A stretch of DNA of 58,322 nt from Candidatus Kuenenia stuttgartensis. Lineage in GTDB: Bacteria > Planctomycetota > Planctomycetia > Pirellulales > UBA1268. Below, piece after piece: positions 1 through 58,322 of the stretch. How positions within the stretch are numbered: position 1 is the stretch's first letter; each line of letters opens with the position of its first letter. A program made the position numbers and the translations under genes. The stretch is from assembly GCA_945877135.1 (NCBI GenBank), contig CAMCQY010000006.1:1-58322 (forward strand), written 5' to 3'. Under the pieces are notes generated by a model. It worked only from the letters and a program-made list of their open reading frames with translations. It was not told the DNA's origin and searched no databases.

Positions 1-861
1 ACGATCGGCCGTGCACGACACCTCTCCGACGAGGTGCATCGGCGTGCCGTCAACCACCGCCGTTGCGACAAGGTCGGCGCGAAGGAGATCGTCGATCTCC
101 TCTTCTGCGAGCCGGCCTTCGACCGTGTCGAGCAGTTGGTCGGCCGAGATAACGCGGCACCGCCGCATATGCCGACCGAGGTATGCCGGGAGGTGGGTGC
201 GAAGAAACAGTTCGAAGGACCTGCCGTCATTCTTGTCCAGGCGGATCATCATCTGCTGCTGGAGGGCAGCAAGCTCCGAGACCGCCCGTGACATTTCGCC
301 GAACTGGATGTCGGTGTGCCTCTGGGCATCCGACATTTCGCCCATTCGACGCTCGGTCTGTTTTTGCGCTTCGGAGAGTTCGCCGATGCGAAGCTGGGTT
401 TGCTTCTGCGCTTCGGAGAATTCACCCATACGCAGTTCGGTCTGCTTCTGCGCTTCTGAGAGTTCGCCGATGCGAAGCTGGGTTTGCTTCTGCGCTTCGG
501 AGAATTCACCCATACGCAGTTCGGTCTGCTTCTGCGCGGCGGCGAGTTCCTCGACGTGAAGCTCGGTGCGTCCCTGCGCGGCAGCAAGTTCCTCGACGTG
601 AAGCTCGGTGCGTCCCTGCGCGGCAGCAAGTTCCTCGACGCGAAGCTCGGTGCGTCCCTGCGCGGCAGCAAGTTCCTCGACGCGACACTCCGTGCGTTTC
701 TGGGCGACGGCGAGTTCTTTGACCACGCCCGTAAGCTCGTGGAGGTCGGCCCTCGTGGCCAACGAATCGTAGGCCTCGGTGACGACGTGGGCGAGCAGAT
801 CGGCCTGAGGTTCGGAAAATTCCTTCAAGAGTCGGTCGCGGATTTGAGGAATGGTTGCCAT
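1..861 (-). CDS. Coiled-coil protein with ten 14-aa repeats and a C-terminal PD-(D/E)xK-like domain (DUF3782-type architecture); 3' end runs off the window
   Basis: Translated manually; absent from the ORF track because no stop lies in the window. ATG at 861 with GGAG upstream gives [27 protein letters not shown]...([14 protein letters not shown])n...[29 protein letters not shown]. Confidence 0.8.
301..720 (-). repeat. Intragenic tandem repeat, about 10 x 42 bp, including an 84-bp higher-order duplication
   Basis: Near-identical 42-bp units at ~533-700 and a duplicated 84-bp dimer at ~366-533. Confidence 0.9.
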
Positions 862-1075
862 GATGAAAACACTCCGCTCTGGATTATAGACCCGACAGTG
901 ATGTCCCTGGGATGAGGCCGCGACCGGACGGCAGATAGGATGCGACAGAAAGAGTATACAGAAGTACACTATTTGTGTCGAGAGGGGCGTCGCCGCTTCG
1001 GCATTTTCCGTGGTTTCGTTGTCAGGTATGTTTCGACAGCCGCGGCTCTTTCCATAGCCAGTAAACACTCGACCG

Positions 1076-2215
1076 ATGACCCCTCCATCGCCACCACGAC
1101 ATTCAGGTGCCAAGGCCTCCGGGGTCTTGCGACCCGATGGCCGTCGCCTCCTGATGGTCGCACGGGGGCTCGATTCCGTCGGCACCGGCCGGCAGGTCGA
1201 ACTGGCCGCCGAGGCATTTCAAGCGGCGGGCTGGGATGTGCATCTCGCGGTGACCACCGCGGGCGGTGCCGTCGCGACGCGACTGACGCACATTGGCATC
1301 ACCGTGCACCGGCTTTCGACACGGCCCGTCGTCGATGCTGCGGCGGCCGTCCGGTTGGTTCAGGTTGCCCGTAGGCTCGACCTTGGATCATCCGATCTGG
1401 TCCTCACATGGGGCCGCTCGCAGGTCCGATTGGCTGCCGCGATGAAGCTGCTCATGCCTACGGTCCGGTTCGTGAGTCACCTGGCCATGCGGCCCAGTGG
1501 CACTGTCACCGGCCTGGCACTTGGCGTGGCCGATAGAGTGATTGCATCATCACCCGCCGTGGCGGCTGCATGTGAACGACTGGGCGTGTCGCCCGTGAAG
1601 ATCGAGACGATCCCGCCAGCCGCCGATCCGGCACCGGCAGAGAATCGTTCGCGAGTCGAGCTTGCCGTTCGGCTCGGCCTCGACCCTGAGAAGATCTGGA
1701 CGCTCTGCGTGGCGCCGCTCGTGCCGGAGGCGAAGCTCGAGCGGCTGCTCTGGGCGATCGACCAACTTGGAGTCGTGCATCAGAGGCTTGAACACCTGCT
1801 CGTGGGAGCCGGGCCGCTTCGCGACCGTCTGCTGCGGCGGGCTCGGGTCCAGCAGGTCGCCGAGCGGCTGCATCTTTTCCCGCATCTCGACTGCCTGCCC
1901 GACCTCCTGCGTGAGGTGCGGCTCGTCTGGCAGTCGGGCGAGGTCGCTTGCGGCGGTGCGATCCTCGACGGCATGGCACTCGGCATCCCCGCGGTGGCGG
2001 TGGCGAGCGACTCGGCTGGGCAGCTGATCGTCGATGGCGAAACGGGCCGGATCGTGCCGGCCGACCCGGAGAGCGAGTTTCCGCGACGGGCGCTCGGCAT
2101 TATTGAGGATGACGCTCTGGCCACTCGATACGGCACCGCGGCCAAGGCGCGGGCAGCGGCGGAATTTCCAGCCGACCGGATGGTCGCGGCGGTGATCGCT
2201 GCGTGCGACCGTTAA
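1076..2215 (+). CDS. Glycosyltransferase family 4 (GT-B fold)
   Basis: N-terminal GTGRQV motif, LVGAGPLR, and C-terminal LDGMALGIPAVA...LIVDGETGRIV. Confidence 0.8.
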   Translation: MTPPSPPRHSGAKASGVLRPDGRRLLMVARGLDSVGTGRQVELAAEAFQAAGWDVHLAVTTAGGAVATRLTHIGITVHRLSTRPVVDAAAAVRLVQVARRLDLGSSDLVLTWGRSQVRLAAAMKLLMPTVRFVSHLAMRPSGTVTGLALGVADRVIASSPAVAAACERLGVSPVKIETIPPAADPAPAENRSRVELAVRLGLDPEKIWTLCVAPLVPEAKLERLLWAIDQLGVVHQRLEHLLVGAGPLRDRLLRRARVQQVAERLHLFPHLDCLPDLLREVRLVWQSGEVACGGAILDGMALGIPAVAVASDSAGQLIVDGETGRIVPADPESEFPRRALGIIEDDALATRYGTAAKARAAAEFPADRMVAAVIAACDR

Positions 2216-3771
2216 GTTGGCTCCACGCTGGCGGCGAGAACGCGGCCAGTCGTTAGCGATCGCAGTTCGCCGTCTTCCGCGACGAGGATGCCCGCCTTGA
2301 AGACCTGCGCGGGCATGGCGAACATCCGCGAGAGATCGGCATTGGGACGGTAGACCGTGATGTCGGCATCAGCGCCGACGCCCAGATGCCCCTTGGCCGC
2401 GAGCCCCGCGATCCGCGCTGGCGCTGCCCGCGTGATGATGCAGAGTTCTTGCAGCGTGTATTCGCGTGAGATCCCTGCCAGCGGGCTTCGCTTCCTGACG
2501 GCCGGATGGATGCGGTCGAACGCCTCGCGACGGAAGGCCGCATCTCCCAAGAGCCGCATCAGATGCGGATAGGCGGTGAAGTGCGCCCCGTTGGGATGGT
2601 CGGTCGAGAGCACCAGCCGCCACGGGTCGGCGGCTGTGAGAAACCACTCCAGCCCGATCGCCCACTGCCAGGCATGCACCAGGCTCTTCTCGCGGTAGCT
2701 GATCGGCAGCACGCCACAGCCCCCCTCCAGATGCAGGTCGTGCGACATCCACGGCACGCCGGTGGCATGGGCCAGATGCTCGGCGGCTGCTGAGTCGCCC
2801 GTCATCGCCACCGTTTCGCCGAAGAGTACCTGGCCGACGTCGAGCGTCAGTTCCGGATGCGCATTGAACCACTCGACGAGCGATGCCACGCCCGAGCCGA
2901 ACGTATCGGCATCGAGATCGCCGCCTGCGTAGCTGTGGAACTGCACGTGCGCCAGATGGGCCGGAATGCCGTCGAACGTGCGCATCGTCTCCAGCAGCGT
3001 CCGCCAGTTGCCCGGCAGGCCGAGGTTGGCGGTGTGGACGTGGAGCGGATGCGGCAGTCGAATAGCCTGCACCGCCCGGGCCAGGCGTTCGAGCAGCACT
3101 CGCGCGGTGAGCGACATGCCCGGCAGCGGCGTGTCGAGATCGCGGTGGTCGCCCCGGCGGCCATGTTTCCAGAATGCCGGCCCACCCGGATTGGCCACCT
3201 TCACCGCCCAGCCATTGCCAGTCTGCATCGCAGTTGCAATGAGTCGCTGCAGTTCGCGGTCGCCCACTGCGTCACGGGCGCCGTCGAGTGCCGCCAGCAC
3301 GTCAGCATCGTCGGCTGCGAGGAGGTAGATGCCCTTGTCGAGAATGGGGAGTTCGGCGAGTTCCATGTGGGCAACGGCAGCGGCGGCCGTGGCGATCGCT
3401 GCATCAAACACGGACGTGTAGCCGAGCGCGGCGTAGAGTGCGCCGGTCGAATGGATCGTGGGAACGGCGGCGGGAGTGCGGCGCGCGAGCTGCGGAGCGA
3501 TGCGGCGACCGGCGTTCACCTTCGGACCGGCCACGTGGCTGTGCAGGTCAACGCCGCCTGGCATCACGACCCGGCCGCTGGCATCGATCCGCGTGAAGAC
3601 CTTTGGATCGGCCGGCTTCGCGACGATCCGACCGTCCTCCACCCAGATGTCGTCCACGACGCCATCACGCCCGTGCAGTGGATCGTGGATCGTGCCACCG
3701 CAGAGGACGAAACGGTGGGGGGCAGGGGAAGGGCTGTCGGCTTGGCCGGACGTGTGCGCGTTTCTATTCAT
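2212..3771 (-). CDS. fhcA: Formyltransferase/hydrolase complex subunit A (formylmethanofuran dehydrogenase subunit A family, amidohydrolase)
   Basis: GGVDLHSHVAGPKVN, KVANPGG, HPLHVH, AHVQFHSY, DVGQVLFG, QWAIGLE, STDHPNG and KGHLGVGADAD motifs of FwdA/FhcA. Confidence 0.92.
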   Translation of the reverse strand: MNRNAHTSGQADSPSPAPHRFVLCGGTIHDPLHGRDGVVDDIWVEDGRIVAKPADPKVFTRIDASGRVVMPGGVDLHSHVAGPKVNAGRRIAPQLARRTPAAVPTIHSTGALYAALGYTSVFDAAIATAAAAVAHMELAELPILDKGIYLLAADDADVLAALDGARDAVGDRELQRLIATAMQTGNGWAVKVANPGGPAFWKHGRRGDHRDLDTPLPGMSLTARVLLERLARAVQAIRLPHPLHVHTANLGLPGNWRTLLETMRTFDGIPAHLAHVQFHSYAGGDLDADTFGSGVASLVEWFNAHPELTLDVGQVLFGETVAMTGDSAAAEHLAHATGVPWMSHDLHLEGGCGVLPISYREKSLVHAWQWAIGLEWFLTAADPWRLVLSTDHPNGAHFTAYPHLMRLLGDAAFRREAFDRIHPAVRKRSPLAGISREYTLQELCIITRAAPARIAGLAAKGHLGVGADADITVYRPNADLSRMFAMPAQVFKAGILVAEDGELRSLTTGRVLAASVEPT

Positions 3772-5099
3772 GGCCGGCCTCCGACCGCAGCCACGGCGAG
3801 CGACCGCCGCACGGCACCGGCGAGATCGACGAGCCGTTCGCGCACCTGCGGCAGCGTTGACTGCCTGGACGGAGCCAGCCCGACACGGCGGCCATCCTCA
3901 CGGAGCATCGTGCCGGTGGTGGCGGTTGTCAGGCTGGCACACCGCAGGTGGATCGCGCGGCCGGGCGGCTGTCGCGGCATCTCCGCGGCATCGCTGATTC
4001 GCACCAGCGAGACCGCATCGCCACGGTTGGCGATCGCCTGTTCGAGCGGCCCGCTCAACCGCCCGAGGATCACGACGGCATCCACCTCGCCGCGATCAAT
4101 CAGCCTCCGGGCATCCGACTCTCCCGGCAGGAAGAGACTGCCCATCCGATCGGCGCAGGTGATCGCTCCGGCCGCACCATACCGCCAGGTGCATGCCGCC
4201 GCGGCACCGGCGGCGTTGGCACCGCCCGCCGCGAGGCCCGCGCCAAGCGGAATCTGGAAGGCCTGTCTTTCGTGGGCGATCGTACGGACCAGATGGACGA
4301 TGCTCCAGGCCTCCAGCCCCACTGAATCGTCGGCATCAGCGGTGACGATTGCCACGCAGGTGGACGATCGAATGGCGTCGTGCAACGTGGCCGAGGCGGA
4401 GGCCAGCGGCCCGTTGAGCGTGTCGGGGGCATGACGGCCCGCAATCCGCAGGTGGAGCAGGCGGGCCGCCTCCACGGCAAGGTCCCGGGAGAGCGGCAGG
4501 TGGCGATGCGAGGAGGCGCGTGGCATAACGCCGTCGGGGCCGATGGCGATCGTCTGACGCGGGCGGCCATCGGCCAATGGTGGCGTGACGAACCGTTCGA
4601 TGAACCGCGGATGCGATTCGTATGGATTGCAGCACCAGAAGATGACAAGATCGGCCCGGTCGCGAAGCTCTTCGAAGGCGGCGGTTACTTCGCCGGCCCG
4701 CGCGATCGTGGGACCAGCGGCACGGGCCGATTCCGGCAGACCGGCATCGACCGCGGCGCCGAGCGATTCAGCGAGATCGCAGGCGGCCGCGATGGCCTCG
4801 AGCGGGGCGTTGGCCAGGCCGGTGACGAGCACGCGGCGAGCCGATGTGAGCATTGCCGCCGACCGTTCGATGGCCGCCTCTCGGTCGATCGGCGTGTCAT
4901 TCTCGGCGGCCCCGGGAGACGATGCCGCCGAAGGCATCTCGGCGGCGAGCGCCTCGCGGATCGTCTTGCTGCCGTGGTCGCATGCCTGCTCCACGCCGTC
5001 GGCGGCGGTGATCAGAATGTCGTCGCAGAGCAGCGGACAGGCGGTGCAGGTGCACCGCTGCGAATCGACACTCAAGGCATCCGGCGACTCCCGTCTCAC
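3768..5099 (-). CDS. fhcB: Formyltransferase/hydrolase complex subunit B (FwdB/FhcB family)
   Basis: CTACPLLCDD N-terminus and ELRDRADLVIFWCCNPYESHPRF; overlaps the fhcA start (ATGA). Confidence 0.85.
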   Translation of the reverse strand: MRRESPDALSVDSQRCTCTACPLLCDDILITAADGVEQACDHGSKTIREALAAEMPSAASSPGAAENDTPIDREAAIERSAAMLTSARRVLVTGLANAPLEAIAAACDLAESLGAAVDAGLPESARAAGPTIARAGEVTAAFEELRDRADLVIFWCCNPYESHPRFIERFVTPPLADGRPRQTIAIGPDGVMPRASSHRHLPLSRDLAVEAARLLHLRIAGRHAPDTLNGPLASASATLHDAIRSSTCVAIVTADADDSVGLEAWSIVHLVRTIAHERQAFQIPLGAGLAAGGANAAGAAAACTWRYGAAGAITCADRMGSLFLPGESDARRLIDRGEVDAVVILGRLSGPLEQAIANRGDAVSLVRISDAAEMPRQPPGRAIHLRCASLTTATTGTMLREDGRRVGLAPSRQSTLPQVRERLVDLAGAVRRSLAVAAVGGRP

Positions 5100-6136
5100 G
5101 ACTTCGGCAGCACCCAGATGTTGCGGTAGCGGACCGGATTGCCGTGGTTCTGGAGGTGGAGTGGCCCCTTCTGAGCCTCCTGCTTGAGGGTTCCGCCGGG
5201 CGTGATCGCCGGCACCTCGACGTTGTCGTGGATGACGGTGCCGTTATGACGCACGGTCATGCGAGCGTTCGCCACCTTCTTCTCCCCCTCGAATCGCGGT
5301 GCGGTGACGTTGATGTCGTAGGTCTGCCAGCTGAGGGGCGGCAGGCACATGTTCACGAACGGTGCCGCAGCCTTGTAGATGCCGCCGCACTCGTTGTCCT
5401 TCCCCTCGAGGCCGAAGCTGTCGAGCATCTGCGTCTCGTAGCAGCCCATGACATACGCGCCACTGTTGCCGCGACCCTGCCCGCGATCCTTGGGCTGGTA
5501 GGGCAGACGAAACTCGATGTGCCAGAGAGCATCACCGAAGCTGTCCTTGGTGGTCACACCCTCCATCAGCAGGCCATCCTCGGAGACACGGCCATGGACG
5601 AGCTTGGAGGTGTCGGTGCTGGTACCCGTGCCGTCATAGATCACGACCGCGCCCTCAGGCGGCTTCTGGCCCAGCGTGGCACTGCTGCGGTTCACCCTGG
5701 GAAGCTTGGCGATCTCGCTACCGGAGTCGGAGAAGACGACGATCGAGTCGTTGCGGAGTTCTCCCGTGCGCTTGTTGCCGCCCCAGTCGAGGGCCTCGAC
5801 CTTCACGACGGCGGCGTCGCCCTCACCCGTGCGAGTGCCCGTGCCCTTGATCTTGTTCGGGGGTGTCCAGCCGTCGCCGGGGAGTCCGCCCGGATAGGCG
5901 ACGACATCAAACTTCCCGTCGCCGAGCGCGATCACCTGCACGCCGAAAGGCACCGGCTGACCATCATGCGAGACCGTGCCGGCGTATTCACCTTGGAAAG
6001 GGAAGTCGGCGTCAGCCTTCGCGGGATCGGTGTACGCGGGATTGCCCGTGGGGGCGGCGCATACGGCAGAGATGCTGGCCACACCCAGGCCAATCAGTAG
6101 GGACGTGGCGAGCACGAAGTGGTGGAGGCGGCGCAT
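5096..6136 (-). CDS. Secreted DUF1080 (3-keto-disaccharide hydrolase family) protein
   Basis: Signal peptide; HIEFRLP, RGNSG, YETQMLDS, WQTYDI and LHLQNHGNPVRYRNIW motifs. Confidence 0.9.
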   Translation of the reverse strand: MRRLHHFVLATSLLIGLGVASISAVCAAPTGNPAYTDPAKADADFPFQGEYAGTVSHDGQPVPFGVQVIALGDGKFDVVAYPGGLPGDGWTPPNKIKGTGTRTGEGDAAVVKVEALDWGGNKRTGELRNDSIVVFSDSGSEIAKLPRVNRSSATLGQKPPEGAVVIYDGTGTSTDTSKLVHGRVSEDGLLMEGVTTKDSFGDALWHIEFRLPYQPKDRGQGRGNSGAYVMGCYETQMLDSFGLEGKDNECGGIYKAAAPFVNMCLPPLSWQTYDINVTAPRFEGEKKVANARMTVRHNGTVIHDNVEVPAITPGGTLKQEAQKGPLHLQNHGNPVRYRNIWVLPKS

Positions 6137-6223
6137 GACGAAACTCCTGTGAGAGGGGAAGCATCAAGTATGCACAAAAACCGCGACGAGCGGGAGAGAA
6201 CGCGGAAAGCTGACATTTCTCAG

Positions 6224-6335
6224 GAAGCCCTCGGCGGAAGCCGGGGGACGCCGGGTATGACCACCAGCCAACATGCCATGCTGATCCGGGAAGAGCCCAA
6301 CGACCCGGTGTCCCCGGACTTCCGTCCGGGGCTTC
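6224..6335. repeat. Inverted pair of REP-like palindromes (family A)
   Basis: GAAGCCCTCGGCGGAAGCCGGGGGAC at 6224-6249; the reverse complement of 6310-6335 is GAAGCCCCGGACGGAAGTCCGGGGAC. Confidence 0.7.
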
Positions 6336-6377
6336 TTGTCAAACGTGCGTCAGGCCCCAACAACGGCCCAAAGCCGT

Positions 6378-7721
6378 CTACACAAGCCCGGTGAGCGGGC
6401 CGTCGCCGCAGTAGTCGGGGTTGCCGAACCGCACGAGCCCCGTGTGCCCCATGGCGTGGGCGATGGAGAGGTGGAGACGGTTGTGGGGCACGCCCTTGAA
6501 ATCGAGGGACCGACCCATCGTGAAGCCGAGGCCCTTGCCCACCATCAGCCAGGGGATGTCGTCGAGTGAGTGGGAGTTGCCCTCGCCCAGTTCGTTCGTC
6601 CAGAGGATCGTGGTGTGGTCGAGCAGCGAGCCGTGCCCGCCCGGTTCGGGCGTCTCGGCAAGTCGCTTGGCGAGATGGGCCACCTCGCCGGCATACCAGG
6701 TGTTGATCTTCGTCAGTTTTTCCTGGGCTGCTTCGTTGGAATTGGGCTCGTGCGAGAGGTCGTGCTGCCCCTCCTCGACACCGACCCACTTCATGTGCGC
6801 CTGACCGACCGAGTTGGTGTATTGCAGGCTGGCCACCCGCGTGAAGTCGGCGGCCAACGACGCCACCACCAGTTCAATCTGCATCCGGCTGATCTTCGGC
6901 ATCTGGTCGTTCTGCTCGACGATCCCCTGCTCGAGCACCGGCACGGCATGCGCAACCTCCGCATGGTGGCTCGCGAGATCCTTCTCGAATTGCCGCACGA
7001 GCGCCGTGTGCTCCTCCAGAATCCGCCGGTCCTCCGTCGGCAGGGCCGAAGATACCGTGGCCAGATCCTCATGGAGTTCGTCGAGCACGCTCTTCATGCT
7101 CTCGCGGTCCTTCATTTGGCCGTAAAGCCTGTGAAACATCTGATAGGGATCGTCGATCGGGGCCACGGGCTTGTTGGGGCCGGCGTAGACCATCCGCGTC
7201 CAAGTGTCGGCCCGGTTGGGCACGAGCACACCAAATTCCAGCGAGCCCATGCGGGTCGCCGTCTCGGGACGGCTCTGCAAAAAGTTTTTGATCTCCTGAT
7301 CGATCGAGAGACCGCTTGACCAGCCGGCTGGCGTCTCGCCGCCGCCCTGAATGTTGCCGGGAAACAGTTCGATGCCGGTGAGCAGGCAGCCCATGCCGCG
7401 CATGTGACGGTCACCGTCTCCCTGCACCTTGTCGTGCACGCCCTTGAGCATGAGCAACTGGTCGCGGAACGGCTCCAGCGGCTTGAGGATCGGCGGGAGG
7501 TCGATCGGTCGCACCACGGGCGGCAGCGTCGCGAACGGCCCGGGCTCGGTCGGCCAGAAGTTTTTCTTGACCACGCCGTCGGGGCTGAACACGATCACGA
7601 GTCGTTTTTTCGGTGCCGCGGAGGTGGTCCCGGCCAGACTGGGCAGGTTGCCGAGGAAGGGGAGCACGGCCGAGCCCACCCCGAGCCGACGCAGGAGTTG
7701 GCGGCGTGAGAGCGTGATCAT
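6378..7721 (-). CDS. DUF1552 (HXXSHH family) Tat-exported protein
   Basis: SRRQLL Tat motif, [17 protein letters not shown] and HDLSHE; lies downstream of a DUF1592 gene. Confidence 0.88.
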
Positions 7722-7759
7722 GGGGCTTTCTCCTGGGCCGACGGCTGTTCGGCGGGTGG

Positions 7760-10141
7760 CTACTGCGCGGGGGGCTGCGCTGTCGGTGAGGCCGGAGGCG
7801 GGGCAACCGGCGGCAGGGCCGCAACGGTCATGATATCGACCAAAAGCCGGCGGATGTCGCAGTTGTTTGCCACGAATCGCTGCCGCAGCGGTTCCAGCGT
7901 GTCGGGGCCCCAGGCCCGCACGGGCTGTTTGACAAGCGCGTGGAAGAGTTGCTGGACGAAGGCTTCCTGGGCATCGCGGCTGGTGGCGATGGTGGCGGCC
8001 AGTTCACGGGCCCCACGAAACGTGGCCTGCTGACCCTCTCGGGGCAGGTACGAACCCGAGGCGTCGATCGGCTTCTCCACGGTGCCGCGGCTCTCGGCTG
8101 TCCGGTAGCGTCCGATGGCATCGAACTCCTCCAGTGCGAAGCCGAGCGGATTGATCATCGTGTGGCAGGTTTGGCAGGCCACCGAACTCGTCTGCAGCGC
8201 CACCCGTTCCCGCGTGCTCAAATCGGGATGGAGGTCGGGCGCCAGTGGGGCGACCGCCTCCTGGGGTGGCTTGAGGACGTTGCCCATCACGCTGCGGGCT
8301 AGGAACACGCCGCGGTGGATCGGCGACGTGGCTGCCGCATAGGAGAGCACGCTCGCCATGTAGGGATGCGACAGCACGCCCGCGCGGCGGCCGTCGTCGA
8401 GTCGGACGCGACGAAAAGCCGCATCGGCGGGGAGTTTCGCTCCATAGAGCGGAGCGAGCCGGCCATTGAGATAGACCTCATCGTCGGTGAAGAGACGGCG
8501 GAAGTCGGAGCCGCCCGCTCCCCAGGCTACGTCGTCCACAAACAGTTCCAAACTCGCCCGCAGATCGGCGGCGATCTCCGGCGAGAATTCCGAATAGCGG
8601 GTCTTGTCCTTGACGATCTCGGGGGCGTGATCCACGCGGAGCCAAGTGAAGAGGAAATCGCGAAGCTTCGACCTGGTGCGACGGTCGTTCGCCATCCGCT
8701 CGGCCTGCCTGCGCACCTGCTCTGCCGTGATGAGTTGGTTCTTGGTGGCGGCATCCCAGAGAGGCTGGTCGGGAATCGAATCCCAGAGGCCGAACGAGAG
8801 TCGCGCTGCGGTCGCGAAGCTATCGGTATTTCCACTCGCGGCCGCCTCGGTATGGAAGAGAAACCGCGGCGACCCCAGCACGAGCAGCATCGACCGCTTG
8901 AGCGCAGCGTCGAGGTCGGGAGCATCGGCGAAAGCCCGATCGACCACGAGCGTTCGCACGTGGTCGGTGAGCGGCCGACGGAAGGCCCGGGTGGCGAAGG
9001 TCGTGGCGAACTGTTTGAGTTTGTCGGCCCGGTCAGGGCTGTCTCGCTTCGTGTGGGCGAGGTGCTCGATGTGGTCGATCGCGTAGTCGGCGATCTCCAC
9101 GCTGGCGGCCGTGGCCGCGGCGAACCATTCCGGCGACACGCTCGTGCCCCGCTCGTAGCCGATCGACTTGTCGTCGGGCGGAAAGGGTGTCTTGACGACG
9201 AACACCTCGGCACTGTCGTGCGGAATCAGGTACCGCTCGGGCACCGTTTCGAGCACGCCGTGCGGCGGCCTCCAGAGCAACTGCATCGAGGCGTGGGTGG
9301 AGTGCTCGTTCTTCTTGTCAACGCCCTGGTTGGCCTTCGAGAATTCGAGCCGCAGCGGATAGCTACGGCCACCGAGGAGCAGGATGTTCGCCTTGTATTC
9401 CGTGTCGTTGCCCGACCTCACGTAGGCATCAATGAGCGGCGGCTCGTACCATGCCGTGTTGAGGGCGAGCTTTGCGGAGTGATCGGTGCGGATCACAAAC
9501 TCATACACGCCCGTCTCCGGTGGCACGATCGAACCAGTCCAACGAATCGCGAAGCGGTTGGGCTGGAACCGCTCTGGGTCGGGGCCCTCGAGGCCGAAAT
9601 CAAAATCAACCTGAGGGTCGATCTGCTCGTAGACGAGGCCTGTCTTGCGATTGAAGTCGCGCGTATGGAAATATTCCGCCCGCAGGCCGCGGCGGTCGTC
9701 GATGCCCGGGCCCCGATTACGAAAGCTGGCGATCAGGTCGGCGGCGGTGTTCTGATACTGCCGGACCGTCAGCCGGGAGAGTTCCACCCGGGCAGGCCGG
9801 TTGCGGTCGCGGGCCACGGCCGAATAGAAGGCGCCGTGGATGTATTCCGCAACCTGCCGGGCTGCGTCGGCAGCGACCGCCGAAGGATCGTCCTCCGGCA
9901 TCGTCTCGTCGATGTAGGCGGCCAGTTGATTGACCGAGCGGTCGCCGACGAGCGGTGCGGGCACGTCTGGCGTGCCGGCACCCGCATCGCCGTGGCAGCG
10001 GCTGCAGTGCTCGCGGTAGACGGCCAAGCCGGGGTGGTCGTCGGCGGCGAGCAACGCGGCGGACAGCCAGAGGCATGCCACCGTTCCTATTCGGACGAGC
10101 GAGGTCAGAGAGGTCGCGCGAATATCGGGCATGACGTCCAA
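7760..10141 (-). CDS. DUF1592/DUF1588/DUF1585-type protein with a cytochrome c domain and a PA14 domain
   Basis: CSRCH and CQTCH heme motifs; [17 protein letters not shown] (PA14), [27 protein letters not shown] and [17 protein letters not shown]. Confidence 0.88.
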
Positions 10142-10314
10142 CCATCAGGCGGGTGAATGGGCAGGCACCAGTTTTCAGGGGTATTCTATCCAGGTCGTAC
10201 AGTCGACGAAATCGGCCGCAGACTGCGACCCTTCCCGCTGACCCGTTGGCTGCCGGAGTTTCGGCGGAAAATGGACCGTGGCGGTAGTTTTTTGCCACTC
10301 GGCGTCCTACGTTC

Positions 10315-13300
10315 GTGATGAGAGATGCCACCAGTTCAGGAGGCCTGCCCATGATGCGGCGTGTTCTGTGTCGATGCTTTCCTGTCACTGTGCTCTGGCT
10401 GAGCTGCCTCGCGGCGGTCGCCGCCGAGGTACCTGCTGGCTTTCGGCCGATCTTCAACGGCACGGATCTCGCCGGCTGGTCGGGCGAACCGGGCCGCTGG
10501 ACCGTGGAGGACGGTGCCATCACGGGCTTCACGACCGCCGAGAATCCGCTCAAGCACAACACGTTTCTGGTGTGGGAGGGGGCAGGCCCCGATCGCTTTG
10601 CGCCCGACAACTTCGAACTGCGACTGAAGTATCGTTTTCGGACCGGGGGCAACTCCGGTATCCAGATTCGCTCGCTCGTCTTGGATGCAGTGCATCCGTG
10701 GTGCGTGGGCGGCTATCAATACGACCTCTCACCAGGCGGAGACATCGACGGGCTGCTCTACGAGGAGAGAAGTCGGCGCAGCCTCGGCATTCCGCCGGGA
10801 GTCGCTGCTGTGATCGCGCTCGACGGCCGGCGGTGGCGGAGCGGCGTGCTGGCCGACGAGGCACGGCTGCGGACGATCCATCACAGAAACGATTGGAACG
10901 AGGCCGGCATCCGCGTGGTCGGCAATCGTATCGAGTTCACGAAGAATGGCGAGAAGGTGGTCGAGGTCGTCGATCACGATGCGGCGCACCGCAGGCTCTC
11001 GGGCGTGATCGCCCTCCAACTGCACGTGGGCGGTCCGATGAAGGTGCAGTTCACCGATGTCTGGCTCAAGGATTTGCCCGCGGCCTCGGACAAGAACGAC
11101 CCGAAGAGCGGGCTTGTCTCATCAGAATCGACGCCCGTCGCCGCCGATGCGCTCGATCTCGGAGCGGATTCTGTCCGCGGCCATGCCAGTCGGGCTCTCA
11201 TCAAGCATGACGGGAAGGTGTTGGGCTACGCGCTGCCATGGAAGCCGGGGATGTCGCGAGTCTGGCCGAACGAGAACGACCTGCAGGCGTTCGCCGATGG
11301 GGAGTCGGCGTCGGTCGCCCTCGAGTCGCCGTCCACGGACGACATCGCCGCCTGGAAGTCGCTCGCCGAGAGGCATACGGCGCGTTGGCTCCTGCCCCCG
11401 ACGATGACGATCGTGAGTCGTCAGGCCAACGGAACAACGGCACGGCTGCCGCTGGGGCACGAAGGTGGTCACTGGCGGCTCGCGTCGCTCGTCACCGGCA
11501 CGCAGACGGCTGAAAAGCCCAATTCCGGCCAACTGCCTCGCGACGGCGACCTGCGGAGAGATCTCAAGGTGCCGGCGGGATTCTCGGCGACGATTTTCGC
11601 CCGGCCGCCGCTGATCAACTATCCGGTGTTTGTCTCGGCGGCGCCGGACGGCACGCTCTACGTGGCGAGCGACGGCAATGGCTCGACCGCACGGGAAAAG
11701 CATCGTGGGAGGATCGTGCGGCTGCGGGATATCGACGGCGATGGCCGCGCCGACGAGTCGGTGGACTTTGTGCCCGATGTTGACAGTCCGCGGGGCGTCG
11801 TCTGGGATCATGACCGGATCTACGTGCTCCACCCGCCGACGATCAGCATGTTTCGTGATGGGGATGGAGACGGCGTGGCCGAGGAGCACAAGGTCCTCGT
11901 GGAGAACCTCGGTTTCGGTCTCGACAACCGCTCGGCCGATCACACCTCCAATGGCCTGGAACTCGGCATCGACGGCTGGCTCTATGCGGCCTTGGGTGAC
12001 TTCGGCTGCTTGAACGCCAAGGGCACCGACGGCCGAACGCTCACGCTCCGCGGAGGCGGCGTCGTCCGCGTGCGGCCCGACGGCAGCGGGCTGGAAGTCT
12101 TCGCCCGCGGCACCCGCAACATCCTCGAGGCGGCCGTGAGTCCGCTGCTCGATCTCGTTGCCCGCGACAACACCAACGACGGCGATGGCTGGGACGTGCG
12201 GTTCCATCATTTCACCGGTCTCGACGACCACGGCTACCCACGGCTGTACAAGCATTTTCGCGACGAGTGCGCCGCGCCGATGGCCGATTACGGAGGTGGG
12301 TCGGGCACGGGCGCCGCGTGGATCGACGAACCGGGCATACCGGCTGAGTGGAACGACATGCCGTTCACCTGCGACTGGGGCCGCAACTGGGTCTATGGCC
12401 ACCGGCTCACGCCAGACGGGGCGACATTCAAGGCCGATCAGCGGGAGTTTTTCGGTGCCACTCGGGTGAATGATCTCGATGTCGATGCCAATGGGGCGAT
12501 CGCGGTGACGAGCTGGCGCGGGGCGGTGTTTCAGTGGAACGGTCCCGATGTCGGCTATGTCGCGCGGCTCACGCCGGACGGCTATCAGCCGACCGCTGTG
12601 CCAGACTTCGACACGATTGAGGTGCCAGCATTGCTCGAGGTTCTTGGCGGCGCGAGCCACCGTCGGCGGTTGGAGGCGTCGCGGGCGATCCTCCGTCGCG
12701 GGCTCATCGGCGCTGCCCGTCCGGGGCTCGAGGCCTTGGTGGCCGATGGCTCGCAGCGGTTGGCCTCCCGCGTGGCGGCAATCTATACCCTGGCGCAGGG
12801 ACTCGGTCCCGACGTCAATACGGTGCTCGTGAAGCTGGCTGCTGACCCGTCGGTGGCCGCCTGGGCGATCCGGGCTCTGGCCGATCATGTGCCCACGGCC
12901 TCCCAAGCCATGACTGCCGCTGCTGCACGGCCCGTCATCGTGGCGGGGCTGGCGAGCCCTGACGCCCGCACGCGGCGTGAGGCTGCCCGCGCGGTCGCTC
13001 GACTCGACCTCAAGACCGATGCGGTGGCGGTCGTGCCGCTGCTCGACGACCCCGATCTGATCGTGGCCCACACGGCGCAGCAGGCACTCAGGTCTCTTGG
13101 CGCCGCGGATGCCTGCTTCGCGGCGATCGATGATCCTGCTGCCCCCGTTGCCCGTCGAGCCGCCGCGCTCCGCGTGCTCGGCACACTGCACGACGCTGCC
13201 GTGGTGGATGGGCTTGTCTCCCGGCTGAGGGCCGTTCCTGCCGGAGATCGCGACGCGCGGCGCGGCCTGCTGACGGCCCTCTGCCGTCAGCACTTCGTCG

Positions 13301-14637
13301 AGAGCGAGAAATGGACCGGCGGCTTCTGGGGCACCCGCCCGGATACCCGCGGCCCGGTGCACCAGCCCGAGGAGTGGGGCGAGTCGAAAAAGATCGCCGC
13401 CGCGCTGGAGGAAGCCCTCGTCGCGGCCGACGCCGACGACACGGTGTTTCTGGCGGGACAATTCGCCCGGCATCGGCTCAGGTCGACGCCGGCCAGCGAC
13501 AAGCTGATCGCCATGGCCGAGGCTGATCCGGCTGTCATCGACACGTTTGTGCGGCAGTTCGGCGGTGACGAACCGCCGCCCGCGAGTGCGGTGCCCCTCC
13601 TGATCAGGGCGGCAGGCGACACCTCAAGGACGGCCGGCATCCGTTGCGAGGCTGCGCTGGCTCTCGCACGAGGCGACAGCGCGGAAGGCATGGCGGCGGC
13701 GATCGATACAATCGCTGCGATGTGGGACGTGCCGCCGCCCGACCGCCTCATGATTGAGAAGGCCCGCCATGTGCTGCTCTGGTCGCCGAAGCTGGAGAAG
13801 CAGATCGGCTTCCTGATCGAGCGGGCCGAGCGGATGGATGGCCGCGGGGCCCTCCTCGCCGATGGCTGTCTCTGCCGTCTGACGGGCCGGGTTCCGGCTT
13901 CCCCGGCAACCCGCAAGCAGGCCGCTGACGTGCTGCGGGCGGGCCTCGCCTCTGGGGAAAAGCGTGCCCGGCAGATCATGGAGGCGATGCGGCTCACCGA
14001 CGAGAAGGCCATGGCCCCCGATCTGCTCCGGATCATCGACGCTGCGGCGGCCAATCCAAGCGACGCGAAGGCCGCCGATCTTGCCAAAGCTGCGGATGGC
14101 ACGCTGCGGCATCTGAAGCTCGACGCCGTCAAGCTTCGTGCCGAGTCGCAGGCTGTGCGCGTGCCGCTCAAGGGACTGGCCCGCGAGCAGGTGATCGAGC
14201 AGGTGACCGGCCTGAAGGGGGACGTCTCGCTGGGCGAGCAGCTCTTCACGCGGCAGGGCTGCGTCAAGTGTCATTCCGTGAAACCGGGCGAGCCCCTCAA
14301 GGGGCCGAGCCTGGCCAATACCGCCGCGATCTACAAGCGTCCCGACCTCGCGTGGGCTGTCCTCGACCCCAACAAGTCGATCGCGCAAGGATTTGCCACC
14401 ACCATCTTCACGCTCGACGACGGCCGCGCACTCACCGGCTTCGTGGTGGTGGAGTCGGCGGACCACGTGGCGATCCGCGACGCCACCGGGGCCGAGCACG
14501 ACATACCCACGGCATCGATCGAGGAACGCACCACGTCGCCGGTGTCGGTGATGCCGGCTGGTCTCGTTGATGACCTCACCGCGGCCGAGTTTGCGGCGCT
14601 GGTTGATTACGTGGTGTCACTCAAGCCGCTGCACTGA
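10315..14637 (+). CDS. PVC-type heme-binding membrane dehydrogenase-like protein (DUF1080 + beta-propeller + HEAT repeats + cytochrome c)
   Basis: N-terminal DUF1080 (GNSG, IALQLH); propeller repeats (DIDGDGRAD, GIDGWLY, GTRN); helical repeats; CVKCH...GPSL...SVMPAGL. Start may be at 10351. Confidence 0.88.
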   Translation: MMRDATSSGGLPMMRRVLCRCFPVTVLWLSCLAAVAAEVPAGFRPIFNGTDLAGWSGEPGRWTVEDGAITGFTTAENPLKHNTFLVWEGAGPDRFAPDNFELRLKYRFRTGGNSGIQIRSLVLDAVHPWCVGGYQYDLSPGGDIDGLLYEERSRRSLGIPPGVAAVIALDGRRWRSGVLADEARLRTIHHRNDWNEAGIRVVGNRIEFTKNGEKVVEVVDHDAAHRRLSGVIALQLHVGGPMKVQFTDVWLKDLPAASDKNDPKSGLVSSESTPVAADALDLGADSVRGHASRALIKHDGKVLGYALPWKPGMSRVWPNENDLQAFADGESASVALESPSTDDIAAWKSLAERHTARWLLPPTMTIVSRQANGTTARLPLGHEGGHWRLASLVTGTQTAEKPNSGQLPRDGDLRRDLKVPAGFSATIFARPPLINYPVFVSAAPDGTLYVASDGNGSTAREKHRGRIVRLRDIDGDGRADESVDFVPDVDSPRGVVWDHDRIYVLHPPTISMFRDGDGDGVAEEHKVLVENLGFGLDNRSADHTSNGLELGIDGWLYAALGDFGCLNAKGTDGRTLTLRGGGVVRVRPDGSGLEVFARGTRNILEAAVSPLLDLVARDNTNDGDGWDVRFHHFTGLDDHGYPRLYKHFRDECAAPMADYGGGSGTGAAWIDEPGIPAEWNDMPFTCDWGRNWVYGHRLTPDGATFKADQREFFGATRVNDLDVDANGAIAVTSWRGAVFQWNGPDVGYVARLTPDGYQPTAVPDFDTIEVPALLEVLGGASHRRRLEASRAILRRGLIGAARPGLEALVADGSQRLASRVAAIYTLAQGLGPDVNTVLVKLAADPSVAAWAIRALADHVPTASQAMTAAAARPVIVAGLASPDARTRREAARAVARLDLKTDAVAVVPLLDDPDLIVAHTAQQALRSLGAADACFAAIDDPAAPVARRAAALRVLGTLHDAAVVDGLVSRLRAVPAGDRDARRGLLTALCRQHFVESEKWTGGFWGTRPDTRGPVHQPEEWGESKKIAAALEEALVAADADDTVFLAGQFARHRLRSTPASDKLIAMAEADPAVIDTFVRQFGGDEPPPASAVPLLIRAAGDTSRTAGIRCEAALALARGDSAEGMAAAIDTIAAMWDVPPPDRLMIEKARHVLLWSPKLEKQIGFLIERAERMDGRGALLADGCLCRLTGRVPASPATRKQAADVLRAGLASGEKRARQIMEAMRLTDEKAMAPDLLRIIDAAAANPSDAKAADLAKAADGTLRHLKLDAVKLRAESQAVRVPLKGLAREQVIEQVTGLKGDVSLGEQLFTRQGCVKCHSVKPGEPLKGPSLANTAAIYKRPDLAWAVLDPNKSIAQGFATTIFTLDDGRALTGFVVVESADHVAIRDATGAEHDIPTASIEERTTSPVSVMPAGLVDDLTAAEFAALVDYVVSLKPLH

Positions 14638-14656
14638 CGGAGACGAACGTCGGCGG

Positions 14657-15091
14657 TCACTGCTTGGCTTCGCCGAGCGTGCCGCCTTCGAGCGCGAAGT
14701 CGTGCTTGTTCAATCCCTCGGTGATCGTCAATTCGAGTGTGGTTTTTTCGTTGTAGCGATCCGGCACATACTCGACGTAGCGGTCGATCATCACCCCGCT
14801 TCCGGGGTTCAGGGGGTCCGGCATCTTGCCGTCCTTGCGGCTCGCATTGATCACGACCTTCACCGGCACTGGCGAGGCCGTGATACGGTAGCGACCGGCG
14901 ATGATGCCCCCGCCGCCGCTCTGCCCCTTGCCCGTGGAGGGGATCAGCATGATCGTGCCCTTCTCGATCGGCACGCCATCGAGCGTCACGAGCCCCTCCA
15001 TCATCGGCTTGGATTTTCCGCAACCGGCGGCGGCCAGACAGAGTGCCGCCACGAGGCAGGCGGCGTATGGAAAGCGACGGAAACGCGGCAT
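14657..15091 (-). CDS. Small lipoprotein (carboxypeptidase-regulatory-like fold) of the type usually paired with DUF1559 genes
   Basis: Lipobox LAAAGC; GLVTLDGVPI and VPDRYN...LELTI...HDFAL pattern. Confidence 0.85.
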   Translation of the reverse strand: MPRFRRFPYAACLVAALCLAAAGCGKSKPMMEGLVTLDGVPIEKGTIMLIPSTGKGQSGGGGIIAGRYRITASPVPVKVVINASRKDGKMPDPLNPGSGVMIDRYVEYVPDRYNEKTTLELTITEGLNKHDFALEGGTLGEAKQ

Positions 15092-15138
15092 GTTCGAAAG
15101 CTCCGTGATGCGGTGTGCAGGGGGCGGTGTGGGGCGTT

Positions 15139-16146
15139 CTATCGATCAGCCCCGTTCATCGTGCCCAGCGCCTGCCACGTGGCCTGGTCAATCGTGTCGG
15201 AGACGAATTGCACGGCGCCGTCTACAAACGCGGCCTGCACGCCGCCGGAATGATGGCTGCGGGCGGCGTAGACAAAGGCGCTGCCGACTGCCTGGCAGGG
15301 GAGAAACGGCGGGTTGTTGGTGCAGGAGTAGTTCGGTGCGACGTACCAGTTCGCGACCTTGTCAAACATCGCGTTTGGCGAGATCGAGGCATCGAACTTA
15401 CAGTTCGCCACCTGGCCGCGGGGATCGACCGGCGAGCCGGAATCGGATGTCCACATGTTGATTTCCGACATGAGGAGCGTCTTTGAAAGGCCATCGGTAA
15501 TGTTCCGAAACCGGGCCGCCTCGGAGCCCTTGTAGCCGCGAGGATCAAACGGTGAACTGCCGGAGTTCGAGGTGGCGGTCTTGTTGAACGGCCCGATGAA
15601 GGTCTTTCCGGATACCGTGACGCTGGTGCCGTTCACCGCGTAGTTCGACCGAGGGGCGTAGAAGGTGCCGACGCCAGCATCCATGGCGAAATAGGCTCCG
15701 GGTCTGTCGCTCGGGCAGTAGTAGATCGGCAGACGACGCGACAGCGGTGGCGAATTGGACTTGTCGAGTTGGTTGCTGACGTTGAGGCCCCACTTGGTCC
15801 AAGGCTCGGTGTAGGTGTACTTCTTGGCCAAATCGCCCTGCTCCATGTAGGGCCAGAGGAGGGGCTGCCAGGTAGTGCCGATCAAAGGCCAGCCGCTGCC
15901 CGCCAGCGGCAGGACGCCGTAGACGTCGTGGTAGGTCTGCATCGCCAGGCCCCACTGCTTGAGCGTGTTGCTGCACTGGGTCTGCCGGGCCGCCTCCCTC
16001 GCCGCCTGAACGGCCGGCAGAAGCAGGCCCACGAGCGTGCCGATGATGGCGATCACGGCGAGCAGTTCGACCAGCGTGAAGCCGCGAGGGCTAGCGTGTG
16101 GAAGCCCTTGGTGGGACTCGTGATCGGATGTGCTCTGTTCCCTCAT
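15139..16146 (-). CDS. DUF1559 protein with prepilin-type N-terminal cleavage site and H-X9-DG C-terminus
   Basis: [45 protein letters not shown] and [12 protein letters not shown]; start trimmed to MREQ. Confidence 0.92.
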
Positions 16147-16428
16147 ATCACTTCTCCAAACAGTGTCCGTGTCAACGCCGCAAAGAGCCCCCGGTAGAAA
16201 AAATATCGACTGCCCGATCGGGCGGCAACGATTGACCGCCGCGAGTTTTCCGAAAACGTTAGCAAAAGAAATCGACTGCGACGCGAAGTTCGTGGAGAGT
16301 GATAGGGCGGCCAGCAGTACTGCCGACGCGTCGGAGCCGGGTTTTCGCGGTGGGGACTGGGGCGGTAGCATAGGCGTCGGTCAGGGCAGAACAAGGGAAG
16401 TAACAGAGCACGCGATGAAGGGAAAACC

Positions 16429-17787
16429 ATGAACCAGCACGCTCGTCAGACCGCGACGGCAGTCTCCCGCCGCACGTTCGCCGTCGGCGCCGCCACCGCC
16501 ACGGCGGCTGCGGCCGTTGGCACCGGATTCTTCGCCTCCCACGGCTACGGTGAGCCGCCGGCAGAAGGACCCGCCGACATGCTCAACATCGCCGTCGTCG
16601 GCCTCGGCGGCCAGGGGGCCGCGAATCTCGGTGGCGTGAAGAGCCAGAACATCGTGGCGGTCTGCGACGTCGATGATGTGCGGGCCGGCAAGGCCTACGA
16701 GCAGCATCCTGGAGCCACGAAGTTCACCGACTTCCGCAAGATGTTCGACGCGCTGGACAAGCAGATCGACGCGGTCGTGATCAGCACGCCCGACCACACG
16801 CACTTTCATCCTGCCTGGTGGGCGATGGAACGGGGCAAGCATGTCTACCTGGAGAAGCCGCTTGCCCACGAGGTGGAGGAGGTGCGACGACTGACGGAGG
16901 CTGCCCGCAAGAAAGGCCTCGCCACGCAGCTCGGGTCGCAGCGGCATGCGGTGAAGGGCCTGCGCGACGGCGTCGAGATCGTGAAATCGGGCCTGCTCGG
17001 CACGATCAAAGAGGTGCACTCCTGGATCGCCAGCGGCCGCGGGATGCCCACCATGCCGGACATCGCGGGTGAGCCACAGCCGGTGCCCGCCGGACTCGAC
17101 TGGGATCTCTGGCTTGGACCGGTGGCCGAGCGTCCCTACACGAAGGGCTTCGCGCCCTACGACTGGCGATTCTGGTGGGAGTTTGGCACCGGCGAGACCG
17201 GCAACTGGGGCTGCCATATCCTCGACATTCCGTTCTGGTCTCTCGACCTCGCGCATCCGGTGCATGTCAGTGGGAGCGGGCCGGAGCCCGACCCCAAGCG
17301 GACGCCAAAATCGCTCGCCAGCCGGCTCGACTTTCCGGCACGCACGGGGGCGAACGGAAAGGCATGGCCGGCGGTGAGCGTGCACTGGTACCAGGGACGG
17401 CCGCCGGTGCTCGAGGAACGAGGCATCGACGGCAAGCTCGCGGAAAAGAAGAACACGCTCTTCATCGGCACCGATGGGATGCTGCTCTGCGGGTTCGATG
17501 CCTGGTCGCTCCTGCCCGCCGAGAAGTTCGCCGGCTACGAGGGCCCCAAGCAGACGATCCCGAAGTCGCCGGGCTTTCATCGCGAGTGGCTCGACGCCTG
17601 TCGCGGGGGGGGCCCAGCAACGTGCAACTTCGACTACACGGGGCCGCTATCGGAGAGCGTGCTGCTGGCCAACATCGCCTACCGGGTGCAGGGGGAGTTT
17701 GACTGGGATGCGGCCGCCATGAAGAGCAGCCGCGACGACGTCAACGCCATGCTCCGCCGGCAGTATCGCCGCGGCTGGGAAGTCTGA
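16429..17787 (+). CDS. Tat-exported Gfo/Idh/MocA NAD(P)-dependent oxidoreductase
   Basis: SRRTF; VGLGGQG; STPDHTH; YLEKPL; LDWDLWLGP. Confidence 0.92.
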   Translation: MNQHARQTATAVSRRTFAVGAATATAAAAVGTGFFASHGYGEPPAEGPADMLNIAVVGLGGQGAANLGGVKSQNIVAVCDVDDVRAGKAYEQHPGATKFTDFRKMFDALDKQIDAVVISTPDHTHFHPAWWAMERGKHVYLEKPLAHEVEEVRRLTEAARKKGLATQLGSQRHAVKGLRDGVEIVKSGLLGTIKEVHSWIASGRGMPTMPDIAGEPQPVPAGLDWDLWLGPVAERPYTKGFAPYDWRFWWEFGTGETGNWGCHILDIPFWSLDLAHPVHVSGSGPEPDPKRTPKSLASRLDFPARTGANGKAWPAVSVHWYQGRPPVLEERGIDGKLAEKKNTLFIGTDGMLLCGFDAWSLLPAEKFAGYEGPKQTIPKSPGFHREWLDACRGGGPATCNFDYTGPLSESVLLANIAYRVQGEFDWDAAAMKSSRDDVNAMLRRQYRRGWEV

Positions 17788-17974
17788 GCGGTTTTCGTCG
17801 TTCTCTCGTAACCAGTTCTCGGGGAGAGTCTCCGATGACTGCTGTTTCACGTGTCGTCTTCGGGATGCAGAAGCGGGATAACGCCGCCGGCACGTCAGAC
17901 TGGCCCAACCGGGCGCTCGACTGGCTGGCTCCGTGGCCGCGGGCTGTAGGGGCGCGTGGTGTGGCATCGGCTTC

Positions 17975-18105
17975 GGGGCTGCTCACGCCCCGTCGCCGGA
18001 CGTTCGCTACGGGCATCCTGCCCTTCGCTCACTCGATGCTGACTGCGCTCCGGCATCCTGCCTCCGCTGGTCAGCAACGCCGGCTCTCGAGGCATGAGCA
18101 GCCCC
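17975..18105 (-). ncRNA. 131-nt structured intergenic element, copy 1 (two GGA-loop hairpins; candidate CsrA-binding RNA module or MITE-like repeat)
   Basis: Nested stems with compensatory changes relative to copy 2; minus-strand hairpins GGGCAGGAUGCCC and GGCAGGAUGCC. The RNA function is inferred. Confidence 0.55.
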
Positions 18106-18151
18106 TCGCGGACTCCTCGATCGGGTGCGCGAGACGTATCGAGATGTTGCT

Positions 18152-19648
18152 TCAGCGGATCTTTTGGTCGGGCAGGGCTGACTTGATGCCCTCGTCGAGC
18201 GGCATTGTGTCTTTTTCCGGCGTGAGTCCGAAGGACGTCAGCAACTCTGCAAGCCGCCGCTCGAGATCCGCCCGCGTCGCTGCATGGGCCGGATCGACGG
18301 CCAGATTGTCTCGTTCATCGGGGTCGGCCGCGAGGTCATACATCTCCGGCAGATGGCGGTCGGCCGTGCCGTCGCCATGCGGATAGTGAACAAACTTGAA
18401 TCGGTCGCTGCGGATGCCGCGGATGTTGGGCGTGTAGGGAAACTGCTTCTCGTAGTTGTATTCGTAGAGCCAGGCGGTGCGCCAGTCAGGATCGCCCTGA
18501 TTGCACAATCCCTTCCACGACCGGCCGTGCGTCTTCGAGATCGGCGGCGCCCTGCAGAGGTCGAGCACGCTCGGGGCGATGTCTTCCGTGAGCACCTGCT
18601 GCTCCACGACCTTCCCGGCGGGCAGCCCCGGACCGCGGGCGATGATCGGAATCCGGATGCTCGGCTCGTGCATCGTCCGCTTGTCGACCATGCCATGCTC
18701 ACCTTCGAGCAGGCCATTGTCGCCCATGAAGATGATGAGCGTGTTTTCCAACTCGCCACGCGACTCGAGCAGCTGCACCAGCCGGCCCACGCTGTCGTCG
18801 ACGCTGAGGACCGTGCCCCAGTAGGCGTGCACCATGTTTTCAAAGTCTTTCACGGCTTCGGGCCGCGTGTCGGGGAATTGCTTCCGCCATTCGAAGAGCG
18901 GGCCATAGATTCCGTGCCAGGTGGGGAGCCGCTGCCGGATCCAGTCGGGCTGGCCGTCGAGGTGGAAGGCGGTCTGTGGATAGGGCACGCGGACATCGTC
19001 GAACGCATGCTTGTATTGCTCCTCGGGAAAATAGAAGGAGTGCGGCGCCTTGTGACCGAGGCAGAGGGCCCAGGGTTTCCCGGCCGGCTGCTTCGCAACC
19101 CAATCGGCGGCGTAGTCTGTAACGACCGTGGTGTAGTAGCCCTTGGGCGTTTCGCGGCGGTCGCCGTTGACGTTCCACTCGGTGTCGAAGTATTTGCCCT
19201 GGCCCTTGTGGCTCACGAACCAGTCGAATCCGGGGCGGGGGGCGTCGTTGTCCTCGCCCATATGCCACTTGCCGATGTATCCCGTCGAGTAGCCCTGCTC
19301 GCGCAGCCGGCCGGGCCACTGGGGCAGGGCGGGGGGAAGTTCGGTGAAGTTGTTGCGGACCCCGTGGGCGTGGGCGTAGAGACCGGTGAGAATGCTTGCG
19401 CGGCTGGGTGAGCAGAGCGACGTCGTGCAGAAGCCGTTCATGAACCGCACGCCACCGGCGGCGAGGCGGTCGATATGGGGCGTCTTCACGTGCTTCGAGC
19501 CGTAGCAGCCCAGGGCATCGGGCCGCAGATCGTCGCAGAGGATGAAGAGGACGTTCGGCCGCGTCGCGGACTCGGCGGCGAACAGGGACAAGCCCCCGAG
19601 GCACACGACCAGCGTGGCTACGAGGATGGGAAGACAGGTGCTTTTCAT
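18152..19648 (-). CDS. Secreted Cys-type (formylglycine) sulfatase
   Basis: PNVLFILCDD, LCSPSRASILTG, GKWH and GDNG motifs. Confidence 0.93.
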   Translation of the reverse strand: MKSTCLPILVATLVVCLGGLSLFAAESATRPNVLFILCDDLRPDALGCYGSKHVKTPHIDRLAAGGVRFMNGFCTTSLCSPSRASILTGLYAHAHGVRNNFTELPPALPQWPGRLREQGYSTGYIGKWHMGEDNDAPRPGFDWFVSHKGQGKYFDTEWNVNGDRRETPKGYYTTVVTDYAADWVAKQPAGKPWALCLGHKAPHSFYFPEEQYKHAFDDVRVPYPQTAFHLDGQPDWIRQRLPTWHGIYGPLFEWRKQFPDTRPEAVKDFENMVHAYWGTVLSVDDSVGRLVQLLESRGELENTLIIFMGDNGLLEGEHGMVDKRTMHEPSIRIPIIARGPGLPAGKVVEQQVLTEDIAPSVLDLCRAPPISKTHGRSWKGLCNQGDPDWRTAWLYEYNYEKQFPYTPNIRGIRSDRFKFVHYPHGDGTADRHLPEMYDLAADPDERDNLAVDPAHAATRADLERRLAELLTSFGLTPEKDTMPLDEGIKSALPDQKIR

Positions 19649-19725
19649 GAGAGAAAGTCTACCGAGGTGAAGCTATCATGCACACCGTGCGAGTCGCGGT
19701 TCGTCATTTCGCCAAAGGTCGTTGC

Positions 19726-22602
19726 ATGAGCATGAGGCTGCTTTGTTTCGGGGCCGTATTGATGGGGCTCGGGTGGGCGTGCAGCGGCATGGCTGCCACG
19801 CCAATCGTGCCCGGCTTCGAACGGTTTGGCCGGTCGGCGAGCGATCCCGCGGCAGCCATCGACAGCGGGCTTGTGCTGCTCGGTGAACTTGGCTGCGTGA
19901 ATTGCCACGCCGCCGGTAAGGAGCAGGCCGCGCACCTGATGCCCAAGCGGGGGCCAAACCTCGACAAGGTCGGCGAACGGATCGGGCCCGAGTGGCTCGT
20001 CGAGTATCTCAAGCAGCCCAACGCAGTGAAGCCGGGCACCACGATGCCGCATGTCCTCGCCGGCCTGTCCGACACCGAACGCGATCGGACCGCCACTGCG
20101 ATCGCCCATTTTCTGGCCGCAACGGGTGCCTTCGACGATGGTTCGCTGCCGGAGTCGGGCACGGCGAATGCCGCGGAAGGGCTGAAGATCTACGAACGGG
20201 CCGGCTGTGCCGTCTGCCATGGCTCCCGCACGAAAGATGCGGTGCCGCTGCCCGACCAGATGCCGCTGGTCGATCTCGACAAGAAATGGTCGCCGCGCGC
20301 GCTCGATGAATTCCTCAAAAACCCGTTCCACATCCGCCCGTCCAGCCGGATGCCGGCCCTGCCGCTCAAAGACAACGAGCGACGGCACGTCGTCGCCAGC
20401 CTGCTCGGGTCGCCGCCGCCTCCCCGCGACACTCATCGAGACCATGTCGCCTTCAACGGCCGTGCGTGGCTCGTGAACGTGGAGAAACTGCCGGCGATCG
20501 AAACACTCGGTTCGCCGGCGAAGACGGGGCCGGTGAAGGGCTTCGAAGTCGTGCAGTTGGCGGGACGGCCCGATGGCTTCGTCGTGCAACTGGACGGTTT
20601 CCTCCACGCCCCCTCCGCCGGAACCTACCAATTTCACCTGTCGAGCGACGACGGCAGCCGGCTGCTCATTGGCGACCGGCAGATCGTGGAGAATGACGGC
20701 ATTCATGCCGACACAGAACGCCACGGAGAGATCTCGCTCGAAGCCGGGGTCCACCCCATCCGGATCGAGTACTTCGAGGCCAGCGGCGGTGAGACGCTCA
20801 ACCTCGACGTGACGCCGCCACGCCGACCGCGGCGGTCGGCGCTCGAATACGTGACCCCGACCGCTGCCGACAAGCCGCTGGCATCGATGGCCGTCGCGGC
20901 TACGCAAGCATCGTTCGCAGTCGACCCAGCGCTTGTGGAAGAGGGCCGGGCGGCATTTGCCGCCGTGGGCTGCGCCAGTTGCCACGAACTGAAAGGCTCC
21001 GATGGCAAGCGGATCGAGCCGGCTGCCACGCCGAGGCCGCTCATGAAACTCGTGTCGCTCGATGCCGGATGCCTTGCCAAGGCCGCGCGGCAGGGAACTC
21101 CGCACTATCCACTCGACGACGTCCAGCGGTCGGCCGTCACTTCGGCTCTTGGCTGGCTCAGATCGCCGGCGGCGGAATCTGCGCCTGCTCGCGAGCAGAC
21201 CATCGACCGCATGCTCACGGCCCTCAACTGCTACGCCTGCCACAACCGCGATGGCCGGGGTGGAATCATCCCGGCTGTCACCACCACGGACGACGACGGC
21301 GAGCCGATCCTGAAGGACCCGGTTCGCGACGCCCTGTTCACCAGTGCCGTGCAGGAGCTTGGCGACGAGGGCCGTCTGCCTCCCACGCTCACCGGCGTCG
21401 GTGACAAACTTGCGAGTGGGTTTCTTCGCGAGGTGCTTGCCGAAGGGGGCAAGGATCGCGGCGCGTACATGCACACGCTCATGCCGAAGTGGCATCCGAA
21501 TGTCGTCGATCCGCTCGCGAAGCAGCTTGCAGAAGACGTGAAGACCACCGTGTCCACGCCCGAACTCTCGGGCCACTCGGAATCGGAGATCGATGAACAG
21601 GCCCGCGGCCTGGTCGGCTCCAAGTCGCTCGGCTGTATCAAGTGTCATTCGTTCGCCGGGGAGAAGGGGCAGAGCCTCGGCGTGATCGACATGACGAGGA
21701 TGCCCAAGCGGCTGCGGCATGACTGGTTTCTGGCCTACGTGGCCAATCCGCAGCAGTTTCGGCCCGGCACCCGGATGCCGGCCAGTTGGCCGGAAGGCAA
21801 AACGTTCTATCCCGGCGTCCTCGACGGCACGGCCGCAGGGCAGATCGAGGCGGTCTGGCGGTATCTCGCCGGCACGAAGCCGCGTCCACCCGTAGGCTCC
21901 GGCACGAATCCGATCGAACTTGTGCCGGTCGATCGGCCGATCATCTATCGCAACTTCATCGAGGGTGCGGGTCCCCGGGCGATCGGTGTCGGGTATCCCG
22001 AAAAAGTAAACCTGGCCTGGGACGCCGACCGGCTGCGATTGGCCCTCGTCTGGCGGGGCGCGTTCATCGATGCCGGAAAGCATTGGACCGGCCGCGGGCA
22101 GGGCTTCCAGACGCCGTTGGGCGATGGCGTGTTCTCCCCTGACGCTGCCTCGGCCATCGCCGTGCTGGCCAGCCTGGAGTCACCCTGGCCGATGGCGAAG
22201 CCGGATCAGCCGGCGGGGGAACGGCGCGACGGACCGCGGTTTCGCGGCTACTCGCTCGACGTGCAGGGGCGGCCTACCTTCAACTGGTCGATCGATGGCA
22301 TGCGAATCGGCGAGAAGATCGAGCCGATCGTTGAAGGCGGGAAACAGGTCGTCCGCCGTACGATTCAGGTGGCCGGTCGGCCCGCCGCGGGCGAGGCGTT
22401 TTTCCGTGTGGCGTTGGCGAGGAAGGTCGAAGACAAGGGCGACGGCTGGCTGCTGATCGACGGCACATGGCGTGTGCGGGTGAGCGGCGCGGGCGTCGCA
22501 CCGGCGGTGAACCGCAGCGACGATGGCACGACGGAGATCCGCCGAAGAATTGTGTGGAGCCCAGGCGATGAGGCCGAATTCGTGGAGGAGTTGTCATGGT
22601 GA
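19726..22602 (+). CDS. Secreted pentaheme cytochrome c with a PA14 domain
   Basis: Five CxxCH motifs (CVNCH, CAVCH, CASCH, CYACH, CIKCH); PA14 signature SDDGSRL...NDGIH...GVHPIRIEYFE; start trimmed to MSMRLL. Confidence 0.88.
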   Translation: MSMRLLCFGAVLMGLGWACSGMAATPIVPGFERFGRSASDPAAAIDSGLVLLGELGCVNCHAAGKEQAAHLMPKRGPNLDKVGERIGPEWLVEYLKQPNAVKPGTTMPHVLAGLSDTERDRTATAIAHFLAATGAFDDGSLPESGTANAAEGLKIYERAGCAVCHGSRTKDAVPLPDQMPLVDLDKKWSPRALDEFLKNPFHIRPSSRMPALPLKDNERRHVVASLLGSPPPPRDTHRDHVAFNGRAWLVNVEKLPAIETLGSPAKTGPVKGFEVVQLAGRPDGFVVQLDGFLHAPSAGTYQFHLSSDDGSRLLIGDRQIVENDGIHADTERHGEISLEAGVHPIRIEYFEASGGETLNLDVTPPRRPRRSALEYVTPTAADKPLASMAVAATQASFAVDPALVEEGRAAFAAVGCASCHELKGSDGKRIEPAATPRPLMKLVSLDAGCLAKAARQGTPHYPLDDVQRSAVTSALGWLRSPAAESAPAREQTIDRMLTALNCYACHNRDGRGGIIPAVTTTDDDGEPILKDPVRDALFTSAVQELGDEGRLPPTLTGVGDKLASGFLREVLAEGGKDRGAYMHTLMPKWHPNVVDPLAKQLAEDVKTTVSTPELSGHSESEIDEQARGLVGSKSLGCIKCHSFAGEKGQSLGVIDMTRMPKRLRHDWFLAYVANPQQFRPGTRMPASWPEGKTFYPGVLDGTAAGQIEAVWRYLAGTKPRPPVGSGTNPIELVPVDRPIIYRNFIEGAGPRAIGVGYPEKVNLAWDADRLRLALVWRGAFIDAGKHWTGRGQGFQTPLGDGVFSPDAASAIAVLASLESPWPMAKPDQPAGERRDGPRFRGYSLDVQGRPTFNWSIDGMRIGEKIEPIVEGGKQVVRRTIQVAGRPAAGEAFFRVALARKVEDKGDGWLLIDGTWRVRVSGAGVAPAVNRSDDGTTEIRRRIVWSPGDEAEFVEELSW

Positions 22603-24101
22603 GTGTCATGGTGAGATCGATGGCGCAGGCGATGCTGACCGTCTTCTGCTGCGGAATCGCGTGGGTCGCCGTGGCAACGGCCGCCGAGACACCGGAAAAG
22701 CCGCGGGAGAACGACTTCTACCGGATCGATGCGGTCGAGATCCCCGACGGTGCCTATTTGGAGGTTGGTGCGCTCGAATGGATTCCCGACGGTAGAGTCG
22801 CCGTCGCCAGCCGACGTGGCGAGATCTGGATGGTGAGCGACCTTGTCTCGGGAAAACCACGGTGGCAGCGATTTGCCCACGGCCTGCACGAGGTGCTCGG
22901 CCTCGCTTGGCGGGACGGCTGGCTCTATGTGACGCAGCGGCCCGAGGTAAGCCGCCTCCGCGACACTACCGGCGACGGCGTAGCCGACGACTATGAAACT
23001 GTGAGTGACCGCTGGGGCGTGTCGGGCGACTATCACGAGTATGCGTTTGGCTCGAAGTTCGACCGCGAGGGCAATCTCTGGATCGTTCTCTGCCTGACTG
23101 GCAGCTTCGACAGCAACGTGCCCTTTCGGGGCTGGGCCGTCCGCGTCACACCCGATGGCAGCATGGTCCCCACGACCTCAGGCGTGCGGTCGCCCGGGGG
23201 GATCGGCTTCGATGCGGATGGAAACGTGCTCTACACCGACAATCAGGGGCCGTGGAACGGCGCCTGCTCGCTCAAGCATCTCGTGCCCGGCGACTTCGTC
23301 GGCCACCCCGGCGGCTTCAAGTGGTATGCACTCGCGCCTGAGATGGGGGAAAAGCCTGAGGAGCCGAAGAGCGGCAGCCGTTGGGCGACCGAGGTGCAGC
23401 GGATCCCGCGGCTGCGGCCGCCCGCCGTAGTGTTTCCGTATGACACGATGGGCAAGAGCGCCGGAGGTGTGGCGTGCGATGCGACCGGCGGGAAGTTCGG
23501 CCCGTTTGTCGGGCAGATGTTTGTGACCGATCAGTCACATTCGATCGTCATGCGGTGCTTTCTCGAGACGATCGAAGGAGGAATTCAGGGCGCTTGCTTC
23601 AGGTTTCGTGAGGGCTTCAGAAGTGGATCACTCGCACTGCAGTTCGCACCCGACGGCTCGCTCTATGTCGGCGGCACGAACCGCGGCTGGGGCTCTCGTG
23701 GCGCGGGCGACTATGCGCTCGAACGCATGACATGGACCGGGAAGACGCCGTTCGAGATCCTCGCCATGCGGGCCGTGCCGGGTGGGTTCGAACTGGAGTT
23801 CACGGAGCCGGTTGATCAGCAGACGGCGGCCAACCCGGCGAGTTACGCGGCCAAGGGCTTCACCTACATCTACCAGTCGAGCTACGGCAGCCCTGTCGTC
23901 GACGAGGAGCCATGCTCGGTCGAGAAGGCGGAGCCGACTGCCGATGGCCGTCGCGTGCGGCTCACGCTGGGTAACCTCCGCGAGGGCGTGATCCACGAAC
24001 TCAAGGCGGCCGGGGTTCGCAGCATGGCTGGCCTGCCTCTGCTGCACGACACCGGGTGGTACACGCTCAACCGCTTGGCGAAGGAAAAGCGCCGGGAGTG
24101 A
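22596..24101 (+). CDS. Secreted beta-propeller protein (glucose/sorbosone dehydrogenase-like)
   Basis: GLHEVLGL, GDYHEYAFG, SGVRSPGG, TDNQGPW and FGPFVGQMFV; overlaps the upstream cytochrome gene. Confidence 0.8.
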   Translation: MVSVMVRSMAQAMLTVFCCGIAWVAVATAAETPEKPRENDFYRIDAVEIPDGAYLEVGALEWIPDGRVAVASRRGEIWMVSDLVSGKPRWQRFAHGLHEVLGLAWRDGWLYVTQRPEVSRLRDTTGDGVADDYETVSDRWGVSGDYHEYAFGSKFDREGNLWIVLCLTGSFDSNVPFRGWAVRVTPDGSMVPTTSGVRSPGGIGFDADGNVLYTDNQGPWNGACSLKHLVPGDFVGHPGGFKWYALAPEMGEKPEEPKSGSRWATEVQRIPRLRPPAVVFPYDTMGKSAGGVACDATGGKFGPFVGQMFVTDQSHSIVMRCFLETIEGGIQGACFRFREGFRSGSLALQFAPDGSLYVGGTNRGWGSRGAGDYALERMTWTGKTPFEILAMRAVPGGFELEFTEPVDQQTAANPASYAAKGFTYIYQSSYGSPVVDEEPCSVEKAEPTADGRRVRLTLGNLREGVIHELKAAGVRSMAGLPLLHDTGWYTLNRLAKEKRRE

Positions 24102-24110
24102 GGGCCAGAT

Positions 24111-24174
24111 CCCGTCGCTCGCGCTCAGTGCTTGGATGTGGGGTGATACAAGCCCCCGGCGTGAGCCGGGGGGC
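24111..24174. repeat. Two adjacent REP-like palindromes (one family B, one family A) between convergent genes
   Basis: Reverse complement of 24111-24135 is CCAAGCACTGAGCGCGAGCGACGGG; 24150-24174 reads AAGCCCCCGGCGTGAGCCGGGGGGC. Confidence 0.6.
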
Positions 24175-24182
24175 TGGTCAAA

Positions 24183-25208
24183 TTACCCGCGGCCCATCTC
24201 AGGCCGTGCGAACACGAGCCGGCCGGCCGTAGTCTGCAGCGTGCTCGTCACGCTGACGTGGATCGTGCGACCGATCTGGTCGCGGGCCTGTTCCACCACC
24301 ACCATCGTGCCGTCTTCGAGATAGCCCACGCCCTGACCAGGCTCCTCACCCGGCTTCACCAGTCGCACGTCGAGGAGATCGCCCGGCACGAACACCGGCC
24401 GCAGCGCCAGCGCCAGATCGTTGATGTTGATCGCCTGCACGCTCCGCACGCCGGCGATCTTCATGACGTTGGGATCGGCCGTCACGAGCCGCCCGGCGAG
24501 ATCGGCGGCCATGCCCACCACCCTCGATTCGGTGGTCGCGTCGAGATCGTCGTCGGTGTGGGGGGGCACCACTTCCAACTCAATCGACTTGCCCGAACGG
24601 AGGCGGGACAGCACATCGAGACCGCGTCGGCCGCGGATGCGGCGGAACTTGTCGGTGGATTCCGCCCCCTCCTGCAGTTCATCCACGACGAAGGACGGCA
24701 CGACGAACCGGCTCTGGAAAAGGCCCGACTCGGCCAGATCGGCAATTCGGCCGTCGATGATCGTGCTCGAGTCGAGCACGTTGGGCCGCAGCCCCTTCAC
24801 GTCGCGGGCGAATTCGACGTAGGGGATGATGAAGCGGAAGTCGTCCCGTGTCTGCAGGAGCATGCTCGTGCAGATGTAGCAAAGGATCATGCCCAGAACC
24901 GACGGCAGCCACCCCAGGAGCGGCGTCTGCGGCACCGCGGCGAGCAGGGGGGTGAGGGCGAGAATGGCGACGTAGGTGAGGAACACGCCGATCAGCAGGC
25001 CGAAGTAGATCGACGTGATCACCGTCAGTTCCTTGCGGCGCAGCGAGATATCGATGCCGATGACGGCCAGCGGCAACAGAATCATGCCGGCAAGCACAGT
25101 CGATGGCAGCCACTCGGCCGCCTCCCGCATCGGCGCGGAGTTGAACATGAGGACCGCGATCCCCACGGAGACCATCACGAAGATTGCCCGCAGTACGAAG
25201 AGAGCCAT
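24183..25208 (-). CDS. PIN/TRAM domain membrane protein (YacL family)
   Basis: N-terminal TM helices; LDSSTIIDGRI; RGRRGLD; QGVGYLEDGTMVVVE; LQTTAGRLVF. Confidence 0.92.
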   Translation of the reverse strand: MALFVLRAIFVMVSVGIAVLMFNSAPMREAAEWLPSTVLAGMILLPLAVIGIDISLRRKELTVITSIYFGLLIGVFLTYVAILALTPLLAAVPQTPLLGWLPSVLGMILCYICTSMLLQTRDDFRFIIPYVEFARDVKGLRPNVLDSSTIIDGRIADLAESGLFQSRFVVPSFVVDELQEGAESTDKFRRIRGRRGLDVLSRLRSGKSIELEVVPPHTDDDLDATTESRVVGMAADLAGRLVTADPNVMKIAGVRSVQAININDLALALRPVFVPGDLLDVRLVKPGEEPGQGVGYLEDGTMVVVEQARDQIGRTIHVSVTSTLQTTAGRLVFARPEMGRG

Positions 25209-25305
25209 GAGCCTTGAAGATGATGGGGAGTAGGAACTGGGGGCTGATTCTGGCCCGTTCGCACAAGCCTAACACAAACCCCCCCCCGCGTTCGGCGAAG
25301 ACCGC

Positions 25306-26472
25306 TCAGCCGGTGCCGATTCGCAGATCGTGATCGCGGTCGAGGAAGCGGTCGGTCATGCCGGCGATGTAGTCGGCGACGCTCCGCCGCACGCCAAATT
25401 GCTCGGCACGGCCGCGAAAGCCGGGCGGCATCTCATCGGGGTGCAGGCAATACCACTCGAACAGTCGTGTCAGTTTCCGCTGCGCCGGCACCCGAACCGC
25501 CAGCACCCGTTCACTGCGGTAGACCCGTTGGAAGAGAAACTGCTCGAGGGCACGTTTGCTGGCGGCGACGGCCGGCGTGTGGGCCACGATTCGCACGCCC
25601 GGCAGACTCCCTTGGCCGCGGAATACATCCCGGACCTGCGCCACCGATTCAATCCCCAGGGCCGCGATAGCGGCCCGACTCCGCGTCACCAGTTCCGCCA
25701 CCTCGAATTCCACCACCTCGTGGAGCGCCGCCCGCCGCAGTTCCGGGCCCTCGAGCGAACCGTAGCGGTCGCGGGCGCGACTGGCGGCATCGGCCATGAG
25801 GGGAATTTCGAGGAGTTCATCCATGGTGACGAGCCCCAGTTCGACGGCATCGTCGGCGTCGTGCGTGTCGTAGGCGATCGAGTCGGCGGCATCGACGACC
25901 TGAGCCTCGAGCAGCGGTTCCGGTGCCGTGCCATCCTTCTTCCGCGTGGCCTGGGCATCGAGGACCTCTCGGGAGAGGTTCAGGCCGGGGAAGTGTGGGT
26001 AGCGGATCTCCAGGAGTTCCACGATGCGGAGCGCCTGCGCGTTGTGGTTGAAGCCGCCTTCGTCCGCGAGCAGTTCGGAGAGCGTGTCCTCGCCGGCATG
26101 GCCCAGCGGCGGATGGCCGATGTCGTGGGCCAAGGCCAGCGTCTCGACCAGATCTTCGTTGATGGCCAGGCTGCGGGCGAGGGTGCGGGCGATGCTCGTC
26201 ACCTCCAGCGTGTGCGTCAGGCGGCTCCGGTGATAGTCGCCGTGGTAGCCGGTGAAGACCTGTGTCTTGTGGGCGAGGCGGCGGAAGGCGGCCGAGTGGA
26301 CGATGCGGTCGCGGTCGCGTTGGTAGGGGCTGCGGAAGGCGTGCGGAGGCTCGTCGTGCACCCTGCCAGCCGAGTCGGCCGCGTGCATCGCCCAGGGGGC
26401 AAGCAGGAGCGATTCCCGCTGCTGCCAGTCGGGTGCTCCGGCAGATTCCTCGTCATGGCGGCGTGCTGTCAT
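25306..26472 (-). CDS. dgt: dGTP triphosphohydrolase (HD family)
   Basis: QRDRDRIVHSAAFRRLAHKTQVF, RLTHTLEV, AHDIGHPP and DYIAGMTD. Confidence 0.93.
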   Translation of the reverse strand: MTARRHDEESAGAPDWQQRESLLLAPWAMHAADSAGRVHDEPPHAFRSPYQRDRDRIVHSAAFRRLAHKTQVFTGYHGDYHRSRLTHTLEVTSIARTLARSLAINEDLVETLALAHDIGHPPLGHAGEDTLSELLADEGGFNHNAQALRIVELLEIRYPHFPGLNLSREVLDAQATRKKDGTAPEPLLEAQVVDAADSIAYDTHDADDAVELGLVTMDELLEIPLMADAASRARDRYGSLEGPELRRAALHEVVEFEVAELVTRSRAAIAALGIESVAQVRDVFRGQGSLPGVRIVAHTPAVAASKRALEQFLFQRVYRSERVLAVRVPAQRKLTRLFEWYCLHPDEMPPGFRGRAEQFGVRRSVADYIAGMTDRFLDRDHDLRIGTG

Positions 26473-27050
26473 CGGCGCGATCCGTCGGTGTGGTGATCGG
26501 AATGATGGGATCCTGCGGCGGCCTGCACGAGTTGCTCGCGCAGCGCGTCGAGCGACTGCGGCAACACCCGCACGCCCGCCGTCGTTGGCATGAAGTTCAC
26601 GTCACCCGGCCACCGTGGCACGATGTGCCAGTGGAGGTGGCCGGGCAGCCCCGCGCCGGCGACCGCCCCGAGGTTCAGACCCACGTTGAAGCCGTAGGCC
26701 TGCATCGACCGCTCCATGACGCCGCACCAGGTCACGATGCAGGTCTGCAGATCGAGGAGCTGCTCTGCTGACAGATCGGCAAGCGCGGCCCGGTGGTCGA
26801 GCGGGGCGACAAGCAGGTGGCCGTTGGAGTAGGGGAAGCGGTTGGTCACGACCACGCTCAGAGGCGTGCGGGCGACCACGCCCAGGGCCGCGTCGTGCGC
26901 TGCGTCGGCCGCGGCCGCACGGCAGAGGAAGCACTGGTGGACGGCGCCGTCGCGCCAGTGGGCTGGCTCAACCTTTTCAAAGGGCGCGCCCTTGTCGTGC
27001 CCCTGCACGTATCCCAGCCGCCAGGGTGCCCAGAGGGTTTCGTTGCTCAT
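26469..27050 (-). CDS. HIT family hydrolase (Ap4A phosphorylase/FHIT-like)
   Basis: LWAPWR, CFLC, NRFPYSNGH and HLHWHIVPRW; start trimmed to MSNE. Confidence 0.92.
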   Translation of the reverse strand: MSNETLWAPWRLGYVQGHDKGAPFEKVEPAHWRDGAVHQCFLCRAAAADAAHDAALGVVARTPLSVVVTNRFPYSNGHLLVAPLDHRAALADLSAEQLLDLQTCIVTWCGVMERSMQAYGFNVGLNLGAVAGAGLPGHLHWHIVPRWPGDVNFMPTTAGVRVLPQSLDALREQLVQAAAGSHHSDHHTDGSRR

Positions 27051-27114
27051 GAGGGTATCGTACCCGAACGCGACCTCCTGGCCGCAACCCAGAGCTGAAA
27101 GCTGGCCGCGGTTC

Positions 27115-27246
27115 GGGGCTGCCCATGCGCCGTCGCCGGACGTTCGCTCCGGCCATCCATGGCCTTCGCTCACTCGATGTTGACTGCGCTTCGCCATCCT
27201 GGCTGCGCTTGTCAACAACGCCGGCTCTCGGCACATGGGCAGCCCC
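27115..27246 (-). ncRNA. 132-nt structured intergenic element, copy 2
   Basis: Colinear with 17975-18105; minus-strand hairpins GGCCAUGGAUGGCC and GCCAGGAUGGC. Confidence 0.55.
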
Positions 27247-27358
27247 TCACGGATGCTTCCGGTTCCATCGACGCTAGGCCTGGATGGCCGGTTCAGCACC
27301 AGCGGGCGGAGGCCCGCCAAGCGAAAACGACACGATGTCGTGTTTCGCGTGAAGCGGT

Positions 27359-28552
27359 CTACAACACTTCGGCCCAGAGCGCGTCTGAGACGAGCAGGCC
27401 TTCTCGCGTGAGTTGCACGCGCTCGCCGTCGTCGGTGGCGAGGCCGCGGTCGGTCCAACGGCGAATGGAACTGCCGGCGACGAGGTCGAGGTCGAGGCCA
27501 CTGGCGGCAAGAAAGTTCGCGCGGCTGAGGCCATCGCGCCGCCGAAGCCCGAGCACGACCCGCTCCTGAGCGGCCTCCAGTGGCGTCATCGCGTCGCGAT
27601 CGCCAGTGAAGTCTTCGCCGGCGAGCACGCGCCGCATCCAGGTTGTCGTGCTGCGGTGATTCGTGATCCGCAGCCGACCGTCAAACCGTGCGGCGCCCGG
27701 CCCGAACGCCTCCCATGGCCGGCAATCCCAGTAGGTCTCGTTGTGACGACAACGGCCGCCCGGTCGGGCGAAGTTGGAAACTTCGTAGTGCTCGAAGCCC
27801 GCCGCCTCAAGCCGGTCGATCGTCCGGTCGAGCATCGCCCGCTCGAGCGACTCGGCAGCGGGCTGGAGTGTGCCACGACGCCGCTGCGACTCGAACAACG
27901 TGCCCTTCTCCCAGGTCAGACAGTAGACGGAGAGATGCTGCGTGCCGAGCGCCACGATCGCGTCGAGATCCCGTTCGACATCAGCGAGCGTCTGGCCCGG
28001 TGCCGCTGTCATCAGGTCAACGCTCACGGTGAATCCACGGTCGAGCAGGATGCCGACCGCCCGCCGAACATCGTCGGGGGTGTGGTCACGGTCGAGTGCC
28101 GCGAGCGTCGTCGTGTCGAGCGACTGGGCGCCGAGGCTGACGCGGGTCGTGCCGCAGGCCGCGGCCGCGGCCGCCAGTGGTTCCGTCACATCCTGAGGAT
28201 TGGCCTCGATCGTGACTTCGGCACCCGGCAGCGGCCGCAGCCGAGCGTGAAGGATGTCGAAGAGCCGTGCGAGTCCGTCCGGCCCGAGGTGCGACGGCGT
28301 GCCGCCGCCAAGATAAAGCGTGGCCAACTCCAGGCACGCATCGCCCAGGCCCAGATCTGGCACTGCGTCGAGCCGTGTCAGCTCCCGCTGGATGGCCGCG
28401 AGGTAGTCGGCGATGAGATCGTCGCGGCCCGCGATCAGCGCAAAATCACAGTAGCCGCAGCGGTGGCGGCAGAAGGGCACGTGCACGTAGGCGGCACGCG
28501 GGAGGGGGGGCGTTTCCCCGGCGTTCGTGATGTCGGCCGTCAGGGTCTTCAC
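27359..28552 (-). CDS. hemW: Radical SAM heme chaperone HemW (HemN-like)
   Basis: [28 protein letters not shown] and HNETYW. Confidence 0.88.
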
Positions 28553-29388
28553 AGCCAGATCTGCAGCCGGCCGTCGAGCATGTCGGGAATCTTCTTGCCG
28601 AGAATCCTGCGAATGCGATCGTCGGTGTACCGCGTCGAGAAGTGGGTGGCGATCACCACCTCGTTGTGAAATCGCTGCCGCCGAGCGAGAAGGTCGTCGA
28701 GGTGCATGTGACCAAACTTGTGGATCTTTTCCTTGCGGTGGCTGTGGGCAACGAAGGTCAGTTCCGTGATCAGGATCATCGCCTCGTACATAGCCGGGCA
28801 GCGGTCGAGCCCTTCGGGCGAACTGTCGCCGAGGTAGGCCACCAGCGGCGTTCGCACCTCGTGGGTCACGTCGATGCCGGAGAGCCGGAGGTCGCGGATC
28901 TTCTCGCCGGGGAGTCCGTGGTATTCGTGCTTGAGTTTGCGTCGGCGTTCCCAGACGACGTAGCCCACGCTCGGGATCGTGTGGGTGGTGCCGGAGACGG
29001 TGACGACGTGCTCACGCGAGAGCTCGATCTCGTCGCCGGGCCGTGCGGGGAGGAGCGTGCAGGGCAGCCGGCCGCGGTCGAGGCGGGAAACCGCCTTGAG
29101 CAGCTTCTCGATCGGCTCGATCGCCGTCTCGGGCAGGTAGATGGTGGGGGGCTCCATCTTCATCATCCGCCGACGGGCGACGTAGACAGGCAACGCCGCG
29201 ATGTGGTCGAGGTGGGTGTGGGTGATGAACCACGTGCTCGTGGCCATGAAGTTCCATGGCTGCCCGCCCAGGTCGAAGCCCAGCTTCAGTTCGGGGATCC
29301 GCCAATAGCTCTGAACGGCCGCGCGGGAATAACCCTCCACGGTGAGCCCCTTGTGGACGAAGTTGCGAACCGGTGCGTTTTCGATCAT
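28549..29388 (-). CDS. MBL-fold metallo-hydrolase (short RNase Z-like)
   Basis: THTHLDH motif, YLGD, GHMH and HFSTRY. Confidence 0.8.
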
Positions 29389-30137
29389 GCGGTCTCTCTG
29401 GCCTGGTCGGGCCGGGATTGGTCGGGCCTGGACGACTCGAGCCAGATGTCATCGAAGATCTTGTCCTGCCGCGTGCGCAGTCTGCCGCGGCGCACCAGTT
29501 CCAGCACTGCCAGAAAGATACCCACGATTCGCGTTCGCGGCATGTCTGCGTCGAAGAGTTCCGTGAAAGAGACCCGTCCCTGTTTCGCCACGAGCGTTTC
29601 AACCCGTTCGATGTGCACTTCGATCGGCGTGTCGTCCTGAACGATCTGGCGCGGCCGCCGTTTCTCCCGCTTTCGCATGACCCTCGCCAGTGCCCCGACG
29701 AGGTCCCAGACGTGGACGTCGCCGATCGTGACCTCGGCCGGCCCGCTCCGCGGTCCGGTGTCGTCGGCAGCCACGCGGGAAAATCGCAGTTCCCATTCCC
29801 GGGCCCTGTCTTCAAGCAGGATGGCCGCATCGCGGTATTGCTTGTATTCGAGCAACCGGCTGACCAACTCTTCGCGAACCGGTTCGACCGGATCTTCGGT
29901 CTCCTCGGGCCGCGGCACCAGTTCCCGCGCCTTGATCTCCAGGAGCAGGCTGGCCAGATCGACAAACTCGCCCACTTGGTCGATGGCAAGATCCTCGAGC
30001 ACGTCGAGGTAGGCGACGAACTCCTCGGCGATCTTCGCGATCGGCACCTGCGTGATGTCTACCTCGTGCCGCTTGACGAGGTAGAGCAGCAGGTCCATGG
30101 GGCCGGCGAATACATCGAGGGCGATCTTGAATTCCAA
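29385..30137 (-). CDS. scpA: Segregation and condensation protein A
   Basis: [31 protein letters not shown] and FLAVLEL. Confidence 0.93.
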
Positions 30138-30430
30138 GCGGTGGCCTCACGCCGTGTCGGGGGTGGCCAGGTCCTCTTTTTCGGCCGAACCCCTGCAGTG
30201 TGGAGGGAAATTCGGAGTCTGACAACACGATTCCGCCCCCCCTTGCTGCCCCATTCCCCGGCTGATACCATCCGGGACTCCGAAACACGGCGTTTTTCGC
30301 CGTCCAGAGGCACACGACACGGTGCAACGATCCAACCGGATCTGTTGCGAAATTGGCACAAGTCAGTTGGCACGCGTCGTCGGATTCTGGTCGACGGATC
30401 CAGACGATATATCAACGAGACGGAATCACG

Positions 30431-30880
30431 ATGAAGACGTTCATGGCAAAGGTTGGTGAGGTGGAGCAGCGGTGGTGGCTGGTCGATGCCAGCGACAAGG
30501 TGGTCGGACGCCTGTCCAGCGACATCGCGACGGTGCTGATGGGCAAGCATCGCCCGACCTACACGCCCCACGTCGATACTGGCGACTACGTCGTGGTCAT
30601 CAACGCCGAAAAAGTGCAGTTCACCGGCAACAAGTGGCAGCAGAAACTGTACCGCTGGTACACCGGTTACCAAGGGCTGAAGACCGAAACGGCCGAGCAC
30701 CGGCGGGATCGGCGGCCTGAGTTGATCGTCGAGGAGGCCGTGCGAAGGATGCTTCCGAAGTCACGTCTGGGCAGGGTCATGCTCGACAAACTGAAGGTGT
30801 ATGCCGGTTCTGAGCACCCCCATCAGGCCCAAAACCCTCAGGTGATGAAACTCGGAAACCGAGACATCGGGGTGGCCTAG
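30431..30880 (+). CDS. rplM: 50S ribosomal protein L13
   Basis: MKTFMAK...LMGKHRPTYTPHVDTGDYVVVINAEKV...HPHQAQNP. Confidence 0.97.
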   Translation: MKTFMAKVGEVEQRWWLVDASDKVVGRLSSDIATVLMGKHRPTYTPHVDTGDYVVVINAEKVQFTGNKWQQKLYRWYTGYQGLKTETAEHRRDRRPELIVEEAVRRMLPKSRLGRVMLDKLKVYAGSEHPHQAQNPQVMKLGNRDIGVA

Positions 30881-30992
30881 GTCAGTTCTTCCGCCAGATC
30901 ACGAAAAGCACGGCCGGAGCTTTCCGGCATAAAACTCAAAACCCGTCCAAACCAGCGCAGGCAGTAGCAGCGCAGACATTGAACTGAGGAAC

Positions 30993-31415
30993 ATGATGGC
31001 CGTCGAAACAAGCAAGAAGAGTGGATCCGACACCCACGTCATCGCCACCGGACGCCGGAAAACGGCTGTGGCTCGCGTGCGTCTGCGTGCCGGATCTGGA
31101 GCCATCACGGTGAACGGCCGGGCCATCGATGCGTATTTTCCCGCGATCAAGGATCGCGTGCTGGTCTCTGGAGCCCTCGAGCAGTTGGGCAAGGCGTCCT
31201 CCGTGAACGTTGACATCACGGTCAATGGCGGCGGTCCGACCGGCCAGGCCGGAGCCTGCCGGCTGGGCATCGCCCGGGCACTCAAGACCTTCGACACAGA
31301 ACTCGAAGAGGCGCTTCGCCACAGCGGGATGCTCACCCGCGACGGCCGTATGAAGGAACGGAAGAAGTACGGACTCCGCGGTGCACGTCGCGGCACGCAG
31401 TTCTCCAAGCGGTAG
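30993..31415 (+). CDS. rpsI: 30S ribosomal protein S9
   Basis: ATGRRKTAVARV...LTRDGRMKERKKYG...QFSKR; GAGGA RBS. Confidence 0.97.
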   Translation: MMAVETSKKSGSDTHVIATGRRKTAVARVRLRAGSGAITVNGRAIDAYFPAIKDRVLVSGALEQLGKASSVNVDITVNGGGPTGQAGACRLGIARALKTFDTELEEALRHSGMLTRDGRMKERKKYGLRGARRGTQFSKR

Positions 31416-31624
31416 TTTCCCGGGCTTTTGTCTGGCAATCGGTACGACCGGCACGACCGTGTCGCTGGGAAATGGCTAGGGCTGCCCGGCGATTTCTCCC
31501 GCCCGAAACCGCAGGGCATACTGGTGGAGTGGTTCGTGCCGGGTGGGCTCCGCCTCTGGGGCCAGTCCGGTCGTGGACCAAGAGCCCCTGGCCCATTTCC
31601 TTCCTCCGGTCGCATGAGGCAGTC

Positions 31625-32467
31625 ATGTCGCGCGTCGCCAGTATCCTGTTCGGCGGGTTCCTCGCCTGTGGTCTGATCGTGTTCGCCAACGTCCAGGCCT
31701 GTGCGGCCGATTCGGCCAGTGCCACATCGGCATCTGCTTCCCCGTCGGGCGTCCCCGATCTTTTCGAGGCAGAGGAGCGGCAACTCGTCAGCGTCAAGTA
31801 CATCCCAAACAATGCGAAATCTGCCCAGATCATCGTGACGAATCGCACCCGTCGGCCGTTGACGTTGCGGCTGCCGGTCGCCTTCGCCGGCGTTCCTGTG
31901 TTGGCCCAAATGGGCGGCATGGGCGGCATGGGCGGCGGAAACCAGGGCGGCTTTGCAGCCGGCGGCATCGGCGGCGGGCCGCAAACAACCGGCGGCGGCG
32001 GCATGGGCGGGCAGGGCATGAACGGCATGGGCGGCGGCGGCATGGGCATGGGTGGCGGCGGTGCCTTCTCCATTCCTCCCGAGCGGTCGCGGACGTTCCG
32101 AGTGCCCACGGTCTGCCTCGAATACGGGAAGCGTGAGCCGTCGAGCCGGATGCCCTACAAGCTCGCCCGGACCGAGACCGTTTCCAGCGACCCGAAACTC
32201 GCCGTCGTGCTCGAGAGCTTGGGCCGCGGTGAACTTCCGCAGAAGGTGGCTCAGGCCGCAGCCTGGCACATCGCCAACGGACTCACCTGGGAGAAGTTGG
32301 CGGCCGAGAAAATCGATCATGCCGGCGGCATCCCCGACGAGCCCTATTTCTCTCAGGCGGAACTCGTCGCCGCCCATCGCGTGGTGGCCGTGGCAACAGA
32401 GCAGGCCCAGCGTCGGCAGCCCGCCGGCCCGAGCGAAGCGACCTCAAAGAACTCGCTGGCTCAGTAG
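31625..32467 (+). CDS. Secreted hypothetical protein with a Gly/Met-rich loop and thioester-domain-like motifs
   Basis: Signal peptide [11 protein letters not shown]...QACA; GGMGG tract; [10 protein letters not shown] and AQAAAWH. Confidence 0.75.
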
Positions 32468-33525
32468 TCGCCCGCGACGACTTCGCCGCCAGCCCGCGTC
32501 GACAACGCCTTCCAGAGGCCGGCGTCGATGCCGTTGGTCACGGTCCGCACGCTGCCGTCCATAAAGGCGGACGAGACAACCCCCGCATGATGGCTGCGGG
32601 AGGTGACCGCGGCATAGGTGGCGGTAGAACTAAGCCCTTCTCTGCTGCTGCATATATCGACGTCGTATTGACGACCATCAGAGTGCGTGTAGGGCACGAC
32701 CGTGTTGGGCGGGAACGTGGTCGTGAAGCCGTTGTGCACCGTACGGCCACAGACCCATTCAGTGTGGCCGCTGTCGATCGAAAAGCTGCCGGATGGCACG
32801 AGAGCCGCAGCATCGGCGGCAGAGGCGGGCGGTGTCGCCGTCAGCCCGGAAATATCCTGGGATCTGGGGGTGAACCCCTTCACCTCCGACATCGCCAGCG
32901 TCTTGCTCAGCCCATCGGAAAAACCATTCGGTCGCAGCTTCGTGAACGGTGCAAAGGCGGCGCCGCCGTCAGTGCTTGTCGCGGGGTCCCACACCTTGAA
33001 GACGCCTGTGCAGAGGCCGTAGGAAAGTGGATAGTGTTGGGCAACGCCGCTTCCGTCCAGTCGCGGTCTGATGTTGGGATCGCTCGCGCACACCAGCAGA
33101 TCGATTCGCAACGGTGCCACACCGTACTGAGCCATTCCAGGAATGCTGGTGTTGGCGGGATCGCCGTATGGCTTTGTAAAGTCGATCTTTTTGAACAAGG
33201 TGTCGCCTTCGACGTAAGGCAGGATCAGCGACTGTCCAGACCACGGGGCGTTTCCAGCCGTGGCAACCGCCTGCCCGGAGGGCGGAAAATAGTTCTTGGC
33301 ACTTTCGTGGTTGTGCAACGCAATGCCGAGTTGCCGCAGGTTGTTCTGGCACGACGATCTCCGGGCAGCTTCCCGGGCCTGTTGCACGGCGGGTAGCAGC
33401 AGGCCGACGAGCGTGCCGATGACCGCGATTACGACCAGCAGTTCAACCAGGGTGAAGCCGAGACGGGGTGTTCGGAAGGGATGCGGGGCATCGCGGCTGA
33501 TGTGATCGAAAGGGCAGGACTTCAC
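32461..33525 (-). CDS. DUF1559 protein (prepilin-type N-terminus, H-X9-DG C-terminus)
   Basis: [41 protein letters not shown]; SDGLSKT; [12 protein letters not shown]. Confidence 0.92.
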
Positions 33526-33612
33526 GGCGAAGAGACTCCGAAAATCGAGGACGACTTTCGCATCAAGGCCTGCTGGCGAGGCCTTTTAAACACAAATAGC
33601 CGAGCGATCACG

Positions 33613-33634
33613 AAAATGAGACTCATTCTCAATT
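33613..33634. promoter_or_regulatory. Fur-family (Fur/Zur/PerR)-like operator
   Basis: AAAATGAGACTCATTCTCAATT is AT-rich and contains the perfect palindrome AATGAG-A-CTCATT plus an overlapping TGAGA...TCTCA; it lies in a divergent intergenic region. Confidence 0.65.
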
Positions 33635-33883
33635 GGCGTCCTCGTATTCTAGGCACTCCTGTCGGAGTGTCAACCGACTGCACTGCGTTCGGCCTTGGCG
33701 ACCCGACTCTCGAGGGCCCCGGTCTATGCCAGCTGCTACGCGGGCCCGTGGCTCCGCCACGAGTTGCGCCTACCCCCTACACTGTTTTTCCAGAGTCGGT
33801 ACAACCAGAGGTCGTAGGGTCCGGGGTAGCTGGGAATCGTTTTTCTTCAGATACGCAGTTGGAGCAAGGAGCCAGTCCAAGTC

Positions 33884-34840
33884 ATGCACGCAGTCACGGC
33901 ATCAGCCGCACCATCGGCACATCGCGGCGAGAGCGACGTCATCGTCGAGGCGAGGAATCTCTCCAAGACCTATCGCGATTTCTGGGGACGCAGCAAGAAA
34001 GTAGCCCTCAAGCCGCTCGATCTCGAGATTCGGCGGGGTGAGATCTTCGGCCTGCTCGGCCCCAACGGCTCGGGCAAGACCACGACCATCAAGCTGCTGC
34101 TCGGCCTCGTGTTTCCGAGTTCGGGTGAGGCGCTCGTCTTCGGTCGCGATGCCACCGACGTGTCGAAGAACGAACGCATCGGCTATCTCCCCGAGGAGTC
34201 GTATCTCTACAAGTTTCTCGATGCCGAGGAGACGCTTGACTTCTACGGACGGCTCTTTGACATGCCGCCAGAAGAACGAAAGAAGCGGGCCGACGCACTC
34301 ATCGAGATGGTCGGTCTGGGCCGCGACAAGAAGCGGCAACTCCGCGAGTATTCGAAGGGCATGACCCGCCGCATCGGCGTGGCTCAGGCGCTCATCAACG
34401 ATCCCGAACTCGTGGTTCTCGACGAGCCCACCAGCGGCCTCGACCCAATCGGCACCCGCGAGATGAAAGACCTCATCATCGACCTCAAGCAGCGGGGCAA
34501 GACGGTGATCCTCTGCTCGCATCTGCTGGCCGACGTGGAGGACGTCTGCGATCGGATTGCGGTGTTGCATCAGGGCGAACTCAAGGAACTTGGCCGCGTC
34601 GAAGACCTGCTGCGGGTGACCGACGTCACGCAGATCCGTGCCCAGGGCCTCTCGCCGGAGGCCCGGGAGGAGATTCGCGCGGTGCTCGCACGGCACGGCC
34701 GGACGGACGTGGAAATTGGTAATCCGCGAACGACGCTGGAAGACCTGTTCCTCGATGTGGTTCGCGACACGCAGGCCCGTCCGGGTCGCCGCGCCCGGCA
34801 GTCCGCTGCCGATGCGCCCAGCAACAGAAGGGTTGAGTAA
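33884..34840 (+). CDS. ABC transporter ATP-binding protein (ABC-2/exporter type)
   Basis: [22 protein letters not shown] and SHLL. Confidence 0.95.
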
Positions 34841-34845
34841 CAGCA

Positions 34846-36660
34846 ATGGTATTGGAAGAGGAAATCCCGAAGTTCGCGGAATGGTTCGGTCCGGCGCTGT
34901 TGTGGTACGTGTTTGCCGCCAGTCTGGTGGCGGTTTTCGCCGCGGCCCTCGCGTGGTTGACGCAATCGGTGCTGTATGGGCCGCTGGCAGCAGGTGACCG
35001 TGTCTACCGTGGTGTGCTGACGGGCCTGGCCGACCTGGCGGGCATGTCGCCCCGGCGGATCTGGGCGCTGGCGAGGCTGGCCATTCAGGAGTCGCTGCGT
35101 CGCAACGTGCTCGTCGCGCTCGCGTTGTTTCTACTCATCGTGTTGTTTGCTGGATGGTTCCTCGATCCCAAGAGCGTCAACCCGGGCAAGCTCTATCTCG
35201 GTTTCATTCTTGGGGCCACGAACCTGTTGGTCTGCCTGGTGACGCTCGTGCTCTCTGTCTTCAGCCTCCCGGCCGATATCAAGGCCAAGGCGATTCAGAC
35301 CGTCACCACCAAACCCGTCCGCACCGGTGAGATCGTGCTGGGACGCATCCTCGGCTTTTCAATCGTCGGGGCGGTGCTGCTGGCGATGATGGCGCTGATT
35401 GGTTGGGCGTTTGTCGTGCGGAGCGTGAGCCATGGCCACGCCATTGCCGTCGAGGACGTGGTCGAACTCAAAGACGTGGGCGGGACCGTCACCGGGTTTG
35501 AGGGACGGACAAGCCTCGATCGCGGTCATCGACACCGGGTCGAGCTCGATGCCGCCGGCAACGGCTGGACCGACAATGTGCAGGGGCATCGTCATGCCGT
35601 GCGGCGTTCTGGCAACGGATACACCCTCGGGGCCGCCGAGGGGATGCTCGAAGCCCGGCGTCCATTGCGGGGCACCTTGCGGTTTCTCGATCGCGAGGGC
35701 CGGCCCAGCACGAAGGGGATCAGCGTCGGCTCGGAGTGGACCTATCGGCAATACATCGAGGGCGGCAGTCTCGCCGCGGCGATCTGGAAATTCGAGGGAA
35801 TCTCGGACCGCGAGTATCCAAACGGCCTGCCGCTCGAGATGACCGTACGGGTGTTTCGCACCTATAAGGGGACGATCGAGAAGGGGATCAAGGGCAGCGT
35901 GCGGGTCCGCAATCCCGCCAGTGGCCAACAGAGCGATCCGTTCTACTTTACCGCCCGGGAATTCACGATCGACTCGCTGCTCATTCCACGGAAGCTGGCC
36001 TCCACGTCCACCGACGGCGGCACCCGGCAGATTGACCTGTTTCAGGACATCGTCGCCGACGGCCGTGTCGAGGTGATTCTGCAGTGCTTGGAGCCGGCGC
36101 AGTATTACGGTATCGCACAGGCCGACTTTTACATGCGGGCTGGTGACGGCTCGTTTGCCCTCAACTACGCCAAGAGCTGCCTCGGAATTCTCTACTCGAT
36201 GCTGTTGGTGACGGCGATGGGCGTGATGTTCAGCACATTTCTGGGTGGGCCGCTGGCCCTATTCGCCACATTGGCCGTGGTGCTTGTCGGCCAGTTCCGG
36301 GAGTTCATCCAACGGCTGTTTGAGAGCCAGGTGACGGGCGATTCGACGATCGCTCCCGGCGGCGGTCCGATCGAATCCCTCTACCGGATCGTGACGCAGG
36401 AAAGCATCACGGTCGAACTTGTGCCGTCGCCCGCCGTACAGATCATGAAGACGGTCGATACGTTCCTCCTGGCACCGATGCAGTTGCTGGCGGGAATCTT
36501 CCCGTCACTCAGTTCTCTCGGCACGAGTGATTTCGTGGCGGGCGGGTTCGATATTCCCTTCGATCTGGTGGCAGAGCACGGCATGGAAACACTCGGGTAT
36601 CTGCTGGCGTTCTTCATCGCCGGCGCCTTCTGTCTCAGGGCTCGCGAGGTGGCATCATGA
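34846..36660 (+). CDS. ABC-2-type permease with a large periplasmic insert containing HxH repeats
   Basis: Multiple TM helices; SLPADIKAKAIQTVTTKPVRTGEIVLGR; HGH, GHRH, GHRH; C-terminal REVA. Confidence 0.85.
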   Translation: MVLEEEIPKFAEWFGPALLWYVFAASLVAVFAAALAWLTQSVLYGPLAAGDRVYRGVLTGLADLAGMSPRRIWALARLAIQESLRRNVLVALALFLLIVLFAGWFLDPKSVNPGKLYLGFILGATNLLVCLVTLVLSVFSLPADIKAKAIQTVTTKPVRTGEIVLGRILGFSIVGAVLLAMMALIGWAFVVRSVSHGHAIAVEDVVELKDVGGTVTGFEGRTSLDRGHRHRVELDAAGNGWTDNVQGHRHAVRRSGNGYTLGAAEGMLEARRPLRGTLRFLDREGRPSTKGISVGSEWTYRQYIEGGSLAAAIWKFEGISDREYPNGLPLEMTVRVFRTYKGTIEKGIKGSVRVRNPASGQQSDPFYFTAREFTIDSLLIPRKLASTSTDGGTRQIDLFQDIVADGRVEVILQCLEPAQYYGIAQADFYMRAGDGSFALNYAKSCLGILYSMLLVTAMGVMFSTFLGGPLALFATLAVVLVGQFREFIQRLFESQVTGDSTIAPGGGPIESLYRIVTQESITVELVPSPAVQIMKTVDTFLLAPMQLLAGIFPSLSSLGTSDFVAGGFDIPFDLVAEHGMETLGYLLAFFIAGAFCLRAREVAS

Positions 36661-38216
36661 ACGAGGCTCTGTCTCCGCAGCACTCCTCCCGTGGCTCGGC
36701 AGGCGGCCAGCGCAAGCCCGCCGCTTTGTGGCTCGGATTGCGGCCCGGCACGCTTCTGGCCCTCGTCGGCATTGCCGTGCTCCTCGTGCCACTCTCGGCC
36801 CTGAGCCAGCCGGCAGACTCGGCGAGCAAGGGGGGGAAACTCGCCAAACTCCGCGAGCAGTTTGGTCTGTCGCAGGCGAATCTCGGTGAGGTCGATCCAA
36901 CCAGCGAGGCGATGCGTCTGGCCACGCTGGGCCTCAAGAACGTCGCCGTGACGCTCCTGTGGGATCGGGCCAATCACTACAAGAAGGTGGAGGACTGGAC
37001 GAACCTGTCAGCCGTGCTCGAGCAAATGACCAAGCTGCAGCCGAACTTCTATTCCGTCTGGGATTTCCAGGCCCACAACCTCTCTTACAACATCTCGGTC
37101 GAGTTCGATGACTACCACGACCGCTATGCCTGGGTGATGAAGGGCATCGAGTTTCTCCGGCAGGGTATCTCGTACAACCTGCGGGAGCCCCGCCTGCTGG
37201 GACGCATGGGCTGGTTCATCGGCCAGAAGGTGGGCAGGGCGGACGAAAAGAAGCAGTTCCGCCGACTGTTCAAGGCGGATGAGGATTTCCACGAACGTGA
37301 CCGACCGGGCCGCACGCTGCCAGAACGCGACAACTGGCTGGTGGCCCGCGAGAAGTACCGGGCAGGACAGCAGATCGTCGATGCCGGGGCGCCTCTCAAG
37401 ACCACGGCTCTCATCTATCACAGCGAGCCGATGATGACGGCTGTGAATTACGCCAAGGCGCTCGAGGAGGACGGCACCTTTGGCGTTGCCGCCCGCGACG
37501 GCTGGAAACTGGCGGGCGACGAGATGCGACGTTTCTCGGTTCGCGAGATTCCCACGACCTGGGATGTGCCGATCCGGCTTGGCATGCGCGAGGCCGAGTT
37601 GGCCCGCGCCGACCGCGTGGCGGACGAGTTGGAGAAACTGCTCCCGGGGCAATTCAAGGCGTTGGAAGAGGCGAAGCGGAACAGCATCACGCCGGAGCAG
37701 AAAGCGGCGATCGACGTGCCGCCCATGGAACGGACCGATGACCAGACGGCCGCTGCCCAGACGGCGATGCAAAATATGCGGGTGGATTGGCCGCAGGTAG
37801 TCGCTGAGGCGCCGGCCGACGTGCGCCTGCGTGCCAAGGAACTGCTCCGGCAGTGGAACGAGGCCAAGGAAACGGCCGAGATCATCGACCGCTACCGTGA
37901 CATTGTAAACTTCGACGTCTGGCGTGCGACCTGCGAGGCCGAGGTCACCGAGTCGGCCATCAAGGCGAGGGAAGCCACTTGGCGGGCTGACAGAGACTTC
38001 GAGAACGCGCGGCTGCAACCCGCGAAGCAGGCCTACGACGAAGCCTTTGCAGCCTGGAAGGAGGTGCTCGATGGTTCCCCCGTGCTGCGAGCAGATTCGA
38101 TCACTGCCGACGACCTCCGCGAAATCGTTGACCGCTATCGCAAAGTCCTCGAACAACTCGATGAACCGTTCCCGAAGCCGTTCATTCTCGGAGACATTCT
38201 GAAATTGAATGACTAG
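36657..38216 (+). CDS. Membrane-anchored alpha-helical (TPR-like) hypothetical protein, third gene of the ABC operon
   Basis: ATGA overlap with the permease; single N-terminal TM; helical body (LQPNFYSVWDFQAHNLSYN...GIEFLRQG). Confidence 0.8.
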   Translation: MNEALSPQHSSRGSAGGQRKPAALWLGLRPGTLLALVGIAVLLVPLSALSQPADSASKGGKLAKLREQFGLSQANLGEVDPTSEAMRLATLGLKNVAVTLLWDRANHYKKVEDWTNLSAVLEQMTKLQPNFYSVWDFQAHNLSYNISVEFDDYHDRYAWVMKGIEFLRQGISYNLREPRLLGRMGWFIGQKVGRADEKKQFRRLFKADEDFHERDRPGRTLPERDNWLVAREKYRAGQQIVDAGAPLKTTALIYHSEPMMTAVNYAKALEEDGTFGVAARDGWKLAGDEMRRFSVREIPTTWDVPIRLGMREAELARADRVADELEKLLPGQFKALEEAKRNSITPEQKAAIDVPPMERTDDQTAAAQTAMQNMRVDWPQVVAEAPADVRLRAKELLRQWNEAKETAEIIDRYRDIVNFDVWRATCEAEVTESAIKAREATWRADRDFENARLQPAKQAYDEAFAAWKEVLDGSPVLRADSITADDLREIVDRYRKVLEQLDEPFPKPFILGDILKLND

Positions 38217-38283
38217 AGGGCGAAAGCATCTGCGGGTCGTTGACTCGTCGGTGCCTGATCCTGATCCGGTCAGGGGCCAACGT

Positions 38284-39570
38284 TCAGCCTGAACGCACGA
38301 GCAGTTTGTCGATCCGACGGCCGTCCATGTCAACCACTTCGATCAGCAGGCCGTGCCACCGCAGCGTGTCGCCTGTCGCCGGAATCCGCTCGAGTTCGGC
38401 GAGCACGATCCCAGATACGGTCGAGTAGTCGCGAGGCACGGCGTCGAGTTTGATGCCAAGCTTTTCGGCGAGATCCTCGACGCCCGCGCCGCCGTCCACC
38501 AGCCAGGAGCCATCCTCCCGCTTGACAAACTGCGAGGCCTCGTGCCGATGCTCGTCATGAATCTCGCCGACCAGTTCTTCCAGGACATCTTCGAGCGTCA
38601 CGAGCCCCTCCGTGCCGCCGTATTCGTCGAGCACGATGGCGAGCTGGTTTTTTTCCTTCTGAAAGAGTTCGAGCAGCCGGTCGAGCGGCATCGTCTCAGG
38701 CACAAACAGGGCACGGTGCATGATCTTACGGAGTTCGATCGGCCAGCCCATCCAGTTCTGGCGGAGCACGTCCTTGAGCGACACGTAGCCGAGGATGTGG
38801 TCGAGCGACCCCTCGTAGACCGGCAGCCGCGAATAGCCGGCCATGGCGATCGCGCCGAGCACCTCGCCGGGGGGCGTTTCTATGTCGAGTGCGTCGAGGT
38901 CGATCCGCGGCCGCATGATGTCGCGGACCGTTCGTTCGCCAAGGCGGAGCGCCTCGGTCGCCACCGCCTGCTCCACGGCCTCGAGCACGCCCTCCGCGCG
39001 GCCCGCCTCGAGGAGGTGCTCGATGTCGTCCACTGACACGGTCGGGCCATCCTGCTTGTGGGCGCCGAGCAGGGCGAGCACTGCCGACGTGGACGCGCCC
39101 ATCATCCAGACGAGCGGCCTGGTGACCTGCGAGAAGATCTTCATGGCCGGGGCGGCCATGCGGGCGAAGTCCTCGGCGCGACGCAGCGCCAACCGCTTGG
39201 GCACCAGTTCGCCGAACAGCAGCGTGACGAACGACAGCAGCACCACGAACACCGTCAGGGCAATCGGACGGGCCATGGCATCGATGGCAGGCGGAGCGTG
39301 GGCCGTGATCCATTCGGCGAGTTTGCTCACCAGGCTGTCGCCGCCGTAGGCCGCGGCGAGCGTGCCGACCAGCGTGATCCCGATCTGGACGGTGGGCAGG
39401 AACTGGTCGGGGCTCGATGCCAGTTCGAGCGCCGTCTTCGCAGCCTTGTCGCCCGCGTCGGCCAGCTGGCGGAGGCGGCCCCGACGGCTGGCAACGATCG
39501 CCATCTCGGCCCCGGAGAAGAATCCGTTGGCGAGAATCAGGGCAAACACGAGGAGGATTTCCGGCAGCAT
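38284..39570 (-). CDS. Hemolysin family CNNM(DUF21)-CBS-CorC protein
   Basis: ANGFFSGAEMA, VQIGIT, GELVPK, SRLPVY and DEYGGTEGLVTLED. Confidence 0.93.
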   Translation of the reverse strand: MLPEILLVFALILANGFFSGAEMAIVASRRGRLRQLADAGDKAAKTALELASSPDQFLPTVQIGITLVGTLAAAYGGDSLVSKLAEWITAHAPPAIDAMARPIALTVFVVLLSFVTLLFGELVPKRLALRRAEDFARMAAPAMKIFSQVTRPLVWMMGASTSAVLALLGAHKQDGPTVSVDDIEHLLEAGRAEGVLEAVEQAVATEALRLGERTVRDIMRPRIDLDALDIETPPGEVLGAIAMAGYSRLPVYEGSLDHILGYVSLKDVLRQNWMGWPIELRKIMHRALFVPETMPLDRLLELFQKEKNQLAIVLDEYGGTEGLVTLEDVLEELVGEIHDEHRHEASQFVKREDGSWLVDGGAGVEDLAEKLGIKLDAVPRDYSTVSGIVLAELERIPATGDTLRWHGLLIEVVDMDGRRIDKLLVRSG

Positions 39571-39593
39571 GCGTGGATCCGATCGGGGTGGTA

Positions 39594-40829
39594 TCAGCGT
39601 GGCGCGGCACCGCCGATGTCAGGGGGCATGTCGTCCCCGCCGATCGGACTCGCCGTGTTGATCGAGCCATTGGGGCTCATTGGGACATCCCGGTTGATGA
39701 TCGCGAGATTGTCGCGGTGCACCACTTCCTCATAGGGGAAGGAGCCCAGCACGGCGGCGATCTGCTCCGTCTTGAGGCCGGCGATCCGGCGCAGTTCATC
39801 GAGTGAGTAGTTGACGAGCCCACGGGCGAAAACCCGGCCGTCGGAAGTGGCCAGAGAGACGACGTCGCCGGTCGCGAAGGAGCCCTCGATTGCGGTGATG
39901 CCCGCCGCGAGCAGACTGCGGCCCCGGTCCACGACCGCCTCTCGCGCCCCGGCATCGACGATCACCTTGCCGCGGGCGTCGGCCGACCAGCCCAGCCACC
40001 GCTTCCAGGCTGGCATGGTCGTTTCCCTGCCTACGAAAAGCGTACCCGAGCTTTCGCCGCGGCAGATCTGCTCGAGCACATGGTCGTCGCGGCCAGAGGC
40101 GATGATGCAGTGGCCTCCCGCCTCGGTGACGATCCCAGCGGCCGCTATCTTGCTCGCCATGCCCCCCTTGGAGAGGCCTCCCAGTCGGTCGCGGGCCAGG
40201 GCGGCCACCGATGCGTCGATTCGAGGCACGGTGACGAGCCGGGTGGCGGATGGGTCGGACGGGTGGCGGTCGAAGAGCCCCTCGACGTCGGAGAGGAGCA
40301 CGAGCAGGGGCGCGCCGAGCAGCGTGGCCACAAGCGCCGCGAGGCGATCGTTGTCGCCGAAGGAGGTTCGCAATTCCTCCACGCTTACGGTGTCGTTTTC
40401 GTTGATGATCGGGATCGCTCCGTAGTCGAGCAGGGCGCGGAGCGTGTTGCGGATGTTGAGGTAGCGGGCCCGGTCCTTGAGATCGTCCGCCACCAGCAGC
40501 ACCTGCGCGGCGTGGCGGCCCTGGGCCCGCAACACACGCTCGTAGGCCTCGATAAGACAGCTCTGGCCAATCGCTGCCACGGCCTGCAGGTGGGCCAGTT
40601 CCTGAGGCCGCTTGGTCAGCCCCATCCGCCCCATGCCTGCCCCCACGGCGCCCGAGCTGACGAGCACGACCTGTCGCCCCTGGGCCAGGATGGAGTCGAA
40701 CTGCCGGCCGAGCGTCTCGATCCGCGCGCTGTCCAGCAGGCCGTCGGGGCCGGTAAGCACGCGGGTACCGACCTTGACGACGATCAGGTTGGCGGAAGCG
40801 GCGAGGTCCGTACGAAGCGGGTCAGTCAT
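39594..40829 (-). CDS. proB: Glutamate 5-kinase with PUA domain
   Basis: VVKVGT, VSSGAV, INENDTV, FGDNDRL, GGMASK and VVHRDNL; start trimmed to MTDP. Confidence 0.95.
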   Translation of the reverse strand: MTDPLRTDLAASANLIVVKVGTRVLTGPDGLLDSARIETLGRQFDSILAQGRQVVLVSSGAVGAGMGRMGLTKRPQELAHLQAVAAIGQSCLIEAYERVLRAQGRHAAQVLLVADDLKDRARYLNIRNTLRALLDYGAIPIINENDTVSVEELRTSFGDNDRLAALVATLLGAPLLVLLSDVEGLFDRHPSDPSATRLVTVPRIDASVAALARDRLGGLSKGGMASKIAAAGIVTEAGGHCIIASGRDDHVLEQICRGESSGTLFVGRETTMPAWKRWLGWSADARGKVIVDAGAREAVVDRGRSLLAAGITAIEGSFATGDVVSLATSDGRVFARGLVNYSLDELRRIAGLKTEQIAAVLGSFPYEEVVHRDNLAIINRDVPMSPNGSINTASPIGGDDMPPDIGGAAPR

Positions 40830-41105
40830 GGGCCAGTGGTGGGGTGGCAAATCGGATGTTTCCCTGGATACGCATCGTACCGTTGGCGGGGGAGGGGAGG
40901 CCACAGAGACGGACTGCTGCGGCCGAGACGGCTTCGAAAACTGCTGCGGGCTGCAAATCACCGCACGTGCGAGCCACTGGTTGAGGCGGCCGGGCCCGAG
41001 GGCGTATAGTGCGGTCGTGCCGGGCTAGGACAGGACTCAGACAGGACTAGGACTACGGCCAGCCCTCCGCCGGGCATCTGCGGAACACCTTTCGGGGCCG
41101 TGCGC

Positions 41106-42704
41106 TTGAGCGAACTGCACCACGAGTGCGGGTTGGTAGCCATCTACCACCTGCCGTGCCGCGATGGGGCCGATCCGAGCCACCTCTGCCCCGCTCAGGG
41201 GCCGGAGGAGGTGTCGCGTCTTGTGCCCCGGATGCTCCTCGACATCCAAAACCGCGGGCAGCTCTCCGCTGGAATGACCGTCTGGAACCCCGAACGCAGC
41301 CAACTCCTTGCCACCATCAAGGACGTCGGCAGCGTGAGCGAGGTGTTTCGCCTCAGCCACCGTGGCAAGTACGAGGCTCTGATGGCGCAGCACACCGGCC
41401 GGGCCGCCATCGGCCACGTCCGCTACGCCACCTGCGGCGCCGAGGATCGCGGCTATGCCCAGCCGCTGGAGCGTCCGCACATTCAGAAGCGGAAATGGTT
41501 TTCCTTCGGGTTCAACGGGCAGCTGGCCAATTACATGGAGCTGCGGGCCGAAATCCTCGCCAACGACGAGAACCATCTGGCCCGCGACAACGACACCGAA
41601 GTGATCATGCACGCCATCGGCAACGAACTGTCTGGCGCCGCCGATCCAGATCCTATCGAACTGCTCGCGACGATCTCGAAGCGATTCGACGGGGCCTGGA
41701 ACATCGCCATGCTCGACGCCTGCGGCCGAATGATCGTGGCCCGCGATCCGCTCGGCATCCGGCCGATGGAATACGCCCAGCTCGGCCCCCTCGTCGCCGC
41801 TGCCAGCGAGAGCGTCGCCCTGCTCAACCTGGGCTTTCCGGCTGAGTCGATCCGCTCGCTCGAGCCAGGGACGGCGCTCATCGTCGATGGGGAGACCGTG
41901 CGTGTCGAACGGTTCGCCGAGAGCCCGAAGCAGGCCCATTGCTTCTTCGAGTGGGTCTACTTCGCCAACGTCGCGAGCACGATGGACGATCGCAGTGTGT
42001 ATCTGTCGCGGAAGCAGCTCGGCGAAGAGCTTGCCCGTCTGGAGACGATCCCGATCGACGCCGACACCGTGGTCGTGCCCGTGCCCGACACGAGCAAGGC
42101 GGCTGCCGACGCCATGGCCTACCGGCTCTCGATCCCCTCAGTGGAAGGGCTGATCCGCAATCGCTACACGGGCCGCACGTTCATCGATGGCGCCTCGAGC
42201 CGTCGGCAGAAGGCTGAATCGAAATACACGCCGCTCCGTGAGGTGCTGGAGGGCAAGCGGGTGATCCTCGTCGAGGATTCGATCGTGCGCAGCACGACGA
42301 TGAAGGTGCTCTTGGGCCGGATGCGGTCGCTGGGTCTGGCTCGCGAGATTCACGTGCGGATCGCCTGCCCGCCGATCGTCGCACCCTGCTTCTATGGCAT
42401 CGACATGTCCACGATCGACGAACTGTTCGCCCCGCAGTTTCTCCGGGATGGCGTGCTCACCGAAGAGGCCCAGGCAGAGATGGCCGCACGGCTGGGGGCC
42501 GACTCGCTCCGGTATCTGCCGGTGGAGTCAGTGGCGAGATCGATCGGATTCGAGCCGTCGCAGCTGTGCCAGGCCTGCCTGACGGGCAAGTATCCCACGC
42601 CCGCTGGCGAGCGTCTCTACGAGATCGCCCTCACGCACACTGGCGGGAGGGGCTCGGATCGCGGCGGCTCCGGCCGCACCTACGAGTCTGCCTCAGCCCG
42701 GTAG
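41106..42704 (+). CDS. purF: Amidophosphoribosyltransferase
   Basis: TTG start giving (M)SELHHECG; [30 protein letters not shown] and CFYGIDM. Confidence 0.95.
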
Positions 42705-43379
42705 CGTTACCTCGGTGCGGCTGCAGGTGGCTGGGGCGGTGGACCGCTCCAGCAGGGCCCGCCAGACCGGGGCTCCTGCCAGACGCGTCCGCCGCTCGAA
42801 GTGCGTGCGGTAGTCGAGATCGTGCTCCGCCGGGCGGACCTCCACGTCGCTGGCCGCGGAGAAAAGCCCCGTGCCCTGCGCTGCGGCGAGTGCCTCGTGG
42901 AAATACTCCTCCACGTCGGTCCAGATGTGCAGCTTTCCGCCGGTGATGAGCACGCGGCCGGCATGGACGAGAAAAGCGTCAGACAGCACCCGTCGCTTGC
43001 GATGGCGGGCCTTCCACCACGGATCGGGGAAATAGACATGGATGGCTGCCAGGCTGGCGTCGGGCAGCAGGCTGCGGGCGAGGTAGGTCGCATCGCCGTG
43101 GATGATTCGGCCGTTGCTGGCCTGCTGGGCGGCGAGTTTCGAGGCGCAGAGCCGGGCATAGCCGCCGCTGATTTCAACGCCCAAGAAATTCAGGTCGGGC
43201 CGTGCGGCGGAGGCTGTCGCGAGAAAGAGTCCCTTGCCACTCCCCACTTCCATCTCGATGGCCGCTTGGTGCGGAAACAGGCTGTTGGGATCGAGCGGCG
43301 CGGGCAGTGCGGCCAATTCCAACAGGTGACCGGAAAGGTCGAGCGACGGATCGGGCTTGCGAGGTGGACGGCGGGGCAT
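42693..43379 (-). CDS. trmB: tRNA (guanine-N7)-methyltransferase
   Basis: [21 protein letters not shown] and THFE. Confidence 0.93.
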
Positions 43380-43434
43380 GGGAGCGTGCAATGGCCGGGG
43401 GACCAAAAGTGAGGGCCGGGAGTCATGGCCAGAG

Positions 43435-43959
43435 TCATTCGGCCGGGGTGCCCGTGGCGCTGGCGAGTGCATCGACCGGCAAGGGCACGCCCTTGATCAT
43501 GCCATCGACGACGATTCGATCACGGACAAGTCCTTGGAAGCGGCAGACGATCATCGCCCGAGGCCGCACACGAACCCGCTCCACCGCGATCACCAGCCGG
43601 TCGCCGGGCACCACCGGTTCGCGGAATCGCACCTCCTCCAGACCACCGAAGCCGATCACTTTTGCGTCGAGCAGGTTGTACCGATGGGTGTAGTAGCTGG
43701 AGAGTTGGGCGGCAGCTTCGCACATCATGACGCCGGGCATCAGCGGCATCACGGGGAAATGGCCGCGCACCCAGAACTCGTCGCGGGTGATGTCCTTGTA
43801 GCCCACGCACAGACCACGAGACTGATCCTCGTGCACGATCGCCGTCAACTGCTCCATCTCGAACCGCTGCATATTCCAGCGGCGAATCTCGTGGATGTCG
43901 GCGATAACGTGATCGAGGTCGTATTCGCTCGGATGGATGATGTAGTCGCGCGGGGCCAC
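43435..43959 (-). CDS. fabZ: Beta-hydroxyacyl-ACP dehydratase (FabA/FabZ family)
   Basis: GHFPVMPLMPGVMMCEAAAQ and VRFREPVVPGD. Confidence 0.85.
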   Translation of the reverse strand: MAPRDYIIHPSEYDLDHVIADIHEIRRWNMQRFEMEQLTAIVHEDQSRGLCVGYKDITRDEFWVRGHFPVMPLMPGVMMCEAAAQLSSYYTHRYNLLDAKVIGFGGLEEVRFREPVVPGDRLVIAVERVRVRPRAMIVCRFQGLVRDRIVVDGMIKGVPLPVDALASATGTPAE

Positions 43960-43981
43960 TGCGTTCGCCCTCCGATCCGTC

Positions 43982-44080
43982 TCAGGTACGAATGTGCTTC
44001 CGCTTGGCCTTGCGGGCCTTGCTGTTGGCGGGCCGGGAGCCGTGGTTGGCTTTTTTGAGGGTGCGATGCGGCTTGGCCAT
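43982..44080 (-). CDS. Small basic protein, bL37-like ribosomal protein (32 aa)
   Basis: GGAG RBS; MAKPHRTLKKANHGSRPANSKARKAKRKHIRT shares KANHGxRP with mycobacterial bL37. Confidence 0.75.
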   Translation of the reverse strand: MAKPHRTLKKANHGSRPANSKARKAKRKHIRT

Positions 44081-44193
44081 TGGAAACTCCAAAATCAGGG
44101 CGGTCGGGAATGGGTCACTCAGGAGGCGAAGCGGGGAGTTGTACCATGCCATCGGACGCGGTTCCATCCTGATGCGCAGCCGTCGAAACAGGC

Positions 44194-44721
44194 TCATGCC
44201 CGCCGCTGCGAGGGGGACGTGGTACCGTCCGGTGGCCGAGTTGCCGCACGCTCCGCGGCCAGCGATTCCCGGAGACTGGCGCGGACGATTTCCACGAAGC
44301 TTGCTCCCAGGAATCCCAGGAGGCCTCCCACAACGGCCGACGATCCGCCCCCCAGCACGGCCCCCGCCGGCGAACTGGCGGTGAGCCAGAGGAGCGACAG
44401 CGTGCCCGCGGTGCCGCCGCAGGCCGCGCCGATTCCAGCCGAGATTGGCACCAGTCGCCCGAGGCTGGAGCGGCGTTCGAGGTGTGTGGGGCCGGAGGCT
44501 GGGAGGGGAGCGGCTGCGGGCAGGGAGGTATTACGACGCAGGGCAAGATCGTGGTCGGTCGCCTCGCGGAGCCGCGTGCCGATGGCGTTGCCCGCCACGT
44601 GCATGGCCACGCTGGCCAACAGCACTGCCGCGGCCATCCAGCCGGCGAGACCGAGCCAGCCGATCGCCGCGCAGGCGATTGCCAGCACGACCGCCAGCCA
44701 GGAATAGGTGACCAAACGCAT
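44194..44721 (-). CDS. Hypothetical membrane protein (about 4 TM helices)
   Basis: Hydrophobic helix pairs separated by a polar loop; AGGAG upstream of the start. Confidence 0.7.
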   Translation of the reverse strand: MRLVTYSWLAVVLAIACAAIGWLGLAGWMAAAVLLASVAMHVAGNAIGTRLREATDHDLALRRNTSLPAAAPLPASGPTHLERRSSLGRLVPISAGIGAACGGTAGTLSLLWLTASSPAGAVLGGGSSAVVGGLLGFLGASFVEIVRASLRESLAAERAATRPPDGTTSPSQRRA

Positions 44722-44811
44722 GGAACTCGCTCCTGCCGGTAGTTTAGACCCGATCAGCTGAGAAGCGTAGCGGGGCGGTCGACAGTGCTGCCGGGAAGAT
44801 GTCGCGATGCC

Positions 44812-44930
44812 GGGCGGGCTCCCCGAACACGCTTCGCTCGCTCGACGGCTCGGCGACTGCGTCGGGGGGGATGGTACGCGTTATCCGGCGGGGCGCCTGA
44901 TGCTCGCTTCGGTGTTCGGGGAGGCCGCCC
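44812..44930. repeat. Long intergenic foldback element
   Basis: Terminal inverted arms GGGCGGGCTCCCCGAACAC and GTGTTCGGGGAGGCCGCCC. Confidence 0.6.
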
Positions 44931-44944
44931 TGCGCCTGCTGGTT

Positions 44945-45189
44945 TCATCCAAGCCCGCAGCGCAAGCAAGGGAAAGTGGGTGGCCATTCAGGCTGGGACG
45001 CGGATTCCTCTCGCTTGCGCTTCGGGCTTGCATGGGAATGGCGCGTTCAACCAAGCCCGCAGCGCAAGCAAGGGAAAGTTGGTGGCCATTCAGGCTGGGA
45101 CGCGGATTCCTCTCGCTTGCGCTTCGGGCTTGCATGGGAATGGCGTGTTCAACCAAGCCCGCGGCGCACGCAAGGGAAAACGGGTGGCC
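44945..45189. repeat. BIME-like array: about 2.4 x 102-bp units of inverted REP-like palindromes (family B)
   Basis: CCAAGCCCGCAGCGCAAGCAAGGG-type units start at 44949, 45051 and 45153, alternating with CCTCTCGCTTGCGCTTCGGGCTTG. Confidence 0.85.
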
Positions 45190-46812
45190 TTAAAACTCCG
45201 ACTCGACCGCCTCTTGCCGGTAGATCGGCAGCAGGCGGTAGTAGACCTCGAGCGTGAGGATCGCCAGGGCTGTGTGGGCGAGCCGACCGCCCGGGGCCGT
45301 GTCGCGGTCGTCGAAGGACCAGCTACCGGCCTCGTGGGCGACCCGCGTCTGCTGCGCCACGAGCTGGTCGCGGTTCTTCATGTTCCACCGTGGCCAGACC
45401 GGGTGGTCGGACTGCACGAGGGCCTGCGCGAGATAGAAGTTCTGGTAGATGGCGTGGGGGGCGGGGCCTGGCTTGGCGAGTGTGGTGAGGCCGCGGTTGA
45501 GGGCCTCCTGTTCCGGCCCCCAGCCGGTATACATCCGGCAGAGCAGGCCGATCGCCGACGTGCAGGGCTTGGCAGATGGACTGCGGTAGCCGTAGGCCGC
45601 ACCATTCAGAGTCTGCACGCGGTCGAGAAACCGTCGCACGCCGTCGATCGTCGGCGAGGGAGCCTCGAGTCCGGCGAGCTGCGCGCTTTTCAGCGCGGTG
45701 AGCTGCCAGGCGGTGACGGTGGTGTCGCCGGCCTGGCCAGGCAGGTAGCGCCAGCCGCCGCTGTGCATGTCTTGGGCGGTCTCAATGAACCGAACGGCGT
45801 CTCGCACAGGGGGCACGAGCATGTCGTCTTTCGTCATGCCGAGCGCTTCGGCCAGGGCCAGCGTCGTCACGCCATGGCCATACATGTTGCCCTCGCAGAA
45901 ATCGCCGCCGCGGGGCGTGCGCTGCATCCGGCTGAGCAGGTAGTAGATGCCGCGGGAGACCGTCTCCTGATATGGGCCGTCGACATGCGTGTGGCCGGCG
46001 CCGAGGAAGGGCAACAGCGCGATGGCGGTGCTGGCGGTGGAACTGGTGAGCGAGCCTGGATCGCGGCAGGCGCCGTTGCAGCGGCAGCCGCTCAAGTCAA
46101 ACTGCCAGGAGCCATCGACGGCCTGGTGCAGCGCCAGCCACTCGAGCCCCCGCTCGACGGCCGCCTCGCTGGCCGCATTCCCGCCACGGCCGCGGACCGA
46201 GGCGGCGCGGCCGGTGCCGGTTCGCGATGCAAAGGGTTTGCCATCAGGCGGGCCCCCGCCGATCGCGGCACGGGCGCCGGTTCGGCCTGCCGCCGCAGGA
46301 CGGGTTGGGCCGCCGCGGGCGGAGACCGGCTGCGCGATCGGACCTCCTGCCAGAAGCTGGGCGAACGCCTGATCGGGCGGGGGGCCCTCTGTCGCGGACT
46401 CTTCGGGCAGCGGATCAACGGCCGGCGGCGGCTCGATCGCAGCCATTGCCACGAGGGGTGGTTCGTCCACCAGCGGTGGTTCAGCGACAGCGGCCGATGC
46501 GCTGGCTTGTGCCATTGCTTCGCTGCCGGCAGCCGCGTCGGGCGCACCGATATCCACAACAGCCGCTGAGTCGCCCTCGGCATCGTCCGCGGTCTGCTGA
46601 CTGATGGAAAACACCAGCGGTCGGAGCCTGGCCCGCGGCTTTTTCTCATGAGCAAAAATGGCCAGCAGAATGCAGAGCAGCAAATGCCCGGCCAGGCTCA
46701 GGTAGCCTGACCGCACGACCGGGCTCCGCACCAGGCGATCAACCCATGGAGTGGCCCCCGGCTCTGGCGGCGCCGCCGGCGTCAATTCCATCGAGAACGA
46801 GTCGGGTTGCAT
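45190..46812 (-). CDS. Membrane-anchored prenyltransferase/squalene-oxidase-repeat (alpha/alpha barrel) protein
   Basis: Single TM, linker, WLALHQAVDGSW, GGWRY, GDTTVTAWQ and LTLEVYYR. Confidence 0.85.
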   Translation of the reverse strand: MQPDSFSMELTPAAPPEPGATPWVDRLVRSPVVRSGYLSLAGHLLLCILLAIFAHEKKPRARLRPLVFSISQQTADDAEGDSAAVVDIGAPDAAAGSEAMAQASASAAVAEPPLVDEPPLVAMAAIEPPPAVDPLPEESATEGPPPDQAFAQLLAGGPIAQPVSARGGPTRPAAAGRTGARAAIGGGPPDGKPFASRTGTGRAASVRGRGGNAASEAAVERGLEWLALHQAVDGSWQFDLSGCRCNGACRDPGSLTSSTASTAIALLPFLGAGHTHVDGPYQETVSRGIYYLLSRMQRTPRGGDFCEGNMYGHGVTTLALAEALGMTKDDMLVPPVRDAVRFIETAQDMHSGGWRYLPGQAGDTTVTAWQLTALKSAQLAGLEAPSPTIDGVRRFLDRVQTLNGAAYGYRSPSAKPCTSAIGLLCRMYTGWGPEQEALNRGLTTLAKPGPAPHAIYQNFYLAQALVQSDHPVWPRWNMKNRDQLVAQQTRVAHEAGSWSFDDRDTAPGGRLAHTALAILTLEVYYRLLPIYRQEAVESEF

Positions 46813-46963
46813 CGAGACGACCTCGTGGCTGACTTTTCCGATTGGGGAAAGCCTACCCTCGCGACCGCGGCCCTGCGTCCGCGCAGACGGCGATCCCATC
46901 AGGTCCACGTGGGTTGTATCGACCCCTGGCGGCTGGCGGCTGAAGACCCGCTACGACACAGCC

Positions 46964-48649
46964 CTACTCTTTGAAGTCCTCGTCCATGCTCTCCTTGCCG
47001 TAGATCGGCAGGTGGCGGTAGTAGACCTCGAGGATCATCGTGGCCAGCGACGTGCAGTAGAGCCGCCCGGCGGCGTGCGCACCGTGGCCGCCATCCACGC
47101 CGTCATGCCAGCTGCCCGTTTCGTGCCCCTTCTTCGACTGGGTGGTCACGAGCATCTCCCGCATACGATTGTTCCAACCCACCCAGCGATCGCCCTCGAG
47201 GTGGTGGAGAATCTGCGTGGCGTAGTAGTCGAAATAGAGATCCTTACTCGGTCCTATCTTGGCCAGCCGGTCAACCCCGCGTTGGAGCGCCGGGTTATCC
47301 TTCTTCCAGCCGAGATACATCCTGCAGAGCAGGCCGACGGCGGAGGTGCCGGCGCCGTTGCCAGGATCGGTATAGCCGTAGGTGGCGCCATCATCGGCTT
47401 GGACGTCGTTGAGAAACTCGACCGCCTTCTTGATCGTCAGCGGCGAGACCTGGAGGAACGCCATGTGGCCACTCTTGAGCGCCATCAACTGCCAGCCCAC
47501 GGCCGACGTATCGCCCGCCTGCTTGGGAGCGTACCGCCAGCCGCCACCGGCGGGATCCTGCGCCGCCATGATGAAGTTGAGGGCCGCCTGCGCGGGCATT
47601 TGCAGCCGGCGGTCCTGCGTCATGGCATAGCTCTCGGAGAGCACGATGCCGGCCAGCCCCTGCGAATACATATTGCCTCCGCCGAGCCCATAGGCCTTGC
47701 CCTGTCCCTTTACGGTCATGGCCGCGAGGAATCCGATGCCCGCCTCAAGCTGCTTCCTGTAGGGGCCTTCTTTATGCGTGTAGCCGCGGCCGAGGAAGGG
47801 GAGAAGCGCCATCGATGTGGCACCGCAGCGATCGAGCCCAGGTCCCTTGTCCACACCATGCGAGCACTGACCGTTGCAGCTTGGGCAGGCGTTGAGGCTG
47901 AACGACCAGCCCCCGTCTGGCATCTGGTGTTGAATGATCCATTTGAGGGCCAACTCCACGGCGGCCTCGCTCTGCTTGCTGCCGCCACCGGTCTGGATGA
48001 GTTGTTCCCGCATCTTCGTGTCGGTGCGGCCACCGAGTCCGCCAGCCGCCTTTCCGCCCACGGCGCCGACGCTGGACAGCAGGTCGCTCGCGGCGACTGT
48101 CTCGGAGCCGAAGTCTGTCAACTCAACCGAGATCGCCGCGGCGTCGAGATCGTCGGCTGTCGAGACGACCTGCACCGTCTCGACGTTGGCCGATTCAGGC
48201 AGCGCAACGGCATCGGTCATGTCCTGCTGCGGGCCTGGATCCTCTTGGGGAAGCTCCTCCTCGAACTCCTCGAAGGTTTCCTCGACCTCCGGCGCGCTGG
48301 CGGTGATCATCCGCGGAGCTTCCGGCTTGGGCACCTCGTTGACGACAAGCGCCATCGAAAGCAGCACGATGACGTGCACCAGCATGCTGACTGCCCAGGC
48401 TGGCGCCATCGAGAAAAGCCCCGACACAGACGACCTCCGCGGAGCCGCGATCTCAGCCACGGCCGCAGCAGGCGGCGCGGCGGGGCGAGCGGCCGCGGTG
48501 GGAGCAGCCGGCTTGGGAATCACCGGCGCGGGCTTGGCACCGCTGGCTGCCGCTGGCTTGGCCGCAGCCGACGGGGGAGCTTTCGCAGGAGGCTGTCCCT
48601 GCGACGGATTGCCAGGATTCGGGGGGGGATCGCTGTCCATGGCTGTCAT
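46964..48649 (-). CDS. Membrane-anchored prenyltransferase/squalene-oxidase-repeat protein (tandem paralogue)
   Basis: Single TM, acidic linker, WIIQHQMPDGGW, GGWRY, GDTSAVGWQ and MILEVYYRHLPIY. Confidence 0.87.
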   Translation of the reverse strand: MTAMDSDPPPNPGNPSQGQPPAKAPPSAAAKPAAASGAKPAPVIPKPAAPTAAARPAAPPAAAVAEIAAPRRSSVSGLFSMAPAWAVSMLVHVIVLLSMALVVNEVPKPEAPRMITASAPEVEETFEEFEEELPQEDPGPQQDMTDAVALPESANVETVQVVSTADDLDAAAISVELTDFGSETVAASDLLSSVGAVGGKAAGGLGGRTDTKMREQLIQTGGGSKQSEAAVELALKWIIQHQMPDGGWSFSLNACPSCNGQCSHGVDKGPGLDRCGATSMALLPFLGRGYTHKEGPYRKQLEAGIGFLAAMTVKGQGKAYGLGGGNMYSQGLAGIVLSESYAMTQDRRLQMPAQAALNFIMAAQDPAGGGWRYAPKQAGDTSAVGWQLMALKSGHMAFLQVSPLTIKKAVEFLNDVQADDGATYGYTDPGNGAGTSAVGLLCRMYLGWKKDNPALQRGVDRLAKIGPSKDLYFDYYATQILHHLEGDRWVGWNNRMREMLVTTQSKKGHETGSWHDGVDGGHGAHAAGRLYCTSLATMILEVYYRHLPIYGKESMDEDFKE

Positions 48650-48935
48650 ACATTTTGATCGCGGGAAATCGGCCGTCGCCCCGTGCGACCCCGTGCAAGC
48701 ACCGCTCCATCATACTACCGTGTCGAATAATGGGGTCGCAAACGCCAGGTGGACTGGATCGTGGCTTGGATCGTGGACCGAATACAAGACGGCCGATCTG
48801 GAGGCCGCCGGGAAGCGGGCAGGATTCGGAAAACGCCCGGATCAGGCCCGTCTCCAGCGTCCGGCTGGCGGCGCGGCCGGTCGAGGAGTACGATCCGCAG
48901 TCCCACGTCCCAGGAATTTCGCAAGGATTAGGTCT

Positions 48936-49100
48936 ATGGCCAAGGGTAAAAAAAGACTCGAAGTGATCCATCTCGTCTGTGCGGAGACGGGCGACCAGAA
49001 CTACACCCTGCGACGCAAGTCGGGCGGGGAGAAGCTCAAGGTGAAGAAGTATTCACCGCGGCTTCGGAAGCACACGCTCCACAACGAAAAGAAGAAGTAG
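48936..49100 (+). CDS. rpmG: 50S ribosomal protein L33
   Basis: MAKGKKRLEVIHLVCAETGDQNYTLRRKSGGEKLKVKKYSPRLRKHTLHNEKKK. Confidence 0.93.
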   Translation: MAKGKKRLEVIHLVCAETGDQNYTLRRKSGGEKLKVKKYSPRLRKHTLHNEKKK

Positions 49101-49139
49101 GAACGGGCCGCGGTCACCCGCACGAGTCATCTGCAGGGT

Positions 49140-50264
49140 TCATCCGCAAGAGGCGAGGATCCTGGACAGTTGGGTCGACCTTTCGGCTGCGGTAGCCTGC
49201 AGTTCGTGGGTCTGATCGGCCTGGCGGCCGAGTGAGGGCTCGGCTTCGCCTTCGATCAGGAGCAGGCGACATTCCGCCTTTCGCTCGAACCGACCACGGC
49301 CGGGCCGCAGTACGATCTCCACTTCGCAGGGTTCGCCCGCCGCCGCCTGTGGCGCGTCTGCCAGCAGGGCGAGAACCTCGCGGCCCAGCGGTGTGTCGGG
49401 TGCATCGGCCGGGAGTCCCCAAAGAACCTCGTGGGCCGCACGGTCCAGCAGTCCGTGCCGGCAGCGCTTGAGTCGCCCGCGGCGGAGAAAGTAGGCAACG
49501 TTCACGCCGTCCCGCCAGCGGGGTGTGGCCGACGTGTCTACCGGGTGCCAGACGTGCAGCGACCAGGTGCGGTCGAGGATCGACTCCAGCCGCACGCCCG
49601 CGGCACGGAGTCGCAGGCCGAGATCGTCGTCCTCCTGACCCCAGCCCACGAACCGTTCGTCGCAGCCGTTCACTCCCTCGAAGTCGCGCCGCCACATGCC
49701 GCAGTTGCCGCCCGCGAGCCGTGGCTTCGACGGGTGACGGATTGCCGCATGCCACCAGGCCTTGCGGAAGCGTTGTGTCAGCAGCCGACGTTCGGAGGCG
49801 GGAGCGAGCGCCGGCAGGTCGGTCGCGGCGATGGTGGCCGTGTCGAGTCGTGCGCTCGTGTCTTCTGGGAGTCGGGCGCAATAACCGAGCAGAGCGCGGC
49901 CCGGGCGGCGACGTTCGAGGTAGGCGGCCACGTGATCGCGGGGGAGGATGCAATCGCCATCGAGAAAGAGCAGGTAGTCGCTCTCGGTGAGGCGGGCACC
50001 GGCGTTGCGGGTGCGGGCGAGGCGGAAGCCGTCGTGGGGCTGCGACGTGAACCGCACAGGAAAGCGGGCCTGAGCGGCGAAGTCGTGGACGAGCGCGGCC
50101 GTGCCGTCGGTCGAGCCATCGTCGCTGATGATCACCTCGAATCGACCATCGACGCCGGTCTGGGCCGCGATCGACGCGAGCACGAGCGCGAGGTGACGGG
50201 GCTTCTGAAACGTGTTGACGATCAACGCGACGTCGCGGGCCGACTGGGCGGGCTCCTCGTTCAT
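49140..50264 (-). CDS. Glycosyltransferase family 2
   Basis: ISDDGS, FLDGDC and GWGQEDDDL; start MNEE overlaps the lpxK stop. Confidence 0.88.
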   Translation of the reverse strand: MNEEPAQSARDVALIVNTFQKPRHLALVLASIAAQTGVDGRFEVIISDDGSTDGTAALVHDFAAQARFPVRFTSQPHDGFRLARTRNAGARLTESDYLLFLDGDCILPRDHVAAYLERRRPGRALLGYCARLPEDTSARLDTATIAATDLPALAPASERRLLTQRFRKAWWHAAIRHPSKPRLAGGNCGMWRRDFEGVNGCDERFVGWGQEDDDLGLRLRAAGVRLESILDRTWSLHVWHPVDTSATPRWRDGVNVAYFLRRGRLKRCRHGLLDRAAHEVLWGLPADAPDTPLGREVLALLADAPQAAAGEPCEVEIVLRPGRGRFERKAECRLLLIEGEAEPSLGRQADQTHELQATAAERSTQLSRILASCG

Positions 50265-51361
50265 GGGTGAACCATCCTTCCTGCGGCACGGGTCACGACC
50301 GGCTCCAGCAGCGCGTCGAGGCGGGCCGAGGAGTCGCCTCCCGGGATGATCTCCAAGGCGATTTCCAACGCCAAGAGCGGGATCTCTCCCAGCCGGTTGG
50401 TGCGCACCTTGACCAGATCCTTGAGCGTGGTCACGACCAGATCGGCATGCAGTTCGGTCGCCCAGTCGCGGATCGCAGCGAGATCGGCGGCCGTGTAGGC
50501 GTGGTGATCGGGGAAGGGTCGGAAGCCCGCGAGCGTGGTGCCGACGTTTGCCAGCGACGTGCGGAATGCCGCCGGGTTGCCGATTCCCGCGAAGGCGACG
50601 ACCCGTGCACCCGCAAGGCATTCGAGCGGCTGCGTGTCGGAGGTCGCTGATCGCAGTTGCACAGGTCGGTGCGTTGCCTCCAGCCAGGCAGACGGCAGGG
50701 CACCCTGGCAGGCCTTGGTGAGAACGCGGCGAATCTCGCTGCGACGCTGGGCATCGACCGCCCCTGCTCGCGTCAGCACCACGGCGTGGCCGCGGGCGAG
50801 TCCGGAGAGCGACTCCCGCAGTAGGCCGCGGGGAAAGAGATGGCTGCAACCGAATGGATCGGTGGCATCGACGGCGACGATGTCGAGGTCGCGGGCGAGA
50901 CGACGGTGCTGGAAGCCATCGTCGAGCAACGCCACTTCCGCTCCCAAGGCTGCGGCGGCGCGGACTCCAGCAATGCGGTCGCGGTTGGCCACATGGGGCA
51001 CGTCTGGCAGCAGGATGGCCAGTTCGGCCGCCTCGTCGCTCCGTTCCCCACGGGCGGCCCCATAGCCACGGCTCACGATGGCAGGGCGCACGCCGTGGGC
51101 GGCCACCGCACGGGCCAGCCAGGCCACCAGTGGCGTCTTCCCAGTGCCACCGAGCGTCAGGTTGCCGACCGAAATGACTGGAATCGGCCCCTTGGTGATT
51201 GGTAGCAGGCCGTGATCGTAGGCCGCATTGCGGCAGCCGATCACCAGGCCGTAGGGGGCTGAAAGTCCGGCCAGGGCGAGCCGTGCCAACGTCGGCCCCG
51301 CACCGCTGGCCGTGCCGTCCACCAGACGCTTGAAAGCTTCGGCGTCGGGAAGCAGGGTCAT
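50261..51361 (-). CDS. lpxK: Tetraacyldisaccharide 4'-kinase
   Basis: ISVGNLTLGGTGKTP, SRGYG, LDDGFQH, FPDHH and TLKDLVK. Confidence 0.94.
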   Translation of the reverse strand: MTLLPDAEAFKRLVDGTASGAGPTLARLALAGLSAPYGLVIGCRNAAYDHGLLPITKGPIPVISVGNLTLGGTGKTPLVAWLARAVAAHGVRPAIVSRGYGAARGERSDEAAELAILLPDVPHVANRDRIAGVRAAAALGAEVALLDDGFQHRRLARDLDIVAVDATDPFGCSHLFPRGLLRESLSGLARGHAVVLTRAGAVDAQRRSEIRRVLTKACQGALPSAWLEATHRPVQLRSATSDTQPLECLAGARVVAFAGIGNPAAFRTSLANVGTTLAGFRPFPDHHAYTAADLAAIRDWATELHADLVVTTLKDLVKVRTNRLGEIPLLALEIALEIIPGGDSSARLDALLEPVVTRAAGRMVHP

Positions 51362-51488
51362 TTTTCGGGAGTCCTTTGCCGGCAGGGCTGCCGTCTCAAG
51401 ACGCAGCGAAGCCTACCTTAGGCGGCTTTTCCGGCGGACGTCAACGCGGAGCGGGCGGATCGTCGCAGCTGCCGATATAATCGACAAT

Positions 51489-54400
51489 ATGGCCACGGCT
51501 TCCCAACCACCCTCCGAGCCGCTCGCCGTCAGCACGTGGGCAGACGACGGCCAGCCTGACTCCAAATCGGAGCGCTACCTGGCCCGGCGGCTGGCCGCGG
51601 CCAGTGCCGACTACAAGGGTGTCGCTCTCATCACGTTCTTGCTCGGAGCCGGCGTAGCCACGCTCGTCTGGGTAGCATGCGGCGTGGTGCTCGAACATTG
51701 GCTCGTGCCCGGCGGCCTCCCCCGTTGGGCGCGGTGGACGTGGCTCCTGACGGGGCTCGCGGCGATCGTGGCGGCGGGCGTCCGGTGGATTCTGCCGCTG
51801 ATGCGGTATCGCGTGAATCTTGTCTACGCGGCGCGGGTGATCGAGAAAGAACACCCTGAACTCCACAACGATCTCGTCAACACCGTGCTCGTCAAGGCGC
51901 ATCCGGAGGGCAATGCGGCCACGGTTGTGAAGTCGCTCGAGCGGCGGGCCGCCAAGCGGCTCTCGTCGGTGCCGGCGGAGTCGGTCATCGATCGGTCTCT
52001 GGCGGTGGGGCTGGCGTATGCGTTGGCTGCGCTCGTGGGGCTGGCCTGCGTCTACTCCCTGGTGGCGCCGAAGAGTCTGCTGACGACCACGGCCCGGCTG
52101 CTCGCGCCGTGGGCCCGCGTTGCCGCGCCGACGCGGGTGAGGCTCGAGCCACCGCGGCTGCGATGGCGCATGCCCGGCGAGGACGCAGCCCCACTCGGGC
52201 CCGGCGTTGGCGCGGACGCGGCGACTGCCGATGGCAACGATCCGCACGATTCCAGAAACATCAAGGTCGAAGCGGGCGGTGCCACGCTGGTACGGGGTCG
52301 GCAACTTGTGGTGACGACCGCGATCCACGGCTTGCGGCGCGACGAGCGACCGATCGTCACCGTGACGCCGGTGCTCGACAGCGGTGCCGTCGATGGGGCG
52401 GCCGTGCCATGGCGGGCGGATATGACACGGGTCGGCGGCGAGACTGGCACCGGGCAACGCTATGCCGCCGTGCTGCCCGACGCGGCGCGTGGACTCGATC
52501 AGTCAGTGACGTTCACAATCCAGGCGGGCGATGCGCGGAGCGAGCCGATCCGGGTGGCGATGGTCGATTCGCCAACGCTGATGGTGCGTGAGGTGCGGTA
52601 CGAGTTTCCGGCCTACATGCGGCGCGAGAGTGAGACGGTGGCTTGGCAGGGCGACCTGCGCGGTGTGGAAGGCACGCGTGTCGTGATCGTGGCGGAGAGC
52701 AATCAGCCGCTGGAATCGGCCTGGATCGATTTCGATTGCGACGGCAGTCGCGATCTCAAGCTCAAGGTCGGCGCGAGCGATCTGGCCCGGGCCACCGGCT
52801 CGTTCGTACTGCAGATGAATCCGGAACGCACGTCAGCCGAGCATGGGGCATACCGATTGCTCCTCCAGCCTCGCGGCACGGCCCTCGCCGATCGAGGGCA
52901 GGTGCAGGCCGAGAAGCTCGAACACCGGATTGAGGTGCAGGCAGACCTGGCACCCGAGATCTCGATCGAGGAGCCGCTGGAATCGCCGGCCCGTGTGCCG
53001 CCTGGGGCGCCGGTGACGGTGCGTGTGCGGGCGCTCGACCCCGACTTTGGCCTGGCCCGCGTCGGCCTCGAGACCCGGGTGAAGGGTGGGGCGGCACAGC
53101 CGGAGATCGTGCTGCCGGGCAGTGAGCGGAGTGGCGCATTCAACGGCAGTCTGCAACTCGTGCCAGAGCGGCTCGGGGCGGGGGGAGGAAGCACGCTCGA
53201 ATACCGTGGCGTGGCCGTGGATACGCGGCCCAGCCAGCCGAACGTGACGCATACGCCTTGGAAGCTGCTGCAGATCGATGCCTCAGCACCGCCGAGGCAG
53301 CCGGAAAAGGCGCCGCCGCGGTCGGGTGAGCAGAAGAAGCAGGGGGATGAAGAGCAGGAAAATGGCGAAGGCGAGTCTGGCAAGGCTTCTGACGATAGCC
53401 GCGGTGCATCGGGCGAGAACGGCGGGCAGGGATCATCGGATGGCCGCGAAGGCGGCAGGCAGGAAAAGGATCAGGGAAAGCAAGGAGAAGAAGGACCGCA
53501 ACAACAAGGACCGCAACAACAAGGACCGCAGGGAGAGCAGCGGGAGCAAGGCGGCCAGCAGCAGAAGCCGAAGGATGGCAAGGAATCGGGTGGAGCGCAG
53601 CAGCGCCAGCCGCAACAGGGCCAGCCACAACAGAACAGCGGCCAGCAGGGTGAAGCCCAGCCGGGGCAACAGGGCGGCGCCGCCAGTGGCAGTCAGCAGG
53701 GCGGCAAGCAGCCTCAGGCGGGAGAGAACAAGCAGCAGGGCTCCTCGCAGGGGCAGAGTGGAGAAGCCGGCGGAGCTGACGGCCCGGGAACTGGCCGCGG
53801 CACTGAGGGAAAGGGCGGCACAGGCGCACAGTCGGACGGCAAGCAGTCCGATGGAGAGAGCGGTGCGGGCGGCCAACAGGGGGGCAGGCAAAACGCTGCG
53901 CAAGACTCAGCGCAGCGGCCAGGCGGTGCGAAGTCAGGCAGTGATGCCGGAGGGGCCGGCGGTGCAGACGGCTCATCCCAAGGGAAGCAGACCGGCGACC
54001 AGCGCGGAATGGGCAACCAAAAAGGTGGGAGTCAAAAAGGCGGGAGTCAGCAGCCCCGCCCTGCGGTGGCTGCCGATGGGACCAATGACGGCGAGGCAAT
54101 GGAGAGGATTCTCGATCACCGCCGGCAGGCCGGCGACAACTCGTCCGATGGAATGAAGGCGGGGAAGACAAAGCCTGACGGCGACGGTGCAGGTGAAAGC
54201 GGCCGCGGAAGCGACGGCAAAGCCGGTGAAAACTCGTCGAACGAGGGGAAGTCTGCCGGCCAAAACCCAGCGAACAAGCCGGGTGAGGGCAACCCTCGTG
54301 ATGGCGCTTCGGCTGATGGTGAGTCGCAGCCGGGAGCGGGTGGCGAGAAGAGTGGCAAGAGCCAGGGAGACAAGGGTCAACAGGGACAGGGTCAACAGGG

Positions 54401-55295
54401 ACAGGGTCAACAGGGACAGGGTCAGCAGGGACAGGGTCAGCAGGGACAGGGTCAGCAGGGACAGGGTCAGCAGGGACAGGGTCAGCAGGGACAGGGTCAG
54501 CAGGGACAGGGTCAGCAGGGACAGGGTCAACAGGGACAGGGTCAGCAGGGACAGGGTCAACAGGGACAGGGTCAACAGGGACAGGGTCAGCAGGGACAGG
54601 GCGATGCGGCCGGCCCGAATGCAGAGGAGAGCGGTTCGAAAAAAAGCGGGAATCCGGCGACTGGTCCGGCGGGTGAGGGAGCAGCGCAGCCGCAGGGTGA
54701 CCCTCAGCAAGAGGGTGAAGCTGGTGGTAAGCCGAGCGGCCAGCCAGCGGCGGGGCCACCGCCTGAGGGAGCGAGCCAGTCGAGCCCGGTGGGTGGTGGC
54801 GGATGGTCGGAAGGAGCAGGGACACCGACGGGTGGAGCAGCCGCTCAGGGACCACCGCCTTCTCGCGAAACGGAATGGGGTTCACAGGAGCTTGAGAACG
54901 CCCGCAACGCGGCCGACCTCGCCCTCGAACACCTGCGCACCACGGTCGATTCGGGTCGAACCGATGTGCTCGACGAACTTGGCTGGACTCGCGACCAGGC
55001 GCGTGCGTTTCTCGACCGCTGGGAATCGATGCGGCGGCAGTCGGAAAGCCCCGATCTCCAGAAACGCGGGGAGTTTGAGCGGGTGCTCCGCAGCCTCGGC
55101 CTCCGGCCCGCTGGCGTGCAGAGTTCCCGCGAAGTTCCCGCCGACGCGAAGGGCGGCCAGGCGGAGGGCCGCCGCAGTCGGCCCCCGAGCGACTACCGCG
55201 AACGGTTCAAGGCGTTCCTTCAGGGGACGAGTGGCGAACAGGACGGCGGTTCCAGACAAGATGACCGTTCCAAGCCGGGCAATGGTGGCGAATAA
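51489..55295 (+). CDS. Large membrane-anchored protein with beta-rich domains and a Gly/Gln-rich disordered tail (DUF4175-like architecture)
   Basis: N-terminal TM helices, HPELHNDLVN, YEFPAYM, long G/Q/S/E region and C-terminal PPSDYRERFKAF. Confidence 0.8.
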   Translation: MATASQPPSEPLAVSTWADDGQPDSKSERYLARRLAAASADYKGVALITFLLGAGVATLVWVACGVVLEHWLVPGGLPRWARWTWLLTGLAAIVAAGVRWILPLMRYRVNLVYAARVIEKEHPELHNDLVNTVLVKAHPEGNAATVVKSLERRAAKRLSSVPAESVIDRSLAVGLAYALAALVGLACVYSLVAPKSLLTTTARLLAPWARVAAPTRVRLEPPRLRWRMPGEDAAPLGPGVGADAATADGNDPHDSRNIKVEAGGATLVRGRQLVVTTAIHGLRRDERPIVTVTPVLDSGAVDGAAVPWRADMTRVGGETGTGQRYAAVLPDAARGLDQSVTFTIQAGDARSEPIRVAMVDSPTLMVREVRYEFPAYMRRESETVAWQGDLRGVEGTRVVIVAESNQPLESAWIDFDCDGSRDLKLKVGASDLARATGSFVLQMNPERTSAEHGAYRLLLQPRGTALADRGQVQAEKLEHRIEVQADLAPEISIEEPLESPARVPPGAPVTVRVRALDPDFGLARVGLETRVKGGAAQPEIVLPGSERSGAFNGSLQLVPERLGAGGGSTLEYRGVAVDTRPSQPNVTHTPWKLLQIDASAPPRQPEKAPPRSGEQKKQGDEEQENGEGESGKASDDSRGASGENGGQGSSDGREGGRQEKDQGKQGEEGPQQQGPQQQGPQGEQREQGGQQQKPKDGKESGGAQQRQPQQGQPQQNSGQQGEAQPGQQGGAASGSQQGGKQPQAGENKQQGSSQGQSGEAGGADGPGTGRGTEGKGGTGAQSDGKQSDGESGAGGQQGGRQNAAQDSAQRPGGAKSGSDAGGAGGADGSSQGKQTGDQRGMGNQKGGSQKGGSQQPRPAVAADGTNDGEAMERILDHRRQAGDNSSDGMKAGKTKPDGDGAGESGRGSDGKAGENSSNEGKSAGQNPANKPGEGNPRDGASADGESQPGAGGEKSGKSQGDKGQQGQGQQGQGQQGQGQQGQGQQGQGQQGQGQQGQGQQGQGQQGQGQQGQGQQGQGQQGQGQQGQGQQGQGQQGQGDAAGPNAEESGSKKSGNPATGPAGEGAAQPQGDPQQEGEAGGKPSGQPAAGPPPEGASQSSPVGGGGWSEGAGTPTGGAAAQGPPPSRETEWGSQELENARNAADLALEHLRTTVDSGRTDVLDELGWTRDQARAFLDRWESMRRQSESPDLQKRGEFERVLRSLGLRPAGVQSSREVPADAKGGQAEGRRSRPPSDYRERFKAFLQGTSGEQDGGSRQDDRSKPGNGGE
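54375..54599 (+). repeat. 15 x 15-bp tandem repeat encoding (GQQGQ)15
   Basis: GGTCA(A/G)CAGGGACAG repeated 15 times. Confidence 0.95.
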
Positions 55296-57016
55296 TGCAG
55301 TCGAGCCATCATGGCCAGATCTTCGAAGGTCCGCGTTACCTGGCGGCGTTTGGTCCCAAGCGGGTGCCACACTGCTTCACCGATGTGCTCATTCTGGGCG
55401 GTGGATTGGCCGGATTGCGGGCCGCGTTGGCCGTCGATCCGCGGCTGTCGGTGACGGTGGTCACGAAGGATGACCTGCAGAGTTCGTCAAGCCAGTGGGC
55501 GCAGGGGGGCATCGCCAGCGTCGTCGATCCGGAAGACCGCTTCGACAATCATGTTGCCGACACGCTCACCGCCGGTGGCGGGCTCTGTCATGAGGATGTG
55601 GTCGATTCCGTCGTTCGCGAGGCTCCGGCGAGGATCGCCGAACTGATCGCCTGGGGCACGCGATTCGACTCGCACAATGGCAGCCTGGAACTGGGCCGCG
55701 AGGGAGGCCACAGCCATCATCGCATCGTGCACGCCCTCGGCGACGCCACCGGCCGCGAGGTGATGCGGGCGGTGATCGAGCGGGCGCGGGAGTTGGAGAA
55801 TCTCGAGGTCTGGCCCGAGACATTCACGATCGATCTCGTCACCCACGAGGGGGCATGCCGCGGCGCGCTCGTTTGGAATCCATCGCACGGCAAGACGCTC
55901 GTCTGGGCCCGCCGCACGATTCTCGCCACGGGCGGCGCCGGACAACTCTACCGGGAATCGACCAATCCACCGGGGGCGAGCGGCGATGGCATGGCGCTCG
56001 CCTGGCGGGCCGGCGCGGAACTGCGTGACATGGAGTTCATGCAGTTCCATCCCACGGTGCTCTACATCGCTGGCGGTGCCCGCAGCCTGATCACCGAGGC
56101 GGTCCGCGGCGCGGGCGCGTGGCTGGTCGATCGAGACGGTCGCCGGTTCATGCCCGACTTCGACCCGCGGGCGGAGCTTGCACCGCGGGACGTCGTTGCC
56201 CGGGCGATCACGGTCGTCATGCACCGCACGCATCAGGCCAACGTCTTTCTTGACCTCTCTCACCTCGATCCGCAGATGGTGCGGCGGCGGTTTCCCGGCA
56301 TGGCCGAGATCTGCGGGAAGTTTGGGCTCGATCTGACGCGGGATCGGATCCCGGTGAGGCCCGGTGCCCACTACATGATCGGCGGTGTGACCGTCGATGC
56401 CCACGGCCGTACAACCATTCCCGGCTTGTTCGCGGCTGGTGAGGTGACGTCCAGTGGCCTGCACGGGGCCAACCGGCTGGCGAGCAACAGCCTCCTCGAA
56501 GGGCTGGTGTACGGTGCCCGGGCGGGCGAGGCAGCCAGCGCCGAGATCCTTGGGACGGCCGGTGGCACGGCTGGAGACGGACATGAGTTCCGCGTGCCTG
56601 CCCTGGCCAATCCGCGGGCGGTCGATGGGCACGGGCAGACCGCCGAGACCAACGGGGCGCTCGACCTCGCCGACATCCGCAATTCACTGCGGGCGCTGAT
56701 GTGGCGGCATGTCGGGGTGGAGCGGACCGGAGACTCCCTCGCCGAGGCGCTCGAGACGGTCGAGGGATGGTGCCGCTACGTGCTGCCCCGTCAGTTTGCC
56801 GAGCCGCAGGGCTGGCAGCTGCAGAACATGCTCGAGGTGGCGAGGCTGATGATCCGGGGTGCGATCGAGCGGCGCGAGACCCGCGGTGTGCACTTTCGCA
56901 ATGATTTTCCCGAGGCGAGTGCGGATTGGCGGGCGCACATCGGCTGGCAGCGTGGCCGGTCGCAGCCACTGGTCGATGCCCTCCAGGCCGTGGCTTCAGT
57001 GGCTGAGCAGGGCTGA
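55295..57016 (+). CDS. nadB: L-aspartate oxidase
   Basis: GGGLAG, WAQGGIA, REGGHS, QFHPT, AHYMIGG and GLHGANRLASNSLLEG; TAATG overlap with the upstream gene. Confidence 0.95.
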   Translation: MQSSHHGQIFEGPRYLAAFGPKRVPHCFTDVLILGGGLAGLRAALAVDPRLSVTVVTKDDLQSSSSQWAQGGIASVVDPEDRFDNHVADTLTAGGGLCHEDVVDSVVREAPARIAELIAWGTRFDSHNGSLELGREGGHSHHRIVHALGDATGREVMRAVIERARELENLEVWPETFTIDLVTHEGACRGALVWNPSHGKTLVWARRTILATGGAGQLYRESTNPPGASGDGMALAWRAGAELRDMEFMQFHPTVLYIAGGARSLITEAVRGAGAWLVDRDGRRFMPDFDPRAELAPRDVVARAITVVMHRTHQANVFLDLSHLDPQMVRRRFPGMAEICGKFGLDLTRDRIPVRPGAHYMIGGVTVDAHGRTTIPGLFAAGEVTSSGLHGANRLASNSLLEGLVYGARAGEAASAEILGTAGGTAGDGHEFRVPALANPRAVDGHGQTAETNGALDLADIRNSLRALMWRHVGVERTGDSLAEALETVEGWCRYVLPRQFAEPQGWQLQNMLEVARLMIRGAIERRETRGVHFRNDFPEASADWRAHIGWQRGRSQPLVDALQAVASVAEQG

Positions 57017-57083
57017 GAAGAAACCTCTGGCCTGACGCATCGTCGGGCCGCGCCGGATGTGCCGCTTTCGCGACATCCCGGTC

Positions 57084-58019
57084 TCACTTCCCAACGGGCT
57101 GGCCTGCCAGTCGTTGGGTGACCGCCTCGTGGAAAAACCCTACCGCATTTGCCGCCTGCCAGAGCAGGATGGCGGAGGTTATCTGCGCCCGTCGTCCGAG
57201 CCCGCGATGCAGCCGCAGATGCCGCGGCAGTTGCCTCATCAGGTTGCTGTGAAAGCTCATGTCATCCTGCATGGTGCCTGACCCCCGCAGCCGCCGCTTG
57301 GCCTGGTAGACATAGGCACCGCGGCCGTAGCGGTAGTGGAGTTCGAGAAACCGCCTCAGATTCTGGGCGTGGCGATGTTCGATCGTGGCTGATGGCACCA
57401 GCCGCAGCGGCCGACCACTGGCCCGCCAGCGATCACAGAAGTCACGATCCTCGGCGCCTGCACGCGGAAACGAGGTGTCGAACCCGCCGAGTGCGGAGTA
57501 GTCACTACGGCTACAGAGCATGTTGTTGCTCGTCAGGAAGTAGGCGGCTTCATGATCACGATTGAAGTGCTCGTAGACGAGGTCGATGATCATCTGGCTG
57601 GTCGTTGCAAACACGTCGTCCGCAAGTCCATTGACGGTGATGCCGCCCACGAGTGCGCTGGGGCACTGCCGGTGGGCGGCGACGAGCGATTCCAGCCAGG
57701 TGGGCGAGGGCAGACAGTCGTCGTCGGTCAGGGCGATGAGGTCCCCACGGGACTCCTGCACGCCGCGGTTGCGGGCGGCTGCCGGACCGGCATTCTGCTG
57801 GCGGATGACGCGGACGGCGGGGCCGGCCGGGGCGGTGTCTGCGGGCGGCACGACCGGTTGAGGGCTGCCGTCATCGACCACGACCACCTCGAACGTGTCT
57901 GCAGCCATCGTCTGCCGGGCAAGCGCAGCCAAGCAATCACGCAGCCGCTCGGGGCGGGCGTAGGTGGGAATAACGATGCTGACGAGAGGGGGGGTCTTCG
58001 TGGTTGTCACCGAAATCAT
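57084..58019 (-). CDS. Glycosyltransferase family 2
   Basis: SIVIPTY, VVDDGS, GPAAARN, TDDDC and GGFD...AEDRD; start trimmed to MISV. Confidence 0.88.
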
Positions 58020-58187
58020 GATACATGGTTGTCCGTTGTCGATCTCTTCGAAGGAAAAGTGGCGGCTGACCGCGTGCGGCGGCCACGGCAACGGCTGTCG
58101 ACCCGGTCGCAAGTCCGTATGCTGTTGGTTTCGAGGGGTGGCCGACTCCAGCGCCGCCCCGCGTCCCACACGACGGAATTCTTCCGC

Positions 58188-58322
58188 ATGAAGATCACGA
58201 AGCTCACGACCTCCATCGTTCCGCCCCGCTGGTGCTTCCTGAAGATCGAGACCGACGAAGGCATCGTCGGCTGGGGTGAGCCCGTGCTCGAAGGCCGCGC
58301 CCACACGGTGGCGGCGGCGGTC
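58188..58322 (+). CDS. dgoD: Galactonate dehydratase, N-terminal fragment (runs off the window)
   Basis: Translated manually: [45 protein letters not shown]. Confidence 0.88.

Follow-up and report, generated by a model that had tools for sequence, protein, structure and literature searches.

The window, by which we mean the whole 58,322-nucleotide stretch of DNA that was analysed, carries in two of its intergenic spacers a copy of the same multi-hairpin sequence, here termed element A (Table 1). Copy 1 sits between convergent genes for a GFO/IDH/MocA oxidoreductase and a sulfatase-family protein, and copy 2 between two minus-strand genes, for a radical-SAM/HemN-like and a HIT-domain protein, with a copy of a second repeat, family C, alongside. 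The original prediction had described a dispersed ~131-nt element with two copies. The element and its two copies are real, and every stem that was listed can be read in the sequence, but the unit delimited by blastn, nhmmer and covariance-model matches is slightly longer, at ~145 nt. It had also been pointed out that a minus-strand gene ends just upstream in both cases; this holds for the two window copies (39 nt and 105 nt away, respectively) but is not a property of the family.

Table 1. Positions of the two copies of element A, of their structural parts and of the neighbouring features in the window.
Feature	Positions	Strand	Remarks
GFO/IDH/MocA oxidoreductase gene	16429..17787	+	convergent with the sulfatase-family gene; ends 184 nt from copy 1
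Element A, copy 1	17968..18112	structured strand minus	blastn, nhmmer and covariance-model matches; folds
Copy 1, outer stem arm	17975..17992	-	18 pairs with 18088-18105, including two G.U on minus
Copy 1, invariant inner stem (helix 2), GCCGG arm	17995..17999	-	pairs with 18080-18084
Copy 1, hairpin GGGCA-GGA-UGCCC (minus)	18011..18023	-	plus-strand TCC at 18016-18018
Copy 1, arm with stem TGCTGAC/GTCAGCA	18037..18076	-	encloses the GGA hairpin 18052-18062
Copy 1, hairpin GGCA-GGA-UGCC (minus)	18052..18062	-	plus-strand TCC at 18056-18058
Copy 1, outer stem, opposite arm	18088..18105	-	sequence, fold and pair count
Sulfatase-family gene	18152..19648	-	ends 39 nt from copy 1
HIT-domain gene	26469..27050	-	starts ~60 nt past copy 2; start codon uncertain
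Element A, copy 2	27111..27253	-	nhmmer and covariance-model matches
Copy 2, hairpin with loop CAUGGAUG	27151..27164	-	minus-strand sequence, RF01731 alignment
Copy 2, hairpin with loop CAGGAUG	27193..27203	-	minus-strand sequence, RF01731 alignment
Family C copy beside copy 2	27280..27353	+	nhmmer; three hairpins with GGA/CGA-type loops; A and T runs on either side of the last
Radical-SAM/HemN-like gene	27359..28552	-	ends 105 nt from copy 2

The fold of element A has a basal stem of 18 pairs, followed by the invariant stem GCCGG/CCGGC and by two arms. Each arm is tipped by a hairpin of four to five pairs that closes, on the minus strand of the window, on a GGA triplet. The two copies share a mean column identity of 88% over 172 aligned columns, flanks included (86% and 89% in the ungapped pieces returned by a repeat finder). 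As had been noted, their differences preserve the pairing: a T:A pair of the outer stem becomes C:G, GCCGG/CCGGC stays unchanged, TGCTGAC/GTCAGCA becomes TGTTGAC/GTCAACA, and the hairpins GGC-ATCCT-GCC and GGGC-ATCCT-GCCC of the plus strand become GCC-ATCCT-GGC and GGCC-ATCCAT-GGCC. The C-A mismatch reported for each outer stem does turn into a G.U pair on the minus strand, but copy 1 has two of these, not one. The minus-strand loops read CAGGAUG or CAUGGAUG, and their GGA triplets, announced as about 40 nt apart, are spaced by 40 nt in copy 1 and by 41 nt in copy 2. As RNA, the minus strand of copy 1 reaches -87.5 kcal/mol (z = -6.7, with none of 200 shuffles as good) and the plus strand -75.1 kcal/mol (z = -4.6); as DNA, the plus strand reaches -39.5 (z = -3.5).

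The two copies belong to a large family. Within the genome of the window (3.92 Mb in 240 contigs, 65.5% G+C, 93.8% complete) element A yields 106 blastn pieces and 99 nhmmer matches, many of the latter at contig ends. Near-full-length copies, spanning at least 120 of the 143 model positions, number 82, and all are intergenic, none lying inside a called gene; genes were called by our own codon log-odds, and the orientation counts given below may err by a few. Searches with the DNA sequence find the element in 18 of the 19 other species of the genus and in three of the five other genera of the family, and in none of 16 other families. A covariance model of 30 diverse copies from several species and genera, built and run across relatives as the original prediction had proposed, recovers the same lineage-restricted family: eight of nine other genomes of the family are positive, and all 131 genomes searched from 29 further families of the order are negative. 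Records that hold a 19-base core of element A are titled as MAGs of uncultured freshwater Planctomycetota or Pirellulales, a few labels being probably mis-binned. The element is thus far seen in a single family of uncultured freshwater Pirellulales. Bacteria commonly carry dispersed structured repeats, and as a class these are nothing new; this one breaks the assemblies of these abundant lake bacteria, in which many copies terminate contigs.

Beyond the window, the fold covaries across genera. RNAalifold, applied to 30 copies from different species and genera, gives 43 pairs, 21 of them with double changes, compared with 10.9 +/- 1.7 in shuffled alignments and 4-8 in slid controls. In the real alignment 97.7% of cells are paired, compared with 86.9% in the shuffles, and none of 500 shuffles matches it on any of five structure measures. 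The outer stem (helix 1) is 99.1% paired across the 30 copies, and helix 3, which belongs to the arm at 18037-18076 of copy 1, has double changes in seven of its nine pairs. The covarying structure proposed from two copies is thereby strongly supported, and so is the conservation of the loops, which had been named as a check on further copies. GGA is invariant in the loop of one hairpin (18052-18062 in copy 1; 30 of 30 diverse copies) and present in that of the other (18011-18023 in copy 1) in 28 of 30, the remaining two having CGA. Around these triplets both the stems and the loop flanks vary, the loops reading CAGGAUG, CAUGGAUG, CCGGAGG or CUGGAGG. Two such motifs were found in 70 copies, 58 of which have the GGA triplets 39-41 nt apart, and 72 of the 82 copies retain at least two GGA hairpins.

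On which strand is this structure maintained? The earlier assignment to the GGA strand agrees with both fold energies and pair types. As RNA, the GGA strand folds better in 80 of the 82 copies, with a mean of -89.6 kcal/mol as against -81.8 kcal/mol for the other strand. Among deviations from the Watson-Crick consensus of the stems in these copies, 110 are compensated and 35 are of other kinds; the one-sided changes that leave a wobble pair are strongly asymmetric, 111 being G.U on the GGA strand, where the plus-type strand has C.A, and 13 being G.T on the plus-type strand, that is, G.U on the other strand. The excess is distributed over some twenty pairs. Mutation bias as its cause was considered and ruled out, because unpaired sites lack a matching bias: in the unpaired columns G>A and T>C changes, at 0.022 and 0.023 per site, are not in excess over C>T and A>G changes, at 0.031 and 0.033. 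Sorting the same deviations by their distribution among copies gives 100 shared variants and 4 singletons for G.U on the GGA strand, 7 shared and 6 singletons for G.U on the other strand, and 19 shared and 13 singletons for other mismatches. Private mutations therefore look structurally unconstrained (4 vs 6), an argument that rests on few singletons (23) and in which gene conversion or recurrent change could have made some variants shared. Taken together, the bias among shared variants, the apparent freedom of private mutations and the absence of a bias at unpaired sites suggest selection for the folding of one strand only, exerted at the step of propagation.

Transcription from neighbouring genes shows no such strand preference. 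Convergent genes flank 31 copies of element A, both flanking genes lie on the GGA strand at 18 and on the other strand at 14, nine copies lie between divergent genes and ten have one flank missing; under stricter gene calls the convergent, GGA-strand, other-strand and divergent classes number 32, 18, 12 and 7. An excess of convergent and a deficit of divergent spacers is usual for intergenic repeats. Where the flanking genes are co-directional, the GGA strand is not preferred as the transcribed one (18 vs 14). Over all copies, the other strand is positioned for read-through about as often as the GGA strand (45 vs 49 copies). The original prediction had named random orientation relative to transcription as an argument against itself, and an about even orientation is what we found. 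Better upkeep of the copies with the GGA strand as sense was not seen either, as model scores are alike in the two co-directional classes (p = 0.29) and the GGA hairpins are intact in 17 of 18 GGA-sense and 14 of 14 other-sense copies.

The sites occupied by element A change between close relatives. At the site orthologous to that of copy 1, downstream of the sulfatase-family gene, the element has kept its orientation in one relative and is inverted in two; a fourth relative retains only ~45 nt of it, a fifth carries different repeats in its place and a sixth lacks it. Among nine relatives that preserve both anchors of the copy 2 site, three have the same copy, five are without the element and one has an inverted element elsewhere in the spacer. 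In four sets of DNA contigs, one contig is joined across copy 1 on opposite strands (17926 to 18106), which fits the inversion seen in relatives; summed depth over both window copies is very high in these sets, and they contain no clean excision joint. The spacers at the two orthologous loci are too rearranged to fix the ends of the element, and because they offer no clean pair of a filled and an empty site, we infer the exact mobile unit and its movement rather than see them.

Element A also keeps regular company. Other modules are attached to it, with fixed polarity, at one end, its 5' side on the GGA strand. Family C, which has 83 nhmmer matches and is built of three hairpins whose loops are of the GGA, CGA or UGCG type, lies on this side and in a single orientation at 22 of 28 adjacencies, and the arrangement at copy 2 is the usual one, in which the GGA loops of family C lie on the strand opposite to those of element A. 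A further motif is found 9-13 nt from the same 5' end in 15 of 81 copies, within 80 nt of it in 18, and on the other side in none of the 81. Family C itself lacks the strand asymmetry: its GGA strand is the stabler in 37 of 57 copies, and G.U pairs are more numerous on the other strand. Doublets of element A within 2 kb of each other are divergent in three of three cases. Among hairpin loop cores in the intergenic DNA of the window's genome, GGA (238) and TCC (227) are the commonest; per base they are enriched 2.6- and 2.3-fold over coding DNA, and the other 18 listed cores reach at most 1.0. We estimate, without having computed it, that most of these intergenic GGA and TCC loop cores come from element A and family C.

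By what kind of mechanism might such an element spread? No target-site duplication was detected at 43 complete copies, with k = 2-8 and offsets of -8 to +8, in comparison with shuffled pairings. This argues against an ordinary DDE-type MITE and fits tyrosine/HUH-type or similar single-strand mechanisms. An internally deleted insertion sequence whose terminal inverted repeats are recognised by a DDE transposase would account for the 18-nt inverted terminal arms, the length of ~145 nt, the high copy number and the intergenic placement. We nevertheless consider such an origin highly improbable, for besides the lack of a 2-8 nt duplication at any tested boundary, the internal stems covary and are strand-biased, neither of which is needed for terminal-repeat recognition, and the sequence just beyond the arms is asymmetric in most copies. 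Element A could also be of the REP/REPIN type and depend on a REP-associated tyrosine transposase (RAYT), or derive from an IS200/IS605 element, with an enzyme that would recognise the folded GGA strand as single-stranded DNA; this is possible, albeit doubtful. Such an origin would agree with the missing duplication, with strand-specific selection of hairpins at propagation, with the exclusively intergenic location and its excess of convergent and deficit of divergent spacers, and with the persistence of the element across the family. RAYT-like Y1 genes are present in 13 of 19 relatives of the genus, and one of their products approaches the NCBIfam model REP_Tyr_transpos (69.8 bits, below the cut-off of 80). 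The orientation of element A is also weakly linked to local GC skew (Mann-Whitney p = 0.005, in a test in which copies on the same contig are not independent). However, neither element A nor family C occurs at any of 12 Y1 loci, within ~1.5 kb on each side where the contig allows, and GGA hairpins are not systematically found beside these genes. The RAYT-like gene at the one locus examined for flanking repeats has an unrelated 24-nt inverted REP pair on both sides, the core motif of which is absent from the window's genome. That genome holds ~80 copies of the element, yet its only Y1 transposase gene is truncated, at a contig edge, and it has no TnpB and no IS110-type gene over the cut-off. 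At 93.8% completeness a gene may be missing from it, and insertion sequences are usually missing from draft assemblies. The size of the element is a further difficulty, as a multi-hairpin unit of 145 nt is unlike the palindrome of 20-40 bp by which REPs are defined in the accessible part of one source (PMC3733652).

An explanation at the RNA level was at the heart of the original prediction, namely that element A is a CsrA-binding module or sponge, transcripts of whose GGA strand offer two hairpins ~40 nt apart to a CsrA dimer. Neighbouring mRNAs would in this way be put under CsrA control, or CsrA would be titrated, and the spread of the element would distribute binding sites. We regard both the module itself and these regulatory consequences as unlikely, even though several observations point in their direction. 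The GGA triplets persist while stems and loop flanks change, they lie on the structured strand, most copies keep at least two of them in hairpins, and the prevailing spacing of 39-41 nt is within the range bridged by a CsrA dimer. Conservation of GGA across genera on the structured strand is what would be expected of a CsrA-binding RNA, and purely selfish DNA does not predict it. GGA and TCC, moreover, are the loop cores most enriched between genes, and for the loops of TwoAYGGAY, the nearest Rfam family, a role as Csr/Rsm sites and potential sponges has been put forward, according to the accessible part of a preprint (10.64898/2026.09.22.753630). The window's genome does contain csrA, as had been anticipated, with six matches over the Pfam cut-off. 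Yet each of the 41 genomes sampled from the order has csrA, in 2-13 copies, and among them are all 16 that represent families lacking element A, so that csrA copy number is ruled out as a correlate of the element; the presence of csrA is necessary for the CsrA explanation but, since the gene is just as multi-copy without the element, says nothing specific.

Other results weigh against control of the neighbours more directly. Orientation and read-through placement are about even, the element is inverted at orthologous sites of both window copies, scores and GGA hairpins are equally good in either orientation, private mutations seem free of constraint and some loops have CGA in place of GGA. The claim that element A adds CsrA control to neighbouring mRNAs is therefore not supported as the function under selection, and orientation and turnover argue against locus-by-locus control of this kind. 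Nor does the element appear to bring transcription signals of its own. In a scan for sigma-70-type signals, which leaves planctomycete promoter types outside its scope, copy 1 has neither a promoter nor a terminator, and the only match at copy 2 is a terminator-like one at 27327-27341 on the minus strand, which is the family C hairpin. In some copies such a terminator-like module even stands, on the GGA strand, between the upstream gene and the element. Binding of CsrA to the GGA loops as such is a plausible prediction. We know of no Csr small RNA described in Planctomycetes. A literature search on Planctomycetes and CsrA returned no title on Csr small RNAs, titles and abstract openings on planctomycete repeats or MITEs and on CsrA do not describe this element, and no paper was found that joins CsrA, repetitive extragenic palindromic elements and GGA.

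We favour, with a probability of roughly two in three, the view that element A is a lineage-specific, non-autonomous, mobile-like structured intergenic repeat of ~145 nt that is selected as a single strand at propagation. Lineages would go on multiplying if their GGA strand, when single, had kept its ability to fold. This single strand may be a transcript, or it may be DNA, as it is for tyrosine (HUH) transposases, which likewise work without duplication. After insertion, copies would drift. Effects on neighbouring genes, whether as 3' stem-loops in either orientation or as putative CsrA-type sites where the GGA strand is transcribed, would then be a by-product. That the repeat has persisted throughout a bacterial family is in keeping with some advantage to its host. 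Selection confined to one strand and to the propagation step, visible from sequence alone, would constitute a testable signature of how elements of this type multiply. Should the loops bind CsrA, mobile DNA would be linked to global post-transcriptional control; should they not, element A would still represent an unannotated repeat family that Rfam has missed.

How does element A relate to systems that are already known? ERIC/IRU elements and Correia-type MITEs are intergenic and ~100-150 nt long, form extended hairpins, are inserted in either orientation and may be transcribed together with their neighbours. Their targets are duplicated or defined, and they are not known to have conserved GGA loops. 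Element A differs in that no duplication was found and in its marked single-strand bias. It possesses the 18-nt inverted arms of a DDE-type MITE without the duplication that would accompany them. CsrB, RsmY and RsmZ resemble it in having GGA in hairpin loops, with at least two sites per molecule, and CAGGAUG, the commonest loop of element A, is the repeated motif of CsrB. Unlike these RNAs, which are encoded by one or a few dedicated genes, element A is dispersed in ~80 copies, the sigma-70-type scan assigned it neither a promoter nor a terminator, and it has no Rfam match to the CsrB, RsmY or RsmZ families. With REP/REPIN-RAYT systems it has more in common: both are intergenic, palindromic and high in copy number, with strand-specific hairpins, long persistence in a lineage and no target duplication, and RAYT-like genes are present in the genus that carries element A. 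It departs from them in its 145 nt and at least five helices, which are neither a short palindrome nor a simple inverted pair, and in its absence from the flanks of the RAYT genes checked, one of which has an unrelated REPIN of its own. REPs carry a GTAG or CGTC tag at one end, and the accessible part of the same source mentions REP families in Planctomycetes (PMC3733652).

The closest parallel is TwoAYGGAY (RF01731), the only Rfam family with any similarity when the proposed comparison was run. At gathering thresholds the window has no Rfam match. Under permissive thresholds the GGA strand of copy 2 aligns with the whole 168-position model at 21.4 bits, where the gathering score is 43, and one of its hairpins is an exact match to the consensus GCCAUGGAUGGC; copy 1 gives no match even at E = 10. 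Across the window's genome four copies score 20-22.5 bits, the best of them 22.5, and 18 loci from several genera give none at E <= 1. With scores below the threshold, element A is not a member of TwoAYGGAY by the Rfam criterion. In both, a basal stem encloses two hairpins with GGA-centred terminal loops. In element A, in contrast, one hairpin is nested at the tip of an extra covarying stem and most loops read CAGGAU rather than AYGGAY; AYGGAY is not found in both loops of either window copy, copy 1 having CAGGAU twice and copy 2 AUGGAU and CAGGAU.

In the accessible part of the preprint, TwoAYGGAY of Pseudomonas is described as intergenic and multi-copy, with medians of 11-23 and up to 202 copies per genome, with other repeats alongside at fixed positions and with doublets that are enriched and mostly divergent; it is thought to expand, probably, in a 'mobile-element-like' way, and the link between mobility and regulation is stated there to be unresolved (10.64898/2026.09.22.753630). 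The ~80 copies of element A, its polar neighbours in fixed register and its uniformly divergent doublets mirror this description. Its host is a different one, Planctomycetota, set against the Pseudomonadota and Bacillota that the preprint names, in the accessible text of which the string 'Planctomyc' does not occur (10.64898/2026.09.22.753630). Element A resembles TwoAYGGAY in architecture and genomic behaviour, by homology or by convergence, as far as sequences and the accessible text allow the two to be compared. One may go a step further and regard it as the planctomycete counterpart of TwoAYGGAY, by descent or convergence: a self-propagating RNA-level module whose propagating strand displays CsrA-type hairpins. 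We offer this only as a tentative idea of low probability. If it were correct, copy number would set the size of a CsrA decoy pool, ~160 hairpins plus those of family C, in organisms with four to six CsrA paralogues, and mobility and Csr-type regulation would be mechanistically linked. The strand signature of element A and the GGA loops that it keeps across genera form the same combination as that seen, in what is accessible of its description, in TwoAYGGAY of Pseudomonas, here in a distant phylum with many CsrA paralogues.

The structured intergenic repeat with two GGA-loop hairpins (element A, about 145 nt) is accompanied by a second repeat family, family C, which often adjoins it. Beyond the window copy, nhmmer returned 82 more family C matches in the genome. 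The unit is 75-100 nt long and consists of two small hairpins with GGA-type loops separated by a conserved spacer, followed by a longer hairpin bordered by A and T runs, which looks like a two-way terminator; some copies contain an insert whose hairpin, on that same strand, has a TCC loop. Where the two flanking genes are co-directional, the GGA strand of family C is antisense in 16 cases versus sense in 7. Gene calls in this genome were made with a home-made codon log-odds caller. CsrA-domain genes are multi-copy across this order of Planctomycetota, with 2-13 matches over the Pfam cut-off per genome in the 41 genomes sampled and 6 in the window's genome.

More small repeat modules border element A on its right flanks, for instance on contigs C82, C23, and C52 of the same genome, and such modules are also present in a relative (G012) at the site orthologous to the first window copy. 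One module comprises the motif C-C/T-A-T-N-N-AAGC and then a short hairpin, and at times recurs in tandem, in arrays of about 22 nt. Another module, a G+C-rich hairpin near-identical among copies, carries a T run on the opposite strand, an arrangement that resembles a terminator. In some relatives (G015 and G017; loci L231 and L243), the spacer of the second window copy is occupied by a different long palindrome, about 190 nt in length and G+C-rich at its ends, an indication that the genus has at least one further repeat family.

The window also contains three tandem arrays, listed in the table together with the other mapped repeats. At 19645-22602, long open frames overlap on opposite strands (812 aa on the minus strand and 974 aa on the plus strand), of which the gene caller prefers the plus-strand frame.

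Positions of repeat features in the window and at locus L188 of relative G017
Feature	Sequence	Positions	Strand	Basis
Family C copy	window	27280-27353	+	nhmmer match
Tandem array, 42-nt period, ~420 nt	window	290-709		
Tandem array, two 102-nt units, 97% identity	window	44944-45147		
Tandem array, 15-nt period, ~330 nt	window	54313-54646		
Inverted REP pairs around RAYT-like gene	L188	1120-1201 and 1915-2000		

A short palindromic repeat (REP) of a different kind, 24 nt long and A+T-rich, occurs at L188 in inverted pairs on both sides of a gene for a REP-associated tyrosine transposase (RAYT)-like protein. No copy of its core motif was found in the window's genome. The L188 arrangement is a textbook REPIN-RAYT system, in which the transposase gene is flanked by its own inverted REP pairs, and it is unrelated to element A.
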